DNA of 64,000 nucleotides from a virus. Positions within the stretch are counted from its first letter, which is position 1. Each line of letters starts with the position of its first letter. Made by a program: the position numbers and the translations under genes. This document shows, piece by piece, positions 1 through 64,000 of this stretch. Under the pieces are notes generated by a model that worked only from the letters and a program-made list of their open reading frames with translations, was not told the DNA's origin and searched no databases. The DNA is taken from IMG/VR virus record IMGVR_UViG_3300019886_000004, positions 32,001-96,000 of that record, one strand, 5' to 3'.

Positions 1-1
1 G

Positions 2-775
2 AAAATCGCTACTGATATTGAAAATTACCTCATGTGGGGTTCTGGTGGACGAGTATTTTTAGATGGTCAGGATGAAGTTATCTTGCCTGTAGGTCTATGG
101 TCTCAGATTGATGGTGGTGGATACAAACATATTTATACCCGTGACAGCTTTAATTTAGATATGTTCAGAACTGTAATTCAGAACTTTTATCATGGTAAAG
201 TTGACTATAAAGGACCTGATCCTAATCGTGTACTTTATGTTCAAACAGGTCTTGCTGGTATGTATCTTGCTAACGAAATGATTCGTAAAGAAGCAAATGC
301 ACATAGCTTGATTTATAATGGTACTGATGTTGGTGCTCTGAAAGGCGATAGACTTAATTTGTCTTTTGGTCTTTTCTATACCGAAATTATCATACCATTT
401 ATTGCTACTCTCCGTTTCATATATAATCCTGCTCTTGATAATACTGTTGTTAATAGTGTTGAAAATCCACAGATCGATGGTTTTAATCTCTCCTCGTATT
501 CTTTTATTGTATTTGACGTAGATGAACTTGGTGGAGCAGATAATATCAAATTGTTGAAGTGGTCTAGAGACAATGAACTTCACTGGAAGGTTGAAAATGG
601 TACCTGGTATCATCCTTCAACTCCTCTCTTAAATAGAGGTGGATTTGCTTCCAATGGTGATTTCTCTGGATATAAAGCTAAATTCTGGCAGAGATATCCA
701 GCACTTTGGGTTAAAGATCCTACTCGTATATTGAAACTGGTAATGAAGAATCCTATAACGGGAAATACATTATAA
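2..775 (+). CDS. Major capsid protein, crAss-like (5'-partial)
   Basis: Frame is open from base 2 (KIATDIENYLMWGSGG...). The LMWGxGG, VQTGxAG and C-terminal LWVKDPTR segments resemble crAss-like MCPs, and it is first in a crAss-type capsid/tail gene order. Confidence 0.8.
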   Translation, partial: KIATDIENYLMWGSGGRVFLDGQDEVILPVGLWSQIDGGGYKHIYTRDSFNLDMFRTVIQNFYHGKVDYKGPDPNRVLYVQTGLAGMYLANEMIRKEANAHSLIYNGTDVGALKGDRLNLSFGLFYTEIIIPFIATLRFIYNPALDNTVVNSVENPQIDGFNLSSYSFIVFDVDELGGADNIKLLKWSRDNELHWKVENGTWYHPSTPLLNRGGFASNGDFSGYKAKFWQRYPALWVKDPTRILKLVMKNPITGNTL

Positions 776-889
776 ACTGGGCACGCGCTCAACTATTAGA
801 CCATGAGGTGCAACTAGGATTTCAGTCAGAAGCTTCTAATTGCGGTGTCTCGATGATACCACTGATAGCAAATAAACCAAAAATAAACA

Positions 890-1840
890 ATGTCTACATT
901 AACTAAAACAAAAGCTATAAGCATAGAATATATGCCTGTAGAAGATGAAATGGATCTTTCCAAACCCTTGGTGGTTGGTAAAGGTCTTACTGATAGATTT
1001 ATTAGAACAGAAGATCTTGGATATAGAATGTTCTTCGGAACTAAAAGATATATGTGTGGATTGGATAAAGAAATTATCACATATGATACTTCTCTTACTG
1101 AAGAAGAAAAGAAAGCTAAGATTGAAGAAATAGATGAGATTGTTAATCGTCTTGAACAGTTCTTTGGTAAAGGTACTCTTGATCCAACAAATGGAACACA
1201 TTGGTCCAAAATTAATTTAGTTATAGATAGAAAGACAACAAACTTAGATCTTTCTAATCCTAAAAATGAACTTATATATCATTGTATTAGGGCAGGTGGT
1301 TTTAGTTTTGTATCTCCTACAATGGAAGGTGCAAGAGATGGTAAATCTCCTTTTTATATAGTAGAACCAATGGAATATGCTGAAAGTAGAATTGCCAATA
1401 AAGAAATCATAAATAAAGCGATTTCTACGCTTCAGAAACTTTACGAAGGTAAATCTTATGATGATCTGTTTTTCCTGGGTAAATATATTTTACCTGTTGA
1501 AAAAATGTATACTAGACGTAGTCCTAAAGCAATGCTTTATGAAGATCTAGATAAATATATAAATGGTGAACTAGTAAGAGGTTCTAAAATAGGTTCTGCT
1601 AAGAAATTCTTAGAAGCAACCAAGAAAAGTAAAACTGATATGGTAGTTACTTGTATGGTTAAGGATGCTGAATATATGGGTTTTATTTATTCTAATCAAG
1701 CTGGTGAACTTAAAAATAATGAAACAGGTGGAATATATGGTACTACAATTGAAAAAGTAGTTACACATCTTTTGAATCCAGCGTACGAGCATGAACTAGA
1801 AAATGTTAAAGTAAGAGTAGAAAAAAAGTGGTCTGAATAA
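890..1840 (+). CDS. Conserved crAss-like capsid-module protein downstream of MCP, function unknown
   Basis: 316-aa ORF with A-rich leader (aaataaacaATG). Assigned from position after MCP. Confidence 0.6.
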   Translation: MSTLTKTKAISIEYMPVEDEMDLSKPLVVGKGLTDRFIRTEDLGYRMFFGTKRYMCGLDKEIITYDTSLTEEEKKAKIEEIDEIVNRLEQFFGKGTLDPTNGTHWSKINLVIDRKTTNLDLSNPKNELIYHCIRAGGFSFVSPTMEGARDGKSPFYIVEPMEYAESRIANKEIINKAISTLQKLYEGKSYDDLFFLGKYILPVEKMYTRRSPKAMLYEDLDKYINGELVRGSKIGSAKKFLEATKKSKTDMVVTCMVKDAEYMGFIYSNQAGELKNNETGGIYGTTIEKVVTHLLNPAYEHELENVKVRVEKKWSE

Positions 1841-2536
1841 ATGATAGCTTCTTTGGTATTCATAAAGATAAAAGAACGTCTAAATAAACTAGATAGTGCA
1901 GACTACGATAATATAGAATGTTGGCAGGCAAGAGAGGCTTTTAATAAAGCTCAGTTAGAATGGGTAAGAAGACAAGTGCATGGTAAAAATGATACACAGG
2001 AGGGAGATGAAGAAACTAGACAAAGAGTTGATGATCTTCAAATTTTATTAACTCCAATAACTTTAGAAGTTAGACAAAATGAACTTTTCTTTGAAGCAAA
2101 ACATTTACCACTCAATTATCTTTATATAAAAAGAGCTACTCCATATATTAATCATGGAAAGTGTAAAAATAAAGTTATAACCTCTAAACTAAGAGAAGAA
2201 GCAAATGTGGATGATTATTTAGGAGATTGGTCAATGCAACCATCTTTTGAATTTGAAGAAACATTTCACACCATGATTAACAATACAATAAGAGTTTATG
2301 CAAATAATGAATTTGATGTTGAAGAACTGAGAATCATTTATTACAGAAAACCTAGAGAAATAAACTTCGGAACTTGTGTTCAAATGGATGGTTCATCAGG
2401 AGAAGAAATAGATCCAGAATTTAAAGATGATATAGTAGAACTATTGATTGATGATGCAGTTTCAATACTAGCTGGAGATATAGAAAGTCCAAATGCAATG
2501 CAAATAACAAAACAAAGAAGCGAAATTAATAATTAA
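1841..2536 (+). CDS. Putative head-tail connector (ring) protein
   Basis: 231 aa. The NKAQLEW, DDLQILL, YYRKP and ELLIDDAV pattern is typical of crAss ring proteins. Synteny supports it. Confidence 0.6.
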   Translation: MIASLVFIKIKERLNKLDSADYDNIECWQAREAFNKAQLEWVRRQVHGKNDTQEGDEETRQRVDDLQILLTPITLEVRQNELFFEAKHLPLNYLYIKRATPYINHGKCKNKVITSKLREEANVDDYLGDWSMQPSFEFEETFHTMINNTIRVYANNEFDVEELRIIYYRKPREINFGTCVQMDGSSGEEIDPEFKDDIVELLIDDAVSILAGDIESPNAMQITKQRSEINN

Positions 2537-2558
2537 TAACAATTAAACTCTCAAAAAC

Positions 2559-4502
2559 ATGAGTTTTTATCAAGAACTCCCATATCCCGTAATAATCGGT
2601 ACTGGGTCTCTTTTAACGAGTGGTGGCACTGAAAATCTAAAAGCTGGTCAAGTTGCACTAGTAGATGCTGACACTTATCAAGCTCTAAATGTAGGAGCTA
2701 CAGTAGTTGAACATCCTAGAGTACTTGTTGCTACCGGTTCTTGGCATACTGTCGATAGTCTTAGTAAATTTATAGGTGGACTTAAACAGTCTATTAAAAC
2801 TGAGTCTTTTCTCGCCAAAGATGTCCTGGAATTTCATCGTTCCAAACCCATTCCACTTACCCAAGATATTATACAGATTGGTTGGGATGGTGTAAATGCA
2901 TGCGATAGTCTCTCATTTAATTGTGGTACTTCCTACTTTTTCAAAGTAGATGTTAGTGGTGAAGACGTATTTCGTACGTATTCTCGTCCTCTGTACAGAT
3001 TTATAGAACTTAGGACTGACTGTTGTGCTGATTCTGGAGATTGTGCAACTGGTTGTAGCAATGCAACTGATCCTGGTTACTATGCTATAAAGCTTGCTAA
3101 CTTGATCAATGATGATGTAGAATTGAAATATTTTGTAAAAGCAGAAGCTGTAATTTCTAATTATTTAGCTACTACTGCCAATTATCGTAACTATAATATA
3201 CCGGTTTGTGATAATGGTGATGTTGTTGCTCTTACTACTATTCAATCTACCTATCCAACTAAAGCAATTACTAGAGTTTCTCGTTTGAATTCTACCTCAA
3301 CTTATCAGTTGCAGGATCTTATTACGAATGGTGCGCCTGCTAGTTATACTCCTACTGGCTCTATTTTATTGGCTGTTTGTGGAACCTGTCCTTCTGGATA
3401 TACTACTGTAGCTTCTAAAGATTACTACATTGTTCGCAGACCAATAGCTGGTTCTGAAAACTTTGCGGGTGGTACTTCTACTTTTGTAGGTACTGTCAAT
3501 ACAGATTATTCTGTGACTGGAAGTACTTTCTTGGGTCAAGATGGTGCTGTTGCACTTGTTCAGATTAGTGTAGCTGCTGGAACTACTGTCACTGCTCTTA
3601 AAGATGATGTAGTTATATTCAGTCATACTTTGGAAGCAAGATGTACTCCTCCTGCTAATTCCGCTATTGCTTGGGTTGCTGTTCAAGATCTTTATAAAGG
3701 TACTCGTACACAGACTTTGACATTACAGAAACCTTGTGGTACTGGTAATAGACTTACTGATGTTCAGGCATTCTATGCTAGTGATACAAGCATTGTAGCT
3801 AGTTCAATAACTGTTCTTCTAAGTGGCACATGTGCTGATACTTATCAGTTATCTCAATACAGCGATTTTGCTGTTGTTGATGATTGCTTGAGTCCTGCTC
3901 CTGTAATTTATAGTACTGTTCAATCATTTGAAGGTTTTACGTGGAGAGATGCTGCATGTGGTGCTAGTAATTTGGCTCCCGCTGCTCCGGTAAGTCCTGT
4001 ATATGCTGGTGTTAGAATACTTGGTGCATATGCTGATGTTAGATTTGGAAATTGTTCTTTCGAACCAACAGATTACTTCAGTACTCGTCCTTTGAGAATT
4101 AGAGTCTCTCAAGTTGATTCCACTGGTAATCCTTGTGATCTTGGAACAAAAGTTACCCAAATTCAATATGGTACTGTTGCTACTCAGACTGGTGAATATA
4201 TGATCCGTCAGTATCTAAAAGCAGCTTCTCTTGAAGCCTATAACGCTTGGAGTTCTGATCCTCGTATCAGGGATGTGCTCGATCAAAACATTCTTAGTTT
4301 TATCGATCGTACTAAATTGTACAATATGTATTACTTAGTATATACGATGGATAGATTTAGAGCTAACTTTGCAATTAGTCAACCTAATGATAAGTTTGAA
4401 ACTATCATAGCTTTTCCAACGGATGTGGATACCACAAACTTTGAAACACTATTTAGTGGTTTCTTCTCTCAGGTCGGTGTATATCTGAAAGATAGGAAAT
4501 AA
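2559..4502 (+). CDS. Putative auxiliary capsid / structural protein
   Basis: 647 aa, rich in Thr/Ser/Cys, followed by a strong terminator. Position matches the crAss auxiliary capsid protein (inference). Confidence 0.55.
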   Translation: MSFYQELPYPVIIGTGSLLTSGGTENLKAGQVALVDADTYQALNVGATVVEHPRVLVATGSWHTVDSLSKFIGGLKQSIKTESFLAKDVLEFHRSKPIPLTQDIIQIGWDGVNACDSLSFNCGTSYFFKVDVSGEDVFRTYSRPLYRFIELRTDCCADSGDCATGCSNATDPGYYAIKLANLINDDVELKYFVKAEAVISNYLATTANYRNYNIPVCDNGDVVALTTIQSTYPTKAITRVSRLNSTSTYQLQDLITNGAPASYTPTGSILLAVCGTCPSGYTTVASKDYYIVRRPIAGSENFAGGTSTFVGTVNTDYSVTGSTFLGQDGAVALVQISVAAGTTVTALKDDVVIFSHTLEARCTPPANSAIAWVAVQDLYKGTRTQTLTLQKPCGTGNRLTDVQAFYASDTSIVASSITVLLSGTCADTYQLSQYSDFAVVDDCLSPAPVIYSTVQSFEGFTWRDAACGASNLAPAAPVSPVYAGVRILGAYADVRFGNCSFEPTDYFSTRPLRIRVSQVDSTGNPCDLGTKVTQIQYGTVATQTGEYMIRQYLKAASLEAYNAWSSDPRIRDVLDQNILSFIDRTKLYNMYYLVYTMDRFRANFAISQPNDKFETIIAFPTDVDTTNFETLFSGFFSQVGVYLKDRK

Positions 4503-4522
4503 TAATCCTCCTTTTTATAAGT

Positions 4523-4562
4523 AAGGGATTCAGCTGGCAGATGTCTGCTGGGTCCCTTTTTA
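4523..4562 (+). terminator. Intrinsic terminator
   Basis: Stem aagggattcagc...gctgggtccctt followed by a T-run. Confidence 0.8.
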
Positions 4563-4575
4563 ATTAAACTAAAAA

Positions 4576-5121
4576 GTGGTAAGTAAATTAAATGTAGATT
4601 ATATTGATAGTAATAACCCGAAAACATTCAGGTTAATTGATGATAGTGAATATAATCCAAAAGTTACTATTAACTCACCTACATTACAAATAACTCCTCC
4701 TGGATTTAATTATCCTACTGTCTTCACTGTAGAACCATATTTTAATATGGTTTTTAATGCTTCTATATTAAATATATTAAAAGTAAAAAGCTATAAACTT
4801 TTGGCTGATTTACCAGATGGTATATATGGTATAAAATATTCTATAACTCCTAGTACAGAATTATTTGTAGAATATGATTATTTTAGAACAGTAAAACTTA
4901 GAGAAAAGTTCTCTAGAATTACTTGTGGATTATTAGATAAAAAAAGAGATTATACAGTAAATCAATTTGAAGAAATAAAACAGGAAGTACTTTGGATAGA
5001 TCAATTAATTGATGCTTCCAAGTATAAAACTGAGATATGTGGAGAACCTGAAAAAGGAATATTGCTATACAATGAAGCTAGTTTTTTACTAGATAAATAT
5101 ATAAGTTGTTTAACATGTTAA
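4576..5121 (+). CDS. Putative tail hub / structural protein
   Basis: 181 aa, GTG start, LPDGIYxIKYS Ig-like strand. Lies in the structural module. Confidence 0.5.
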   Translation: MVSKLNVDYIDSNNPKTFRLIDDSEYNPKVTINSPTLQITPPGFNYPTVFTVEPYFNMVFNASILNILKVKSYKLLADLPDGIYGIKYSITPSTELFVEYDYFRTVKLREKFSRITCGLLDKKRDYTVNQFEEIKQEVLWIDQLIDASKYKTEICGEPEKGILLYNEASFLLDKYISCLTC

Positions 5122-5363
5122 GATTTAAAAGTTATGATTTGGGTTGTCAAATAGCAAGTCTTATTTATGATAAGTTCTTAATACAATCTTATGGTGTTAA
5201 AAATTGTGATATAAATTATAAAGAGGGAGATTTAATAGAGAAAATATTAGTTAAGAAAATAACGGATAACGGAGATTTTTGTGAGAATTTTCCTAGGTGT
5301 AAAAGAGAAGAGTTCTTTTCAAAACCTCTTCGTTTACCTGATACTATTTTAAGAATCCGATAA
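5115..5363 (+). CDS. Small hypothetical structural-module protein
   Basis: In-frame ATG at 5115 preferred over the TTG at 5106. Overlaps the upstream stop. Confidence 0.5.
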   Translation: MLRFKSYDLGCQIASLIYDKFLIQSYGVKNCDINYKEGDLIEKILVKKITDNGDFCENFPRCKREEFFSKPLRLPDTILRIR

Positions 5364-5373
5364 AACCAAATTT

Positions 5374-5538
5374 ATGAATGAGTGCCCAAAATGCCAAAAC
5401 AAGATAGGATGTTCTTGTAGTGGTGGATCTCAGTTAGTGAAAGCATCCGATGGTACACAAGTTTGTAGTAAATGTATAGCTCAATACGAAGAGTATAGAG
5501 CATTACTAAATGCATCTAAATCTGTTAAAACGAATTAA
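5374..5538 (+). CDS. 54-aa Cys-rich protein (missing from the ORF track)
   Basis: Manual translation: MNECPKCQNKIGCSCSGGSQLVKASDGTQVCSKCIAQYEEYRALLNASKSVKTN*. Fills the gap between neighbouring genes. Confidence 0.7.
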   Translation: MNECPKCQNKIGCSCSGGSQLVKASDGTQVCSKCIAQYEEYRALLNASKSVKTN

Positions 5539-5543
5539 TAACT

Positions 5544-7256
5544 TTGAAAGCTAAAAATCAAAATAGAACTTGTCCAGATGTATTGTCAAATGAATGTATT
5601 GTTTGGCAGAGCGGAGATGTTCCTTTTTTACACATATATAATGGTGATCCTCTAGATATATCAGAAAAACAATTAGCAGATAGTTTAGTTTCAGTTTATG
5701 AGAAAATAGATATGTCTATTATAGACATGCATTGTATTTCTGATAACTGTGCTCAAAAAGCTAAAGATACTTCTTTACAAGCCGTTATACAGGTTTTATT
5801 TGATAATCAATGTTGTTTAACAGATTTAATTAAGTCTAGTGGTAGTAATACAGTATTAGCTACCATAAGTGTAAATATGAGGTGTTTGACAAAGTTTGAT
5901 GACTTTGGAAATACTCTTCCTCAAGATTTAAATCAATCCATACAATCACTTGTAAATCAAGTATGTCAAACTGTAGTAGATGTAACAAGTCTTAGAGGTG
6001 AAGTACAAGACATACAAAAACAGGTAGATGCTATAAATACTACACCTGTCATACCTCCTGAACCAAATATTACAACTTGCCTTACTTCTTTAAGACCCAT
6101 TAGTCAAACTGTTCCTATAGTAGCAAAAGCTGTTTGTGATATGCAAACTCTATTTGGAGCGGCCGCAGATGCTACACAAGCAATGTCTCAACAGTGTGAT
6201 AATTTAAATACTAAGTTTGCTACTGTACAAGGATGGAATACTTCTATAAGTAATTTAGCTCAATCGTTTGGAAATCTTTGGATTTTAGCTTGTGATTTAA
6301 ATACAAGGTTGACGCTTATTGAAAATAATTGCTGTAAAGTAAATTGTGATAGTATCAAATTAGGATTTGATGTTCAAGTTGATGCTAATGGAACTGGAGT
6401 ATTTCTTAAGTTTACATCAAGTGCTGGAACCTCTATACCTCCTTCTTTTGTAGATGCTGGTTCAACAGTTACATTTACAGATAAGAATAACAATTATGTT
6501 ACTTATCCATTAGTTATATCTAACAATGCTACTCAGGGTGATTTTGACCTTAGTGGTCTTGATGTAACTGATCCTATAACTATATCTGTTACAGCTATAT
6601 TAGCAGCAGATGGTTTAACTTGTGAAAAATGTATATCAAGAATGTACACTCTCGCTAACACAAGTTGTCCTGTTTGTCTAGTAACTGCTGCTGGTACTAC
6701 AGGTAATGTAACAATATCTTACACTTTGCCAGGAAATCAAAATATACAACAGTTAACATTACAAAATGGACAAACTGGATACATACAAAAAAATGCTATT
6801 ATAATAGCAATAAGTACTACAGGAGACGTAACCGCAGATTCAACTTGTATAGATCTTACTCCTCCTCCGACAGTTTGTTATCTATTCAGATGGGAACATT
6901 CAACACCATTAAATGACACCTTTGCAGATGCTCATTTCACTAATGTAATAATTGGAAATTTAAATTATACAATAGATGCACCTTATAGAAATGGTAGTCT
7001 TGCTGGTCAGGAATTATTAGCAGCCATTGGTGCAGTAGTACCTAATGGTTTAATGACACCATTGTGTAGAATTGAAGATAGTACTACCAATAGCACTATA
7101 TCTGTACAGGTACCGAAATCAATAGCAATTCCAATGATAAAAATAACTAATCCTACTAGTGATAATGATAATAAATTCTTATATCTAATTGCTGAAGTTA
7201 GTACTAATGCTGGTAGTGATTGTGGATGTAATCAATCATCAGGTGGCAATTTATAA
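5544..7256 (+). CDS. Cys-rich fibre/structural protein
   Basis: 570 aa with about 24 Cys, a coiled-coil-like middle and a beta-rich C-terminus. N-terminal CxxxxxxxCIxW motif is shared with the next gene. Confidence 0.55.
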   Translation: MKAKNQNRTCPDVLSNECIVWQSGDVPFLHIYNGDPLDISEKQLADSLVSVYEKIDMSIIDMHCISDNCAQKAKDTSLQAVIQVLFDNQCCLTDLIKSSGSNTVLATISVNMRCLTKFDDFGNTLPQDLNQSIQSLVNQVCQTVVDVTSLRGEVQDIQKQVDAINTTPVIPPEPNITTCLTSLRPISQTVPIVAKAVCDMQTLFGAAADATQAMSQQCDNLNTKFATVQGWNTSISNLAQSFGNLWILACDLNTRLTLIENNCCKVNCDSIKLGFDVQVDANGTGVFLKFTSSAGTSIPPSFVDAGSTVTFTDKNNNYVTYPLVISNNATQGDFDLSGLDVTDPITISVTAILAADGLTCEKCISRMYTLANTSCPVCLVTAAGTTGNVTISYTLPGNQNIQQLTLQNGQTGYIQKNAIIIAISTTGDVTADSTCIDLTPPPTVCYLFRWEHSTPLNDTFADAHFTNVIIGNLNYTIDAPYRNGSLAGQELLAAIGAVVPNGLMTPLCRIEDSTTNSTISVQVPKSIAIPMIKITNPTSDNDNKFLYLIAEVSTNAGSDCGCNQSSGGNL

Positions 7257-7277
7257 TAAATAATAAAATAATCAATA

Positions 7278-8675
7278 ATGGCATCTAATTGCAATAATAC
7301 AACATCTTCAAATAATAGTAATCAAACATTAGGTTGCCTTGATACATATAATACAAGTTGTATTCAGTATGATGGAGGTAATTTAATTTGCACTGATATA
7401 ACAACTGGTACATTTTTAAATGATGTTCTTTGTTCCATTAATAATCAATTGTGTACTTTAGAGGGAAATTCAGGTCTCATAAAAGTAGATGAAACAGATA
7501 CACATCCTGATACATTAATTGAAAAATTGGTAGCTGGTGCTAACATAGTTCTTACAGGTGTAGGTAGTGGCGATACTAAAAAAATAAGAATAGATGCAAT
7601 ACTAGGGGGTCAAATTGTTGATCAGTTAGTAAAAGTATCTGCTATAGATCAAACAAGTGGTTATTTAGATGATAAACTAATTGTAGGACCCTGTATGTAC
7701 ATACAGAAAGTAAATCCAGGTCTTAGTGAAAAACTACAAGTATTCATTGATTGGCAATGTGTTTTAAATCAATTAAATTTATTACCAGGATTTTGTACAT
7801 TGGTAAATAACTGTATACCAAATGCACCTACTGTGACTTGTCCATATATTTTACTTAATAATCCTAATATAAGTGGTTCTATTATAACAGCTACTTGGCT
7901 ATCTTCTGGAACTAGTTATAATGTATATGTAGATGGTAATTTGGCACCCAATATGCCAACAAATTCCCTTACATTTACTTCTGGTAATTTAGCTAATGGT
8001 TCTCATACTATTGAGGTAGTAGCATTATGTAATTCTGGAACTCCTCAAAGAGATAGCCAAACTTTCTTAGTGAATACTTCTTGTCCTGTACCAAGTCAAT
8101 TGGTTGCAATGATAAATAATGGAAGTGCTGGACTTAATTGGATACTTGATGCTAATTCTAATAATCAATCTCAAACAGTTCAGTATAAACTAAATACATC
8201 TGCTAACTACACAATAGCAGCATCTGTTAATTCAGTAACTACAACTTATACTATAAGTGGGCTTAATAAAAATTCAATTTATAACTTTCAAATTATAAAT
8301 AATTGTTCTGCTAGTGGTCCTTCACCATCTACTCCAGTTAGTGCAATTGAATTTACCTGTCCTACAGTGAATTTAACATCAACAAGTTCTACAGTTATTT
8401 ATTCCTTTGTAGGTCTTGGAGGTGATATAGATACTTATATTGTTACATTGCTAGATTCTACAGGTACAAATATAATTCAAACTAAAACAGAAACTTTACC
8501 GTTTCCTTCTACTATAACCAATACTTTTAGTGGTTTGGATTCTGTCACTGGTTATCAAATTCAAGTTACAGTAAAAGCGGCTCAATTTAATAAAGTTTGT
8601 ACTAGTCAAACAGTAACTACATCAGCAATACCAGCTTGTCCAAGTATTTCTAACTTTACGGCAACAATAAACTAA
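7278..8675 (+). CDS. Fibre/decoration protein with FN3-like domains
   Basis: Two fibre-type repeats (LIKVDETDTHPDTLIEKLVAG; LVKVSAIDQTSGYLDDKLIVG) and FN3 signatures (TISGLNKNSIYNFQI; FSGLDSVTGYQIQV). Confidence 0.7.
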   Translation: MASNCNNTTSSNNSNQTLGCLDTYNTSCIQYDGGNLICTDITTGTFLNDVLCSINNQLCTLEGNSGLIKVDETDTHPDTLIEKLVAGANIVLTGVGSGDTKKIRIDAILGGQIVDQLVKVSAIDQTSGYLDDKLIVGPCMYIQKVNPGLSEKLQVFIDWQCVLNQLNLLPGFCTLVNNCIPNAPTVTCPYILLNNPNISGSIITATWLSSGTSYNVYVDGNLAPNMPTNSLTFTSGNLANGSHTIEVVALCNSGTPQRDSQTFLVNTSCPVPSQLVAMINNGSAGLNWILDANSNNQSQTVQYKLNTSANYTIAASVNSVTTTYTISGLNKNSIYNFQIINNCSASGPSPSTPVSAIEFTCPTVNLTSTSSTVIYSFVGLGGDIDTYIVTLLDSTGTNIIQTKTETLPFPSTITNTFSGLDSVTGYQIQVTVKAAQFNKVCTSQTVTTSAIPACPSISNFTATIN

Positions 8676-8682
8676 ATAAATA

Positions 8683-9975
8683 ATGGCAACAATTAATACA
8701 TCATGGGGTCCTTGTGGATCATCTTCTGACGGTCAGTTTCTATATTATGGTAAAACAAATATAGTTACCGGAACTCCAGTAAGTGGAACAGGATGGACTC
8801 TTTTCTCCGGAGCAGCTCTTCCAAATTCAGTTAGTTCTGAATTAATAACAGGGTTAGATGATAATGTAGAATATACTCTTTATAACTATTGTCATTGTAC
8901 TACTTCTGGTAATGGACCTTTGAATACAATCGGACCTTATATAAAATATGTATGTCCAACTATACAAATAGCTCCCGCTACTTTCAATAGTGTAAGTTAT
9001 ACTTTAAATGTTCCCGCTTCAGCTAATAATACAGGAACTTGGATTCAAACAATTGCAGTTCAAGTAGTAGATAGTGGTGGAATAAATGTTTTGTATACTA
9101 ATGTTCACAATTCACCTTTTCAACCTACTATAAGTTCTAATTTTACAGGACTTAATCCCTCTACAAATTATAGTTTAAAAATAACTTATACAAATAGTAA
9201 TAATACTAGAGGAAGTGTTTGTTCTAGTTCTCCGTTTACTACAGCTGATGCATGTACCGCTCCTGTGGCAAGTGTTTCTAATATAACAGCAAATTCATTT
9301 GATGTATCATGGACTCCTTCTATTGGTGGTAGTTTTGATGTACTTTTAAATAACACACCAGTTGCAACAGGACTTACTTCTACTAATGGTGTATATACTG
9401 TAACAGGTCTTAATCCTGCTACTATTTATCAAGTTGCAATAAGAAAGAATTGTACTACAGGTGGAACAGCAGTAAGTAATACTGTAAATGTAACAACTGC
9501 TAATAGTTTAGTTACAGGAATAATGTCTATGAATGCGGTGTCTTCTTCTGGACAAAGTTCGGTATATTTACTATTTAATTTTCCTATAGCAACTCCAGCT
9601 CCGATAACTCTTTATTTTGGATTTACTCTTAACGATAATAACGTATGTAATTTCTCCAATGGTTATGATATATTCTCTTTACCTAGTGGATCACAAAATT
9701 GTCCACAAGCACCAACAGGAGATGGTAGCTATGGAGGACAGCCTAATTATCCTTTTGTAGTTAATATACCTCAAGGTATAACAACTTATAATAGTGGTAC
9801 TAATATTCATACAACTAATCCTTCACCAACTCTTCCAAATAATCCTTGGCAGAATTTACCAAACACACATTTCACAGACTTGTATGTTAAGGTAAATAGT
9901 CCTTCTGGATATGCTGCTAATTTCTCTATAACAAATGGTGCTAATATAACTGGTGTAACTATTCACAATGTATAA
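8683..9975 (+). CDS. FN3-repeat virion protein
   Basis: FN3 motifs ITGLDDNVEY, FTGLNPSTNYSLKI, SFDVSW...VTGLNPATIYQVAI. Confidence 0.75.
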   Translation: MATINTSWGPCGSSSDGQFLYYGKTNIVTGTPVSGTGWTLFSGAALPNSVSSELITGLDDNVEYTLYNYCHCTTSGNGPLNTIGPYIKYVCPTIQIAPATFNSVSYTLNVPASANNTGTWIQTIAVQVVDSGGINVLYTNVHNSPFQPTISSNFTGLNPSTNYSLKITYTNSNNTRGSVCSSSPFTTADACTAPVASVSNITANSFDVSWTPSIGGSFDVLLNNTPVATGLTSTNGVYTVTGLNPATIYQVAIRKNCTTGGTAVSNTVNVTTANSLVTGIMSMNAVSSSGQSSVYLLFNFPIATPAPITLYFGFTLNDNNVCNFSNGYDIFSLPSGSQNCPQAPTGDGSYGGQPNYPFVVNIPQGITTYNSGTNIHTTNPSPTLPNNPWQNLPNTHFTDLYVKVNSPSGYAANFSITNGANITGVTIHNV

Positions 9976-10011
9976 ATGAGCTAAGGTTTTTTTGGTTTAC
10001 CGAAGCTTACT

Positions 10012-10041
10012 AACCCGGACTTAAATGAGCCGGGTTTTTTT
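10012..10041 (+). terminator. Intrinsic terminator
   Basis: aacccgg-N11-ccgggtt followed by a T-run. Confidence 0.85.
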
Positions 10042-10056
10042 ATTGCCGAAAATAAA

Positions 10057-10088
10057 TTTGGTAAATTGCCGAAAATTACTTATCTTTG
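10057..10088 (+). promoter_or_regulatory. Bacteroidota housekeeping-type promoter
   Basis: TTTG-N20-TATCTTTG matches the -33 TTTG / -7 TAnnTTTG consensus. Confidence 0.8.
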
Positions 10089-10107
10089 TATTAGTAAAAC
10101 ACAAACT

Positions 10108-11058
10108 ATGACAAAAACACAACTAAAAAAAGAAATCTTATCAAAGAAGTCCCTTTTAAAAAAGGGATCAGGATGGTTATCAGAAAAATACCAATGTGAT
10201 GTTTCTATAGTAAAAGAGGTTCTTTCAGATCTAAAAGAAGAAGCTAAAACTTATAGAAATCAGATACCTACTAGAATAGTTGGAAGGAGAGTTGTTCAAA
10301 CTTTCTATGATAAAATAAAAGAAAAAAACCCAGATTTAGAAGTTAAATATGAAGCACCAAAACAAGAAGTTTTAAATATAAAACCTTTTAAAGATGGAAA
10401 TAAAGATAATGTCCTATTTATAGGAGATCTACATGCTCCTTTTATTTTAGATGGATATTTAGAGTTTAATATGGAACTTCAAAAAAAATATAACTGTGGT
10501 ACAGTTATATTTGCAGGTGATATTATAGATTCACATTCGTGGTCATTTCATGAGCATAATGTGGATGGTATGAGTGTAAGAGATGAAATCACCGCAGCCA
10601 CCAATCAGTTAAAACAGTGGTATAAAGCATTTCCAATAGCCACCGTATTATTTGGAAATCATGATCTTTTAATATCTAGAAAAGCAAGTGCATATGGTTT
10701 ATCTCAGATATTTCTTAAATATTTTGGAGATATTATAGAAGCACCTAAGACTTGGAATTTTGTGCATGAACTTTATAGAGATAATGTTCTTTACATACAT
10801 GGTTCACAAGGTAACGCAATAGATAGAGCATCCACCATACGTCATTCTATTTGTCAGGGTCATCTTCATTCTCAAGCCTTTGTACAATGGTCAGTATCTG
10901 AAATAGATTCGATTTTTGGACTTCAGGTAGGTTGCGGATTAGATCGTAAAGCATATGCGTTTGAATATGCTAAAGATATGCCAAAGAAACCTATAATTAG
11001 TTCTGGAGTCATACTTGATAAGGGAAAATTACCCATAATTCATTTAATGAGTTTGTAA
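10108..11058 (+). CDS. Calcineurin-like metallophosphoesterase
   Basis: Motifs GDLH, GDIID, GNHD, HG, GHLH. ATG 10108 chosen because the TTG at 10066 lies inside the promoter. Confidence 0.85.
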   Translation: MTKTQLKKEILSKKSLLKKGSGWLSEKYQCDVSIVKEVLSDLKEEAKTYRNQIPTRIVGRRVVQTFYDKIKEKNPDLEVKYEAPKQEVLNIKPFKDGNKDNVLFIGDLHAPFILDGYLEFNMELQKKYNCGTVIFAGDIIDSHSWSFHEHNVDGMSVRDEITAATNQLKQWYKAFPIATVLFGNHDLLISRKASAYGLSQIFLKYFGDIIEAPKTWNFVHELYRDNVLYIHGSQGNAIDRASTIRHSICQGHLHSQAFVQWSVSEIDSIFGLQVGCGLDRKAYAFEYAKDMPKKPIISSGVILDKGKLPIIHLMSL

Positions 11059-11079
11059 TTGTCATGGTGTGTGTTAATT

Positions 11080-11110
11080 AATCCTCAGAGAAATCTGGGG
11101 ATTTTTTATT
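11080..11110 (+). terminator. Intrinsic terminator
   Basis: aatcctcaga-gaaa-tctggggatt followed by tttt. Confidence 0.85.
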
Positions 11111-11129
11111 TAATTAACTTATAAAATTA

Positions 11130-11162
11130 TTTGTTAATATAGAGAAAATGTGTTATATTATA
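11130..11162 (+). promoter_or_regulatory. Variant (putative late) promoter
   Basis: TTTG-N20-TATATTATA, one of four copies in the window. Confidence 0.65.
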
Positions 11163-11196
11163 GTACCGAATATCATTTGAAAACTAAACTTACCAA

Positions 11197-11781
11197 GTGA
11201 AGACATATAGAATATGTGATAGAAAAGAACCCAGATTTAGAGTATCTAAATTTAGATATTCAAATTTAAATAGAGAATTATTTGATAGATTTAAAGAAGC
11301 TAATCCAAGTATAAAAATAGATTATCTATTTTTTAAAGATATCATTTTTTCAATAAATGAAGAGATTATAAATCATGTCATAGAAAATAAAGAAGGTGTA
11401 TTTTTACCTTCTGGTATGGGTAGGATTTACCTAGGATTATTTCCGCCAAAAGAGAGATACAAAAAAGCTGAAACAATAAGAAACCAGGGTATACATGCTA
11501 CTCATTTTAACTTTGATTCAGATGGTTTAGTTGGTAAAATAATATGGGTATCTAATGATTCAAAATATAAAACTAAAAACTTAAGATTCTATGGTTTTGT
11601 AGGTCATAGAAATTTTAAAACAAAAGCTTCGCAAGGTTTTAAAAACACACCTGAAAAGTATCTAAAAGATATGATGTGGACAAGAAATATTGAGTATACA
11701 AAGAGAAAAATAAATGAAAGAAACGAAATTAACAGTCAGAGCGGCAATCAGCCAAATCAAGATACCGAACAAAGCAGTTAA
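11197..11781 (+). CDS. IHF/HU-like protein of the crAss tail module
   Basis: Basic 194-aa protein. EGVFLPSGMGRIYL resembles the HU/IHF arm region. Precedes ring/tail genes. Confidence 0.55.
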   Translation: MKTYRICDRKEPRFRVSKFRYSNLNRELFDRFKEANPSIKIDYLFFKDIIFSINEEIINHVIENKEGVFLPSGMGRIYLGLFPPKERYKKAETIRNQGIHATHFNFDSDGLVGKIIWVSNDSKYKTKNLRFYGFVGHRNFKTKASQGFKNTPEKYLKDMMWTRNIEYTKRKINERNEINSQSGNQPNQDTEQSS

Positions 11782-12406
11782 TGCTGACTCAAGACTAACT
11801 AATAAATATATCTATTCTTTACTTAGAAAACATAGAGATTTTCTACTTAAACAAGTAGATAGTAAGTTTCAGTTAATGAAACTTGGTTATTTGTTTCAAA
11901 CATGGAAATGTGTAGATTTAGAACCTGTTTCAACTATCGAAGAATGCTGTGGATTAAAAACAAATTGTACAATATATAAAACTAGAAAAAAACTTCCATA
12001 TATAATTTCAGGATCATGGGGACCCATTTTTAGAAAAGTTTCTAGTTTAGATGGATTTACAGAATTTACTTATATACCCATATCAGAATGGAATAGAAGA
12101 CAAGAAGATACTAATAACAAATATAACAAAACTCTTTATTATTTTTGGAGTGATGGACATCTTTTCTTTCCAAATGTAGAATGGAAGAAAGTTAAAATAG
12201 AAGCTTTATTTGAGGAAGATATTGAGAAGTATAATGAATGTTGTGAAGAAGTAGATCCATGTAAAACATTCTTGGATAATACATTTAGAATACCAAAAGA
12301 ATTAATGAGAGCTTGTATTGATCTAGTTAACATGGAAGTTCTTAAAGAATATCAAATAGTAAAAGAAGATGAACAAATAGATAAAAATGCAACAAGGCGT
12401 GATTGA
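11714..12406 (+). CDS. Putative tail ring protein
   Basis: 230 aa (CVDLEPV...CC...YYFWSDGHLFF...IEALFE). Synteny before tubular and muzzle genes. Confidence 0.6.
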   Translation: MKETKLTVRAAISQIKIPNKAVNADSRLTNKYIYSLLRKHRDFLLKQVDSKFQLMKLGYLFQTWKCVDLEPVSTIEECCGLKTNCTIYKTRKKLPYIISGSWGPIFRKVSSLDGFTEFTYIPISEWNRRQEDTNNKYNKTLYYFWSDGHLFFPNVEWKKVKIEALFEEDIEKYNECCEEVDPCKTFLDNTFRIPKELMRACIDLVNMEVLKEYQIVKEDEQIDKNATRRD

Positions 12407-13019
12407 TATTAAAGATTATGATAAAAAGGATTCTTGTATATATTCAATAAAAAATATTGATAATAATAAAATTTATATAGGATCAACGAAGAATTTTCAT
12501 AAGAGAGCTAAAGATCATAAAAATGACCTTAAAGGAAGTAGACATGGTAATATACATCTTCAAAGATCTTTTAATTTAGGAAATATCCTAGAAATGAAAA
12601 TAGTAGAAAAATGTTTAGAAGAAAGTTTAGTTGAAAGAGAAAAATATTATATGAAAATTTATGATTCAAAAAACAGAGATTTTGGATATAATATATGTGA
12701 TCCTCTAAGAGGACCTTGTAAAAAATTAACAAAGCAACAGATTGAAAATTTAGCAGAAGCAAGAAGAAGAGCTTTTAAAATTAAAGGTATGAAAAAACAA
12801 GAACCAGAACATATATTTAAAGCTGCGAAAGGTAAATGGAAGAAAGTGGATGTTTTTGATTCAAATAAGAATTTGTTATTTACATCTGATAGTATGATAG
12901 ATGCAGAAAACAAAACAGGAGTAAAAAGACAGAATATAAGTCTTGGATGTAGACTTAGAAAATATATTTTAGGTGGATACATATTTAGATATCATAGCGA
13001 AAATATAAAAATAAATTAA
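12387..13019 (+). CDS. Free-standing GIY-YIG homing endonuclease
   Basis: CIYSIKNIDNNKIYIGST...R...H...HLQRS...E...GYN, with a NUMOD-like C-terminus. Confidence 0.85.
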   Translation: MQQGVIDIKDYDKKDSCIYSIKNIDNNKIYIGSTKNFHKRAKDHKNDLKGSRHGNIHLQRSFNLGNILEMKIVEKCLEESLVEREKYYMKIYDSKNRDFGYNICDPLRGPCKKLTKQQIENLAEARRRAFKIKGMKKQEPEHIFKAAKGKWKKVDVFDSNKNLLFTSDSMIDAENKTGVKRQNISLGCRLRKYILGGYIFRYHSENIKIN

Positions 13020-13021
13020 CT

Positions 13022-13978
13022 ATGCCAACTACAATAAACAATAATCGTTTTAAGACGTTTGATCAATTAATGGCATCTGTTGAATCAGATATTGATAAAT
13101 TCACTGATGAAGGATATGTTAATAGAGGTTTATTTATAAAAGAAGTACGTAAGGTAAATGCAGATCTTGGTTTGAAAATTAACATTGAGCGCGAAACTGT
13201 ATTAGAAGTACAAGATTATGTAGCATTATTACCACCAGATTTCCTATTTTTACAGTTAGCATTAGCTTGTCATGTTTCTTATGTTAGAATACCTGTAATA
13301 AGAGGTATACAAACAGAGATGCATAGTGAACAAATTGAAACAAATGGTATAAGTGAAATACCAACTAGTTGTTTTTTAGAAAGTTGTGATTTTGGTAATT
13401 GTGGCGGACCATGTGAAAAATGTATGTGGGTAACTCAAAAAGTAGGTGTTAAAATTCATACTTTTACTGATCTAAAAGAACTTCAATTAACTAAATCATC
13501 TCACGGTAGATGTTCTGATAATTGTCTTAATTTAAGATTTAAGTCTCCACATCAAATAAAAATAGAGGATGATCACGCTACTTTCTCTTTTAGAGAAGGA
13601 AAGGTCTATATTAATTATTTGGCTGATATGGTAGATGAAGAAAATAATGTAATAATTCTAGACCATCCTACTGTAAATGACTATTACGAATATGCAGTAA
13701 AGAAGAAGTTCTTTGAAAATATGTTTTTAAATAAAGAAGGAGATTTTCTACAAGCTTATCAAGCTATGCAAGCTGAATTACTTAAAGCTAGAACGTTAGC
13801 AATAACTTTTGTAAATACTCCAGAATACGGAGACTTACAGAAAATGTTTATAGATAATAGAAATAGATTTTATAAAAAATATGTAAGGTATTTTGATAAT
13901 AACGATCAAGGATATTACAATGGAGAAAGTCATGGTAATGGACATTTCGGGAGCAATAGACCAGGACGCATTTGGTAA
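13022..13978 (+). CDS. Tail tubular / ring protein
   Basis: ALLPPDF and TFSFREGKVYINY...DEENNVII motifs. Lies just upstream of the muzzle gene. Confidence 0.65.
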   Translation: MPTTINNNRFKTFDQLMASVESDIDKFTDEGYVNRGLFIKEVRKVNADLGLKINIERETVLEVQDYVALLPPDFLFLQLALACHVSYVRIPVIRGIQTEMHSEQIETNGISEIPTSCFLESCDFGNCGGPCEKCMWVTQKVGVKIHTFTDLKELQLTKSSHGRCSDNCLNLRFKSPHQIKIEDDHATFSFREGKVYINYLADMVDEENNVIILDHPTVNDYYEYAVKKKFFENMFLNKEGDFLQAYQAMQAELLKARTLAITFVNTPEYGDLQKMFIDNRNRFYKKYVRYFDNNDQGYYNGESHGNGHFGSNRPGRIW

Positions 13979-14426
13979 GATTATAAAAGCTTACAATGAT
14001 TTAAGTCCTGATGGAGAATTGCAAATATATATAAATAGTTCGGGTGGCGATCCAGAAATAGGAGATGCTATAGTAGATCTGATAAACAATAATTCAGAAA
14101 TAACAACTTTAATAGGATATGGAAAACTTTGTAGTGCTTGCTTCGATTTATACTTCAAGACTAGATGTACTAAACGATTACTTAATGGAACAATTGGAAT
14201 GGCCCATCTAAGTAGAGTTGAAATGGAAACTTTTACTATCACAGACAATAAAGAGAGAATGGAAGCTGATGTTTATAAAAAATGGTGGAATGAAGATAAA
14301 AATAAGAGATTAAAGTTTTATGAAGAAATTGGGCTTGAAAAAAAGGAAATACTTAAAATAAAAAAGAGAGGAGACGTTTACTTTCAACATAATAGACTAT
14401 TAGAATTACTTAATGGAAAATCTTAA
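13920..14426 (+). CDS. ClpP-like serine protease
   Basis: LQIYINSSGG...GYGKLCSAC...IGMAH parallels ClpP (YINSPGG, nucleophile Ser, His). Likely ATG at 13920, overlapping the upstream gene by 59 nt. Confidence 0.65.
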   Translation: MEKVMVMDISGAIDQDAFGKIIKAYNDLSPDGELQIYINSSGGDPEIGDAIVDLINNNSEITTLIGYGKLCSACFDLYFKTRCTKRLLNGTIGMAHLSRVEMETFTITDNKERMEADVYKKWWNEDKNKRLKFYEEIGLEKKEILKIKKRGDVYFQHNRLLELLNGKS

Positions 14427-17400
14427 TTCCAACTATATAAATACTCCTGGTAAAGGTTTAATAACAGATTTAGATGCTTATTTGGTATCAAAGGAGTTGT
14501 ATACCTATGCTAGGAATTCTAATTTAAACACACATCAAGGAAATTTAAGTTTTCTGACAAACGAAGTCAGTAATCAGCATTGTGTGGATTTACCTTACAT
14601 TTGTATAGGATTTGTTAAATTAATAGGATTTAGATGGGCATTATTTTTAACAGATAATACCAGTAGTGAAATTGGTATATTTAACAGTAGTGATTGTTCA
14701 TATACAAAAATAGTAAATGATAAATGTCTTAATTTCAACACTTCTCATTTAGTAAAAGCATCTTCTAAAGAGAACTTTGATTGTTCTGAAAGTCTTTATT
14801 GGACAGATGGTAATAATCCAAGAAGAACTCTCAATTTATCAAAAATACCTTATCTTTTTATATTAGCTGATGATGTATGTCAAACAAAACAATTTACTAA
14901 AAATTTAGATTGTAATAAAATATTGATGACACCTCAACTAACTATTCCAGTTATAGATGTTACTTTAGGAGGTGGTGGAGAATTATCCAATGGTGCTTAT
15001 CAATTTGCAGTGGCTTATTCTATAAATAAGCAAAGAGTATCAGATTATTATTCAATAACTACACCACAGGATATTTGGTCTCATTTTAATTTAGGTCAGG
15101 CCTTAAATATAAATATAACTAATTTAGATAGAGATTTTGATGAATATGAATTGGTTGTTATATACACGCAGAAGCAAACTACAACTGCTAAATCAGTTGG
15201 ATTTTTTTCTACATCAACTAGTTTTCATCAAATAGATAATATAAATCGTCCAGAATATTTAACTCTTCCTTTCGAAGATATTTTAACTTTAAGACCAAAA
15301 TATTTCTTAGCTGATGATGTAGTAAATAATGATCAATTTCTTTTATGGTCGGGAGTAACTACTCGCCCAGAATTAAATTATCAATTACAGGCTATGAATA
15401 TAGTTCCTAAATGGGTTCTATATCAAGTATCACCGGATTACTATGTCAATGGTGGAAATAATGTAGGATATTGTAGAAGAGAGAGATATGGATTTGGTAT
15501 TCAATGGTTATTTAATACGGGACAATGGTCTAGTGCTTTTCATATACCTGGCAGAAAATCCGAAACAAAGGATTTAACTCAAGCTGTAGGATCAGATGTA
15601 TATGAAGTAATAACACCTAATAATCCTAATCTTCCAAAGTACTTTCAAGTATATGACACGTCTAAAAAAGGCATTGTAGTAGGATCTAAATCAACTATAC
15701 CAGGACCAATATTAGAAGGTGAAATGGGATACTGGGAAAGTACAGAAACATATCCGGATAATGTAATTCAATTTGGAACAGATGCCTGTACACCAATTAG
15801 ACATCCACAATTTCCAGGTGAATGTAATGCACCAAGATATCAAAAAGGAGGAGGATTTATAAATCTCTTAGGAGTAAAGTTCGAAAATATAGAACATCCT
15901 AAAGATGATAAAGGAAATTATATAAAAGATATAGTTGGATATAGAGTGGTAAGAAGTAGTAGAGATGGTAATAGATCAGTTATTGCAAAAGGTATGTTCT
16001 CTAACGTTAGAGGATATAAAGAACCGGTGGATCAAGGTGGAGATAATCAAGAAGTATTATATCCAAATTATCCTTATAATGATTTAACAAATGATACTTT
16101 TATATCATCTAAACAAACTAATTATTCGGGTGGAGAAAGAAACTTTACTCCTCTTACTGAAGTAAAAACAGATCAGTTTAATTTTCATTCTCCTCATACT
16201 CTATTTAATAATGTAGCTTTAGGGGAAGAAGTAATATTTGAGACAGAAGAAATAGGTAATGTAAGTGGATCGTTTCAAACTGTTTATAATCATCCTAGAG
16301 ATAAGGTATTAAGTAATTCAGTATTTTGGTTAGCAACAGCAGTTGGTGCTATAGATGGAGTTTTATCTGTGTTTGGTAAAAGATGTGTAACCGGTATAAA
16401 AGACGGTATAGTAAATATATTATCTGTAACACCTACACCAGCTGATATTACAATAACTGCTATTGGTATGCAGTTTTTACAGCAATGTGAAGGACTTGTA
16501 AATGGACTTAGTTTTACTCAAATACTTCAATTACCAGCTATAGAAGCCATCGCAAAAGCAGCATTAAAGATTTTACAAACAGCAGCTGCAGCAGGGATGG
16601 GAGTTTATTTTGCATTTAATACTGCTAATCAAATAATAAGAGATTTACAATCTTTTATGACTTATCAGAAATATGCTATTCAATATAATAGTCATGGTAT
16701 ATTTAATAATTATGCTTGTGCTCCAATAGATAATACAAGAAGAAAATTAAATTATTATCAATATTTATATGATGGAATCAATACAGTTAATAATGTTAAG
16801 TTTAATAACTTCAAAAGAGAGTCTTCTGTATACTTACAACTTAGTGATGTAATAGCTCCTCCCACGCATAATGATAATACAAGAAAGAATATAATGGATG
16901 CTGGTAAATGTAATGCTCCATTTAGCTCTTTTAATACTATAGCTAGTCTTTATTACGGAATGATAAAAAATAAGATTAGTGATCAGTATGGTCAAATAGA
17001 TTCTATCGTTTATCAAGATACTGGTTATACTAATTTAAATCTTGTTAGCTCCGAAGCAATAGGTAGCACTGATCTTTTTTATATGACCGATACTGTTTTT
17101 GGAGGTGATACGTATATAAATAGATTTGCATTTAATAAACATCATCAGTTTTTCAGACAAAATATAGCAAACAGTAATTTTCCAGATGGTACTGAGTTTG
17201 ATTATAGCCAATATAGAAATGTAGGTTTTCCTAGGTTTTGGTTAAATAGTGAGAGATATGATATGTCCGAAGTTATTGTAGTAGGTAAAAGTCCTAGTAA
17301 ATTACCTAATAATAAATATAACTTAGATTGTACTGTTTCTCCAGGTGGATTACAAATACTTAATCTTAAAAATGTAGGGGGTTATTTTCATCTTTATAAT

Positions 17401-19029
17401 AGTGGTATAGTAGATTTCTTTGTAGAATCTGATTATAATTTAGACTACAGAGATTATACAGGACAATTTCAAAACTTCTATTCTAGGACTCAGACTAGTT
17501 TAAGTGATATATTTAGAAGTGATAGAATAGATACACCTGAACAATTCATATATGATAAATCTTTATCTAAACAATTGATTGAAAATTCTATATTACAACA
17601 AAGGATAGATTATGATCCATTAATAGATGAGACTTGTTTTTCTAAATATAAAAATAGAGTAGCTTATTCATTACCAGCATCACTAGATTTAAAGAGTGAT
17701 AACTGGTTAGTTTACTTAACAAATAATTATTATGATTTTCCTTTGTCCGACTTTGGTGCTATCACAGGTATGCATGCTGTTGACAACCAACAAATATTAT
17801 TTACATTCGATAAATCCGCTCCCTACATAACAATAGGTAGAGATGAATTACAAACGACTTCTGGTCTAAAAGTAGTTATAGGAGATGCTGGATTATTTGC
17901 AAGAGAACCTCGTCCTCTTTTATATACTGATTACTGGTATGGTAATTCACAATCTAGGTGGGCTTTTGTGAATACTCAATTTGGATCATTATATACCTCT
18001 CAGAGACAAGGTAGAATATTCAATTGGAAAGGACAAATAGAAGAGATAAGTAGAAAAGGTATGCATTGGTGGTTTAAGAATTATTTACCAAGTAACCTTT
18101 TAAGACAATTTCCAGACTTTAAAGATTCAGATAATCCTGTAGTTGGAGTAGGTTTAACTAGTGGTTGGGATAATACAGATGAAAAATATTATTTATCTAA
18201 AAGGGATTACATACTCAAAGACACATATGTTGGTACCCTTTTATATGATTCTGTAAAGAATGAATTAACTTATGGAGGTAATAAAGTAAAACTAGGAGAT
18301 CCTATCTATTTTGATGATGCTTCTTGGACAATATCATATAGTCCAAAAGATGAAATGTTTGTAAGCTGGCATGATTGGCAACCTGATTGGATCATACAAG
18401 GAGAAAAACATTTTTTTACTATTAAGTTCAACCAGATTTGGACACATAATAATAGATGCGATTCTTATTGTAATTTCTATAATCAGGACTATCCATGGGA
18501 GATTGAGTACTTAGTTAATAATGGCGGACAAGTTGAAGTATTAAGAAACATAGAATACATACTTGAATCTGGTATTTATTATGATAACTGCAGGTATTTT
18601 CATCAGATTCTAGATGATAACTTTGATACCTTAGTAGTTCATAACCTAGAGCAATCTAGTGGCTATTTAGGTCTTAAATTACGTAAGAGAAACAATATAA
18701 GTGATATATTAAACTATCCTAACTTAACACCAGAAGGTTGGTTAGTATCTTATTCTAAAACCGAACAAAAAACTAGAATAGATCAGTTCTTTGATTTAAC
18801 TAAAGATAGAGGAGAATATACTAAGAATAATTATCCACTTTGGACTGTAGCTCCTAATGGATATATTAGGACCGTCACAGATGCTGCAATTAATCAAGGT
18901 AAAAATATCTTTGAACGTAAACGCTTTAGAAACACTTGGCACAAAATATTATTGTCTAAATCTATTTCATCCAATAAAAAGTACATCCTTAAATTAGCTA
19001 ATTCTAATCAAACAATAAGTCCACGATAA
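14413..19029 (+). CDS. Tail muzzle / stabilization protein
   Basis: 1538 aa, beta-rich. YWTDGNNP, FGGDTYINRF and WTISYSP...WHDW segments resemble crAss muzzle proteins. Synteny supports it. Confidence 0.75.
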   Translation: MENLNSNYINTPGKGLITDLDAYLVSKELYTYARNSNLNTHQGNLSFLTNEVSNQHCVDLPYICIGFVKLIGFRWALFLTDNTSSEIGIFNSSDCSYTKIVNDKCLNFNTSHLVKASSKENFDCSESLYWTDGNNPRRTLNLSKIPYLFILADDVCQTKQFTKNLDCNKILMTPQLTIPVIDVTLGGGGELSNGAYQFAVAYSINKQRVSDYYSITTPQDIWSHFNLGQALNINITNLDRDFDEYELVVIYTQKQTTTAKSVGFFSTSTSFHQIDNINRPEYLTLPFEDILTLRPKYFLADDVVNNDQFLLWSGVTTRPELNYQLQAMNIVPKWVLYQVSPDYYVNGGNNVGYCRRERYGFGIQWLFNTGQWSSAFHIPGRKSETKDLTQAVGSDVYEVITPNNPNLPKYFQVYDTSKKGIVVGSKSTIPGPILEGEMGYWESTETYPDNVIQFGTDACTPIRHPQFPGECNAPRYQKGGGFINLLGVKFENIEHPKDDKGNYIKDIVGYRVVRSSRDGNRSVIAKGMFSNVRGYKEPVDQGGDNQEVLYPNYPYNDLTNDTFISSKQTNYSGGERNFTPLTEVKTDQFNFHSPHTLFNNVALGEEVIFETEEIGNVSGSFQTVYNHPRDKVLSNSVFWLATAVGAIDGVLSVFGKRCVTGIKDGIVNILSVTPTPADITITAIGMQFLQQCEGLVNGLSFTQILQLPAIEAIAKAALKILQTAAAAGMGVYFAFNTANQIIRDLQSFMTYQKYAIQYNSHGIFNNYACAPIDNTRRKLNYYQYLYDGINTVNNVKFNNFKRESSVYLQLSDVIAPPTHNDNTRKNIMDAGKCNAPFSSFNTIASLYYGMIKNKISDQYGQIDSIVYQDTGYTNLNLVSSEAIGSTDLFYMTDTVFGGDTYINRFAFNKHHQFFRQNIANSNFPDGTEFDYSQYRNVGFPRFWLNSERYDMSEVIVVGKSPSKLPNNKYNLDCTVSPGGLQILNLKNVGGYFHLYNSGIVDFFVESDYNLDYRDYTGQFQNFYSRTQTSLSDIFRSDRIDTPEQFIYDKSLSKQLIENSILQQRIDYDPLIDETCFSKYKNRVAYSLPASLDLKSDNWLVYLTNNYYDFPLSDFGAITGMHAVDNQQILFTFDKSAPYITIGRDELQTTSGLKVVIGDAGLFAREPRPLLYTDYWYGNSQSRWAFVNTQFGSLYTSQRQGRIFNWKGQIEEISRKGMHWWFKNYLPSNLLRQFPDFKDSDNPVVGVGLTSGWDNTDEKYYLSKRDYILKDTYVGTLLYDSVKNELTYGGNKVKLGDPIYFDDASWTISYSPKDEMFVSWHDWQPDWIIQGEKHFFTIKFNQIWTHNNRCDSYCNFYNQDYPWEIEYLVNNGGQVEVLRNIEYILESGIYYDNCRYFHQILDDNFDTLVVHNLEQSSGYLGLKLRKRNNISDILNYPNLTPEGWLVSYSKTEQKTRIDQFFDLTKDRGEYTKNNYPLWTVAPNGYIRTVTDAAINQGKNIFERKRFRNTWHKILLSKSISSNKKYILKLANSNQTISPR

Positions 19030-21101
19030 TGGCAGATAATATATTTTCGATCCCTGGTTATAACCCTTTGAGATTTAATCCTCAGATGCCACTTGCTCAA
19101 ACAAAGGATAATCCTAATGTACAAGGACCTCAATTTATTAATCCTTACGAGAAACAGAATCAAGGAGTATCTCCTTATACTATGCATCCTAGTTGGCAGT
19201 TTGGTTTAAATTATAATCAAATAGCGTTCTCTAGTGCTGTACAAGGTATTGGAGCTTTTTTACGTAGTAATAACCAAAGAAAAGACTTTAATAGTTATAA
19301 CAGAGTACAACAAAGTCCTTTATCTCAGATACCAGAGAATCCTAATAATACTGATCAAGCTATGTATGGTATGAAACAATTCGCAGAAGGTGGACAATTT
19401 GATAACTTTGATGATTTTGATGAAGATGATTTTGAAGATCTAAAAGGAGAATTAGATAGATATTTTAACGATAAAGGTCAACCACAGCCCGAAGGCGCTA
19501 AAGAAGAGGATAAAGAAGAACCTAATGAACAAAAACAACCCGAACCCGAAGAACAAGATGATCAATCCTCTAACGAAGCCTTGAATTTTTTAAATCAACC
19601 ACAACAAGATAACCAAGACGATAGTCAAGTTAATCAATCAGATGAAGACATAATAGCACAGTTATCTGGACGTCAACCTATACCGCATCAAGAAGCTCCT
19701 CATCCTTCTGTATATTCAACTAAACCTACAGATGATGTAACAGCATTTAAGAAAGGTATAGCAGCTGTAGAGAACGCTAATTATAGTGAAGGTAACAAGA
19801 ATTCGAGTGCGTTTGGTAAATATCAGTTTACAGCACCCACCAGAGAATCAGTGAGAGAACAATTCTTCAAAGATATAAAGAAAGAAGACTTTGAAAGCGC
19901 ATATAAATCAGATCCTCAATTCCAAGAAAGAGTAATGGATGTTTATGGTAATCATCTTTTACAGAAGTATACTGATCCACATAAAGCTGCCACCGCTTTC
20001 TTTTTAGGTGAAGGTAAAGTGGGTATGTACAATCAACCTGATTACAATCCAGGTAATGGTAATGTATCAGTAGGTAAATACTTAAGTACATTTGATAAAG
20101 GATACAGTAAAAGACAGGGTGGTCATATAATGAATTCACCCGGATCAGTAACTACAGGTTTTGATAGACCATACAACTTTAAGATGGAAGATGGTGGCGA
20201 TCCTCAAGATCCTAAAAAACCAGTACAAACTAATAGACCTACAACTGCTGATAGTGTAGCTTTATATAACAATGCATTACAAGTTGCAAACTATTATAAA
20301 AATTCTGGATATACACAGGGTATATCAAAGTCACCAAGTTTAACTGACTGGAATGATCAAAATACTGAAGCTTATAATAAGTTTGTTGGTAGTAATTTTA
20401 AAGCCTTAACTGAAATTGGTTATAGAAACCTTAATCCTGAAGAATATAGAAAAAATATTGATAATAATGTTTACTATCAAAGGGAAATGGCAAATAAAGT
20501 ATTAGATATGAGGGTTCCTAGTTCTAGATTTGATAGGAGAATTGCACCACAATTTAGTTCTTCCTTAACCAAGCATACTGGTAGTGAGTTTGAGCGATCT
20601 AATGTGGTAGATACATATTCTTATGATCCTATAGCAGTCAAACCTTGGAACATGTTGACTCCTGATGAAAGACAACAAAGAGTAACCAAGTACGGTTATC
20701 CTATTACAAATCATGAAGAAATAACTAAAACAACTCAACCACAATATCAACCTCCAATAGCTAAAGGATCACAAATACAAGGACCACAAAAATTAGCTAC
20801 AGATAAGGTAAACATAGAAGCACCTACAGGAGGTACGGGACCATTAGCTGGTGGACCTACTAACTTCTCTTTTACAGGTAGAAATGATCAAGGTCAACAG
20901 GATACTAGATATTTCTCAGATTTAGATACATGGAAAGCAGCTACTGATCAAATGGGATATAGATGGAGAAATGAAACTAATAATGGTAAACAAGCTAATG
21001 CTTCCGGTTATCAGTTTAAACAAGGAGGAGAATATCATTTAACCAATCTACAAATTGCGCAATTGAAAAAACAAGGTTACGAAATAGAAATAATAAAATA
21101 A
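19029..21101 (+). CDS. Virion cargo protein with lysozyme-like (transglycosylase) domain
   Basis: IAAVEN...SSAFGKYQF...QE motif, an acidic/Gln-rich linker and xxGG motifs. TAATG coupling to the muzzle gene. Confidence 0.65.
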   Translation: MADNIFSIPGYNPLRFNPQMPLAQTKDNPNVQGPQFINPYEKQNQGVSPYTMHPSWQFGLNYNQIAFSSAVQGIGAFLRSNNQRKDFNSYNRVQQSPLSQIPENPNNTDQAMYGMKQFAEGGQFDNFDDFDEDDFEDLKGELDRYFNDKGQPQPEGAKEEDKEEPNEQKQPEPEEQDDQSSNEALNFLNQPQQDNQDDSQVNQSDEDIIAQLSGRQPIPHQEAPHPSVYSTKPTDDVTAFKKGIAAVENANYSEGNKNSSAFGKYQFTAPTRESVREQFFKDIKKEDFESAYKSDPQFQERVMDVYGNHLLQKYTDPHKAATAFFLGEGKVGMYNQPDYNPGNGNVSVGKYLSTFDKGYSKRQGGHIMNSPGSVTTGFDRPYNFKMEDGGDPQDPKKPVQTNRPTTADSVALYNNALQVANYYKNSGYTQGISKSPSLTDWNDQNTEAYNKFVGSNFKALTEIGYRNLNPEEYRKNIDNNVYYQREMANKVLDMRVPSSRFDRRIAPQFSSSLTKHTGSEFERSNVVDTYSYDPIAVKPWNMLTPDERQQRVTKYGYPITNHEEITKTTQPQYQPPIAKGSQIQGPQKLATDKVNIEAPTGGTGPLAGGPTNFSFTGRNDQGQQDTRYFSDLDTWKAATDQMGYRWRNETNNGKQANASGYQFKQGGEYHLTNLQIAQLKKQGYEIEIIK

Positions 21102-23995
21102 TGCCAAAGGTAAGAATCAAACAAACTCCGAGACCTGGACAATTTATTCCACAAATGGATTCACTTGGTGAGGAAATTCGTGGCACAAGTAAAAAGTTTA
21201 AGAAAGGTGGTAAAACACGTACTAACTCTAATAGTGATCAAAGTTATCCTTTTCAGAGGGATCAAGGTTATATGTATGAAGATCAGGCTCGTGACATGGG
21301 TGGAGTGATTGAAAAAATGCACGTTCCAAACATGAATACTAATATGTATTTCAATGGTGGTCCAATAAATGGAGTATTAAGATACGATCAAAATAGTTAT
21401 AATGATGGTGGATTATATGATCAAAACTTAATTGGAAATATAACCAATCCAGAACATTATACTAATAGTGATTATAATCAATATAAGAAAGGTGGATGGT
21501 TAAAAGGTGCAGTAAATCCAGCGCATAAAGGTTATTGCACACCTATGAGTAAATCTACTTGTACAGGACATCGTAGAGCATTTGCATTAACCATGAAGAA
21601 ACATCATGGTTTTCATAAGAAAGAAGATGGTGGTAATATAGATGATGGTCCTGGTAAACAACCTAAACAACCATCTGTACCAACACCTAGATCAGCTAGT
21701 AATCCTTATGGACCGCGATATCTATTTACTGGAATAACTTCTCCACATAGCCAAGATGATAGTCTTTATTACTCAAAAGTTTATTCCACAACTTTAAAGA
21801 GAGATCCTAACTATAAAAATTTTATTACAGATCAATTAAATGTATTAAATAATGATAAAAGTAGTAATTTAGATAGACAAGATGCTTTACGTTTATCTAA
21901 AATTGCAAATAATGCTATGATAGATGGACTTAGTACTCTAAGTAGTCATAAAGGAGGAGGAATAATACATTCTTTTAAACAAGGTGGTAAATATATAGGT
22001 GCTGGTCCCAACACAGATCTGAACCCAACTACAAATCATTCTATAGCTGATTACAACCCCTATGTTTACTTTAAAAACAAAAACTGGTACATAACATCCA
22101 ATCCAGAAGATGATAAGATTACAGAGTCTGTAAAGCCAATAGATAGAGAAGATGCAAATATAGAAGCAGAGAAAGGTGAGTATATGGTAAAACCTGGACT
22201 TACTGGTCTTTACAAAGTTACAGGTAAAACACATGCAGAAGGCGGAACTCCTTTATATGCAGAAGGCGGATCTTTTATATTTAGTAATGATCCTAAACTA
22301 TCTATAAATAAGAATGAAAGAGAAAGTTTTGGATTTAAAGGTGGTAGTTCTTCTTCTAAATCTAAGAATACTCCAGCTATGGTATTAGGTAGAGAGGTCA
22401 ATCCTAAAGAATATAATGGTTATTTAGCAACTTTAGAAAATCCAGATACAGATAGAATAGCTAAAACAACTGCTGGATTAATGTTAGAGAAGTTTCAACA
22501 GAAGCTTGGACAGATAGCCTATTTACAAGAGAATAAAAAAGGTACTAAGCCTCCAGATTTTTCTCAAGGTACAGCTCCGGTAACTCAACCTCAATTTCAA
22601 GATATTGATGAAAAAATGTCTGAATATAAACTTGGAGGTTATGCAGGCGGTGGAGATATTGATCCAAACACAGGTTTACCAATAGACTCAAGAGATCAAT
22701 ATCCTGGTGGCAGAACCACACTTGGTAGAATCACTCCTAAAGGATTATCCAATAACTTTAACTATCCAGGTGGTGTTCCAAGTCTTATTAAAGATTGGCA
22801 AGGAGCCGGTATTGATTTAACCAATATGGACTCTCGTGAAGCTCAAAATGCCATGTATGGGTGGGCACAAAAGAATAATCCACAGTTAATTAGGAATATG
22901 TGGAATCAGTATGGTAACACAGCGCGGGGTAAACAATACGGATTAAATTATGATTATGATAATTTAAATGATAAACAACTCGGAAGAGCAGGAGATGCTT
23001 ATGCTGATGGAATGCTTGGAGCTAGAACATTTGCTCCTATTCAAGGTCATACTCCTCCTGGACCTTATACTCCAGGATTAGCTAGACCAGATCAACCTAA
23101 TGTACAAGCACCACCTCCTGGTCAACCTGCACAACCAATTAATAATCAACCTTCTAATCCTACTTTACCCTATCAAATAAAAGGTAAGTTAACAGATAGT
23201 CAAATAGCTAATTTAGGTTATTTAGGACTCCAGTCTCTTAACATAAATAGATACATGCCTACTAGACAACAAGTATCTTTACCTCAAGTTAAATTAGATC
23301 AAATAAATGCGCAACCTTATGTTAATCAAGTAAATAATCAAGCACATGAAGCCTATCAGTTGGCAGCTCTTAATCCCAAAACTTCTTCTCTTATGGGTAG
23401 TAATATCCGTGGTACTGTAATTGATCAAGCTAATCAAGCCATTGGTAATGTTGCTAATCAAAATTCTCAAATTGGTAACCAACAAAATCTTACGAATCTT
23501 CAACAGATGACTCAACAAGTAATGGCTAATTCTCAATTTAATAATCAATATTATAACGAAGTTCAAGCAACTAATCAAAATTTTGATAATGAGCGTAGAT
23601 TTGCAAGCAATCAGTTTGTTTCAAATCTTAATAATTATCAGTCACAAGCTGATAAATTAGCTTGGCAAATGGCTTCAGTAAATAGATATGGAACTAGAAC
23701 CGTAACTGATCCTAAAACTGGTAAACAATATAATCTACCAACTCCTCTTTATGAAACTAATAAAAATGGTATTCAGTATAATGGTGACGTTGCTAATATT
23801 AATATGGCTTCAGGTGCTAATAGAATTAATACCCCGCAAGAAATAGCAAATATATATAAGCAATTCAAAGATTCCGGAATGCCAGATGTAGAAGCACAAA
23901 GAATTGTAAGTGCTATAATAAGATCAAGAACAACTAAAGGTACTGAAAATCAAGGTCCTTTCTTTATGCAAAATCCGTATGGAATGGGACAATAA
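21101..23995 (+). CDS. Virion cargo (ejection) protein
   Basis: ANIEAEKGE...GKTHAEGG...FIFSN block typical of crAss cargo proteins. Q/N-rich C-terminus. Confidence 0.6.
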   Translation: MPKVRIKQTPRPGQFIPQMDSLGEEIRGTSKKFKKGGKTRTNSNSDQSYPFQRDQGYMYEDQARDMGGVIEKMHVPNMNTNMYFNGGPINGVLRYDQNSYNDGGLYDQNLIGNITNPEHYTNSDYNQYKKGGWLKGAVNPAHKGYCTPMSKSTCTGHRRAFALTMKKHHGFHKKEDGGNIDDGPGKQPKQPSVPTPRSASNPYGPRYLFTGITSPHSQDDSLYYSKVYSTTLKRDPNYKNFITDQLNVLNNDKSSNLDRQDALRLSKIANNAMIDGLSTLSSHKGGGIIHSFKQGGKYIGAGPNTDLNPTTNHSIADYNPYVYFKNKNWYITSNPEDDKITESVKPIDREDANIEAEKGEYMVKPGLTGLYKVTGKTHAEGGTPLYAEGGSFIFSNDPKLSINKNERESFGFKGGSSSSKSKNTPAMVLGREVNPKEYNGYLATLENPDTDRIAKTTAGLMLEKFQQKLGQIAYLQENKKGTKPPDFSQGTAPVTQPQFQDIDEKMSEYKLGGYAGGGDIDPNTGLPIDSRDQYPGGRTTLGRITPKGLSNNFNYPGGVPSLIKDWQGAGIDLTNMDSREAQNAMYGWAQKNNPQLIRNMWNQYGNTARGKQYGLNYDYDNLNDKQLGRAGDAYADGMLGARTFAPIQGHTPPGPYTPGLARPDQPNVQAPPPGQPAQPINNQPSNPTLPYQIKGKLTDSQIANLGYLGLQSLNINRYMPTRQQVSLPQVKLDQINAQPYVNQVNNQAHEAYQLAALNPKTSSLMGSNIRGTVIDQANQAIGNVANQNSQIGNQQNLTNLQQMTQQVMANSQFNNQYYNEVQATNQNFDNERRFASNQFVSNLNNYQSQADKLAWQMASVNRYGTRTVTDPKTGKQYNLPTPLYETNKNGIQYNGDVANINMASGANRINTPQEIANIYKQFKDSGMPDVEAQRIVSAIIRSRTTKGTENQGPFFMQNPYGMGQ

Positions 23996-24011
23996 TTAAT
24001 GTAAAAAATTA

Positions 24012-24044
24012 TTTGTTTAATTGATATAAATATTGTATATTATA
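24012..24044 (+). promoter_or_regulatory. Variant (putative late) promoter
   Basis: TTTG-N20-TATATTATA upstream of the 24075-45281 gene block. Confidence 0.65.
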
Positions 24045-24074
24045 ATATAGGTTTAATATAAACTTAATAGATTA

Positions 24075-24578
24075 ATGGAAAATAATAAAGTTATAGATCT
24101 TTTAAAGCAACTTCAAAAAAAGCAAATGACTTCTGAAGAAAAGGAGAAATGGCCTAAAGAAGCTGCTCTATATGTCTATAGACCTGAGACACAATATAAA
24201 TGTGAAGAATGCGTATTCGCTAAAGTTAAATCAACTAAGTGCGCACTCTATGGACCCCTAGAAGATATTAAACCTGAAGGTAGTTGTGGTCTTTGGATTC
24301 ATATGGATCCAGAATCTGAACTTTCAGATAAGATACCTTATTTGAGTCTTGTCACAAAATTAGAAACAGGTTATACCGAATCAAAAAATGGCTTTAGTTG
24401 TAAAAGATGTGAGTATTTTTTACCAGGTAAACAGGATTGCAAAAAGGTAAGGAAAGATTCACCTGGTGACACATTTGGTATAATTTCAGGAGATGCTTGT
24501 TGCAATCGTTGGGAGAAAGATAAAGTTAGAGGAGATATGACAGATAAGCAATTACAAAAATTTTTAGAAAATAAATAA
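24075..24578 (+). CDS. Protein with two HiPIP-like four-Cys repeats
   Basis: CEEC...C...IKPEGSCGLW and CKRC...C...ISGDACCNRW. Confidence 0.5.
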   Translation: MENNKVIDLLKQLQKKQMTSEEKEKWPKEAALYVYRPETQYKCEECVFAKVKSTKCALYGPLEDIKPEGSCGLWIHMDPESELSDKIPYLSLVTKLETGYTESKNGFSCKRCEYFLPGKQDCKKVRKDSPGDTFGIISGDACCNRWEKDKVRGDMTDKQLQKFLENK

Positions 24579-27118
24579 TGGCTACATACCAAGGTAATTA
24601 TGATGCTCAGTCATATCAAGTAAATCCCTATCAAGCTCCCGCACAGGAGATGGTTCAAGCTATACAAACTCGTCAAAATTATTGGGATAGTGCAGCAACT
24701 AGTGTAAAGAACGCATATCAAAATTATCTTAATCTTGACCTCACTCGTCAAGATAATCACGAACGCTTAAATCAGTTAATGACCGGTGTAAATCAGCAGT
24801 TAAAGCAAGTTACCCAGACTGATTTATCGTTAGGTGAAAATTATGGTAAAGCATTAAGTATATTTGATCCTATTATAAAAGATGATAATATAATGGGAGA
24901 TAATGCTATTACTCGTCATTATAAAGATCAGTTTCAAATAGCACAAGGATATAGAATAAAAGATAATGGTAAAGGTTATAGTGATACTAATGTAAGAGAT
25001 TTGGGTAACCACCTACAAGATTTTGCTGCAGATTCTAATGCGTCTAATTGGAGACAACATTATGGCTCACGTTCTTTTTATTCTCCATATGTAGATGTAG
25101 CAGCTGAAACTAGACTAATAGGAAAAGACTTTAAACCTGATGTTACTACACTCAGTGGTCCAATGAGTTTAGATAAGGATGGAAATCCTAACCCATACAT
25201 GATGACTAAGACGGATAAATCCATTATAGCTTCTCAATATAGAGCTTTTTTAGACGCTCATTTATCAGATAAAGCAAAAGATCAATTAGCAATAGATGGT
25301 CGTGTAAAATATCATGGTAATATAGGCGCATTAGCTCAGGATTACACCACTCATAATCAAGAGAAAATAAACTACTACACAAATGAAATTAAGTCTTTAA
25401 ATGGTCAGATAGCAGGTGCTACTGATGATAAGAAACAAGCTTATAGATCTCAGATAAATAACTATGATGCATTAGTAAAAGAACTTAATCTAGAAAATAC
25501 TAAAATGCATGCTGGTGATTTTTCTGGGATAACTCCTAATAAAGATCAGATAGCATCTAGTATATACACTAATAATTATACAGACTATGTAGCAAAATCT
25601 TCTGCACAGAAAAACATAGACATTAAATATACTCCTGATCAAGTATGGAAGACTATGTACTTGCAGGATAATGAAAATAAAAGATTCAATATAGCTAAGG
25701 ATACTCAATGGGAAATAGCTAAGTTAAACAATGAAACTAAATTAACTATAGCAGGATATAAATTTGGACCCAATGGTCAACTATTAACTGGTATAGCTGG
25801 ATATGGTACTTCTGATAAAAGTAGTGATGAAAACTTTGGTATTGATAAATTCAATGAATTAAAAGCAACCAGTGCCACAGATTTCTCTAAAGCTGTGGAT
25901 CAAATGAATAAAAAAGTTGCTTCTGATAAAGGTATAGATCCAATGGATGAAAAAGTACCAAAAGCAACAAGAGATTCGGCTGTTGCAGAGTGGATGGCTG
26001 ATCCCAGAAATAAAGCTGACGTGGCTCAGTATAATGCAGCAGCGGCAAAAAAAGGAGCAGAAGATCAAGCATATACTGCTATAAATGATTATATAAATGG
26101 TAGAATAAAAAAAGAAAGTCCAAATTTATATAACGGTAGAGAAGATGTTATAAATGGATTAACTCAAGGTGGAACTTTTAATTTAGTTCAAAAAACTTCT
26201 AATTACAGATCAATCACAGATAGATCAGGACCACAAACACCATTTTCTTTAACTGGTCAAGATATGCAGAAAATAATCAGAGGTACTCATCCTAGTATAA
26301 CATTATCTTCTGAAGAAGAAACTACAGGAGTTTCAGGTATTGGTGGTACACCTGTTACATCAAAAGTACCTGTTCTTAAATATAATGGGAAAAGTTATTA
26401 TTTGCCAGAACCTTTAAGTAAAACCATATATGCTGCTGGAATTGCAGATAAAAATTTTGAATCTAAAAGAAATGAATTACTTAATCAAAATATAAACAGA
26501 GTAATAGGTAAAGAAGCTTTATATCAAGATGACAAAAATCCTTATTATAAAGCGGCGCATAATATAACTGCCAGAATAGTAATGGGAAGTGATGAAAAGT
26601 TTAAACCTGATGATGTTGTCTTAACTGATAAGGATAAGTTTGGAAATGTTTATTTCAAAGTACAAACAGAGAAGAGTATTAAAGAGAATGAACTAAAAAC
26701 TAGAGTCGAAGCTGAAGGAGGTAGATATATAAAAGGAGAAGATAAATTTATGTTACCTGGAAATAGATATGGTAATCTAACTAATTCTCAAAGTTTTAGT
26801 GATCCTAAACTTGCCCCATTAAAGACATTGATAGATTTTAAATCTAGTGCTACTCCTAATGATAGATTCAATACAGCACCTCAGACATGGGGTAATAGAA
26901 ATTTTCAGTTTAAAGTAGATATGGAAAACGGACATCCTTCTTATAGAATAATCGATCCTTACACAGGAGCACAATTTGGACAAACAGATTTAGGTGAAGG
27001 TTTCTCAACACTTGAAGCAGCAGCAGCTAAAGCAACTTGGCTAGGATATTTAAATCCAGTTGACTATACAAATAAAGTAAAAACTATAGGTGGAGTTCCA
27101 GGATACCAACCAAAATAA
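24578..27118 (+). CDS. Virion cargo protein preceding the RNAP
   Basis: 846 aa with a helical N-terminus (YQAP...TRQNYWD...DLS). Synteny. Confidence 0.55.
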   Translation: MATYQGNYDAQSYQVNPYQAPAQEMVQAIQTRQNYWDSAATSVKNAYQNYLNLDLTRQDNHERLNQLMTGVNQQLKQVTQTDLSLGENYGKALSIFDPIIKDDNIMGDNAITRHYKDQFQIAQGYRIKDNGKGYSDTNVRDLGNHLQDFAADSNASNWRQHYGSRSFYSPYVDVAAETRLIGKDFKPDVTTLSGPMSLDKDGNPNPYMMTKTDKSIIASQYRAFLDAHLSDKAKDQLAIDGRVKYHGNIGALAQDYTTHNQEKINYYTNEIKSLNGQIAGATDDKKQAYRSQINNYDALVKELNLENTKMHAGDFSGITPNKDQIASSIYTNNYTDYVAKSSAQKNIDIKYTPDQVWKTMYLQDNENKRFNIAKDTQWEIAKLNNETKLTIAGYKFGPNGQLLTGIAGYGTSDKSSDENFGIDKFNELKATSATDFSKAVDQMNKKVASDKGIDPMDEKVPKATRDSAVAEWMADPRNKADVAQYNAAAAKKGAEDQAYTAINDYINGRIKKESPNLYNGREDVINGLTQGGTFNLVQKTSNYRSITDRSGPQTPFSLTGQDMQKIIRGTHPSITLSSEEETTGVSGIGGTPVTSKVPVLKYNGKSYYLPEPLSKTIYAAGIADKNFESKRNELLNQNINRVIGKEALYQDDKNPYYKAAHNITARIVMGSDEKFKPDDVVLTDKDKFGNVYFKVQTEKSIKENELKTRVEAEGGRYIKGEDKFMLPGNRYGNLTNSQSFSDPKLAPLKTLIDFKSSATPNDRFNTAPQTWGNRNFQFKVDMENGHPSYRIIDPYTGAQFGQTDLGEGFSTLEAAAAKATWLGYLNPVDYTNKVKTIGGVPGYQPK

Positions 27119-27124
27119 TTAACA

Positions 27125-30100
27125 ATGCCTACATCAGATAATTTTACCGGTATTAATGATACAAACATTCTCGCTGCCCAACAAGACAGCGATTCTCGTT
27201 TTAGTGATTTAATGCAAAATAATCCTAAGTCTTTTGTTGATCCAAATAATATTACTCAACCAGAAGCTCCTAAAGGACTTTATGGCACTGTTAATCCAGG
27301 AGAGAATATTAATATAGATAAAACATCTTATGCTTATAATGCTGCGGATTATAATAATAACACAACAAATCTAGCTAAAAAATATCCAGGATCAAACGGA
27401 CTTCCGGATATTTTACTTCCTCAATCTGAAACCAATAGATATACAGGTAATGACTTCGGTTTTAAGATAGATAGAAACAATGAATCTTTTTACGAGAAAC
27501 AACAAGGTTTTTGGAAAACATTAGGTAATGTAGGAGCTAATCTTATAGGTAAGACTGTTGCTTATGCTGCACAGAATGCTGGATTTATATTAGGTGCACC
27601 AGTTGCAGCAGGAACTATGGATATTAGTAATATGACTGACAACTTTTTAGTTCGCGCTGGAGATTGGTTAAAAGATAAAACAGCTGAAGATTTTCCAATA
27701 TATAAGAGCGATAAATATACTCAAGGTAATATCTGGGAAAAGTTAGGTACTATTGGGTGGTGGGCAGATGATGCTGCAGATCGTGTTGCACTTACAGCAG
27801 CTATGTTTTTACCTGGATTTGCAGAAGCTAAAGGTCTTGGATTATTTGGTACTACTTTAGATACAGCGGGTAATTTAAGAGCTACAGGAATAGCTACAAA
27901 AGCCATTCAAAATTTAGCCGCAGATCCTGAAAATTATGGACAATTAGGTAAACTATTTTTATCTAAATTATATAAAGCTGCAGCAGAAGGCGTAGCAGAT
28001 ACAGGTACTCAACCTGCGTTAAGAGCATATGCACAGAACTTAAGTCGTGCAGAATTATTCGGTTGGAATATAATAGGTCAGAGTGGTTTAAATGCTAAGG
28101 AGACTCAAGAAGCTATAATGAAAGCTACTGGAGATAAAGATAAAGCAGCTAATGGAGCAATGAAAAGTTTCTGGGAAACGGTTCCTTTAGCTCTTGCAGG
28201 ATCTCTTGTGGAAATACCACAAATGTTTAGTACTAGAAATACTGCTAAATCCATTTTAAATAAAGTATTTAATAAAGAAACCGGAGAGACATTAGAAGAA
28301 GGACTTGCTTTAAAAGGACCATCTATAGGTAAAACTTTACTTAAAGCAATAGGAACTGGTTTTGAACATGGTCAGAATGAAAGTATGCAGGTAGCTGTTT
28401 CTAGATATAACGAAGAAAGTGCAGAAGGTAAAGACAAAAGAGGAACTCTACAAGGAATATTTGGAGACTTTATGGATAATATTCATGATCCCAATGGTCA
28501 GAATAATATTGCTCTTGGTACCATACAAGGTATTTTAATGACACTTGGTGGAAGAGGTTTTGATAAATTTGTTACTCATCAAACAGAGAATGAAGGTAAA
28601 CAAGCTTTAGCTGTATTTAATAGTATTAATGAAGCTAGACTCGCTAGAAGAATATATGGAGCGGATTTTAATCAAAGAGACGAGAACGGTAATATAGTTG
28701 TAGACGCTCAAGGTAAGCCTGTAAAAGATCAACAGAAAATAGCTGATGCTGGACTCTCTTTAGCTGGATCACAAAATGCAGTAGAACTAAAACAAAAAGC
28801 TTTAGAACAAGGTAACTATACAGGAGCAGCATTTGTTGATCATAAAATGTTATCTTCTTTTGCTTATAATTTCTTTGCAGACGCAAATGGTATGGAACAT
28901 CTAAGTAACATACTTAAATTAGAAGCAAAAACTAATGATAAGAATCCAGATAGAATTAATGATGTAGATGAAAATGGAAATGAAATAACTCCACAGGTTC
29001 AATTACAAAGAAACCTAAATACTATAAACGAACTCAGAAAAGTTTATAATGCTATAGATCAGCGTCATGCTGGTTTTATGAATCTTGATATTGATAAGAA
29101 AAACAAAGATGAAGTAAAGCAAGCCACAGCTTTCATAGATAAACTTAAATTTGATCAATATAATGAGGCATCCAAACAAATCTTTTTTAAAAATCAAATA
29201 GAAAAGAACAATCGTGAGATAGCTTCTTTAGGAGTAGATACTCTTGATGATAGTAACCATTTCAAAGATCCTTCCAATCCAATGGAGGAGAAGTTTAACG
29301 AGTTACATGTAATGAATGGTGCACTAAATGAAATCTTAGATGAATCAAAAGAAAAGTATAAAAACTTAGTAAATAAGAAATTACAAAAAGAAGCTTTTAA
29401 AATAGATAAAGCTTTTAATGAACAAGTAGAAGAAAAAGCAAACTCTCAACCTAAACAAGAAAACGTTGAAACTACCCCAGAGCAGCAGCCAACAGTGGTC
29501 AATAATCCAACATCGCAGAACCAAACTCAAACACCAGAGACCGCGCAACAGACAACTCCACTACAAACAGAAGGCACATCCACGCCAGAAGTAGCTAAAT
29601 CTATTCCAGCAGGACAAGCTTTATTAAATAAAAGAAATGAAGATTTAGCGAAAGCTACAACTCAAGAAGAGAAAGATGCTATACAACAGCAGTATGTGAA
29701 AGATTCATTAGATATTGCTGATAAAAAGAAACAACAAGAAAAGAAACCAGGTAAAAGTGTAGTTGATATAAAAGAAATGATACCTGATACTAAGACAATT
29801 CATAAAGATGAATTGGCTAAGTTAAATAGTATTATTAATGAAGAAGCAAGAAATGGTAATATAACTCCAGAACAAGAGCAACAATTGCTCGATACTTTAG
29901 ATAAGAAAAAAGTAGTAGGTACTATATTTGATACAGAAGATTTAGAAGATGAAACTCCTGAAACACAGGAAGAATCTGAACCTACTCAAGTAGAACCTAC
30001 TGACCAATCTATAGATAGTGGTTCTTCTACAGAAGATTCTGAGCAAGTTATACCTGAACAAGAATATGATCCTGAGACAGCTGATATTGATACTAGAGGA

Positions 30101-33100
30101 TTAGAAGATTCTGTATATTCTAGCCTTGCATTTGAAACTTCTAATAAAACTGTAACACAAGAAGAAGGTGTAGATAGCAGAGGTAGATTTAATAATACTT
30201 TAGATGAAGAACCTTACAAACAATTCATACAGGGGTACTTACGTTATTTAAATCAAAACGGTTTACCAGTTGATGGTTTACATGGAAAGATAATAAAAGA
30301 TAATGAAGCTTTACCTCATACTGAAGAAACTCAAGCAGCTATATTAACCAAAGGTTATGGTTCTGTATTAGTTATAACTGATATAGATCGTAATATTTTA
30401 CATTTCGATAAAAATTATACATCATCTCCGGATGAAAGAGAAGGAGCACAACCTATTGTATTTTCTTTTACTTCTCAGTATTTTGATGATTTAAAAAATG
30501 CTCGAGCTGCAGTAGGTCAGGAAAGAACTGGAATATCAGCTGATGATTTCTTAAAAAAATATCAAACAGAAAAAGAGCAACAAGATTTAGCTAGACAACT
30601 AAATTATAAAGGTAAAGAAATAAATGTAGAAGTAATTGGTATATCAAAAGGAGTAACAAGAAAATCTCAAGAACCTATCAGAGCTTCTGATGTTATTACT
30701 GAATCAATGAAACCATTACTTCATATACCTTCTAGTAGTGAAAGATTTGATCCAGCAAATCCTGAAGCTAGTAAATACGTATTGCACGGTAATCAAACAC
30801 TTATTAGTGGAGCTCTTTATGCTGAAACTGTTGATTCCAATACTAATATAGTATCTTATACTAGACTTATACCTAACTTAATTTCAGATATACCCGAACT
30901 ATTTGAAAATATAAAGTCTTTACTAAATAATAAATATACAAATAAAAATCAAGCTATAATTGCCAGGGATTATTTAAAAGAGTTATTATTTTTAGGTAGA
31001 CCAAAAAGACCTAATTTAACTATAACTGAGAATGAAGATGGATCAGAATATAATATTAGATTACTTCAAGATGACCAATTAATAGATCCAGAGGCAACTA
31101 TGACATTTATTACTCAACAGAGATTGAATATATCAAAGTCTAATATTGAAAATGATGAACATAATGAAGTAACATTAAAAGGTAATAATATAAAGATTGA
31201 AACGAAACCTAATTATAAAAATTACATACTACAAAATTCTACTACTGTAGATATACCAGTTCAAACTTCCGAGGGTTCTAAATTCATACCACTTAATACA
31301 TATGCAGCTTTCAACTTCTTAGATAGTGTTGATAGTATGAAAGCTAAATTAGCTGAACCTGAAAAAGAGTTTGCTGAAGAAAGTGGTACTAATTTTGATG
31401 AAAACAGTGTTGCTATATTTAGACACGGACAGAATAACGAAGATATAACTGGAAAGAATTCTGGAAAGAATGACATACCTCTAAATAAAAAGGGTAGGGA
31501 AGATGCAAGAGCTATTGGTGCTATAATGAAATCATTAAGTATTATTAAAATTATAACATCTAAAATTTTAAGAGCAATTGAAACAGCACAATTAGCTGGT
31601 AAAGTTATTGGTGCAAAATCTATTGAAACTAATGAACTATTAAATACGTGGGATATTGGAGACTTTACCAGTCTACCAGATGATCAATTTGATGAACGTT
31701 GGTTTGTACTTCATCCTGATGAATTAATTAAAGATGGTAAAAAACTAGGTGAGTCTTTCAATACTTTTTTATCTAGAGCACAAAAGGGATATAAGTTTAT
31801 AGAAGGACTAGATAAAGAAACAGCTATTGTATCTCACTCGCGCAATATACGAGCATGGACAGCAATCAAAGAAAATAATGGTTTCTGGAATGAAAATGCA
31901 CTTGAAACTTTTTTAAATAAGAAAACTTCATTAGATTCTACTTCTATACAAAGACAGGAAACAGTTAGAGATAACTCCACTTTAACCAAGCAACCTTTAA
32001 AAAGACTTGGTAAAGTACAGACTAAAAGCGTTGAAGATTTAGCTAAGGAACAAGATGAATTAGATAAGGGAAATACAGAAGGTCTTACAGCGTCTGCAGA
32101 TGTTAGAGAAAATAGATCATTGATTGGAAATAGAGAAATACTTGAAGCCAATAGAATGTTTGGTGCTGAAATAATAGTTAGAGTTGATGAAATAGCTAAC
32201 TCTGATGCGCGAGCTTTATGGACTACATCTGGTATTAAATTATATCGTGACGCACGCAAAGGCGATGGTTATCACGAAGCATGGCATCATTTTTCTCAGC
32301 TTTATTTAACTTTACCTGAGAAAAGATCACTCTATGATGAAGCAAGAAAGAAAGGTGTAAACTATACAGATCGTTCTGGTCGTAAACTTAATACTAAATC
32401 TGTTTCTGATATTGACCTAGAAGAAATGATTGCAGATGATTTCAGAGATTACGTAGAAAGTAATGGTAAATCAAGATTAGTAGATAGACCTTATCGTAAT
32501 AACATATTTAGAAAGATACTCGACTTCTTAAAGAGATTCTTTTTCGGAGATGTTAATATTTCTAAACTTTATGATGATCTTTATAAAGGTAATTTAAATA
32601 AATATGAACCATCTATCAATAATGCTATGTGGGGTAAATTAACCTCTAAAGCAGTTGATGGACACGGTAATGAAATAGTTGATAATCAGAAAGCAGCTTA
32701 CTATAGAGATATAGTAGATTACTTCATGGGAGAACAATTACTAGCTGGTAATACTTCAGTGGAGTCTTTACGAAAGAATAAAAAACTAGCAGAAGCGGTT
32801 TATGGTAATATTTATAACGAACTGGTTACAAGATATTATAACCCAATGCTGGATAAATTTGATGCTGGTGAGGAAATCAACCAAACAGTAGCAGAAGAAC
32901 TAAATAATATTCTGACTAACTGGGAAGCTTTTGTAGATTATCATAAGAGAGCTTCTAAACTTTTCTTAAACATCCAACATGAGCTTGCTATAGATGTACC
33001 AGAGAATCCAGAGGATGTAAAGTCTGAAACTGACATATCTGAAGGAGATGATGAATTAAAGAATGAAAGCGATGAACAATTTGGAGAGGATGAAGTAGAT

Positions 33101-36100
33101 AAAGATGTAATGCAGAGTGATAAGCTTTATGATGTTTCAGGCAATGAACAATCTTCCATTAATGCAGCCTCAATTCAAACAAGAGGTTTAATAAGAATGT
33201 TACCAGCTATAGATTTTGATAATGGTAACTTTACAATTTTATTAGATAATAATGGATTCCCAAGGCTTAATGACTACGCTAGAACTTGGAATAACATAGC
33301 TTATGAATTATCTGATCTTAATTCTTATGATGAAATGATTAATAAGCTTCGTGATCCTAAAACTTTAAAGAAGATACCTGAAGTAAGTGTACTTCTTAAA
33401 CATCTTCCAAATCCAGACAAAGATCACACACCTAGAGAGATAAATACAATAGCTGCTTTTAGAACAGATTTCAATAGAGCTTATATTGGTATATATTCTG
33501 GTAAGATGAATAATAACGGTAATTATTATTTGAACGAAGAAACTAAAAGAAATTTAGACCAAGTAAAAAAGACTTGGACTGCTAACTTTTACAATAAGAC
33601 TTCAGATGATCCAGATGTAGCTGGAGAAAGGATATTGGTGGATGAGGATAATGGTAAGAACTATTTAAATCCCAGTATAATATTATCCTATAATCCAGGA
33701 GCTATAGCAGGTAAAGAAGCTTTACTAAAATTACTAGGTATTAGTTTTTCTGATGAAGCTAAAAATGATAGATTCTATACTGGACAGTTAAGTCAACTCT
33801 TGGCTGATATACAAACTAATATAAATGAGCGTCATCAAAATGGTCAAAGAATATACAATCCTACATTTGATCTCAGAAGCGATTTAAAGGACAATAAGAC
33901 AGGAGAAGTTATAGTTAGGGGTTTATATGGTGTTCTTGATGGATTGTTTTATTTCCAGTCTAAATACGCCTCAGATGTACCCTCATTATCCTATCAGACA
34001 GCTGAAGGTGAAATGATCTATGGTTTAAGTTTAAATCATACTTTATCTATAGTTTCTAATAAGCTTAACAAAGCAACAAGTTACGATGATATAAAAAATG
34101 ATCCTTCTATGCAACATTTGGATTATACAAATAATCCTTATGTTCTTGGATCAATTTTTCTTAAGAAATTATTCAATTTAAATAAAGGAACTAGATTAAA
34201 AGATAATTATATAATAGTAGGTAACTACAATGGTTTTAAACAGCAGGATGAAGATGGAGATACTGTGGGTTATTCTACTACGAATTTAAATGTACGTCAA
34301 AAAGCTATCTTTGATATTAATTCGCTTTTAACTAAAGGTGTAGTAGAAGTAATGAGAACAGAAAGTTCCAAAAGTGCTTACTTTATAAAACTTCATCATT
34401 ATGAAAAAGATAATGCTGGAGATCCTAGTAAGTCTTATTTACCTATAGGTTTTAGTGAATTACCTGCTGGATTTCAAAGCCCTCGTTTAATGAATTATAT
34501 GATTGATGGTTATTTACATGACGAGTTAAATAGAATGAAAACCGCAGCTAATGTAGATGTTTATAAGAATGATCCTAAACTTATGCAAGCAGCACAAGGT
34601 TTCAATCTATTCAGAGATGTACTTAGGGGAATTTTAGATCAATATGGTAATCTTAGAGCTACTGAAAAGAATGCTGAAAGTTTAAAAGATTCCATAAAAT
34701 CAGATCTTGAAAGACATTCGCCTGATGCAATAATAGAAAAATATAGAGATAGAATCGAACAGGCAATAAATAGGTTTTTTGAGAGCGAATTTAAGTCATT
34801 GAAAGAAGGACTTGAAGAAGAAAACATCACTGGAGATGACATAGCTAAAAACTTACCTAGTAAGTCTTATGATCAGCAGTTACGTACTTTTATAGCTAAT
34901 GATTTTTTACTTAATGTAGAATACACTAAGTTATTTAATGGAGACACGATTTATCAAGCTCATTACAAAGATTATTTTAAAAGATCCAAAGGAGATATAT
35001 CTACAGGTAAAACTCCAATGACGGATGATCTATTTGCTAGACATATGCGTTCTATTGAGAAAAATACTTTTGGTGCTTTTATTCAATCAACAATACCTAA
35101 TGATTATAAAACATTCAGAACTATTAATTTTAAAGATGACACAAGAGATTCCAAATATATAGAGATATATAGAAAAGACTTACTTGCCGCAGATCCTACG
35201 TTAAAACCTGAAGAAATAGATAAATGGTTAGAAAAATATAAAGGTATGAAAATTGCTGATGGTCAAGGTTATGTAACTTTGGATTTCTATCGCCAATTTT
35301 TAAAATCTATTAATAACTGGTCAGATGCGCAAGAAAAAGGATATCAGGTTGAGCTAGCTAAGTATAGACTCGCTAATAAATCATTTAACACTGACTATAC
35401 AAATGAAATGCAAGAATATGATAGAGAATTCTTAAAAGCTAATCCTCAGAACTTTTCTTATTATCCTCCTCTTAAAATTCAATATAATGGTCCTATAAAA
35501 GCTAAAGGTACAGGAGCAATGGTAATGGATAAGTTTTCTGTTGTGCCCTTAATACCATCCATACTTCAGAACACACCGCTCGAACAAATTCACAATGAAA
35601 TGTTAAAAGCTGGTATTGGTTATGCAAAATATGCATCAGGTACTAAGAAGTATTTACATCCTCCAGTTGAAATTTACAATGAGGACGGATTTCAAGGACT
35701 TGATCTTTCTAAACACGAACCTGCTGTACATTTTTTAGATTATCTTAAAGAACAGATTAATACCAATCCTAAGACTAAATCAGAATCCATATTTGGTTCT
35801 CAAATACGTAAGTTAATTGAAGCCAATATTTTTAGTAACGGTACTGCAGATAAAATAGATTTGGATAGACACGAAAGATATAAAAGTTACATAAAAGGTA
35901 TTATTGATCTAGGTAAAAAAGAGTTATTCAATGAAATAGGACTTTCTGAATCTGAAGGAAGAATAAGAATAGGTGATATGGAAAAGTTTATTTCTACTAT
36001 TCAACAACAAGCTGAACTTAGGGAGCTGAATGATAATATAAAAGATTACATACAATATGATAAAGATACCAAAAAACTTAAATATGCTCTTGAAACTTCT

Positions 36101-39100
36101 TTGAATAGAAAACCTATCCAAGACCTTTTAATGGGTATTGTTGACAGAAGGATGAGAGTTCAGAAATTAAGTGGAGATCAACTTATACAGATATCATCTT
36201 CTGGATATCAAGCTAATGACTTTAAATATACTAAAGCAACAGATGAAGAAGTAAAAAAATATGGTACAAACGGTCTTAGATTTTACCACCTTGAATATGA
36301 TGAAAATGGTAAACCTAAAAATATTGTATCATCTCAAGTCAAGGTAGGTTTAAGTACTAATGGATTTGATAAACTTTTAAATAAAAAACATCCAGATGGT
36401 AAAAGGATAAGTACCCTAGAGAGATTAAATGAACTTTTAAGAGATGGCAATTGGCGCAAAGAGAATAAAAAAAGTATAACATTAATAGGTTATCGTATAC
36501 CTACGCAAGGTTTTAATTCTATGGAACATTTGGAAGTATCTGAATTTTTACCTCCTCATGTAGGATCTTCTATAATTGTTCCAGCTGAGATTGTAGCTAA
36601 ATCAGGATCTGACTTTGATATTGATAAAATGTCTATCTTTAGACCATCCTTTGATGAGAATGGTGAGATTATAGACGGAGGATCTAAAGAAGGTTATTCC
36701 AATAAAATTATAAATTTATTCTCAGAAATACTTTCTGATCCTAAAATCTTTAAACAACTAATTAGACCTAATGACACTGATCTAGTTAAACCTGAAACAA
36801 ATGATGTTGCTGTAGCGATAGGTAAAAGAAGTGCCTCTGATATTAAAGATCCTAAGCCTTACTCAGGAACTCAGATTTATAGATATAAAAATAACTTAAG
36901 AAAGTTTGAAACTCTTTTATCCGCTAAGAAACTGTTAAGCATATTTGCTGTTAATAATACATTTAGTACTGTTATGCAGCAGGCTGGTACTACTATGGCT
37001 ACTACTTATGGTCTTGAAAAAGGAGTTAACAGAAATGTTAAGTTATTTTTGATGAGTCCTAAAGAAAGGCAAAAGGTTATCAAAGATAATAGAATTCTCT
37101 TAGGTTCTAAATATTCTGTTGATGGTAATTTCAAGCAAGACTTTTATAGCCAATTAATTAACGCTACAGTTGATGCTGCTTCTGATGACTTCTTTGGTTA
37201 TGTGAATATGTCATATGAGAATGTAAACGTTCTTTGTCATTTAATTAATCAAGGTGTACCATTTGACCGTGCTATATGGTTCTTAAATCAACCAGTCCTC
37301 TTACGTTATTATTCTGACATGCGTAAAAGACAAAGAGGTGTAGGTAAAGACTCTGTTAAGGCAACTATACTAGGTCAACTTACAGGAAAGGATTATTTCT
37401 TTCAGTCAGAGACCACTGGAAGAATGATGCTTGATAGAGCTATATATAATAAGGATATAAACAATATATTAAATAATCCTAAGTACACTAATTTATTCTT
37501 AAGTAAAGATGTACTTAAGAAATATACTGTTAAGAATAAGAATGTTGATGAGTTCTTACAAGATCCTAAGACTAAAACCTATAATGCTATTGTCCTAGCT
37601 TATTTTATAAGTCTTCAAGAGCAAGCTGGATTATTTAGAGATTTACAAAGAGTATCAAGTTACGATACAACTAAAACTTCTAGTCCCACTATTGCTTATA
37701 ATCTATTTGCAGTATCAAAACAAATAGAAGCAAATAAAATGTTTAATGCTGAGGAGGTCAGTAAAATATCAACTAAAAGTATAATAGGAGCTTTTGATAA
37801 TAAAAAATTGGTAGCTACTATCGGTGCGGCTTTGATGCCCGTGGCTTTTAATCCTTATTTTATGTCCAAATCGGTAGCTATAATAAAAAAGAATACTCAA
37901 TATGCTACTAGAACAGCTCAGAAAAAATTCATTAACAATTATGAAACTCAATGGATAGAATACGTAGTTAAAAGCTTAGGTAAAATAGGTGACTATTCTA
38001 TACCTCAATATACTAGATATCTACAAGAAGGTAAAGGTAGTTTAGCTAGAAGGTTTAATGAGATTATTGGAAAGTATCCAGAACTCAAACAAGACTATGC
38101 GCTGGTTAATAAACTAAGACCAAACTTTCCAAACCAAGTTAATATAAAGAAATCTAATATAGAGGTATACAGGTTATTCGAGAATACCACTGATGATCAG
38201 AATAGATACATATCAGAATTTAGAAATCTAATTAATTTAGATTCTAAAAAATACAATCCACAGCAAACTATAGAAATTCAGAAGTTTTTTAGAGACTTAG
38301 CTATTCTAGGATTCACACAGTCAGGTTTCAATAAAAGTAACATTTCGTTTCAAGATATAATACCTTACGAGCAACTAGCAGATATCTTTAAAACAACTCT
38401 AGATAACTTCAATAAATATATAGCAAAAGATCCAAGTTTATTAGATAGTTACATAAAACAATTTCAGTCCCAATTTTCTAGTAATCAAAAGTCTAATAAG
38501 CAATCATGGAGAGGTAGAGATTACTATCTAACTGATGAAGCAAACAAAGCAATAAGAGCTAAAACAGGTAAACCAGAAGAAGTCAAGAAAGCTCAAATCA
38601 ACGTTCAACCAGAACCAGAAGCTTTTGAAAATATTAAAAAAGTCAAACTAACTGAAACCAATCAACAAGAGCAACTAGCACCACTAGTAAAAACAGAACG
38701 TCAATATTGGCCTGGCGATGAAGTACCTGAAAGCACTAATGAATTAGAAAAAGCTATTGGCAAAGCTCAGTATAAAATGATGATGGATAATTTGAGAGAT
38801 TCAAATAATGATTACTTTTATGATGACTTACCTGATAGCTATACTAAGGAAGATTTTGATAAATACATCGATAATGAAGATTTTATTCTACAAACTAAAA
38901 TAACACCTGAAAACTTTGAAAGGTTTTTACAGGTTTATAATAGATTTGGTGACTCGATAGTTACTGATGATGGTGGAGAATATTCACTGGAATCCTTAAC
39001 TAATAGTCTAAGAAATAAACTAATATTTGATGAAAATGGAAGTAGTGCAATAGAATACCATGATGGAATAAAAAGTATTTTTGAAGAGTATATCAAAGAT

Positions 39101-39274
39101 AGAACACCTGATGATATGAAAGATAACGTTGAGAAAATTCTTGGAGATTATGGACTTCTTAAGTTTAGAGACTACAATTCAAATCAACCTAAACTAGAAT
39201 TTCCAAACGAATCTGAAGGTAGATATTATACAGATGAAGAATATAAAGAAAAGTTAAAAAACTGTAAAGGATAA
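27125..39274 (+). CDS. Virion RNA polymerase polyprotein with zincin and histidine-phosphatase domains
   Basis: Double-psi-barrel catalytic motif SGSDFDIDK (DFDID at 36611-36625), plus YRIPTQ and ADGQGY. Zincin HEAWH at 32273-32287. RHG phosphatase at about 31405-31900. Confidence 0.9.
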   Translation: MPTSDNFTGINDTNILAAQQDSDSRFSDLMQNNPKSFVDPNNITQPEAPKGLYGTVNPGENINIDKTSYAYNAADYNNNTTNLAKKYPGSNGLPDILLPQSETNRYTGNDFGFKIDRNNESFYEKQQGFWKTLGNVGANLIGKTVAYAAQNAGFILGAPVAAGTMDISNMTDNFLVRAGDWLKDKTAEDFPIYKSDKYTQGNIWEKLGTIGWWADDAADRVALTAAMFLPGFAEAKGLGLFGTTLDTAGNLRATGIATKAIQNLAADPENYGQLGKLFLSKLYKAAAEGVADTGTQPALRAYAQNLSRAELFGWNIIGQSGLNAKETQEAIMKATGDKDKAANGAMKSFWETVPLALAGSLVEIPQMFSTRNTAKSILNKVFNKETGETLEEGLALKGPSIGKTLLKAIGTGFEHGQNESMQVAVSRYNEESAEGKDKRGTLQGIFGDFMDNIHDPNGQNNIALGTIQGILMTLGGRGFDKFVTHQTENEGKQALAVFNSINEARLARRIYGADFNQRDENGNIVVDAQGKPVKDQQKIADAGLSLAGSQNAVELKQKALEQGNYTGAAFVDHKMLSSFAYNFFADANGMEHLSNILKLEAKTNDKNPDRINDVDENGNEITPQVQLQRNLNTINELRKVYNAIDQRHAGFMNLDIDKKNKDEVKQATAFIDKLKFDQYNEASKQIFFKNQIEKNNREIASLGVDTLDDSNHFKDPSNPMEEKFNELHVMNGALNEILDESKEKYKNLVNKKLQKEAFKIDKAFNEQVEEKANSQPKQENVETTPEQQPTVVNNPTSQNQTQTPETAQQTTPLQTEGTSTPEVAKSIPAGQALLNKRNEDLAKATTQEEKDAIQQQYVKDSLDIADKKKQQEKKPGKSVVDIKEMIPDTKTIHKDELAKLNSIINEEARNGNITPEQEQQLLDTLDKKKVVGTIFDTEDLEDETPETQEESEPTQVEPTDQSIDSGSSTEDSEQVIPEQEYDPETADIDTRGLEDSVYSSLAFETSNKTVTQEEGVDSRGRFNNTLDEEPYKQFIQGYLRYLNQNGLPVDGLHGKIIKDNEALPHTEETQAAILTKGYGSVLVITDIDRNILHFDKNYTSSPDEREGAQPIVFSFTSQYFDDLKNARAAVGQERTGISADDFLKKYQTEKEQQDLARQLNYKGKEINVEVIGISKGVTRKSQEPIRASDVITESMKPLLHIPSSSERFDPANPEASKYVLHGNQTLISGALYAETVDSNTNIVSYTRLIPNLISDIPELFENIKSLLNNKYTNKNQAIIARDYLKELLFLGRPKRPNLTITENEDGSEYNIRLLQDDQLIDPEATMTFITQQRLNISKSNIENDEHNEVTLKGNNIKIETKPNYKNYILQNSTTVDIPVQTSEGSKFIPLNTYAAFNFLDSVDSMKAKLAEPEKEFAEESGTNFDENSVAIFRHGQNNEDITGKNSGKNDIPLNKKGREDARAIGAIMKSLSIIKIITSKILRAIETAQLAGKVIGAKSIETNELLNTWDIGDFTSLPDDQFDERWFVLHPDELIKDGKKLGESFNTFLSRAQKGYKFIEGLDKETAIVSHSRNIRAWTAIKENNGFWNENALETFLNKKTSLDSTSIQRQETVRDNSTLTKQPLKRLGKVQTKSVEDLAKEQDELDKGNTEGLTASADVRENRSLIGNREILEANRMFGAEIIVRVDEIANSDARALWTTSGIKLYRDARKGDGYHEAWHHFSQLYLTLPEKRSLYDEARKKGVNYTDRSGRKLNTKSVSDIDLEEMIADDFRDYVESNGKSRLVDRPYRNNIFRKILDFLKRFFFGDVNISKLYDDLYKGNLNKYEPSINNAMWGKLTSKAVDGHGNEIVDNQKAAYYRDIVDYFMGEQLLAGNTSVESLRKNKKLAEAVYGNIYNELVTRYYNPMLDKFDAGEEINQTVAEELNNILTNWEAFVDYHKRASKLFLNIQHELAIDVPENPEDVKSETDISEGDDELKNESDEQFGEDEVDKDVMQSDKLYDVSGNEQSSINAASIQTRGLIRMLPAIDFDNGNFTILLDNNGFPRLNDYARTWNNIAYELSDLNSYDEMINKLRDPKTLKKIPEVSVLLKHLPNPDKDHTPREINTIAAFRTDFNRAYIGIYSGKMNNNGNYYLNEETKRNLDQVKKTWTANFYNKTSDDPDVAGERILVDEDNGKNYLNPSIILSYNPGAIAGKEALLKLLGISFSDEAKNDRFYTGQLSQLLADIQTNINERHQNGQRIYNPTFDLRSDLKDNKTGEVIVRGLYGVLDGLFYFQSKYASDVPSLSYQTAEGEMIYGLSLNHTLSIVSNKLNKATSYDDIKNDPSMQHLDYTNNPYVLGSIFLKKLFNLNKGTRLKDNYIIVGNYNGFKQQDEDGDTVGYSTTNLNVRQKAIFDINSLLTKGVVEVMRTESSKSAYFIKLHHYEKDNAGDPSKSYLPIGFSELPAGFQSPRLMNYMIDGYLHDELNRMKTAANVDVYKNDPKLMQAAQGFNLFRDVLRGILDQYGNLRATEKNAESLKDSIKSDLERHSPDAIIEKYRDRIEQAINRFFESEFKSLKEGLEEENITGDDIAKNLPSKSYDQQLRTFIANDFLLNVEYTKLFNGDTIYQAHYKDYFKRSKGDISTGKTPMTDDLFARHMRSIEKNTFGAFIQSTIPNDYKTFRTINFKDDTRDSKYIEIYRKDLLAADPTLKPEEIDKWLEKYKGMKIADGQGYVTLDFYRQFLKSINNWSDAQEKGYQVELAKYRLANKSFNTDYTNEMQEYDREFLKANPQNFSYYPPLKIQYNGPIKAKGTGAMVMDKFSVVPLIPSILQNTPLEQIHNEMLKAGIGYAKYASGTKKYLHPPVEIYNEDGFQGLDLSKHEPAVHFLDYLKEQINTNPKTKSESIFGSQIRKLIEANIFSNGTADKIDLDRHERYKSYIKGIIDLGKKELFNEIGLSESEGRIRIGDMEKFISTIQQQAELRELNDNIKDYIQYDKDTKKLKYALETSLNRKPIQDLLMGIVDRRMRVQKLSGDQLIQISSSGYQANDFKYTKATDEEVKKYGTNGLRFYHLEYDENGKPKNIVSSQVKVGLSTNGFDKLLNKKHPDGKRISTLERLNELLRDGNWRKENKKSITLIGYRIPTQGFNSMEHLEVSEFLPPHVGSSIIVPAEIVAKSGSDFDIDKMSIFRPSFDENGEIIDGGSKEGYSNKIINLFSEILSDPKIFKQLIRPNDTDLVKPETNDVAVAIGKRSASDIKDPKPYSGTQIYRYKNNLRKFETLLSAKKLLSIFAVNNTFSTVMQQAGTTMATTYGLEKGVNRNVKLFLMSPKERQKVIKDNRILLGSKYSVDGNFKQDFYSQLINATVDAASDDFFGYVNMSYENVNVLCHLINQGVPFDRAIWFLNQPVLLRYYSDMRKRQRGVGKDSVKATILGQLTGKDYFFQSETTGRMMLDRAIYNKDINNILNNPKYTNLFLSKDVLKKYTVKNKNVDEFLQDPKTKTYNAIVLAYFISLQEQAGLFRDLQRVSSYDTTKTSSPTIAYNLFAVSKQIEANKMFNAEEVSKISTKSIIGAFDNKKLVATIGAALMPVAFNPYFMSKSVAIIKKNTQYATRTAQKKFINNYETQWIEYVVKSLGKIGDYSIPQYTRYLQEGKGSLARRFNEIIGKYPELKQDYALVNKLRPNFPNQVNIKKSNIEVYRLFENTTDDQNRYISEFRNLINLDSKKYNPQQTIEIQKFFRDLAILGFTQSGFNKSNISFQDIIPYEQLADIFKTTLDNFNKYIAKDPSLLDSYIKQFQSQFSSNQKSNKQSWRGRDYYLTDEANKAIRAKTGKPEEVKKAQINVQPEPEAFENIKKVKLTETNQQEQLAPLVKTERQYWPGDEVPESTNELEKAIGKAQYKMMMDNLRDSNNDYFYDDLPDSYTKEDFDKYIDNEDFILQTKITPENFERFLQVYNRFGDSIVTDDGGEYSLESLTNSLRNKLIFDENGSSAIEYHDGIKSIFEEYIKDRTPDDMKDNVEKILGDYGLLKFRDYNSNQPKLEFPNESEGRYYTDEEYKEKLKNCKG

Positions 39275-39278
39275 ACCA

Positions 39279-42200
39279 ATGAATCAATGTCCGAATTTTT
39301 CCGATCCGAAATATAAGTATCTAGAAAATAAACTAGGTGAGCTTGAAGCTTACAAATACTGGCATCAACATGGTGGTGATATTTCTCACGTGTTAACTAA
39401 TCAAGATAGATTAAAGTTAATTGATAGATCTAAAGAATTAGTTAAATATGTACAAGGTGTTTATAGTCACGCAGCTAAAGAAAATCCTGAACTATTTCTA
39501 AAGGAAATAGCAGATCAACTGACAAGTTCTAAAAATGAAGCAACTACAGCCAGAAAAATAGCTGGAAACGAGCTTTCAAATATTGCTTTACAACTAAGAG
39601 CTTCAGAAAATCTTACTCCTAAATCAATTAATGTTACTATGAAAATAATAGGAGCATTAAAACAAGATAAGTCTAATCCTTCAATAGTAGGACCATTGCA
39701 AGCTAAAGGTTTAGTGGGTAAAAGAGTAGCTCCTTTAACATTTGAGATACCAGTTGATCCAACCAACTTCAATTTAATGGATCAGCAAATAAAAGCTACC
39801 AAGGTTGCTCAGCAAATTAATAAACAAGCTGGTAAGGAAGTAGTAACTACAAAAGTAGTTAATGGTAATGCTGCAATATTAGTTGACCCCAATATAAAGA
39901 GTATAATAGATAAACTTGATCCTTCAGATTTTACAACTTACAAGCAATATCTAGTTGACAATCTTTACACGAGTAAAGACAATCCAGCCACAACAGATTT
40001 AATAAATAATGCCGCTAAATTATCCAGAGAGTTAGGTAGAGACGATCTAGTTAACGTGGCAAGACTAATTTATAAATATTTAGATAAAAATCCTACTCTC
40101 AAAACTAGAATGGTAGATGATATATTTGAGGAGACTGGAGAAACTGGTATAAAAGCTTACTATAACAAAGGTACAAATAGTATAACTTTTGGTAGATCTA
40201 CAATGGGACAGAGTACACTTGAGTACGAATCTGAAACAGTTCTTCACGAAATACTTCATGGTTTAACTTTTCAGCCGTGGTTTAAATCTAAAGTAGATGT
40301 ACCTTTATCTCAAGAAGAAAAAGATTTTAAACATGTTGTAGAAACTTATTATAGTTATTTCAAGGGTAAAAAAGGAGCTGAAGGTTATGCTTTCACTAAT
40401 CCTGAAGAATTCTTAATGGGTGCACTATTTGATAAACCCTTCCAAGATCATTTAAAAGAGCTTGGTGGAGATACTGTTAAGGGATCTCCTTTTGTACAAT
40501 TTCTAAAAGATATACTTAAAAGATTCTTAGCTTTATTCGGAATTAAATCCAAAGACGAAATAGTAGATAAATTAGACCCTGAGAAAATCCAATCTTCTAT
40601 GATTGAAGCTTTGTCTGATTATTTAGGTAAGATGAAGAAGATTGATTTATTTAACGGACTAAAAGAAGAAGGTAGAAATTATGGTCTTAGTTTTGCTATA
40701 ACAGCGCAACAGGATTACTTGAGTGAATCTGAAAGACTTAAAGCTGAACGAGAAGAAAGAGAAAAGATGAAAGCTTCTCTTGGTGATAATCTTAGAGAAC
40801 AATTAAAAAAGAGTATTGATAAATCTATACTTTCCATAAAATCATTCGGATCTAACATTCGAAAAAGAATACCAGAAAGTCAAGAAGGTTTTAAAGCTAT
40901 TTTTAAGCAATTAAAAAAACTCGAAGATCCGGCTTATAATTTAGACCAAATAGACTTCTTCTTTGATTTTACATCTGAGATACAAGCCATTATGAATGTG
41001 GCTCATGAAAAAATTAGAAAGTTACAGTCCGATACCACTATAAATGATCCCGACGTTAAACTAAAAGAGTACGAAGATATAGTATCTGCGGCTAGAAACT
41101 TTGATCCTATTTTAAATGAGATTCAGAATATAAAGATTCAACTGGAGAGTCTAGGATATAAAGCATCGTTAGTTGATCTAGATGATATAACATTAAAAAG
41201 AGACAGGATAGAATCTATCTATAGTATGGGTGTATTTCCATTAGTAACAGATAAGTTTGTGGATATTTTATCTCCTTCATCTAAACAAGCAGTAGAAATG
41301 TCTACTACTAGAATTGATGAACTAGATAAAAGAATAGCACTTGCTAATAAAAATAACAATAAATCACGTGTTTTACAACTAGAAAGAGAGAAGAAAACCG
41401 AACAGTCTAAGATAGATAAAGAATTTACACTTAGTTCAGATAAAGTTAGAGATTGGTTAAGAGGTCAAATGGGTGACTCTAATATCTTACAGGTTTGGTT
41501 AATGGCTGGCGTGTCAAATTCTAATCCTTTAGTATCTGGCTTATCTAAGTATATTAGAGATAATGTTGGAGAGGCTGCACCTGCAGTACTTGAGCTTATG
41601 AACACTATGCAATCCAAATTAGAGGATTATGAGTCTAAAACAAATAGGTCAAGAAATAATATACTAGAATTTAATACACCTTTAATTCAAACTCATAAAA
41701 TTATCAATGGTAAGGATGAGAAAGGTGAATATACCTATGAGGATAAACGCTCTCTTTTACATGAATTTAATGGTGGACATATTCAAGAACTTCAGAAGTT
41801 TAAAAGACAGTTGACAGACCTTTATGCATCCAAAAGAGAAATAGAGAGTACTGCTAATCCAAATGAAGAAAATCTAAAGTTTCTTACTGATAGAATTAAA
41901 GAAACTAAAGATAAACAAAGACAGTTTATAAGAGATTACATGGAGCAACAGTATACTACTGAAGTACATGAAGCTTTAGACATGCTCCACGAGGATTTAG
42001 GAGGCTATACAGCCTGGGATTATATGGGACCAGTACTATCTAGAATAGAAGATACAGAGCTTGCCATTGACCAGGAGAATGATCCTGCTAGGTTAGCTGA
42101 TTTATATAATCAGTTAGATGGACATAATATAGAGTTCTCTCGTCTTGGTTCTTTATATGAAAAATCACCTGATAGTAGAGAGTTGAAAGTAGCTGAACAA

Positions 42201-45200
42201 ATAAAAAAAAGAAGAGAACTTTTAGGTAAATATAGTCAATATGTTCTAACAGACAAAGGTAAAGTTCAATTTGATACTCAGTGGGCAAGAATGAAAAGAA
42301 AATTGTCTAAAAATGAAATAACTCCTGAGAAATATGAACGTTGGTTGGAGGATAATACTGTAACCGAAAATACTCCAGCTTTCTGGGATGCAAAAAATGC
42401 AATCTTAAAGGATCTTAATGACCTGTATTTAGAAATGGGTGTTGAGAATAAGAAGGATGAAAATATTGGTAAACTCTACAAAGGTATGGAAGATATTACC
42501 AAGGCACATAGAGATTCTAATGGTATAATAAATGGATCAGAAATGCCTGATAAAGAATTAAAAGATGTTAAAAGTTTAGAAGAACAAATTGAAAAAGCTA
42601 AAGATGATTTAGCTAACATATTCGGTTTGACAAGACTTGAAAGAGTAAATATATCTAATCTAAAGAATCAAATTGATGAGATTGGATCTATGATGTATTT
42701 CGAACAAGATCCAGATAAAAGACAGAATCTAGTAAATTTAAAGGCTGATATTGAAGATCAAGTTGATGAAATAGAATCTAAGAAGAAAAATATTAATAAG
42801 AAACTATTGGATAAATATTTTCTTCTAATGAAAAAACTAGGTGAATTAGAAGAAGGTAATGTTACCAAGTATTATTTAGATGAATCACAAGAGAGATTAG
42901 AGCAAGAAACAGCTAAAGTAGATACTTCTAAAATGCCAGTTAAAATGATTATGAATGGTAGAACCTATCAAAAATCAGGTAATGAATGGTTGGAAATATC
43001 TGGAGGTAAAATAGAGAAGAGAGATATAGCTTTCGTAGAAAATATATTTAAAGAAAAAAAAGGAAATGTAAACTATCTTAACTCTGACTGGTATAAAACC
43101 AATCATGTAAAAAAGATGAAGTTTGTTAGAAATGCGGAATACATACCTGGACAGTATGATGTAGCTGCTGGAGATTGGCAAGAAGTAGAAGAACCTACGT
43201 ATGCATGGAAGCAAACAAGACCAAGGGATTCAAACTACATAAACGAAAATCAACCATCTTTTAAATATAAAACCAGGCAAATTAAAGACCAATATATAAA
43301 CAAGAATTATAGAGAAGATATTAATGGAGACTTGAGACCTAAAGTGAAAGGAGTTAAAGATGATAGATTTCTTAATAAGGATTATCAAAGACTTATTAAC
43401 TCTAATAGTTCTCAGGATACTGCCACAGCTAATATGTTAAAATATTTAACAGATACTTATTATAAAGCTCAAGAAGGTATTCCAAAAGGTCTTAGACCAG
43501 GATATGAATTACCTGGAATAAGAAGAACAGATACAGAAAGATTGATAGGTCAAAGTTTGAAGAAATCTAGTCAAGAAATGTTTGAATATCTTGGTCAGAT
43601 AGCTAGAAGTATTAAAGATAAAGCTGTAATTAATGAGCAAGATAAAGATATTTTATTTGGATACAATGATGACTTTAATGGAATAGTTCCAATTAAATTT
43701 CTAGGGGATATTGATTCTAAGGATCAAAGTATAGATTTACCCAAATCTATTTTAACCTTTGCATCTGAAATGTTAAAACGTGAGCAATTAGTTAAAAGTT
43801 TACCTTTTGCAAATGCAGTTAAAGATATTGCAAATAATTCAGATTATAGACCTGTTAAAACTAAGAAAGGTATAGTTGAATCTGTTAAGAGGAAATTTCT
43901 ACCAAAGAATACAGAAGTAGCTAAAAGGTCAGATACAAGTAATACTGCTTTGCAAATTAATGAAATAATAAAATCAGAAATATACGGGGAACAGATGAAA
44001 GATCAACCAGCTGCTAAATTAGTGAATAGTTCACTTAGATTAGGAGCGGGAGCAATGCTTGGTTTAAATTTTGTATCTTCTGTACAGAACTATGCTAATG
44101 CATTTACTCAATCTATCATTGAGACAGAGAGTAAAAATAAGAACTTTGATATGAAAGGTTTCTTTAAGGCTCAAAAGATTTATTATGCTCATGTGGATGA
44201 ACTTATGAGTGATCTAGGTAAGTACGGTAATAAATCTTATATTAACCAATTCTTTGATTACTTTGGTGGTATTAATTATAAAATATTTGGTAAAAATCAT
44301 AAGACATTGGCTCATAGCAAAGTAGGAGAATTTACCAAATCTTTATCGGTGCCTAATACTATAACTGAACATATGCTTAATTATCATATGGGTATAGCTA
44401 TAGCTTTGAAATATAGAGTATCTGATGGTAAAGGTAATATGGTGCCAATATTTGACGCGTTTACTAAAAAAGATGGTAAGCTAGTTCAAAAAGAAGGGTT
44501 TAATATAACAGAGGAAGAAAGAAAAGAACTTATAGCTAGACTTAATAGCTCTGCTAGAAGAATCAATGGTGAATATGGAGATAAAATATTAGCAGATAAA
44601 TATGTTTTAGGAAAACTTGTTTCATTCATGAATAGATATCTAGTGCCGTTTGTAGTAAAAAGGTATGGTGCTAGAAAATTTGATATTCAAGATGGTCAAC
44701 GTGATGAAGGCTATTGGAGATTATTTGGTAAAATTTTAATACAAGATATTAGAACTAAATCTGTTCCAATACTTGGACAATGGAAATATTATACAGCAGA
44801 AGAAAAACAAGCCATAATTAAATCAATGACTGAGCTTGGGTTTACTATCATGTTTGCTTTAATGATTCATGCTTTAGGAGGAGATGACAACAAACAAATT
44901 AAAGATAATAGTATTCTCACTAATAACCTAATATATGCATTAAAAGGTATACAACAGCAAAACGAGGCTTTTATGCCTGTGCCAGGTATAGGTTTTGATG
45001 ATCTTTTTAGAAAGATACAAAATCCTTTTCCAATACTTGGTAAAGTAAAAAATCTTGTTTCTTTAATTCAGGATGGCTCTCATACAGCTTGGTATGAAAT
45101 GGGATTGCCAGGAGTGGATGAAAAGGATGTGAAATATATGCAAAAGACGGGATGGCATAAGCCAGGAGATTTCAAAATGTTTGCAGATTTTCAAAAATTA

Positions 45201-45281
45201 ATAGGAGTACAGAAACTAGTAAATTACTTCTATCCAGATGAGGCATTAAAAGCACAAGAATCAATGTCAAGAATAAAATAA
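39279..45281 (+). CDS. Large virion cargo protein with zincin-like domain
   Basis: 2000 aa. VLHEILH (HExxH at 40245-40259) followed by NPEEF, coiled-coil-like regions and a hydrophobic C-terminal helix. Confidence 0.7.
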   Translation: MNQCPNFSDPKYKYLENKLGELEAYKYWHQHGGDISHVLTNQDRLKLIDRSKELVKYVQGVYSHAAKENPELFLKEIADQLTSSKNEATTARKIAGNELSNIALQLRASENLTPKSINVTMKIIGALKQDKSNPSIVGPLQAKGLVGKRVAPLTFEIPVDPTNFNLMDQQIKATKVAQQINKQAGKEVVTTKVVNGNAAILVDPNIKSIIDKLDPSDFTTYKQYLVDNLYTSKDNPATTDLINNAAKLSRELGRDDLVNVARLIYKYLDKNPTLKTRMVDDIFEETGETGIKAYYNKGTNSITFGRSTMGQSTLEYESETVLHEILHGLTFQPWFKSKVDVPLSQEEKDFKHVVETYYSYFKGKKGAEGYAFTNPEEFLMGALFDKPFQDHLKELGGDTVKGSPFVQFLKDILKRFLALFGIKSKDEIVDKLDPEKIQSSMIEALSDYLGKMKKIDLFNGLKEEGRNYGLSFAITAQQDYLSESERLKAEREEREKMKASLGDNLREQLKKSIDKSILSIKSFGSNIRKRIPESQEGFKAIFKQLKKLEDPAYNLDQIDFFFDFTSEIQAIMNVAHEKIRKLQSDTTINDPDVKLKEYEDIVSAARNFDPILNEIQNIKIQLESLGYKASLVDLDDITLKRDRIESIYSMGVFPLVTDKFVDILSPSSKQAVEMSTTRIDELDKRIALANKNNNKSRVLQLEREKKTEQSKIDKEFTLSSDKVRDWLRGQMGDSNILQVWLMAGVSNSNPLVSGLSKYIRDNVGEAAPAVLELMNTMQSKLEDYESKTNRSRNNILEFNTPLIQTHKIINGKDEKGEYTYEDKRSLLHEFNGGHIQELQKFKRQLTDLYASKREIESTANPNEENLKFLTDRIKETKDKQRQFIRDYMEQQYTTEVHEALDMLHEDLGGYTAWDYMGPVLSRIEDTELAIDQENDPARLADLYNQLDGHNIEFSRLGSLYEKSPDSRELKVAEQIKKRRELLGKYSQYVLTDKGKVQFDTQWARMKRKLSKNEITPEKYERWLEDNTVTENTPAFWDAKNAILKDLNDLYLEMGVENKKDENIGKLYKGMEDITKAHRDSNGIINGSEMPDKELKDVKSLEEQIEKAKDDLANIFGLTRLERVNISNLKNQIDEIGSMMYFEQDPDKRQNLVNLKADIEDQVDEIESKKKNINKKLLDKYFLLMKKLGELEEGNVTKYYLDESQERLEQETAKVDTSKMPVKMIMNGRTYQKSGNEWLEISGGKIEKRDIAFVENIFKEKKGNVNYLNSDWYKTNHVKKMKFVRNAEYIPGQYDVAAGDWQEVEEPTYAWKQTRPRDSNYINENQPSFKYKTRQIKDQYINKNYREDINGDLRPKVKGVKDDRFLNKDYQRLINSNSSQDTATANMLKYLTDTYYKAQEGIPKGLRPGYELPGIRRTDTERLIGQSLKKSSQEMFEYLGQIARSIKDKAVINEQDKDILFGYNDDFNGIVPIKFLGDIDSKDQSIDLPKSILTFASEMLKREQLVKSLPFANAVKDIANNSDYRPVKTKKGIVESVKRKFLPKNTEVAKRSDTSNTALQINEIIKSEIYGEQMKDQPAAKLVNSSLRLGAGAMLGLNFVSSVQNYANAFTQSIIETESKNKNFDMKGFFKAQKIYYAHVDELMSDLGKYGNKSYINQFFDYFGGINYKIFGKNHKTLAHSKVGEFTKSLSVPNTITEHMLNYHMGIAIALKYRVSDGKGNMVPIFDAFTKKDGKLVQKEGFNITEEERKELIARLNSSARRINGEYGDKILADKYVLGKLVSFMNRYLVPFVVKRYGARKFDIQDGQRDEGYWRLFGKILIQDIRTKSVPILGQWKYYTAEEKQAIIKSMTELGFTIMFALMIHALGGDDNKQIKDNSILTNNLIYALKGIQQQNEAFMPVPGIGFDDLFRKIQNPFPILGKVKNLVSLIQDGSHTAWYEMGLPGVDEKDVKYMQKTGWHKPGDFKMFADFQKLIGVQKLVNYFYPDEALKAQESMSRIK

Positions 45282-45285
45282 ATGA

Positions 45286-45310
45286 AAAGTCAGGTTTTAG
45301 ACCTGACTTT
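45286..45310. terminator. Bidirectional terminator between the convergent modules
   Basis: Perfect 10-bp inverted repeat aaagtcaggt-tttag-acctgacttt at the strand switch. Confidence 0.85.
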
Positions 45311-45320
45311 CTAATTTTAA

Positions 45321-45863
45321 CTACTCCTCTCTCAATCTCCTTATACCTCTCATGAAACTTTCATGTTCTAAACTTACGTAATCAGGAGAGTTAGAAAAGG
45401 TATATTTTTCTTTTATGTGTGAGGAATCAGTTTTTACTTTCTCCTCCTCATCAAATGTGTAGTGATTTACACCATATTGTAATCCATAGGACTCCGTTGA
45501 TTCCATTGGTGGAATATTAACAGATGCAATCTTTATTGATTTATAATTCAATGGATTAGGAGGTGTACTAAATTTTTGCATATTCTTTATAACAATATCT
45601 TTAAAAATCTTTAAACTCACATTATCTGGTGTATTAAGATACTCATTAGCATGTTTCTCCATCTCATTATAAACTGAAGTATAATGAGATTGATCACCTT
45701 GTGATTCTGATTGTTCATTTGATCCAAAAGGACCAAACTTTTCTTCTTCATTACCTTTCATATTATTATATCCTCTTGATGTCCAAAATCTTTCAGTATC
45801 CGTATATGTCCTAACTTTAGGTGCTTGTTTTAATTGTTCTTCTATTATTTCTTTTTTACTCAT
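45321..45863 (-). CDS. Hypothetical protein
   Basis: 180-aa ORF, ATGA-coupled to the upstream gene. Confidence 0.6.
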   Translation of the reverse strand: MSKKEIIEEQLKQAPKVRTYTDTERFWTSRGYNNMKGNEEEKFGPFGSNEQSESQGDQSHYTSVYNEMEKHANEYLNTPDNVSLKIFKDIVIKNMQKFSTPPNPLNYKSIKIASVNIPPMESTESYGLQYGVNHYTFDEEEKVKTDSSHIKEKYTFSNSPDYVSLEHESFMRGIRRLREE

Positions 45864-46138
45864 TGTAGTATATAACTTTCTTGATTTTTACTCCATTTTT
45901 CTTTACATATAAAAAATCCCATAACATTATTAGTATACATAATACCAGGATTAAGTATAAACTTACCATCCTTTCCTTCTACTAATGTCCATACTTTATT
46001 GGAATCTTCTTCTTCGATTATTTCTGTTTCCTCATCATCAAAATCCAACATTGTATTTTCATAGCTAGCACAACTTTGTATTGGATTTCTTTTTACAGAA
46101 AACATTCCATAAAAGTCGTGAAAATTGATTTCATTCAT
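45860..46138 (-). CDS. Hypothetical protein
   Basis: 92-aa ORF packed directly after the polymerase. Confidence 0.6.
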   Translation of the reverse strand: MNEINFHDFYGMFSVKRNPIQSCASYENTMLDFDDEETEIIEEEDSNKVWTLVEGKDGKFILNPGIMYTNNVMGFFICKEKWSKNQESYILQ

Positions 46139-46143
46139 AGTTA

Positions 46144-49058
46144 TTAAAACATTGACAACTGTGTATAATCTTCATTAGAAATTTCTGGTTGAATTTCAGA
46201 AATTATTTCATATGTCTTTTTAACGTAAAAATCATAGTTTATGTCATAGTCTTCTATTTTCTTTTCAACATGTTTATTGTATATAGTAGCTTTCCATTTA
46301 CCTGCATCTTCTTGTATTTGCCTACCATCCGGATTACATTTTACAAGCTTAACACCATCGTTTGATATAAAATATCTATTTGTTTTCTGGAGTTTCTCTT
46401 TAATGATGTAGTTGTCCTTAAAGTAGATGGAATTCAAATACCAATCTCCTTTTGTTCTCATCCCAGCACAAAAATCCATAATATTAGTATGATTAGCTAT
46501 AAACAATCTTGGATTTATACCTTTAACATAAAATTCATTGAGAGCTAAGGCTATAATCCTGTAACTTTTATTTTTATGTAGCTCATGGTTTATAGTAAAA
46601 CTCGCTCCTTTGTGTTTAGGTTTTCCATCTGTTTTAACTGCAACATAATCATTTACAGATCTTTGTGCTAGTAATGAATAATCAGCATATTCTAATTTAC
46701 CTTTATCATTATTACCAACTAAGGTTTCCCAGTCTTTACATATTTTCTTATATAATTCTTCTTGGTTTTTATCGAACAAAGATACTATACCATCAGTATT
46801 AGCAGATATTACGTTAATACCCCCCAAAACTAAACGTTCAATTAACATAATAAGATCTATCTGACTTCCTATAGTCACGTCAAAACATGTTTTTGGAGAA
46901 AACTGCCAATTTGTTTTATCCTGTAACTTTCCAAAAAGACCTCCATTTGCTGCTAATTTATAAGCTTCATCTACTGATTTATACTTACCTTCTTTAGTTT
47001 GCTTATACATATCCTTAGCAATGTCTCTATCACCTATTAATTTGTCAACTATACCTAACCATTCTATACCAAGGTGCTCCGGGTAAAGTTTTCTTTTTCT
47101 AATTGCATTGGGATACATACCACCTCTAACTAACATCAAGACTTTCATCTTGAACTGGACTATATTTTAATTTTAAAAATTTCCTCCAAACGAAACCGTA
47201 CATGCTTGGTTTTTCTCCAGAACATACTGCATATATGTTGTGGCGCTTGTAAGTTGGATTATCATCAAGTATACTTTTCATTGTATTCCAAATCTTAATT
47301 AATTTACCTTCTTTTGTTTTTTGATGTATTTCATAAATAGTTCTAGATTGTGAAACTTTGTTTGCCATTTCTTCTTTTGCTTCTGGATTTTCTCGGTAGA
47401 ATTTAGAACAATTACCACCAATATATCCCCTTGTTTTTCTTAATTTATAAGCATTAGATAATTTCTTTCTTGTTTCATCACTAACTATTAAACCTGTTTT
47501 GGAATCTTCTCTTTTATTATATCCACATTTACTATTTAAAGAATTGAATTGTTTAATCCAATAAATTTCTTTTTCTGATATTAATTTTTCATCTAATTCT
47601 AAATATTCCAAAACAAAATAATCAAAATTCTCTCTTCCGTACTTAAGCCATGCATTTATAAAATGATCATTTTCACTGTCTCTTTTTTTATTATTGAGAT
47701 TTGTTATGTGATTTTTGATCCTTCTATGAATACATTTTGCTTTTCCAATGTAAACTTTATTATTAATTAAATTCCTAATACAATAAATACCTGATTTTTC
47801 TTTATCTTTTATATTTGCTTTCATAATATAATATAGCAAATATTTAGGATATAACCAAGTAAATTTTAAAATTTGTGGTCTTTCGAATACAGTTTATAGT
47901 TGTATCCTACTCTCTTTCGAGATAGTCTCTGAACGTTCTCCTGTTCGGAGCTTCGCTGCTGATTGTCCAATCCCTTAATTTTCAAGCATTTACGTTTAAA
48001 CCTATTTCATTTTTCCGATTTAGCTTAAAGGCTCTAAGGAGTTTCCAGCAATTAACCACATTATGACGCAGGTTTTACTTTACGTCAGCATCACGCATTA
48101 TTTGATCACTAGTTGGAATAACCAACCTTGGTTGATCATCACTATGAAGACCACCTTTTGCTATAAGGTATCTTGTACCACCAATTTTAAATGGAAACTC
48201 TTGTTTTTTATCAAATAAAACAGGAGTTTTTCTTATACTATTTATAAACGAATTTAATTCTTTGGTAACGAAACTAGTATAGGATGGAAAGCAATCTTCA
48301 AAGGTGAAAGGTTTTATAACTGACACCTTTTCTTTTAACTGCTTTCTTGTAATTCCAGCTGCTTTTAAGTAATTAGTTTTGTTAATTTCATCACCTATCT
48401 TTACATCATCAAAATTAGTGCAATCAAATCCAAATTCTTTTCGTATGTCTTTTCTTAGCTGAAGTTTATCTTTATCTTTATAAAGTTCGTTATCAGTCTT
48501 ACCTCTTGTTATTTCATAGAATTTTTTGGTAGATAAACAGTCATTCTTACAATAATCAATAATGAGGTCAGCTTTTTCTCTAGTGTCTACGGAATCTCTA
48601 TGATCAATTGGCATATCTTCTATGTTATGCCAGTCCATCATATATTGTAGCCACTTTAAACCCACTCTCTTTGCCTTATTATTATAATGCCATACTTTGT
48701 ACAGATCCACTTGCCTAATGGCTAAATCACGCTCCCAATAGTCTGGCCATTCTTCATTGTTAGCTTTCTGAATTACATGGTTAGAATAATTTGAAATATA
48801 TTCAGCTATATTTTTTCCTGGAATTTTTTCTTCTAACCAAACCATACTATTCTCAAGTATCATCTGTTGTACTTGAGAGTCAAATGCTAAACTATTAAAA
48901 CCTATCTGTCCTTTTAGAGTTTTTAAATGCTTTTTTAATTCATATAAATCATTCTTAAATTTGGATATTTCAAAAACATTAAATCTGTCTTTTTTTATAT
49001 CTAAGTCAACATAAAGGAAGAAATCTTTAAGAGTTTCTAGATCATAGATAACTATCAT
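46144..49058 (-). CDS. polB: Family B DNA polymerase, two exons (49058-48082 and 47125-46144; 652 aa spliced)
   Basis: Exo I YDLET. Splicing restores motif A (DADV|GGMYPN). Motif B is YKLAANGGLFGK and motif C is ANTDG. Confidence 0.9.
47126..47824 (-). CDS. Intron-encoded GIY-YIG homing endonuclease
   Basis: SGIYCIRNLINNKVYIGKA...GYN with a NUMOD-like C-terminus. ATG at 47824, inserted in loop L8. Confidence 0.9.
   Translation of the reverse strand: MKANIKDKEKSGIYCIRNLINNKVYIGKAKCIHRRIKNHITNLNNKKRDSENDHFINAWLKYGRENFDYFVLEYLELDEKLISEKEIYWIKQFNSLNSKCGYNKREDSKTGLIVSDETRKKLSNAYKLRKTRGYIGGNCSKFYRENPEAKEEMANKVSQSRTIYEIHQKTKEGKLIKIWNTMKSILDDNPTYKRHNIYAVCSGEKPSMYGFVWRKFLKLKYSPVQDESLDVS
47827..47859 (-). 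promoter_or_regulatory. Variant (putative late) promoter inside the intron
   Basis: CTTG-N20-TATATTATA ending 2 nt before the endonuclease ATG. Confidence 0.6.
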
Positions 49059-49070
49059 AACTTTTTATTG

Positions 49071-49102
49071 TAAAGTTACGAATAATTATCTATATTTCCA
49101 AA
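49071..49102 (-). promoter_or_regulatory. Housekeeping-type promoter for polB
   Basis: TTTG-N20-TAACTTTA (one mismatch to consensus). Confidence 0.7.
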
Positions 49103-49303
49103 TTAATTCTCAATACTGTTCAAAATTACTTCTCTTAATTGTCTTTCCAGTGCTTGCTGCTTGCATTGTAATTCAAAAATCTCTCCAGCATGTTCAGAAG
49201 AGTTGTGTCCATAATATAACATATTTAATGCATCTTTTACTTCACGTATTTCAAAATTAAGAGTAAATACTATTAGTTCACCACTTTCCTTTGCTTCTAT
49301 CAT
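49103..49303 (-). CDS. Hypothetical protein
   Basis: 66-aa ORF, ATGA-coupled to the MazG-like gene. Confidence 0.55.
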   Translation of the reverse strand: MIEAKESGELIVFTLNFEIREVKDALNMLYYGHNSSEHAGEIFELQCKQQALERQLREVILNSIEN

Positions 49304-49629
49304 ATGTTATATTTATATTTACCTTCATTTAAGTATCCTATAAATTTATTGGCTTTATAAACTTTTCTTACATTGATCTCCCAAACACTTATTTTAAATC
49401 TCTCCATCAACATTTCCAGTCTAATATATACATCACCTATTTCTTCTATTAAATGGTCTTTAGTAGGTTTATGAGGATCTATTTTATTCATCATCTTAAG
49501 TAGAACCTCCTGCAATTCAGTAAGTTCTTCGCAAGTTTTAGCTAATAGAAACTTTTCATTATTATTTTTTGCAAGATATCTAAACAACCTACTTGCTCCA
49601 TTGGTATTAGCTACTTTATTTTTATACAT
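49300..49629 (-). CDS. MazG-like NTP pyrophosphohydrolase
   Basis: CEELTEL...LIEEIGDV (EExxE/EExxD). Confidence 0.75.
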   Translation of the reverse strand: MYKNKVANTNGASRLFRYLAKNNNEKFLLAKTCEELTELQEVLLKMMNKIDPHKPTKDHLIEEIGDVYIRLEMLMERFKISVWEINVRKVYKANKFIGYLNEGKYKYNI

Positions 49630-49641
49630 TATATTCCAATT

Positions 49642-49672
49642 AAAAAAGCCAGAGTTTTTAATCCTGGCTTTT
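49642..49672 (-). terminator. Intrinsic terminator
   Basis: aaaagccag...ctggctttt inverted repeat with a T-run on the minus strand. Confidence 0.7.
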
Positions 49673-49678
49673 ATTTTT

Positions 49679-50053
49679 TTAAACTGTTTTTAAGTTTGCA
49701 ACTGATTGATCTTCTTCAACCTGTTCTGAAAGCTCCCATTCTTGACCATCATAGTTAGATACATAGTTATCAAGAATAAACTGAACTGCAGATTTATCAG
49801 AGATTGTAACCCTGTAATACTGTTCTGCTCGACCTTGACTTATAGTCACTTTTCCAGTTTTGCTGGCTTTAGGCATATCAACAAAATTCTCCTTTACTGA
49901 ATTAAACTGACAAACTAACATCTGTTCAAGAGGATTCCAAGCAGCATGCATAATAGGAGAATCTCCAAATGCTAATAGATCCCAAGAATCAACTTCTTTT
50001 CCAATCTTTTCAATTCTTACTTTGTTCTTTACAAAAACTAATGGTTTTGACAT
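49679..50053 (-). CDS. Hypothetical protein, monocistronic
   Basis: 124 aa with its own promoter and terminator. Confidence 0.7.
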   Translation of the reverse strand: MSKPLVFVKNKVRIEKIGKEVDSWDLLAFGDSPIMHAAWNPLEQMLVCQFNSVKENFVDMPKASKTGKVTISQGRAEQYYRVTISDKSAVQFILDNYVSNYDGQEWELSEQVEEDQSVANLKTV

Positions 50054-50069
50054 AAATATATATTTTATG

Positions 50070-50101
50070 CAAAGTTACAACTAATTTCTGTAATTTCCAA
50101 A
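50070..50101 (-). promoter_or_regulatory. Housekeeping-type promoter
   Basis: TTTG-N20-TAACTTTG, a perfect consensus match. Confidence 0.8.
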
Positions 50102-50108
50102 TTTATTT

Positions 50109-50327
50109 TTAAATAAAATTTCTCCTCACATTATTACATAAATCATGATACTCACTACTACACTCTGTAGCTAACTCTCTAAGTTCTTTAAGTGCGCGCA
50201 TCTTTTCAGAAGGTCTCATTGAATCATCATGTTGGATCTCTAGTATCTGATGTTTCACTGACCTTAATTCTGTTTTCCTAGTTCCGATCTCATAATCGTT
50301 AACTCTATTGAGTGATAGAAATGACAT
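50109..50327 (-). CDS. Hypothetical protein
   Basis: 72-aa helical ORF. Confidence 0.55.
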   Translation of the reverse strand: MSFLSLNRVNDYEIGTRKTELRSVKHQILEIQHDDSMRPSEKMRALKELRELATECSSEYHDLCNNVRRNFI

Positions 50328-50344
50328 ATTAATTAATTTAAAGT

Positions 50345-50371
50345 AAAAAGACTGGCAATATACCAGTCTTT
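50345..50371 (-). terminator. Intrinsic terminator after RNR
   Basis: aaagactgg-N7-ccagtcttt. Confidence 0.75.
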
Positions 50372-50403
50372 AGTTTTCATATCGGATTTAAAAACGGGAC
50401 TTA

Positions 50404-52257
50404 TTAAACTATAGTGCATGCTCCTCCTCCACAAGCTATAGATTCCTTAAGGTCTGTTTCGTCTTCAGACTCAATAACTTTAGATAAATCAATCTCATTC
50501 AATAACGTGATCATTTTGTCATAAGTTTCTTTGTCAATCTTTTCAAATGGTGTTTGCTTGTAGGATCCTAAGTCTTCAGGAAGAACAGAAATTGCGCTAA
50601 AGTATTCTTTGTTTGACCATATCCACTGACCAACTTCATCCCATTCTTGATCTTTTAAATTTACTGTAATAGAAACATTATTGAAATTATCTCCTTTTCT
50701 ATGTCCAGGTCTAATCCAATTGATCTGATAAGATTTAGCCCTTTCTAGAAGAGATAGAGCAGATTCATTTTCTTTTAGAATTGCTCCATCTGGCGCTTTT
50801 TGTGGAATAGATATTACCGCCTGAGTTGGATTGAAAACATCGTCCTCGATTAACTCAGGAATTTGGTTTTTTAAATAGATATAGATTGCTTCGTTCTTAC
50901 CAACTCTCATTCTACGTATATAATATTCGTTATCCCAGGCATGTATGCCGGATGAACAACCTAAAACAATACTCGTGGTTCCTGCTGGTTTAACTGTGGT
51001 GGATCTTGCTGCCTTATTAACACCTATTATTTTACCTACCCATTCATTGGTGTCTAAAACAATTTGCGCTCCTTTTAGGTTTATTTCATCACTATAGTCA
51101 AATGATGCTATACCTGTTTGACCTACACCTATTAATGCTTCTTTTTCAGTGGTAATTTGCCATCCCTCACGCAAATAGTGAAAGTTAGTAAATCCAGACT
51201 GTAGAGTAGCAAAGAAAGATGCGGCTTCACATCTATTATAAAAGTCTTCTTCTCCTTCTAAATTAGAAACATTAATTTCAACTAAGTTACAAAATTGTTT
51301 GTCTTTAAGACTAATTTCAAAGCAAGGGTTGAAACCATAATCAGGATTATTACTGAATACGAATCCAGGTTCTCCTGTTTTATTAGATTTAATGATGTTC
51401 CAAAATTTGTCCCAATCTCCTTTCTTTATTCTATGTCTTAATATAACAGCAGAGTTATTAGCACGAGCGAATTCAGGATTTAGCTCCCACCAATCTCCGC
51501 TCTTACAGTAGAGCATATCCATATCATCAAAGTCAAACAGACAAGAAAGGGCTGCCCTACGAATTCCTCCTGCGAGTACAGCGTCTGCGATATAGCAAAT
51601 GATCTTGTGGCAATCTAATGAAGCAAGTTTCTCTCCATTATTTTTAGATTCTAGAAGTTGTTTAATTTGAAATAGACACTTTTCTAATGGTTGATGACCT
51701 GGAGCTTTACCTCCACTAGTGATAAGTCTTGAACCTTTAGGTCTTATATCTCTAAAGTCAAAATCAGGACAAGCTTTATTAACTCCAAAATACGACTTAA
51801 TTAACGCATCAATTGCATCACTCCACCCTTCAATTGAATCTCCTATAAGATATCTTCTTGACTTAGAAGGTTTCTGAATTTCTGGAAGTTCTTTTATGTG
51901 CTTATACTGTACCGAATAACCTACTCCAGATCCACCAAGTAGTAAAAACATTGTTTCACTAAATGCTCGATAGTCTGAAATATGTAAAAATGCGCAATTA
52001 TAAATACGATTCGGAGATAGCTCAATAGGTTTACCTGCAAATTGCGCAGCTCTCATTGACATAAGAACCTTTTTATCTCTTAGATAATGAGTGCGTTCAA
52101 AGATTTCCTTTTTTAATTTAGGATACTTTTTCATCATCATTACTTCATACCTATTGCAGATTTCTTCCCAACTTTCTCTTCTTTTAACCTCTGGCGAATA
52201 TCTGGCATATTTCATGAATACGCCGATATCAGATAAAATTTTTTGACTTAAATCCAT
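50404..52257 (-). CDS. nrdJ: Class II (B12-dependent) ribonucleotide reductase
   Basis: YNCAF, GSGVG, AGGIRRAA, GEPG, NPCFEI, FCNL, TTVKPAGT and C-terminal ACGGGAC. Confidence 0.88.
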   Translation of the reverse strand: MDLSQKILSDIGVFMKYARYSPEVKRRESWEEICNRYEVMMMKKYPKLKKEIFERTHYLRDKKVLMSMRAAQFAGKPIELSPNRIYNCAFLHISDYRAFSETMFLLLGGSGVGYSVQYKHIKELPEIQKPSKSRRYLIGDSIEGWSDAIDALIKSYFGVNKACPDFDFRDIRPKGSRLITSGGKAPGHQPLEKCLFQIKQLLESKNNGEKLASLDCHKIICYIADAVLAGGIRRAALSCLFDFDDMDMLYCKSGDWWELNPEFARANNSAVILRHRIKKGDWDKFWNIIKSNKTGEPGFVFSNNPDYGFNPCFEISLKDKQFCNLVEINVSNLEGEEDFYNRCEAASFFATLQSGFTNFHYLREGWQITTEKEALIGVGQTGIASFDYSDEINLKGAQIVLDTNEWVGKIIGVNKAARSTTVKPAGTTSIVLGCSSGIHAWDNEYYIRRMRVGKNEAIYIYLKNQIPELIEDDVFNPTQAVISIPQKAPDGAILKENESALSLLERAKSYQINWIRPGHRKGDNFNNVSITVNLKDQEWDEVGQWIWSNKEYFSAISVLPEDLGSYKQTPFEKIDKETYDKMITLLNEIDLSKVIESEDETDLKESIACGGGACTIV

Positions 52258-52276
52258 AGTTTGTATTCAATTCATA

Positions 52277-52308
52277 CAAATGTACGGAAATAAATCCATA
52301 TAAACAAA
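52277..52308 (-). promoter_or_regulatory. Housekeeping-type promoter for RNR
   Basis: TTTG-N20-TACATTTG. Confidence 0.8.
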
Positions 52309-52333
52309 TTTTATTGACTTAATTTAAAAAATT

Positions 52334-52359
52334 AAAGTCGATATAGAAATATCGACTTT
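52334..52359. terminator. Intrinsic terminator after dUTPase
   Basis: 11-bp stem aaagtcgatat-agaa-atatcgacttt. Confidence 0.75.
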
Positions 52360-52386
52360 TTCATTACACATTAAAACAGACTATAT

Positions 52387-52812
52387 TTATCCAGTAGAAC
52401 CAAATGCAGATGCTGCGCGATCGGTGTCTTCCAGTTTTTGAACTTCTTCAAATTCTACTTTCGGTATTGGTATTACTATTAGTTGAGCAACTCTATCTCC
52501 TACTGTATAAGCCTTACTGTTTCTTATATATTTAAAACGAGCTTTAATTTCTCCTCGATATCCTGAATCCACTACTCCAACAGCATTACTCAAAATCATA
52601 CCTGTATTTGAAATCGAAGACCTAGGAAATATTAATCCAACGTGATTTTCTGGTATTTCCAAGGAAATTCCAAAACCATATTCATAGTATCCAAAATCTT
52701 TATTATCAACGACTATCATCGAAGTTGATGTGAGATCCATACCACCATCTCCTTGCTTCTGATACTCTGGAATTTTGGCCGAATCAACCAATTTCTTTAT
52801 TTTTATCTTCAT
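52387..52812 (-). CDS. dut: Trimeric dUTPase
   Basis: GMDL, PRSS, GVVDSGYRGEI, RVAQL and FGSTG motifs. Confidence 0.92.
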   Translation of the reverse strand: MKIKIKKLVDSAKIPEYQKQGDGGMDLTSTSMIVVDNKDFGYYEYGFGISLEIPENHVGLIFPRSSISNTGMILSNAVGVVDSGYRGEIKARFKYIRNSKAYTVGDRVAQLIVIPIPKVEFEEVQKLEDTDRAASAFGSTG

Positions 52813-53476
52813 AGTTTTCGTATATTAGTTTTATGAAGTCTAAGAATTTTCCTCTATCAAAATTGAACTTTATAGTATTGACAGCATGGCAACAAAGAAC
52901 TATATTTGATTTTATGTATCCGATTCTATTATCAACTCTGTCAACACTCACATGTGTTAATTTTGGTTCATTATCAATTGTCATAGGTATATTTGTATAT
53001 TTACATATACCTTTTTGTTCTTTCCATAATTCTATTAAATCAGAAATCTCAATATCAAAATGTATATTTCTTTTTTTCGACATTGATCTCATCCTCTGAA
53101 ATTTCATGGCAAAGAATTTTTCGTCTTTACTATATTTAAATCTTGGATTTTTGCTGTTGTACTCGAATTTACATCCATTACAACAACAAGATGGTCTACC
53201 AAGTTGATCTAAATAAACGTGTCTTTTTTGATAAAAGTCCTTGTTGCAGTTTGCACAATGAACCAAAACTTGTGTATTTTTTCCAACATTGAGAAATTTA
53301 GGTGCACAGTATTTACAGTAACCTGTACCTCTTTTTAAGAAGGTGATACCGTACACCCTCATTTCTTTATTACAATCCAGATTTCTACATTTACAAATAT
53401 AAATCTTTGTTGTCTCAATACACTTCTTAGTTTGCTTTTTTCTAATTTCTATTCTTATAACTTGTGATACTTCCAT
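52784..53476 (-). CDS. Free-standing HNH-type (His-Me finger) endonuclease with Zn-ribbon N-terminus
   Basis: CKYT...SVDRVDNRIGYIKSNIVLCCHAVN, plus several CxxC motifs. Confidence 0.75.
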   Translation of the reverse strand: MEVSQVIRIEIRKKQTKKCIETTKIYICKCRNLDCNKEMRVYGITFLKRGTGYCKYCAPKFLNVGKNTQVLVHCANCNKDFYQKRHVYLDQLGRPSCCCNGCKFEYNSKNPRFKYSKDEKFFAMKFQRMRSMSKKRNIHFDIEISDLIELWKEQKGICKYTNIPMTIDNEPKLTHVSVDRVDNRIGYIKSNIVLCCHAVNTIKFNFDRGKFLDFIKLIYENYEDKNKEIG

Positions 53477-53493
53477 ATATCATATATCTTTTA

Positions 53494-53526
53494 TATAATA
53501 TACTGAAAATATTCCATATAACCAAA
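53494..53526 (-). promoter_or_regulatory. Variant (putative late) promoter for the HNH gene
   Basis: TTTG-N20-TATATTATA. Confidence 0.65.
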
Positions 53527-53537
53527 TTTATTTTCTA

Positions 53538-54230
53538 TTAACCTTTAACTTCATCTAATTGTTTTTTTTCTGAACATACGAATGTTTCAAGTTTTAGATT
53601 TGGTTTACTACATAATTCTTTTACTTCTTCCAAATCTTGGATCGGAATCCCTAATTCATCTGCAAAAAATTTAAAGCAATTTCCTTCCTCATTTTTTTTA
53701 TCATCAAAATTGGCATCTGGCCAAAGATAACAATAAAGTTTCTTTTGCTCAGTTGGTAATAAAGAAGACCATTTATAGTTTTTTATAATTTGTTTAGCTT
53801 TCTCTGTCATTTGAGAGTATCTACCTTTCATAAAATTACTCCAGTCACTTGTGTAACCAGAAAGATCATATGTATATAGATATTCATCTGGTGATTCATG
53901 AAATCCAACAAACCTTTTATTAGACATTAAAATAGTTTCATATTTTTCCCAACCAGTTTCTTGAATACTTATATTTTTAAAATTGTTATTAATTTGATTA
54001 TAAATATTATCTTGTTTAATCTTATAAATTTTAGAATAAGTAACAATTAATATTTTATCATCAAAACTAATACCATTTGGATAGTCACCACAAACTAGAT
54101 CTGGTGAAGATATATAAGTATTTGTTTCCGTGAAGTATTTATTCTTTATTAACCCAGTCAAAGGTAATAGAAATAGTTTTGACTTTTGTAGGTAACTTTT
54201 TTGCAGTAGAGAAGATTCTTTTTTATTCAT
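53538..54230 (-). CDS. Hypothetical replication-module protein
   Basis: 230 aa (KSKLFLLPL...FMKGRYS). Confidence 0.6.
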   Translation of the reverse strand: MNKKESSLLQKSYLQKSKLFLLPLTGLIKNKYFTETNTYISSPDLVCGDYPNGISFDDKILIVTYSKIYKIKQDNIYNQINNNFKNISIQETGWEKYETILMSNKRFVGFHESPDEYLYTYDLSGYTSDWSNFMKGRYSQMTEKAKQIIKNYKWSSLLPTEQKKLYCYLWPDANFDDKKNEEGNCFKFFADELGIPIQDLEEVKELCSKPNLKLETFVCSEKKQLDEVKG

Positions 54231-54258
54231 TAAACAAATAAAGTTTAGAACATTTTAT

Positions 54259-55611
54259 TTATATTACATATTCGGAAAAACCATAAGGTAAATTAATTGG
54301 TCCATCATTAAATATCAAAGTAGATTCCGTAATTTTATCTTTCAAATTTTTCTTCCATCTTATAAGTGTAGATTTCTTGACTGTGAATCTCATGTAGTTA
54401 TACTCTTTGTCACATACAAACACTCCTGTTATTACATTAATACCCTGCTTTATTTTATCAGAATATTCTTTTTGAACCAATTCATTTATCAATGCTATTT
54501 TTAAAGATAATGGTGAAGATTCAATAACCTCATATATTTCTTTAATATTATCAACAAAAGTGAAAAATTCCAAGAATATTTCTTTATTTCTTACATCTAT
54601 ATATGGTATTGTTTCTTTAAAATAAAAAGGTTCAGAGTATTCAATAGTTTCCTCTATTTTATTATTTAACCTGTTACTTCTATAGTGTAAATTCGAAGGA
54701 TTTATTTTATACTCTTTATCATATAAATTGGATAAGTTATCAAAATATTCCTTTTGTTTTTCTGTTACTACAATTTTCTCTCCTCTTGTTAATAAATATC
54801 TAAAGTATGCGTGATAGTCCTTAGCTTCTTCAATAACTGTTTGCAAAGTCTTACCTTCATATCCAGCAAATTGATATGCTATTTTCTGTAACTCCTCCAT
54901 ATTGTCCAAACCATCGCATTCTAGGATGCTAAGTTGCTTATTTACTAATTCGGATAGTTTTTCTAGATATTTTTTCATTAAAGGAGACTCTGGTTTATCT
55001 GTCTCTATAGTAAATATTTCATCAAATTGACCTGACTGTAATATAGCAGTTTTTATTAAAATATCTATATTACTATCACTAGTAAAAGCAACAGGATCAT
55101 TATAGATTTCCCAAAACTTTCTTCTATTAATTAATGATAAATTAATTAAATATAGATTTAATGGCCTTCTAAAGCTAAAGTTTTTCTCCTTTTTCTCCTT
55201 TTTCTCCTCTACTTTTTCTTTTCTCATTAAATTCTTACCAAAATAATCTTCATGGAAAAGATTTCCATCGCTTGTAAATGGCTCTAAATCATATTCACTG
55301 TCTTGAGCCTCAACATAATTAATAGCTAATCCTTGATGATTACATATCCATGCTCTACCTTCTTTTTTGTCAACTATTCTACAATTGGCTAATTCATCTC
55401 TAGGAATTTTAACATATTCACTAATATCATCTCTTTTGATGACACCCAAAACACCAAGATTATTATGGACTATTAGTAGATTTTCATCCATTACATCAAT
55501 AATCTCAGATCCATCAAAGACTTCTTCAAAGATTTCTTCTTTGATTGAACTACCATCATATGATGGATTTTTTCCTTTTATATATTTTCTAACTGCTGCC
55601 ATTTTCCACAT
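54259..55611 (-). CDS. Hypothetical protein, possibly a degenerate PD-(D/E)XK exonuclease
   Basis: 450 aa. The C-terminal part recalls phage PD-(D/E)XK exonucleases but no D/ExK motif is visible. Confidence 0.4.
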   Translation of the reverse strand: MWKMAAVRKYIKGKNPSYDGSSIKEEIFEEVFDGSEIIDVMDENLLIVHNNLGVLGVIKRDDISEYVKIPRDELANCRIVDKKEGRAWICNHQGLAINYVEAQDSEYDLEPFTSDGNLFHEDYFGKNLMRKEKVEEKKEKKEKNFSFRRPLNLYLINLSLINRRKFWEIYNDPVAFTSDSNIDILIKTAILQSGQFDEIFTIETDKPESPLMKKYLEKLSELVNKQLSILECDGLDNMEELQKIAYQFAGYEGKTLQTVIEEAKDYHAYFRYLLTRGEKIVVTEKQKEYFDNLSNLYDKEYKINPSNLHYRSNRLNNKIEETIEYSEPFYFKETIPYIDVRNKEIFLEFFTFVDNIKEIYEVIESSPLSLKIALINELVQKEYSDKIKQGINVITGVFVCDKEYNYMRFTVKKSTLIRWKKNLKDKITESTLIFNDGPINLPYGFSEYVI

Positions 55612-55960
55612 TTTTTAATACTTCGTAGAAATCTTCTTTTCTCAAAATAACGTAATCACCACACTTAAAAAATCGTGATCCGCGTTTTTCTGTAATTTCA
55701 TGAAAAACAACTAAAGGTTTATCTTTAAGTTTAAATTGCTCAAATATATCTCTATATTTTAGAGGACTAGTATAGCTTTTACATTGTATATGATAAGGAA
55801 ATCTTTTTAAAGATTCTGGAGTGTCAACTATGTCAACATCCATATTATCCATATATCTACTGTAAAGTCTAGATGTACCTACCAAATAACCTAGTTTCAA
55901 GTTATTTATCTCAGTTACAATTTTTCTTTCGTAGTTTGATCCTTTTACCTTGTTAAGCAT
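55589..55960 (-). CDS. Holliday junction resolvase (PD-(D/E)XK type)
   Basis: KGSNYERKI...DIVD...IQCKS...PLVVFH. Confidence 0.75.
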   Translation of the reverse strand: MLNKVKGSNYERKIVTEINNLKLGYLVGTSRLYSRYMDNMDVDIVDTPESLKRFPYHIQCKSYTSPLKYRDIFEQFKLKDKPLVVFHEITEKRGSRFFKCGDYVILRKEDFYEVLKNVENGSS

Positions 55961-55974
55961 ACATTGGTTTTAAC

Positions 55975-56006
55975 CAAATATACGCATTTTTCATGAAATT
56001 ACCAAA
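55975..56006 (-). promoter_or_regulatory. Housekeeping-type promoter
   Basis: TTTG-N20-TATATTTG. Confidence 0.8.
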
Positions 56007-56015
56007 TTATTATTC

Positions 56016-56573
56016 TTAGACTTGCGTTATCTTCATTTCTTCATCAATATTTAAACTATATGTACTACATGTGTGTTTATAGTTATTTCGTCTATTTTTA
56101 AATGAAGACATTGATTGTAATCCTAGATTTTTAACACATTTAAGTATTATTGGCTGTTCAACATCAGAAATAATGAAATCAACAGAGCTATAATACATTA
56201 TATTACATATTGATTCTACCAGGTTTAAAACCTCTCTAAACATTTGTGTTGATTGTTCTGTGGTAATACTAATGGAATCTAACCCACTATGTATCATTGT
56301 ATAAGAATATATGTCATGAATTATAAGTTTTCCACAACAACTAGGATATTCTACTATGCTGAATCCCAAAATATTATATTCAGACTTAGTTAGTATAGAA
56401 AACGAAACAGGACCTTTGTTACCTATGGTTATCCTACTAATTGGACGAATCATACTATTAAATATATCATCCTCATCAGAATAAATCAAAGATTTTGATC
56501 TAGATACAAGTATTAAGTCTTTTATATTTAATATTTTACTAATATTATTCTTAAAGTCTAATATGCATCCCAT
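56016..56573 (-). CDS. Divergent GNAT-like protein with CCG motif
   Basis: EYPSCCGKLII...EQ...LG...FKN parallels the 57405-57914 product but lacks RxxGxG. Confidence 0.4.
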   Translation of the reverse strand: MGCILDFKNNISKILNIKDLILVSRSKSLIYSDEDDIFNSMIRPISRITIGNKGPVSFSILTKSEYNILGFSIVEYPSCCGKLIIHDIYSYTMIHSGLDSISITTEQSTQMFREVLNLVESICNIMYYSSVDFIISDVEQPIILKCVKNLGLQSMSSFKNRRNNYKHTCSTYSLNIDEEMKITQV

Positions 56574-57424
56574 ACATCTGTAAGTTCTTTTTCCTTAATT
56601 AAGACTAGTATACCAAACTCATCACATATTTTACCAGCAAGTTCTTTATTACTGGAATTAATTGCCTCAACAATATCTATTGACATTTCATTAATCTTAT
56701 CCATTCCATGTTCATTATAATAGTCAAACATTTGATTGATTTGATTAAAAATGTACTCAACATATTCTCTATCTTCAACCCAGAAATTAGAAAGTGTTCT
56801 AGCTTCAAAACCCCTTGATTCACTCCATTCACACAACCTCATTTCTCCAGCCTTACCATATAGTTGTCTCCTTCTTTCATCGCTATCTAAAAATAGGCAA
56901 GGTATTGTCACAAAAGTATCAAAAACTTTCATTAAATCAATGGAATTATTTACATCAGCTCCTTCAAAGCTGAAATGAAGATGACCTCCGCACACCCTCA
57001 AATTAGTATCTAATAGATTACAAGAAGGATTCATTTCTCCATCCAACCAAGCATTATATGAAGGACTACATCCAGCCACCTTTGCTTCTGGATGCTCTAG
57101 TTGATCTTCTGTAAATTCTGCTGAAGGACAACAAGTTATTTTTAACTTTTCTTCCTTGGCATATTTACTTAATATGTAACTCTTAATATACTCAAGATTC
57201 TCCAAAAATTCCTGGCTACCATCTAATTTTACTGGCGGCACATTACATTCTTGTAATACACCATCATACTGTAAGCAACATCCCTTTCTAGGAAGTTGTT
57301 CTGGAAATTTCTTAGTTCCGCTATTAAAGGGTATTGCAGATATAAATTTTCCTTCATCATTAGTTAAAAATAGTTCAAAATCAGAACCTATTAGTACTGT
57401 TTCCTTATTTACTTTCATTTTCAT
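56558..57424 (-). CDS. phiEco32-like COOH.NH2 ligase type 2
   Basis: IGSDFELFL, QYDGVLQECN, GCSPSYNAW, RVCGGHLH, RRQLYGKAG, EARTLSNFW. Confidence 0.9.
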   Translation of the reverse strand: MKMKVNKETVLIGSDFELFLTNDEGKFISAIPFNSGTKKFPEQLPRKGCCLQYDGVLQECNVPPVKLDGSQEFLENLEYIKSYILSKYAKEEKLKITCCPSAEFTEDQLEHPEAKVAGCSPSYNAWLDGEMNPSCNLLDTNLRVCGGHLHFSFEGADVNNSIDLMKVFDTFVTIPCLFLDSDERRRQLYGKAGEMRLCEWSESRGFEARTLSNFWVEDREYVEYIFNQINQMFDYYNEHGMDKINEMSIDIVEAINSSNKELAGKICDEFGILVLIKEKELTDVWDAY

Positions 57425-57914
57425 TCAGATTTAATAGCCAAATATTTAAAGTATTTCCAGTTTTTGCATTAATAAACTCAAGGCTTTTTAACCAACCTTG
57501 TTTTTCAAATATCTTAACTTGATATTCATTATTTTTCTTATCTGCACCTTGCAATACACCATATCCATAATAGGAAGAAAAGTCAGACATGAACTTTGTT
57601 GCAATAGAACCAATTCCTTTATTTCTAAAGTTCTTAGATACAAGAAGATTGCTTCCAACAATTATACCACAACAATTATACATATCTTTTAAATCAAAAG
57701 TAACTATAGTTAATTTATTATAGTCTACTTTAAATATTAAGTTACATTGACCTTTTCCTATTTCTTCAGGATTATATTGATTAAAGAATTCTTCCAGGGT
57801 ATACTGTACCCCGGAAGAATTTTCGTAAACCTTTATTTCAATCTGTTGTTCCTTACATCCTATAATTTTAGATATATCTGTTCTAAACTTGGACTGAATT
57901 TCTTTCGTTTTCAT
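57405..57914 (-). CDS. GNAT-family acyltransferase with CCG motif
   Basis: Acyl-CoA motif A (LVSKNFRNKGIGS) and N..Q..IFEKQGW. Confidence 0.7.
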   Translation of the reverse strand: MKTKEIQSKFRTDISKIIGCKEQQIEIKVYENSSGVQYTLEEFFNQYNPEEIGKGQCNLIFKVDYNKLTIVTFDLKDMYNCCGIIVGSNLLVSKNFRNKGIGSIATKFMSDFSSYYGYGVLQGADKKNNEYQVKIFEKQGWLKSLEFINAKTGNTLNIWLLNLNENESK

Positions 57915-58611
57915 GTTTGTAATTTGGAGACTTTTTTATTAAGTTTGTAATAAGATATCTTGCTAGCAAATTATAGTCTTCCTCTGGATGAAATTGACAA
58001 GCGGCTATCGGAAGAGTTTTATGTTGAAATACTTCTGCAATGTCATCCTTTGCAGTATATGCAATTAATTCTAGTGGCTCAGGTAACTCATCCTTTCTAA
58101 CACCTTGATGGTGAAGTGAACAACATTTCATTTTTTTACTTTTAGAATTCTTTAATAAAGATGTTTCTAATATAGTAAATTTCGGAGTGAATGTAAGATC
58201 ATTAACTAATTCTCCTCTATTTTCGGAATCACTATATCCATGCGTTCCAAGGTCTATATTTTGTATTAGTTTGCCACCAAAATGTACATTAATCATTTGG
58301 AAACCTAAACAGATTCCGAATACTGGTATTCCCGCATCAATATATTTAGGTAAATTAACTTTAGCAAAATGTTCTTTGAATGGATCTGGATCACTATTAA
58401 AATATCCTGGAACAGCCTCATAATTACTTGGTAAAGTATCCTTACCTCCTGGCATTATAATTAAATCTAAATCATTATCAATACCCATTTTTGGAGTTAG
58501 AATTCTAACATCTCCAAACACTTTGAAGAAGTGTAAATAAGATTTTGCTACACCAAAAGATAATTCTCCTTGACTCCAACCCGGTATTCCAATTTTAGGA
58601 ACGTATTTCAT
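57883..58611 (-). CDS. Class I glutamine amidotransferase / peptidase C26-like
   Basis: PGGKD, GICLG, SLHHQ, QFHPE with the Cys-His-Glu triad intact. Confidence 0.88.
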   Translation of the reverse strand: MKYVPKIGIPGWSQGELSFGVAKSYLHFFKVFGDVRILTPKMGIDNDLDLIIMPGGKDTLPSNYEAVPGYFNSDPDPFKEHFAKVNLPKYIDAGIPVFGICLGFQMINVHFGGKLIQNIDLGTHGYSDSENRGELVNDLTFTPKFTILETSLLKNSKSKKMKCCSLHHQGVRKDELPEPLELIAYTAKDDIAEVFQHKTLPIAACQFHPEEDYNLLARYLITNLIKKSPNYKHENERNSVQV

Positions 58612-58629
58612 ATTAATTCATTTAAAATT

Positions 58630-59289
58630 TTATAATTCATTATTAAAAAACTTCACTAAAGTCTTTTTAGTCCAATCCATTACTGGTTCAAATTGACTAG
58701 ATTTATGCATCATTTCCGGATGGAATTGAAACCCGATTGCACTAATTTTAGGAAAATAAATCGACTCAATTTCTTTAAAATTCCAAGGAAGTAAGATTGA
58801 TTTATCCTTTGGACCTAAATATCTATTAGACCTTCTCTTACTACTCCAAGCTAATACTTTATAGTTCCTTGGATCCTTAATTGTATAAGGATTGATCATT
58901 TGATGATGTATACTATTTGTATTTACAGAAACACCATCAAAAGTTGTTATTGTATGGCTGCTTCCACTATGACCACTAACGTCTTGAATCAACTTACCAC
59001 CCGCCATTGCACAAATAAATTGAATACCGCGACATATACCCAGCATCTTCTTACCAAGTTTTATACCTTCCATAAAGTCTTCTTTTTCTATCTTCTCCTT
59101 TTGTGGACTAGTCCAGGTCCTGTCACTTGCTTCTTCTCCATAGGTGCTTGGATCTACATCAGCTCCTCCCCCAAAAATTATTACATCTGCCTCTTCTATA
59201 TTTCTAGTATGTACAAATCCTAAATCCTGTAAGAAATTTCCATTATTTGCTCCACACGCAGACGTGAAATACTTATTTAATTTCTCCAT
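58630..59289 (-). CDS. Second class I glutamine amidotransferase / peptidase C26-like
   Basis: GGGADVDP, GICRG, NSIHHQ, QFHPE. Confidence 0.88.
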   Translation of the reverse strand: MEKLNKYFTSACGANNGNFLQDLGFVHTRNIEEADVIIFGGGADVDPSTYGEEASDRTWTSPQKEKIEKEDFMEGIKLGKKMLGICRGIQFICAMAGGKLIQDVSGHSGSSHTITTFDGVSVNTNSIHHQMINPYTIKDPRNYKVLAWSSKRRSNRYLGPKDKSILLPWNFKEIESIYFPKISAIGFQFHPEMMHKSSQFEPVMDWTKKTLVKFFNNEL

Positions 59290-60094
59290 AAAGTCTTATT
59301 AAGTCGTTTCCTTCTATTCTTTTTTGAAAGTCTGAAATCTTTAAATTTGAATTAAATCTTGTTTGAAATAGTTTTCCAAGATTTCCATCTTTTTGGTTTT
59401 TAATCAACACATCAAACTCTTGCTTACTTAACAATTTACTAATGAAAGTTTCTCTATTTTCAACCCTAAGTAAGGAGAACGTTTCGTTAAATCCATGATT
59501 TCCTGCAAAATAATAGTGAGCCATTTGAAGTAATTCAAAGTCTTCAATCATTTTTGCATTGATACCATTTATAGCTTTTAAATTGACAAATCTACAAAAG
59601 TTCTTAACTACTTGATCATAATGGTCAGAAAATAAATATCTAACCATGCAATAAGCACAATAATTTCTTAATTGATTTTCATGAGAATTTTCTTTTATTT
59701 TTATTTTAAATGCTTCCCATTTATCTTCAATTATAAAACTACCCATGTCTAATTTCAATTCGTTCTCATTTTGCCATCCTTTCACTGATGTAAAATTCGT
59801 TCCAATCTCACTAGAAGTTTTATTACCTAAGTATTTTACTTCGCAAAAGAAATTAGATGTTAAGTCTATCCAATAATTAAAGAAACTTTTATTTCTGGCT
59901 TGCCTTATTAACCAGTCACTTGGATAATAAAATTTAATCTTTCCATTCTTAACCTTGTATTTATCATTGTTTATATCAAAAGTCATTTTAATTATTTGAG
60001 AACAATGTGTTACCATTTTCTTAATTACGATTTGATCGTCATCATCGTAAATTATGAAAAATCCATAACTATTTCTATTATTAATTGTCATCAT
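59273..60094 (-). CDS. Hypothetical protein in the amide-ligase cluster
   Basis: 273 aa, overlapping both neighbours. Confidence 0.6.
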   Translation of the reverse strand: MMTINNRNSYGFFIIYDDDDQIVIKKMVTHCSQIIKMTFDINNDKYKVKNGKIKFYYPSDWLIRQARNKSFFNYWIDLTSNFFCEVKYLGNKTSSEIGTNFTSVKGWQNENELKLDMGSFIIEDKWEAFKIKIKENSHENQLRNYCAYCMVRYLFSDHYDQVVKNFCRFVNLKAINGINAKMIEDFELLQMAHYYFAGNHGFNETFSLLRVENRETFISKLLSKQEFDVLIKNQKDGNLGKLFQTRFNSNLKISDFQKRIEGNDLIRLYGEIK

Positions 60095-61659
60095 TTGATT
60101 TCCATATTATTGTGCTTAAAATTAAAATTAGGATCATCATCAAACCACTTCGATTCAACAGTTTTGTAATTTTTATAAGATCCGTCTTTATTAAAAAATG
60201 TTTCATACCTCATCTTGTAATACTCCATTATATAATTTGTGTACTTTTCTCCTAAATTTTCAAGTAATACCTCTCTTAACGTAATGGACTTTGCAGTTAA
60301 GCAAGTTTTCACATTCTCAGCATATTTAAGAATGGAAGCACAAGTCAACATCCAAATTAATATTTTAGTTGAATTCACACTTCCTTCAGCGCAACGAAAT
60401 TCTAGAGTTCCAATTTTATTAAAATATAAATTTAGAAAATTAACCCAAAAATATCGAGATTCTTTTTGCCACTTCTCACCAGTTATAGCATGATAAACTG
60501 TTTTAGTAGAATAGATATTCTTTAACCACTTATCATAAAACATTTTTTTACCATCTACAACAACACTGGTTCTTATCAATTCCGGATCTCCATGTATAGC
60601 AGCTAAACTTTTTCCATTATTTAACCAAGTATATATTTTATTGAATTCATTGACAACACATTCATGGAATTTTTCCTCTGAATTTTGTTTGAAGATGAGA
60701 TCATATTTTACATCAAGATCACCTAGTGGTTTACAGTATATTTTACCATCTGATTTTATACTATTAAATCTACTATATGGAAAATATTTAACCATTTCAC
60801 CTTGAAGTAAATAACCTAATCTATACATTGATAAAGTAAATAATTTATCTTTTCTGACTTTTCCGAAGTGGAAATGCACTGAACAATAATTATTTACTTC
60901 ACACCTTTTGGTTAGTTCCTTGCAGAACTTTTTAATTACTTCTATACCCTTTGCACCACTCATCGGCATGGTTACCATCTCGATTCCCTCTCCATTATCA
61001 CTCCTTAAAGATCCGTCCTTTAAAGCTTTTATCCCGTACTTATTTCTTATTCTTCTAGGAATAAAACCATTTATGACTTCAGCTTCCATTCCAAAACTAT
61101 AATCACCTACAAACTTAGCTAATCTCTTAGAATCAGCTGATACTTTAATTTCTAGTTTTGCATACACTTCTTCTAACTGTTTCTTTCTTTCAGGATCAGC
61201 TTCTAAGTTATAACTCTTAGATCTCTCAACATTTGGAATATGTTTCTTATTAAACCATTCTTTTATATCTTTATCAGTTATAAAAGACTTTTCATAAAAT
61301 ATTCCATCATAAATAGATTCAATGAATGAAAGCTTTTCTGCTAGTTCTTCATTTAATATATATATAAAGGAACCTATTCTTTTATCCTTAGCTGTCACGT
61401 ATAAATCATTATCGCAAAACCAACCCTCTTCCCCATTCTCATTTATAATACCCTTAATTAATGCAGTATTTGCTTTCAGCACATATTTTTTAGAATAGTT
61501 ATCATAAATTATTTTATCAGTGGATGTAATTCTATACCATTGATCGTCTTCCATTTTAAAACAAGCCTCATTTTCCTTGTAATACTTATCAAGTATTTTA
61601 TGAGCGCTATCTTTTGGTATTAGATTACCTAAATAATCCTTTACAAGTTTCTTGCTCAT
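60091..61659 (-). CDS. Putative amidoligase (glutamine synthetase/GCS-like fold)
   Basis: FGMEAEV, KDGSL, GIEMVT, CSVHFH, TLEFR. Confidence 0.85.
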   Translation of the reverse strand: MSKKLVKDYLGNLIPKDSAHKILDKYYKENEACFKMEDDQWYRITSTDKIIYDNYSKKYVLKANTALIKGIINENGEEGWFCDNDLYVTAKDKRIGSFIYILNEELAEKLSFIESIYDGIFYEKSFITDKDIKEWFNKKHIPNVERSKSYNLEADPERKKQLEEVYAKLEIKVSADSKRLAKFVGDYSFGMEAEVINGFIPRRIRNKYGIKALKDGSLRSDNGEGIEMVTMPMSGAKGIEVIKKFCKELTKRCEVNNYCSVHFHFGKVRKDKLFTLSMYRLGYLLQGEMVKYFPYSRFNSIKSDGKIYCKPLGDLDVKYDLIFKQNSEEKFHECVVNEFNKIYTWLNNGKSLAAIHGDPELIRTSVVVDGKKMFYDKWLKNIYSTKTVYHAITGEKWQKESRYFWVNFLNLYFNKIGTLEFRCAEGSVNSTKILIWMLTCASILKYAENVKTCLTAKSITLREVLLENLGEKYTNYIMEYYKMRYETFFNKDGSYKNYKTVESKWFDDDPNFNFKHNNMEIK

Positions 61660-61673
61660 TGATTTTAATTTAA

Positions 61674-64000
61674 TTATTGTAGTATCTTACTGATATACAT
61701 TATACTTCCTGCTAAAGATACATTTAATTTATTAAATCTTTCAGTCCTTAAATTTGTCTCAGTCTTATCCATTCTGCCTTTGATTTCTTTAACTGATTCA
61801 AGTAACTCTTCTAATTCGGATAGAAAAGATGACTCATAATATTCAGCATCTAATACTTCTGCTTCTGGTTCTACTACAATCTCTTTGGAATTTTCTCTTA
61901 CACATTCATTTTCACTAATCTGTAAGTCACCACAATCTCTCATAAAATTATGCCATTCTCTATATGTAGAATGTGCTTTTGCAGAAAGATCTTTTGGATC
62001 AGACTCAAGTGCATATAATAGTTCACTTTTACTTATTCTTTCTACAGTATTTAAAGATAGTAAAACCGCCTCATAGAAATCATATAATTCTTTATCTGAA
62101 TTATTAACAACCCATGAAGTTTTTAAGTCATCTAATATCTCTTCTTTAGCCTCATGAATGTCATTTGCAAAATTAGGACTCTTATAAAGAATATTACAAC
62201 ACTTTATACTATTTATTATATCATCTTCTGTAAATATATTCTGATTCTGTTCATGTATTTGTATCTTTTCCTTAGTAGTTAAATCAGTACTTATGTGCAT
62301 ATTGTGATTTGTCATATTGGATATGTCTTCATCTTTTACTTTTGTTTTAATCAATGAGGTTATTTTCTCCATATCCTTTAGGAACTGCTTACCACTAAAC
62401 ATACTTACTTCAGCTTCTTTTCTTAGATCTTTAAGCATTACTTTACTTACAACAAGGTAATTTAAACCTATTCTCATAATTAATTCAAAGAAATATTTCT
62501 TTAATGAATCACTAGTATTCACTCTCCATAAATCTCTTCTAGTAATCGTATAATAGTAATTAGGATTGTCAGATTCTTCAGTCTTAAACTTATCTATTAA
62601 CCAAGCTCTTGTTGTAACTTCAGATTCAATAGAAGTTAAATCATCATTATCAGCATCCACAGAGACTTCTTTCTTTCTAAATCCTATATTATCACATATT
62701 ACTTTTTTAGTGATTTTTGTCCATTTACATCTAAATATTAATTTAAATTCTTCATCAGATAAAAACGGGGAAAAGCTAAGAGTATCTCCTCTTTTCTTAA
62801 GAGAAGAAGTATAATGATTATCTAATATCCAACCTTCTTCTTCATCTATAAGAGTTAATACCGGATAACTAAAAAACTCTACAAATTCAGATACACGAAT
62901 AGATTTAAACTTATCAAGACTAAATTTATCATGTTGGTCTTTAACTCTTTCAAAAACAGTATCATATGCTTTCTCAGATAAACATTTATAGCCACAAATA
63001 AAGAACATTGGTTCCATGTTAAGTTTTACTGCTTCCAGTTCACTTTTCATTTTACCAATATCAGTTATAAAGTTTTTACCTTCCAAAGGATGACCATTTC
63101 TGTAATACCTTTCATTTATAGTGTACACTTTATTACCTCTATTGTCATGGTTTTTACTTTCATTTGGTCTATTCTTTATAAGTATAACTTCATCTTTTTT
63201 GGATGTCATTTCTATAAATGACTCTCCTCCTTGATTCTGCCATGTTTCATAGTCTGTATTGTAGTGTTTTCCTTTTTTATAACCTATTCTATTTCCTATC
63301 GGGTATGTCACTATAGGTTTAAGAGGTTTTCTATCAACTATCTTATCATAAGTAATTTTACCTTCTACTATCTTGTATAAAAAGTTAGGTTTGAAATATT
63401 TAAGTTCATTTTGTGCTGCTCCTATTGCAAGTAATGGTTCTTCCATTGATGATATATACATTTGATCCGGAGCAATATTCCAAAGATATAATGGACGATC
63501 TGGATCTTTATATATCATCAATGTATTTTTTTCCAGTGGATGAAAGAATGCTAACGTTGCCCATCCATCATAAAGCTCCAGCGCTTCACGATAATTCTCT
63601 TCACCCAGTTTAACCATAGCTTTAGCCAACATTTGAGTGTCAGAATTGGTATTAGTTTTAAATTCTATATCCCATCTGTTAGCTAATAGTTCTGTATTAG
63701 ATAAGGTTCCATTCATTGCAAGAATTAAGTCATAGTCTTCTTTTTCTGTGTCATTTTCATAAATACCAAAAGGATGAGCTAATTCTTTTGAATATCTTAA
63801 CCCAGAACTTGCCTTTCTAGCATGTGCAACAATGGTGAAATTATCATCTTCTGGAGTTATAATTAAAGGATTTTTTTGTATAAATTTCATTACTTTTTCT
63901 GTATCCTTAATTATTTTATTGTTTACTGCCCATCCAGTACTATCTTCACCTCTTTCTTGATTATACATCATAATCATCTTTATCTTGTCTGGGTCAGCAG
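61674..64000 (-). CDS. Class II (Ntn) glutamine amidotransferase with long C-terminal extension (5'-partial)
   Basis: Frame is open to the window edge (...ADPDKIKMIMMYNQERGEDSTG). Motifs HARKAS, AHPF, MNGTL, SDT. The catalytic N-terminal Cys would lie outside the window. Confidence 0.85.
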   Translation of the reverse strand, partial: ADPDKIKMIMMYNQERGEDSTGWAVNNKIIKDTEKVMKFIQKNPLIITPEDDNFTIVAHARKASSGLRYSKELAHPFGIYENDTEKEDYDLILAMNGTLSNTELLANRWDIEFKTNTNSDTQMLAKAMVKLGEENYREALELYDGWATLAFFHPLEKNTLMIYKDPDRPLYLWNIAPDQMYISSMEEPLLAIGAAQNELKYFKPNFLYKIVEGKITYDKIVDRKPLKPIVTYPIGNRIGYKKGKHYNTDYETWQNQGGESFIEMTSKKDEVILIKNRPNESKNHDNRGNKVYTINERYYRNGHPLEGKNFITDIGKMKSELEAVKLNMEPMFFICGYKCLSEKAYDTVFERVKDQHDKFSLDKFKSIRVSEFVEFFSYPVLTLIDEEEGWILDNHYTSSLKKRGDTLSFSPFLSDEEFKLIFRCKWTKITKKVICDNIGFRKKEVSVDADNDDLTSIESEVTTRAWLIDKFKTEESDNPNYYYTITRRDLWRVNTSDSLKKYFFELIMRIGLNYLVVSKVMLKDLRKEAEVSMFSGKQFLKDMEKITSLIKTKVKDEDISNMTNHNMHISTDLTTKEKIQIHEQNQNIFTEDDIINSIKCCNILYKSPNFANDIHEAKEEILDDLKTSWVVNNSDKELYDFYEAVLLSLNTVERISKSELLYALESDPKDLSAKAHSTYREWHNFMRDCGDLQISENECVRENSKEIVVEPEAEVLDAEYYESSFLSELEELLESVKEIKGRMDKTETNLRTERFNKLNVSLAGSIMYISKILQ

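Follow-up and report, generated by a model that had tools for sequence, protein, structure and literature searches.

Phages of the phiEco32/LUZ24 type carry an amidoligase cassette that was predicted in 2009 by Iyer et al. (cited in a passage of PMC10580990). The cassette comprises a COOH-NH2 ligase type 2, an Amidoligase_2, a class II glutamine amidotransferase (GATase), a RimK-like ATP-grasp ligase and an AIG2/GGCT protein, joined in most lineages by a C26 gene, and it lies beside primase and helicase genes. The enzymes of this set also lie next to the primase/helicase genes of UFV-P2, a LUZ24-like phage in which searches with C26 and GNAT-like profiles gave no match. The 2009 prediction is that of Iyer, Abhiman, Burroughs and Aravind in Mol Biosyst, and the Pfam family PF14395 takes its name from this cassette. 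All five of these enzymes and the primase/helicase adjacency recur in the crAss-like phage studied here, which supports the earlier note's view of the locus as a multi-enzyme cluster for amide-bond chemistry, of the phiEco32 type, in a crAss-like phage. The crAss-like copy differs in gene order and has additional genes: a second C26 class, two GNAT-like paralogues, and proteins of 240 and 273 aa. Its GATase, at 820 aa with a hydrophobic leader, also contrasts with the approximately 430-550 aa of the phiEco32/LUZ24-type enzymes.

Among annotated genomes, the best match of the COOH-NH2 ligase is in the Crassvirales gut phage cr108_1 (MT774385, Steigviridae; 38% identity over 91% of the length). 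In its GenBank annotation, too, the cassette lies beside the primase, and the order is primase, ATP-grasp, amidotransferase, COOH-NH2 ligase, GATase and a 486-aa protein (an Amidoligase_2 according to our locus survey), followed by ribonucleotide reductase and dUTPase. Unlike the copy in the window (the whole 64,000-nucleotide stretch analysed), cr108_1 has a single C26 gene, a 492-aa GATase starting with Met-Cys, and no GNAT-like genes. The cassette's signature ligase furthermore matches 308 cultured-phage records and occurs on at least 565 IMG/VR contigs. Given this annotation, these numbers and the prediction of 2009, the locus could not be upheld as the best candidate for an undescribed system. 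In the literature searched, no biochemistry on any cassette member was found.

The cluster was initially described as eight tightly packed, co-oriented genes, and all eight open reading frames were recovered on the minus strand at the same coordinates, with overlaps of 4-32 nt or gaps of 14-20 nt between neighbours. No terminator hairpin had been spotted inside the cluster, and terminator-like sites are no more common than in shuffled sequence (2 observed versus 2.8 expected). The block extends approximately 2.5 kb beyond the end of the window, where a 240-aa protein, a RimK-like ATP-grasp ligase, a gamma-glutamyl cyclotransferase and the start of the GATase are encoded; the ATP-grasp gene sought beyond base 64000 thus exists. 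It matches the RimK-type family phrog_2599 (E 2.5e-17), and its metal motif reads Glu-x-Cys, as in 12 relatives, instead of the usual Glu-x-Asn. The complete operon, of which the eight window genes form the larger part, spans approximately 10.2 kb and 11 genes, a number that rises to 12 when a 116-aa ORF of poor conservation is added. It lies in the replication arm of a crAss-like phage whose 148-kb genome is 100% complete according to CheckV, between the primase on one side and a resolvase-like gene on the other. The latter (55589..55960, minus strand, 123 aa) marks the downstream boundary outside the cassette and encodes a RusA-like/PD-(D/E)XK-like candidate (phrog_244 'RusA-like Holliday junction resolvase', E 4e-7; weak match to PDDEXK_15).

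This inventory comprises three ATP-dependent ligases that form amide bonds, namely the RimK-like ATP-grasp enzyme, Amidoligase_2 and COOH-NH2 ligase type 2. They are accompanied by three enzymes predicted to cleave amides of glutamine or of gamma-glutamyl groups (the Ntn class II GATase and both C26/class I GATases), by a gamma-glutamyl cyclotransferase and by two GNAT-like proteins. We regard the operon, with a probability of roughly 0.6, as an enlarged phiEco32/LUZ24-type amidoligase cassette that makes a glutamate- or glutamine-derived, amide-linked product or tag. Points that weigh against this reading are the deviating metal motif of the ATP-grasp ligase, the structural matches of the two C26 proteins, the loss of the CoA-binding motif in one GNAT-like paralogue and the doubtful membership of the 240-aa and 273-aa proteins.

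Five of the proposed domain assignments (GATase II, amidoligase, both C26 proteins and COOH-NH2 ligase) exceed the Pfam gathering scores and agree with PHROGs. Both GS-like ligases lie within the window on the minus strand. Amidoligase_2 (60091..61659, 522 aa), a predicted GS-like ATP-dependent carboxylate-amine ligase, scores 32 bits against PF12224 (cut-off 22) and matches phrog_2443 'amidoligase' (E 1e-22). The signature gene of the phiEco32-type cassette, COOH-NH2 ligase type 2 (56558..57424, 288 aa), reaches 39.7 bits against PF14395 (cut-off 25) and matches phrog_3815 (E 5e-52); 175 homologues were found, and all 23 residues invariant throughout an alignment of 31 sequences are present. 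GATase II nearly always adjoins Amidoligase_2, being found immediately upstream of the 82 surveyed amidoligase genes 50 times and immediately downstream 36 times.

The first gene of the cluster (61674..64000, minus strand) does encode a class II (Ntn) GATase, with GATase_6 (45.8 bits versus a gathering cut-off of 27) and GATase_7 above the Pfam cut-offs, but it is truncated by the window end: the longest frame, of 820 aa, starts at the extrapolated window coordinate 64136, and the codon of the catalytic Cys36 lies 29 nt past base 64000. In the full protein a hydrophobic leader spanning residues 1-35 precedes Cys36, and the Ntn domain (36-270) is followed by a conserved beta-rich domain (approximately 335-480) and a clade-specific helical tail. 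C36, G37, R107, N142-G143 and D166 are invariant among 26 orthologues. The modelled Ntn domain resembles GlmS, GFAT, PurF and EgtC (Foldseek E ~1e-10), and no clear match was obtained for the C-terminal domains. A hydrophobic leader of 26-33 residues precedes the Cys in 27 of approximately 80 orthologues, and 53 start with Met-Cys. In the window's gene translation cannot start directly at the nucleophile, because the codon before Cys36 is AGC, and the structure model predicts a helix for residues 2-25. The enzyme of the crAss-like clade would thus be synthesised with a hydrophobic leader of approximately 35 residues, which would have to come off before the catalytic Cys36 is free. Bacillus subtilis PurF is a class II GATase with an N-terminal propeptide that is cleaved to expose the catalytic Cys, and it resembles the phage protein both in having a segment before this residue and in the structure of its Ntn domain. 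Its propeptide, however, is non-hydrophobic and has 11 residues, compared to the 26-35 residues of the transmembrane-like phage leader.

The catalytic residues anticipated for the cluster are present in GATase II and in both C26 proteins, whose Cys-His-Glu triads were rightly described as intact: aligned to solved GATases, both retain the G-x-C-x-G nucleophile elbow and the H-P-E pair. With a gathering cut-off of 20.5 bits for Peptidase_C26, the upstream copy C26a (58630..59289, minus strand, 219 aa) scores 61.9 bits (GATase, 39.6 bits) and C26b (57883..58611, minus strand, 242 aa) 92.6 bits (GATase, 66.8 bits). C26a contains GICRG and FHPE and resembles, among solved structures, only the C26-family protein Lin1909 (PDB 3fij), which has no assigned function and to which it was aligned. 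C26b contains GICLG and FHPE, and its PDB sequence matches include the glutaminase subunits GuaA, TrpG, CarA and PabA. The C26 family includes the hydrolase PuuD. In the phylogenetic tree, C26a clusters with the C26 genes that immediately precede the COOH-NH2 ligase gene in other lineages, and C26b with C26 genes situated upstream of ATP-grasp on other crAss-like contigs. Judged from sequence, C26a is the orthologue of the canonical cassette C26 gene, and C26b belongs to a second C26 class of ancient divergence.

The two GNAT assignments received support at the family level, and neither protein reached a Pfam cut-off individually. For the 169-aa protein (57405..57914, minus strand), which contains Cys-Cys-Gly and R-N-K-G-I-G motifs, Acetyltransf_7 was matched below the cut-off (E 0.019); its family profile retrieved exclusively acetyltransferases from the PDB (best E 0.0077), and Acetyltransf_1 was matched by 7 of 15 family members (best E 1.9e-5). 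The 185-aa protein (56016..56573, minus strand), which by itself matched nothing in PDB or Pfam, is a diverged paralogue according to the alignment of both families (hhalign probability 97.5%, E 6.4e-12). It has kept Cys-Cys-Gly, lacks the CoA-binding R-x-x-G-x-G motif and may be inactive. The 273-aa protein (59273..60094, minus strand), for which Pfam, PHROG and Atlas searches gave no match, is a clade-specific accessory gene with orthologues in only two of the 87 surveyed loci (L002 and L003). The 240-aa family occurs in 11 of these loci and also on phage-like contigs without visible cassette genes. Both proteins may stand outside the pathway.

If the genes did not co-occur in relatives, the idea of one pathway would be undermined. 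All five core genes are found together in 65 of the 87 loci, across unrelated phage types and with conserved adjacencies, and most remaining loci are cut by contig ends; relatives with 45-57% ligase identity share the gene order of the window. These data make it very improbable that the genes are independent auxiliary metabolic genes gathered as a mosaic in a permissive region, a reading already disfavoured. It would account for accessory content that varies by lineage and for homing endonucleases inserted within and around the block in relatives, but block genes that overlap or nearly abut also speak against it. The term 'expanded' fits only partly. The cassette is larger than the LUZ24-type, but with a second C26 gene in 22 loci and GNAT-like genes in 23-26 (the 169-aa family; 185-aa orthologues in 7-9) this expansion is common to many crAss-like lineages. 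Novelties of the crAss-like clade are the second C26 class, the two Cys-Cys-Gly GNAT-like paralogues and the 820-aa GATase with its hydrophobic pro-segment before the catalytic Cys. Among the 72 loci with both GS-like ligases, GATase II and ATP-grasp, 70 have at least two GATase-type genes, and six of eight C26-lacking loci have a second Ntn paralogue. From these counts, which favour the amidoligase-cassette reading, the cassette appears to need two glutaminase-type enzymes.

The most likely function of the cassette is the formation and trimming of amide bonds derived from glutamate or glutamine. The ligases would use ATP to activate carboxylates for coupling to amines or ammonia. The cleaving enzymes might supply glutamine-derived ammonia to the two GS-like ligases, forming two glutaminase-ligase pairs, or might remove gamma-glutamyl groups added earlier as a carrier or protecting group; the sequence data fit either model. 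The cyclotransferase would free 5-oxoproline from a gamma-glutamyl-amine intermediate, and the GNAT-like proteins would serve to attach or transfer acyl or aminoacyl groups. Overall, the pathway would yield an amide-linked small molecule made from glutamate or glutamine, or a tag on a macromolecule in the infected cell, with a metabolite, envelope precursor, protein or nucleic acid as candidate targets.

More specific proposals are less convincing. It seems unlikely that peptidoglycan or lipid-linked precursors are amidated or lengthened by the cassette on the membrane's inner face, similar to MurT/GatD acting on lipid II, so that superinfection is blocked or lysis tuned. Cell-wall modification against superinfection was suggested for phiEco32 by Iyer et al. 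(2009), according to a passage in PMC10580990, and the transmembrane-like leader, followed by basic residues in the GATase II of the window's clade and 26 other orthologues, would put the enzyme at the membrane. As the Met-Cys-start orthologues lack this leader, membrane tethering is no general property, and activation by leader cleavage would lose the tether. Moreover, a Mur-ligase-like gene is absent in and near the cassette, which is placed among replication genes and not lysis genes. Similarly doubtful is a RimK- or pupylation-like tagging in which host or phage proteins would receive glutamate or a short peptide, with the hydrolases and cyclotransferase maturing or removing the tag. The RimK-type family of the ATP-grasp ligase would suit this function; the Pup ligase PafA is GS-like, too, and epsilon-(gamma-glutamyl)-lysine is a substrate of GGACT-type enzymes. 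However, no conserved small tag protein was found. The only small ORF of the block, the 116-aa frame with a Gly-Gln end, is unmatched in the 87 loci and has no C-terminal motif in common with the small ORFs that occupy its place in relatives. A search for ligase-substrate fusions found none.

Still less probable is an anti-restriction hypermodification, in which an amino acid-derived amide side chain would be placed on a base of the phage DNA or nucleotide pool. In most lineages the cassette lies amid primase, helicase, dUTPase and ribonucleotide reductase genes, and on some viral contigs amidoligase and amidotransferase genes are located beside thymidine-hypermodification genes (PMC8989533). 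Against this, neither a thymidylate-synthase-like hydroxymethylase nor TGT/DpdA was found in the complete genome by searches that were positive in control genomes. The search for entry enzymes covered one further family, Tet_JBP, which had no match in this genome or in any control genome, so that its absence is uninformative.

The predicted amidoligase cassette can be compared with several characterised systems. In MurT/GatD-type two-subunit amidotransferases a glutaminase gene adjoins that of a carboxylate-amidating ATP-dependent ligase, reminiscent of the GATase II-Amidoligase_2 and C26-ligase adjacencies, but MurT has a Mur-ligase fold whereas the phage ligases have a GS-like fold and their pairing is known from gene adjacency. 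EgtC of the EgtA/EgtC pair in ergothioneine synthesis, a gamma-glutamyl amidohydrolase with the Ntn class II GATase fold, is among the structural matches of the phage GATase domain. In butirosin synthesis, BtrJ and BtrG put on and take off a gamma-glutamyl protecting group, much as the phage ATP-grasp ligase and gamma-glutamyl cyclotransferase might do. The cassette contains neither EgtB/EgtD nor carrier-protein genes, and the likeness to both pathways is confined to their logic. The Puu pathway of E. coli combines the GS-like gamma-glutamyl-putrescine synthetase PuuA with the C26 gamma-glutamyl hydrolase PuuD. Its oxidase and dehydrogenase partners have no counterparts in the phage cassette, but the same pairing of a GS-like ligase with a C26 enzyme supports the model in which gamma-glutamyl groups would be added and then removed.

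The amidoligase cassette of the window (56016-64000, minus strand) lies on a single contig of 147,916 bp that is 100% complete according to CheckV, in the part of the window, from 46 kb onward, that carries minus-strand genes. The eight ORFs recognised there by the earlier note are correctly placed, with neighbours overlapping by 4-32 nt or spaced by 14-20 nt. HMM searches also bear out the domain assignments: five of the eight proteins score above the curated Pfam cut-offs, with PHROGs in agreement (GATase_6 plus GATase_7; Amidoligase_2; Peptidase_C26/class I GATase, twice; COOH-NH2 ligase type 2). The first gene, encoding the class II glutamine amidotransferase (GATase II), is cut at the window end, and its complete frame in the genome codes for 820 aa. 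Upstream of it, in the stretch of the source genome that reaches past the window end (L001), are a gene for a 240-aa protein (L001:3157-3879, minus strand; extrapolated window positions 64157-64879) and the ATP-grasp gene that the earlier note had proposed to look for past base 64000, which is indeed present and RimK-like (L001:3876-4766, minus strand; phrog_2599, E 2.5e-17). Further upstream, and likewise beyond the window, lie a GGACT/AIG2 gamma-glutamyl cyclotransferase gene (Pfam GGACT 42.2 bits, cut-off 22.8; Y-G-S-L motif seen in the sequence), a poorly conserved 116-aa ORF and, as the 5' neighbour of the cassette, a primase gene. All these upstream genes are co-oriented and overlapping. 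The downstream edge of the cassette is a RusA-like/PD-(D/E)XK-like gene, followed by an uncharacterised gene and by genes for an HNH endonuclease, a dUTPase and a ribonucleotide reductase. The whole unit measures about 10.2 kb and contains 11 genes, or 12 if the 116-aa ORF is counted. Promoter-like and terminator-like sites in the cassette region show no excess over shuffled sequence, which fits a single transcription unit without proving one. The only strong hairpin near the 5' side is located at L001:6507-6529, within the intergenic space of 57 nt that precedes the primase gene; it is an inverted repeat of 9 bp without mismatch, with a loop of 5 nt. The HNH endonuclease is free-standing (window 52784-53476, minus strand; phrog_3322, E 3e-22) and sits between the downstream neighbours of the cassette and the dUTPase gene. 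When used to seed profiles, it and the adjoining 230-aa protein (window 53538-54230) recover ORFs in 33 of the 87 loci surveyed, at positions that vary.

This gene set represents a new form of an already known but uncharacterised cassette. Pfam named the ligase family PF14395 after phiEco32, and the cassette is said to have been predicted first by Iyer et al. in 2009. The assignment to a phiEco32-type amide-bond cluster holds, as the defining ligases, GATase, ATP-grasp and cyclotransferase are all present. The suggestion of an undescribed system has to be given up, given the 2009 prediction and a wide distribution: tblastn with the COOH-NH2 ligase detects 308 of 50,697 cultured-phage records, most of them Pseudomonas (LUZ24-like, PA11-like) and Escherichia (phiEco32-like) phages, and a pattern scan of IMG/VR for the ligase yields at least 565 contigs. 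The same enzyme set was annotated in 2014 beside the primase/helicase of the LUZ24-like phage UFV-P2 (PMC3890496). A modification of the cell wall that blocks superinfection was suggested by Iyer et al. (2009), as retold in a passage of PMC10580990, and the functions of the cassette are said to remain for exploration (PMC10580990). On some contigs, amidoligase and amidotransferase genes occur near thymidine-hypermodification genes, with no function assigned there (PMC8989533). A literature search found no paper reporting the product of the cassette and none discussing the cassette in crAss-like phages. Few enzyme sets of tailed phages are as widespread and have stayed without a known product, in this case since the prediction in 2009. 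The question of this product is old and real, and this uncultured phage makes it no easier to test than cultured carriers such as LUZ24 and phiEco32.

Protein similarities support the placement of the phage as crAss-like, at a large evolutionary distance. The 2000-aa protein of the window matches only giant proteins associated with RNA polymerase, from Cellulophaga phage phi14:2 and from gut Crassvirales, and the best annotated match of the ligase also belongs to a Crassvirales genome. At the nucleotide level (blastn), the region has no match among cultured phages, so similarity to these phages exists at the protein level only. The ligase has 175 detectable homologues in a large protein collection, many on contigs of 80-150 kb. 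Where the ligase is 45-57% identical, and also in the related locus L002 (41%), the gene order of the window is kept: primase, cyclotransferase, ATP-grasp, the 240-aa gene (not in all), a GATase II of 773-881 aa, Amidoligase_2, the 273-aa gene (not in all), two C26 genes, the GNAT-like gene, the COOH-NH2 ligase and the 185-aa paralogue. In cr108_1, an annotated gut phage, and in contigs at a greater distance, the same enzymes occur in another order. The conservation of the gene set was quantified by calling ORFs in 87 fetched loci and searching them with iterated profiles built from the window proteins. Besides the ligase, which served as query (87/87), GATase II and Amidoligase_2 are each found in 81 loci, C26 in 79 and ATP-grasp in 76, while the cyclotransferase is frequent but not universal (40/87). 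The GNAT-like (23-26 loci), 240-aa (11), 185-aa (7-9) and 273-aa (2) families are present in fewer. All five core genes occur together in 65 of the 87 loci, and a contig edge cuts most of the others. The co-occurrence in relatives that the reading of the earlier note requires is therefore real, and the cassette genes are co-inherited as a unit. In a deep crAss-like lineage, as the window shows, this unit has a stable place in the replication arm.

The COOH-NH2 ligase type 2 is recognised by Pfam and PHROGs (PF14395, 39.7 bits, cut-off 25; phrog_3815, E 5e-52). Among solved structures, its profile retrieves chance-level rows only (E 0.25 and 0.65). Fused forms of this ligase, sought in the range of 551-2000 aa, were not found, which is weak evidence. 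Amidoligase_2 (PF12224, 32 bits, cut-off 22) is encoded 14 nt from the class II GATase gene, and this adjacency is general across the surveyed loci. The Pfam match of the ATP-grasp protein (18.4 bits) stays below the cut-off of 27, and a sequence search against solved structures gave no match. Its Asp247 and Glu267 are invariant across 77 homologues. At residue 269, the Glu-x-Asn metal-binding motif, kept in 64 of the 77, is replaced by Glu-x-Cys; the same Cys occurs in 12 other homologues, and the remaining metal ligands are invariant.

GATase II retains the classical residues of a class II glutaminase and carries an N-terminal leader. Its Cys nucleophile (C36) and the Arg, Asn-Gly and Asp residues that bind glutamine (R107, N142-G143, D166) are invariant in 26 orthologues. 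The modelled Ntn domain matches the folds of GlmS, PurF and EgtC, with a TM of 0.73 on the target for the GlmS glutaminase domain. The canonical class II N-terminus, Cys-Gly-Ile, starts only at residue 36. Before it stand the roughly 35 residues of the leader, which is hydrophobic and predicted to form a single helix (L001:3029-3136, minus strand; extrapolated window positions 64029-64136). The codon before Cys36 is AGC, which is unable to start translation. Among about 80 orthologues, 53 start with Met-Cys and 27 have a leader of 26-33 residues, in which a hydrophobic stretch is followed by basic residues and then x-Leu-x-Cys. The residue before Cys is often Phe or Tyr, which rules out a lipobox at this junction. 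The simplest reading is that the leader is a transmembrane-like pro-segment, to be removed before activity as in Bacillus PurF, which likewise is a class II GATase with a pro-segment to be removed before Cys. Removal of the leader would free the N-terminus of Cys36, and until then it may tether the pro-enzyme to the membrane. Beside the Ntn domain, all orthologues share a conserved beta-rich domain, for which no similar fold was retrieved. In the clade of the window this is joined by a coiled tail and by some 240 residues of helical structure. Folded alone, the C-terminal 408 residues reach a pLDDT of 83, and Foldseek returned nothing under E 0.1 for this model. No winged-helix identity is claimed: the best Z obtained with VIA-align, 5.6, does not reach the noise level given for this tool. 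Its many winged-helix rows cover model residues 168-279, and the beta-rich domain was barely probed by that search.

Both C26 proteins have the intact triads attributed to them in the earlier note. Each keeps the G-x-C-x-G nucleophile and the H-P-E pair (GICRG and FHPE in C26a, of 219 aa; GICLG and FHPE in C26b, of 242 aa), with Cys, His and Glu aligned to those of solved structures. In a midpoint-rooted FastTree phylogeny of 99 C26 proteins, read without inspection of its support values, C26a groups with the canonical C26 genes, which directly precede the ligase gene in all lineages. C26b falls into a separate deep clade with C26 genes located upstream of ATP-grasp in other crAss-like contigs. 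The duplication is therefore old and not local. Among the 72 loci that have both GS-like ligases (Amidoligase_2 and COOH-NH2 ligase type 2), GATase II and ATP-grasp, 70 contain at least two GATase-type genes, and six of the eight loci devoid of C26 possess a second Ntn paralogue instead. Thus, the cassette seems to need at least two glutaminase-type enzymes, and, to judge from gene content, class I and class II enzymes substitute for one another across loci. That a class II fold takes the place of a class I fold suggests that both act on one substrate, either glutamine or a gamma-glutamyl amide. In some related contigs (L006:5675-7227; also L024 and L076) the C26 gene shows up as two pieces of about 100 aa, with an opposite-strand ORF of 200-250 aa between them and a NUMOD1 gene nearby, which looks like an intron or homing-endonuclease insertion.

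The two proteins proposed as GNAT acyltransferases fared differently. The 169-aa protein is GNAT-like at the family level, although its own Pfam score is below the cut-off (15.7 versus 27 bits). In the PDB, a 15-member alignment of its family finds no proteins other than acetyltransferases (best E 0.0077); seven of the aligned proteins match Acetyltransf_1 (best E 1.9e-5), and one orthologue bears a weak Acetyltransf_1 mark in a precomputed table. Its sequence R-N-K-G-I-G-S corresponds to the acyl-CoA motif R/Q-x-x-G-x-G/A and lies inside the stretch aligned to the acetyltransferase 2eui. The 185-aa protein is, on its hhalign match (97.5%, E 6e-12), a diverged paralogue of this family, with the signatures Cys-Cys-Gly and C-terminal Asn preserved. 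The acyl-CoA motif is missing at the place that hhalign aligns with it, and the protein is thus probably devoid of the usual mode of CoA binding; its family has no match among solved structures by sequence. A third GNAT-like paralogue with Cys-Cys-Gly, of 178 aa, is encoded 12 kb from the cassette (L001:15385-15921, genome 108385-108921, minus strand; phmmer E 4e-15 to the 169-aa protein), and a similar distant copy exists in L002, L005 and L006. The 273-aa protein belongs to no recognisable family and had no usable match in the ESM Atlas. The family of the 240-aa protein is large, with 2,387 cluster representatives at an E cut-off of 0.001, and some members are tandem duplications of 420-570 aa. 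Its near-invariant Cys-x-Asp, Trp, Ser and His-x-x-x-Gly suggest a thiol-type enzyme. No Pfam or PDB match was obtained for the family, and the ESM Atlas gave no usable match for the 240-aa protein itself, whose model is poor (TM 0.35 or less). Two distant members are encoded on short phage-like contigs, where cassette genes are not visible.

As for the target of these enzymes, a small molecule is slightly favoured, and an envelope precursor and a protein rank next. DNA comes last, as neither a ThyA-like hydroxymethylase nor a TGT/DpdA enzyme is encoded: the complete genome contains no match to PF00303, which was detected in control genomes, and none to TGT/DpdA. PF12851 (Tet_JBP), which beside the ThyA-like enzyme would be a source of the 5-hmdU used in thymidine hypermodification, was also without a match, but this is uninformative, as the control genomes did not match either. 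A role of the 116-aa ORF, which ends in Gly-Gln, as a Pup-like protein tag was considered and rejected: no C-terminal motif links it to the small ORFs found at this position in relatives, and it has no match in the 87 surveyed loci. A more far-reaching scheme for the crAss-like clade would be a membrane-primed pathway, in which a tethered Ntn pro-enzyme cleaves itself at Cys36 and acts with the two ancient C26 classes and the Cys-Cys-Gly GNAT-like transferases to install a glutamine- or glutamate-derived amide on a macromolecule, be it a precursor of the envelope, a protein or, by a route that bypasses 5-hmdU, DNA. We consider this scheme unlikely; if true, it would represent a phage-directed modification of a kind not yet described.

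The predicted enzyme inventory comprises three ATP-dependent carboxylate-amine ligases, three enzymes cleaving glutamine or gamma-glutamyl amides, a cyclotransferase and the GNAT-like proteins, and two reaction schemes, about equally likely, would make use of it. One glutaminase-ligase pair might consist of GATase II and Amidoligase_2 and a second of C26 and the COOH-NH2 ligase; the two pairs would amidate two carboxylates with ammonia from glutamine. The strict gene adjacencies and the similarity of C26b to the GuaA, TrpG and CarA subunits favour such pairs. Alternatively, the GS-like ligases may join gamma-glutamyl groups to amines, and removal of the glutamyl group would then fall to the C26 and Ntn enzymes and the cyclotransferase. 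This sequence of reactions is favoured by the presence of the cyclotransferase and by C26a, which matches only the C26-family chain 3fij among solved structures. Amidation by paired enzymes would share its glutaminase-ligase logic with MurT/GatD-type systems, whereas the transient gamma-glutamyl group would follow the add-then-remove logic of PuuA/PuuD, EgtA/EgtC and BtrJ/BtrG.
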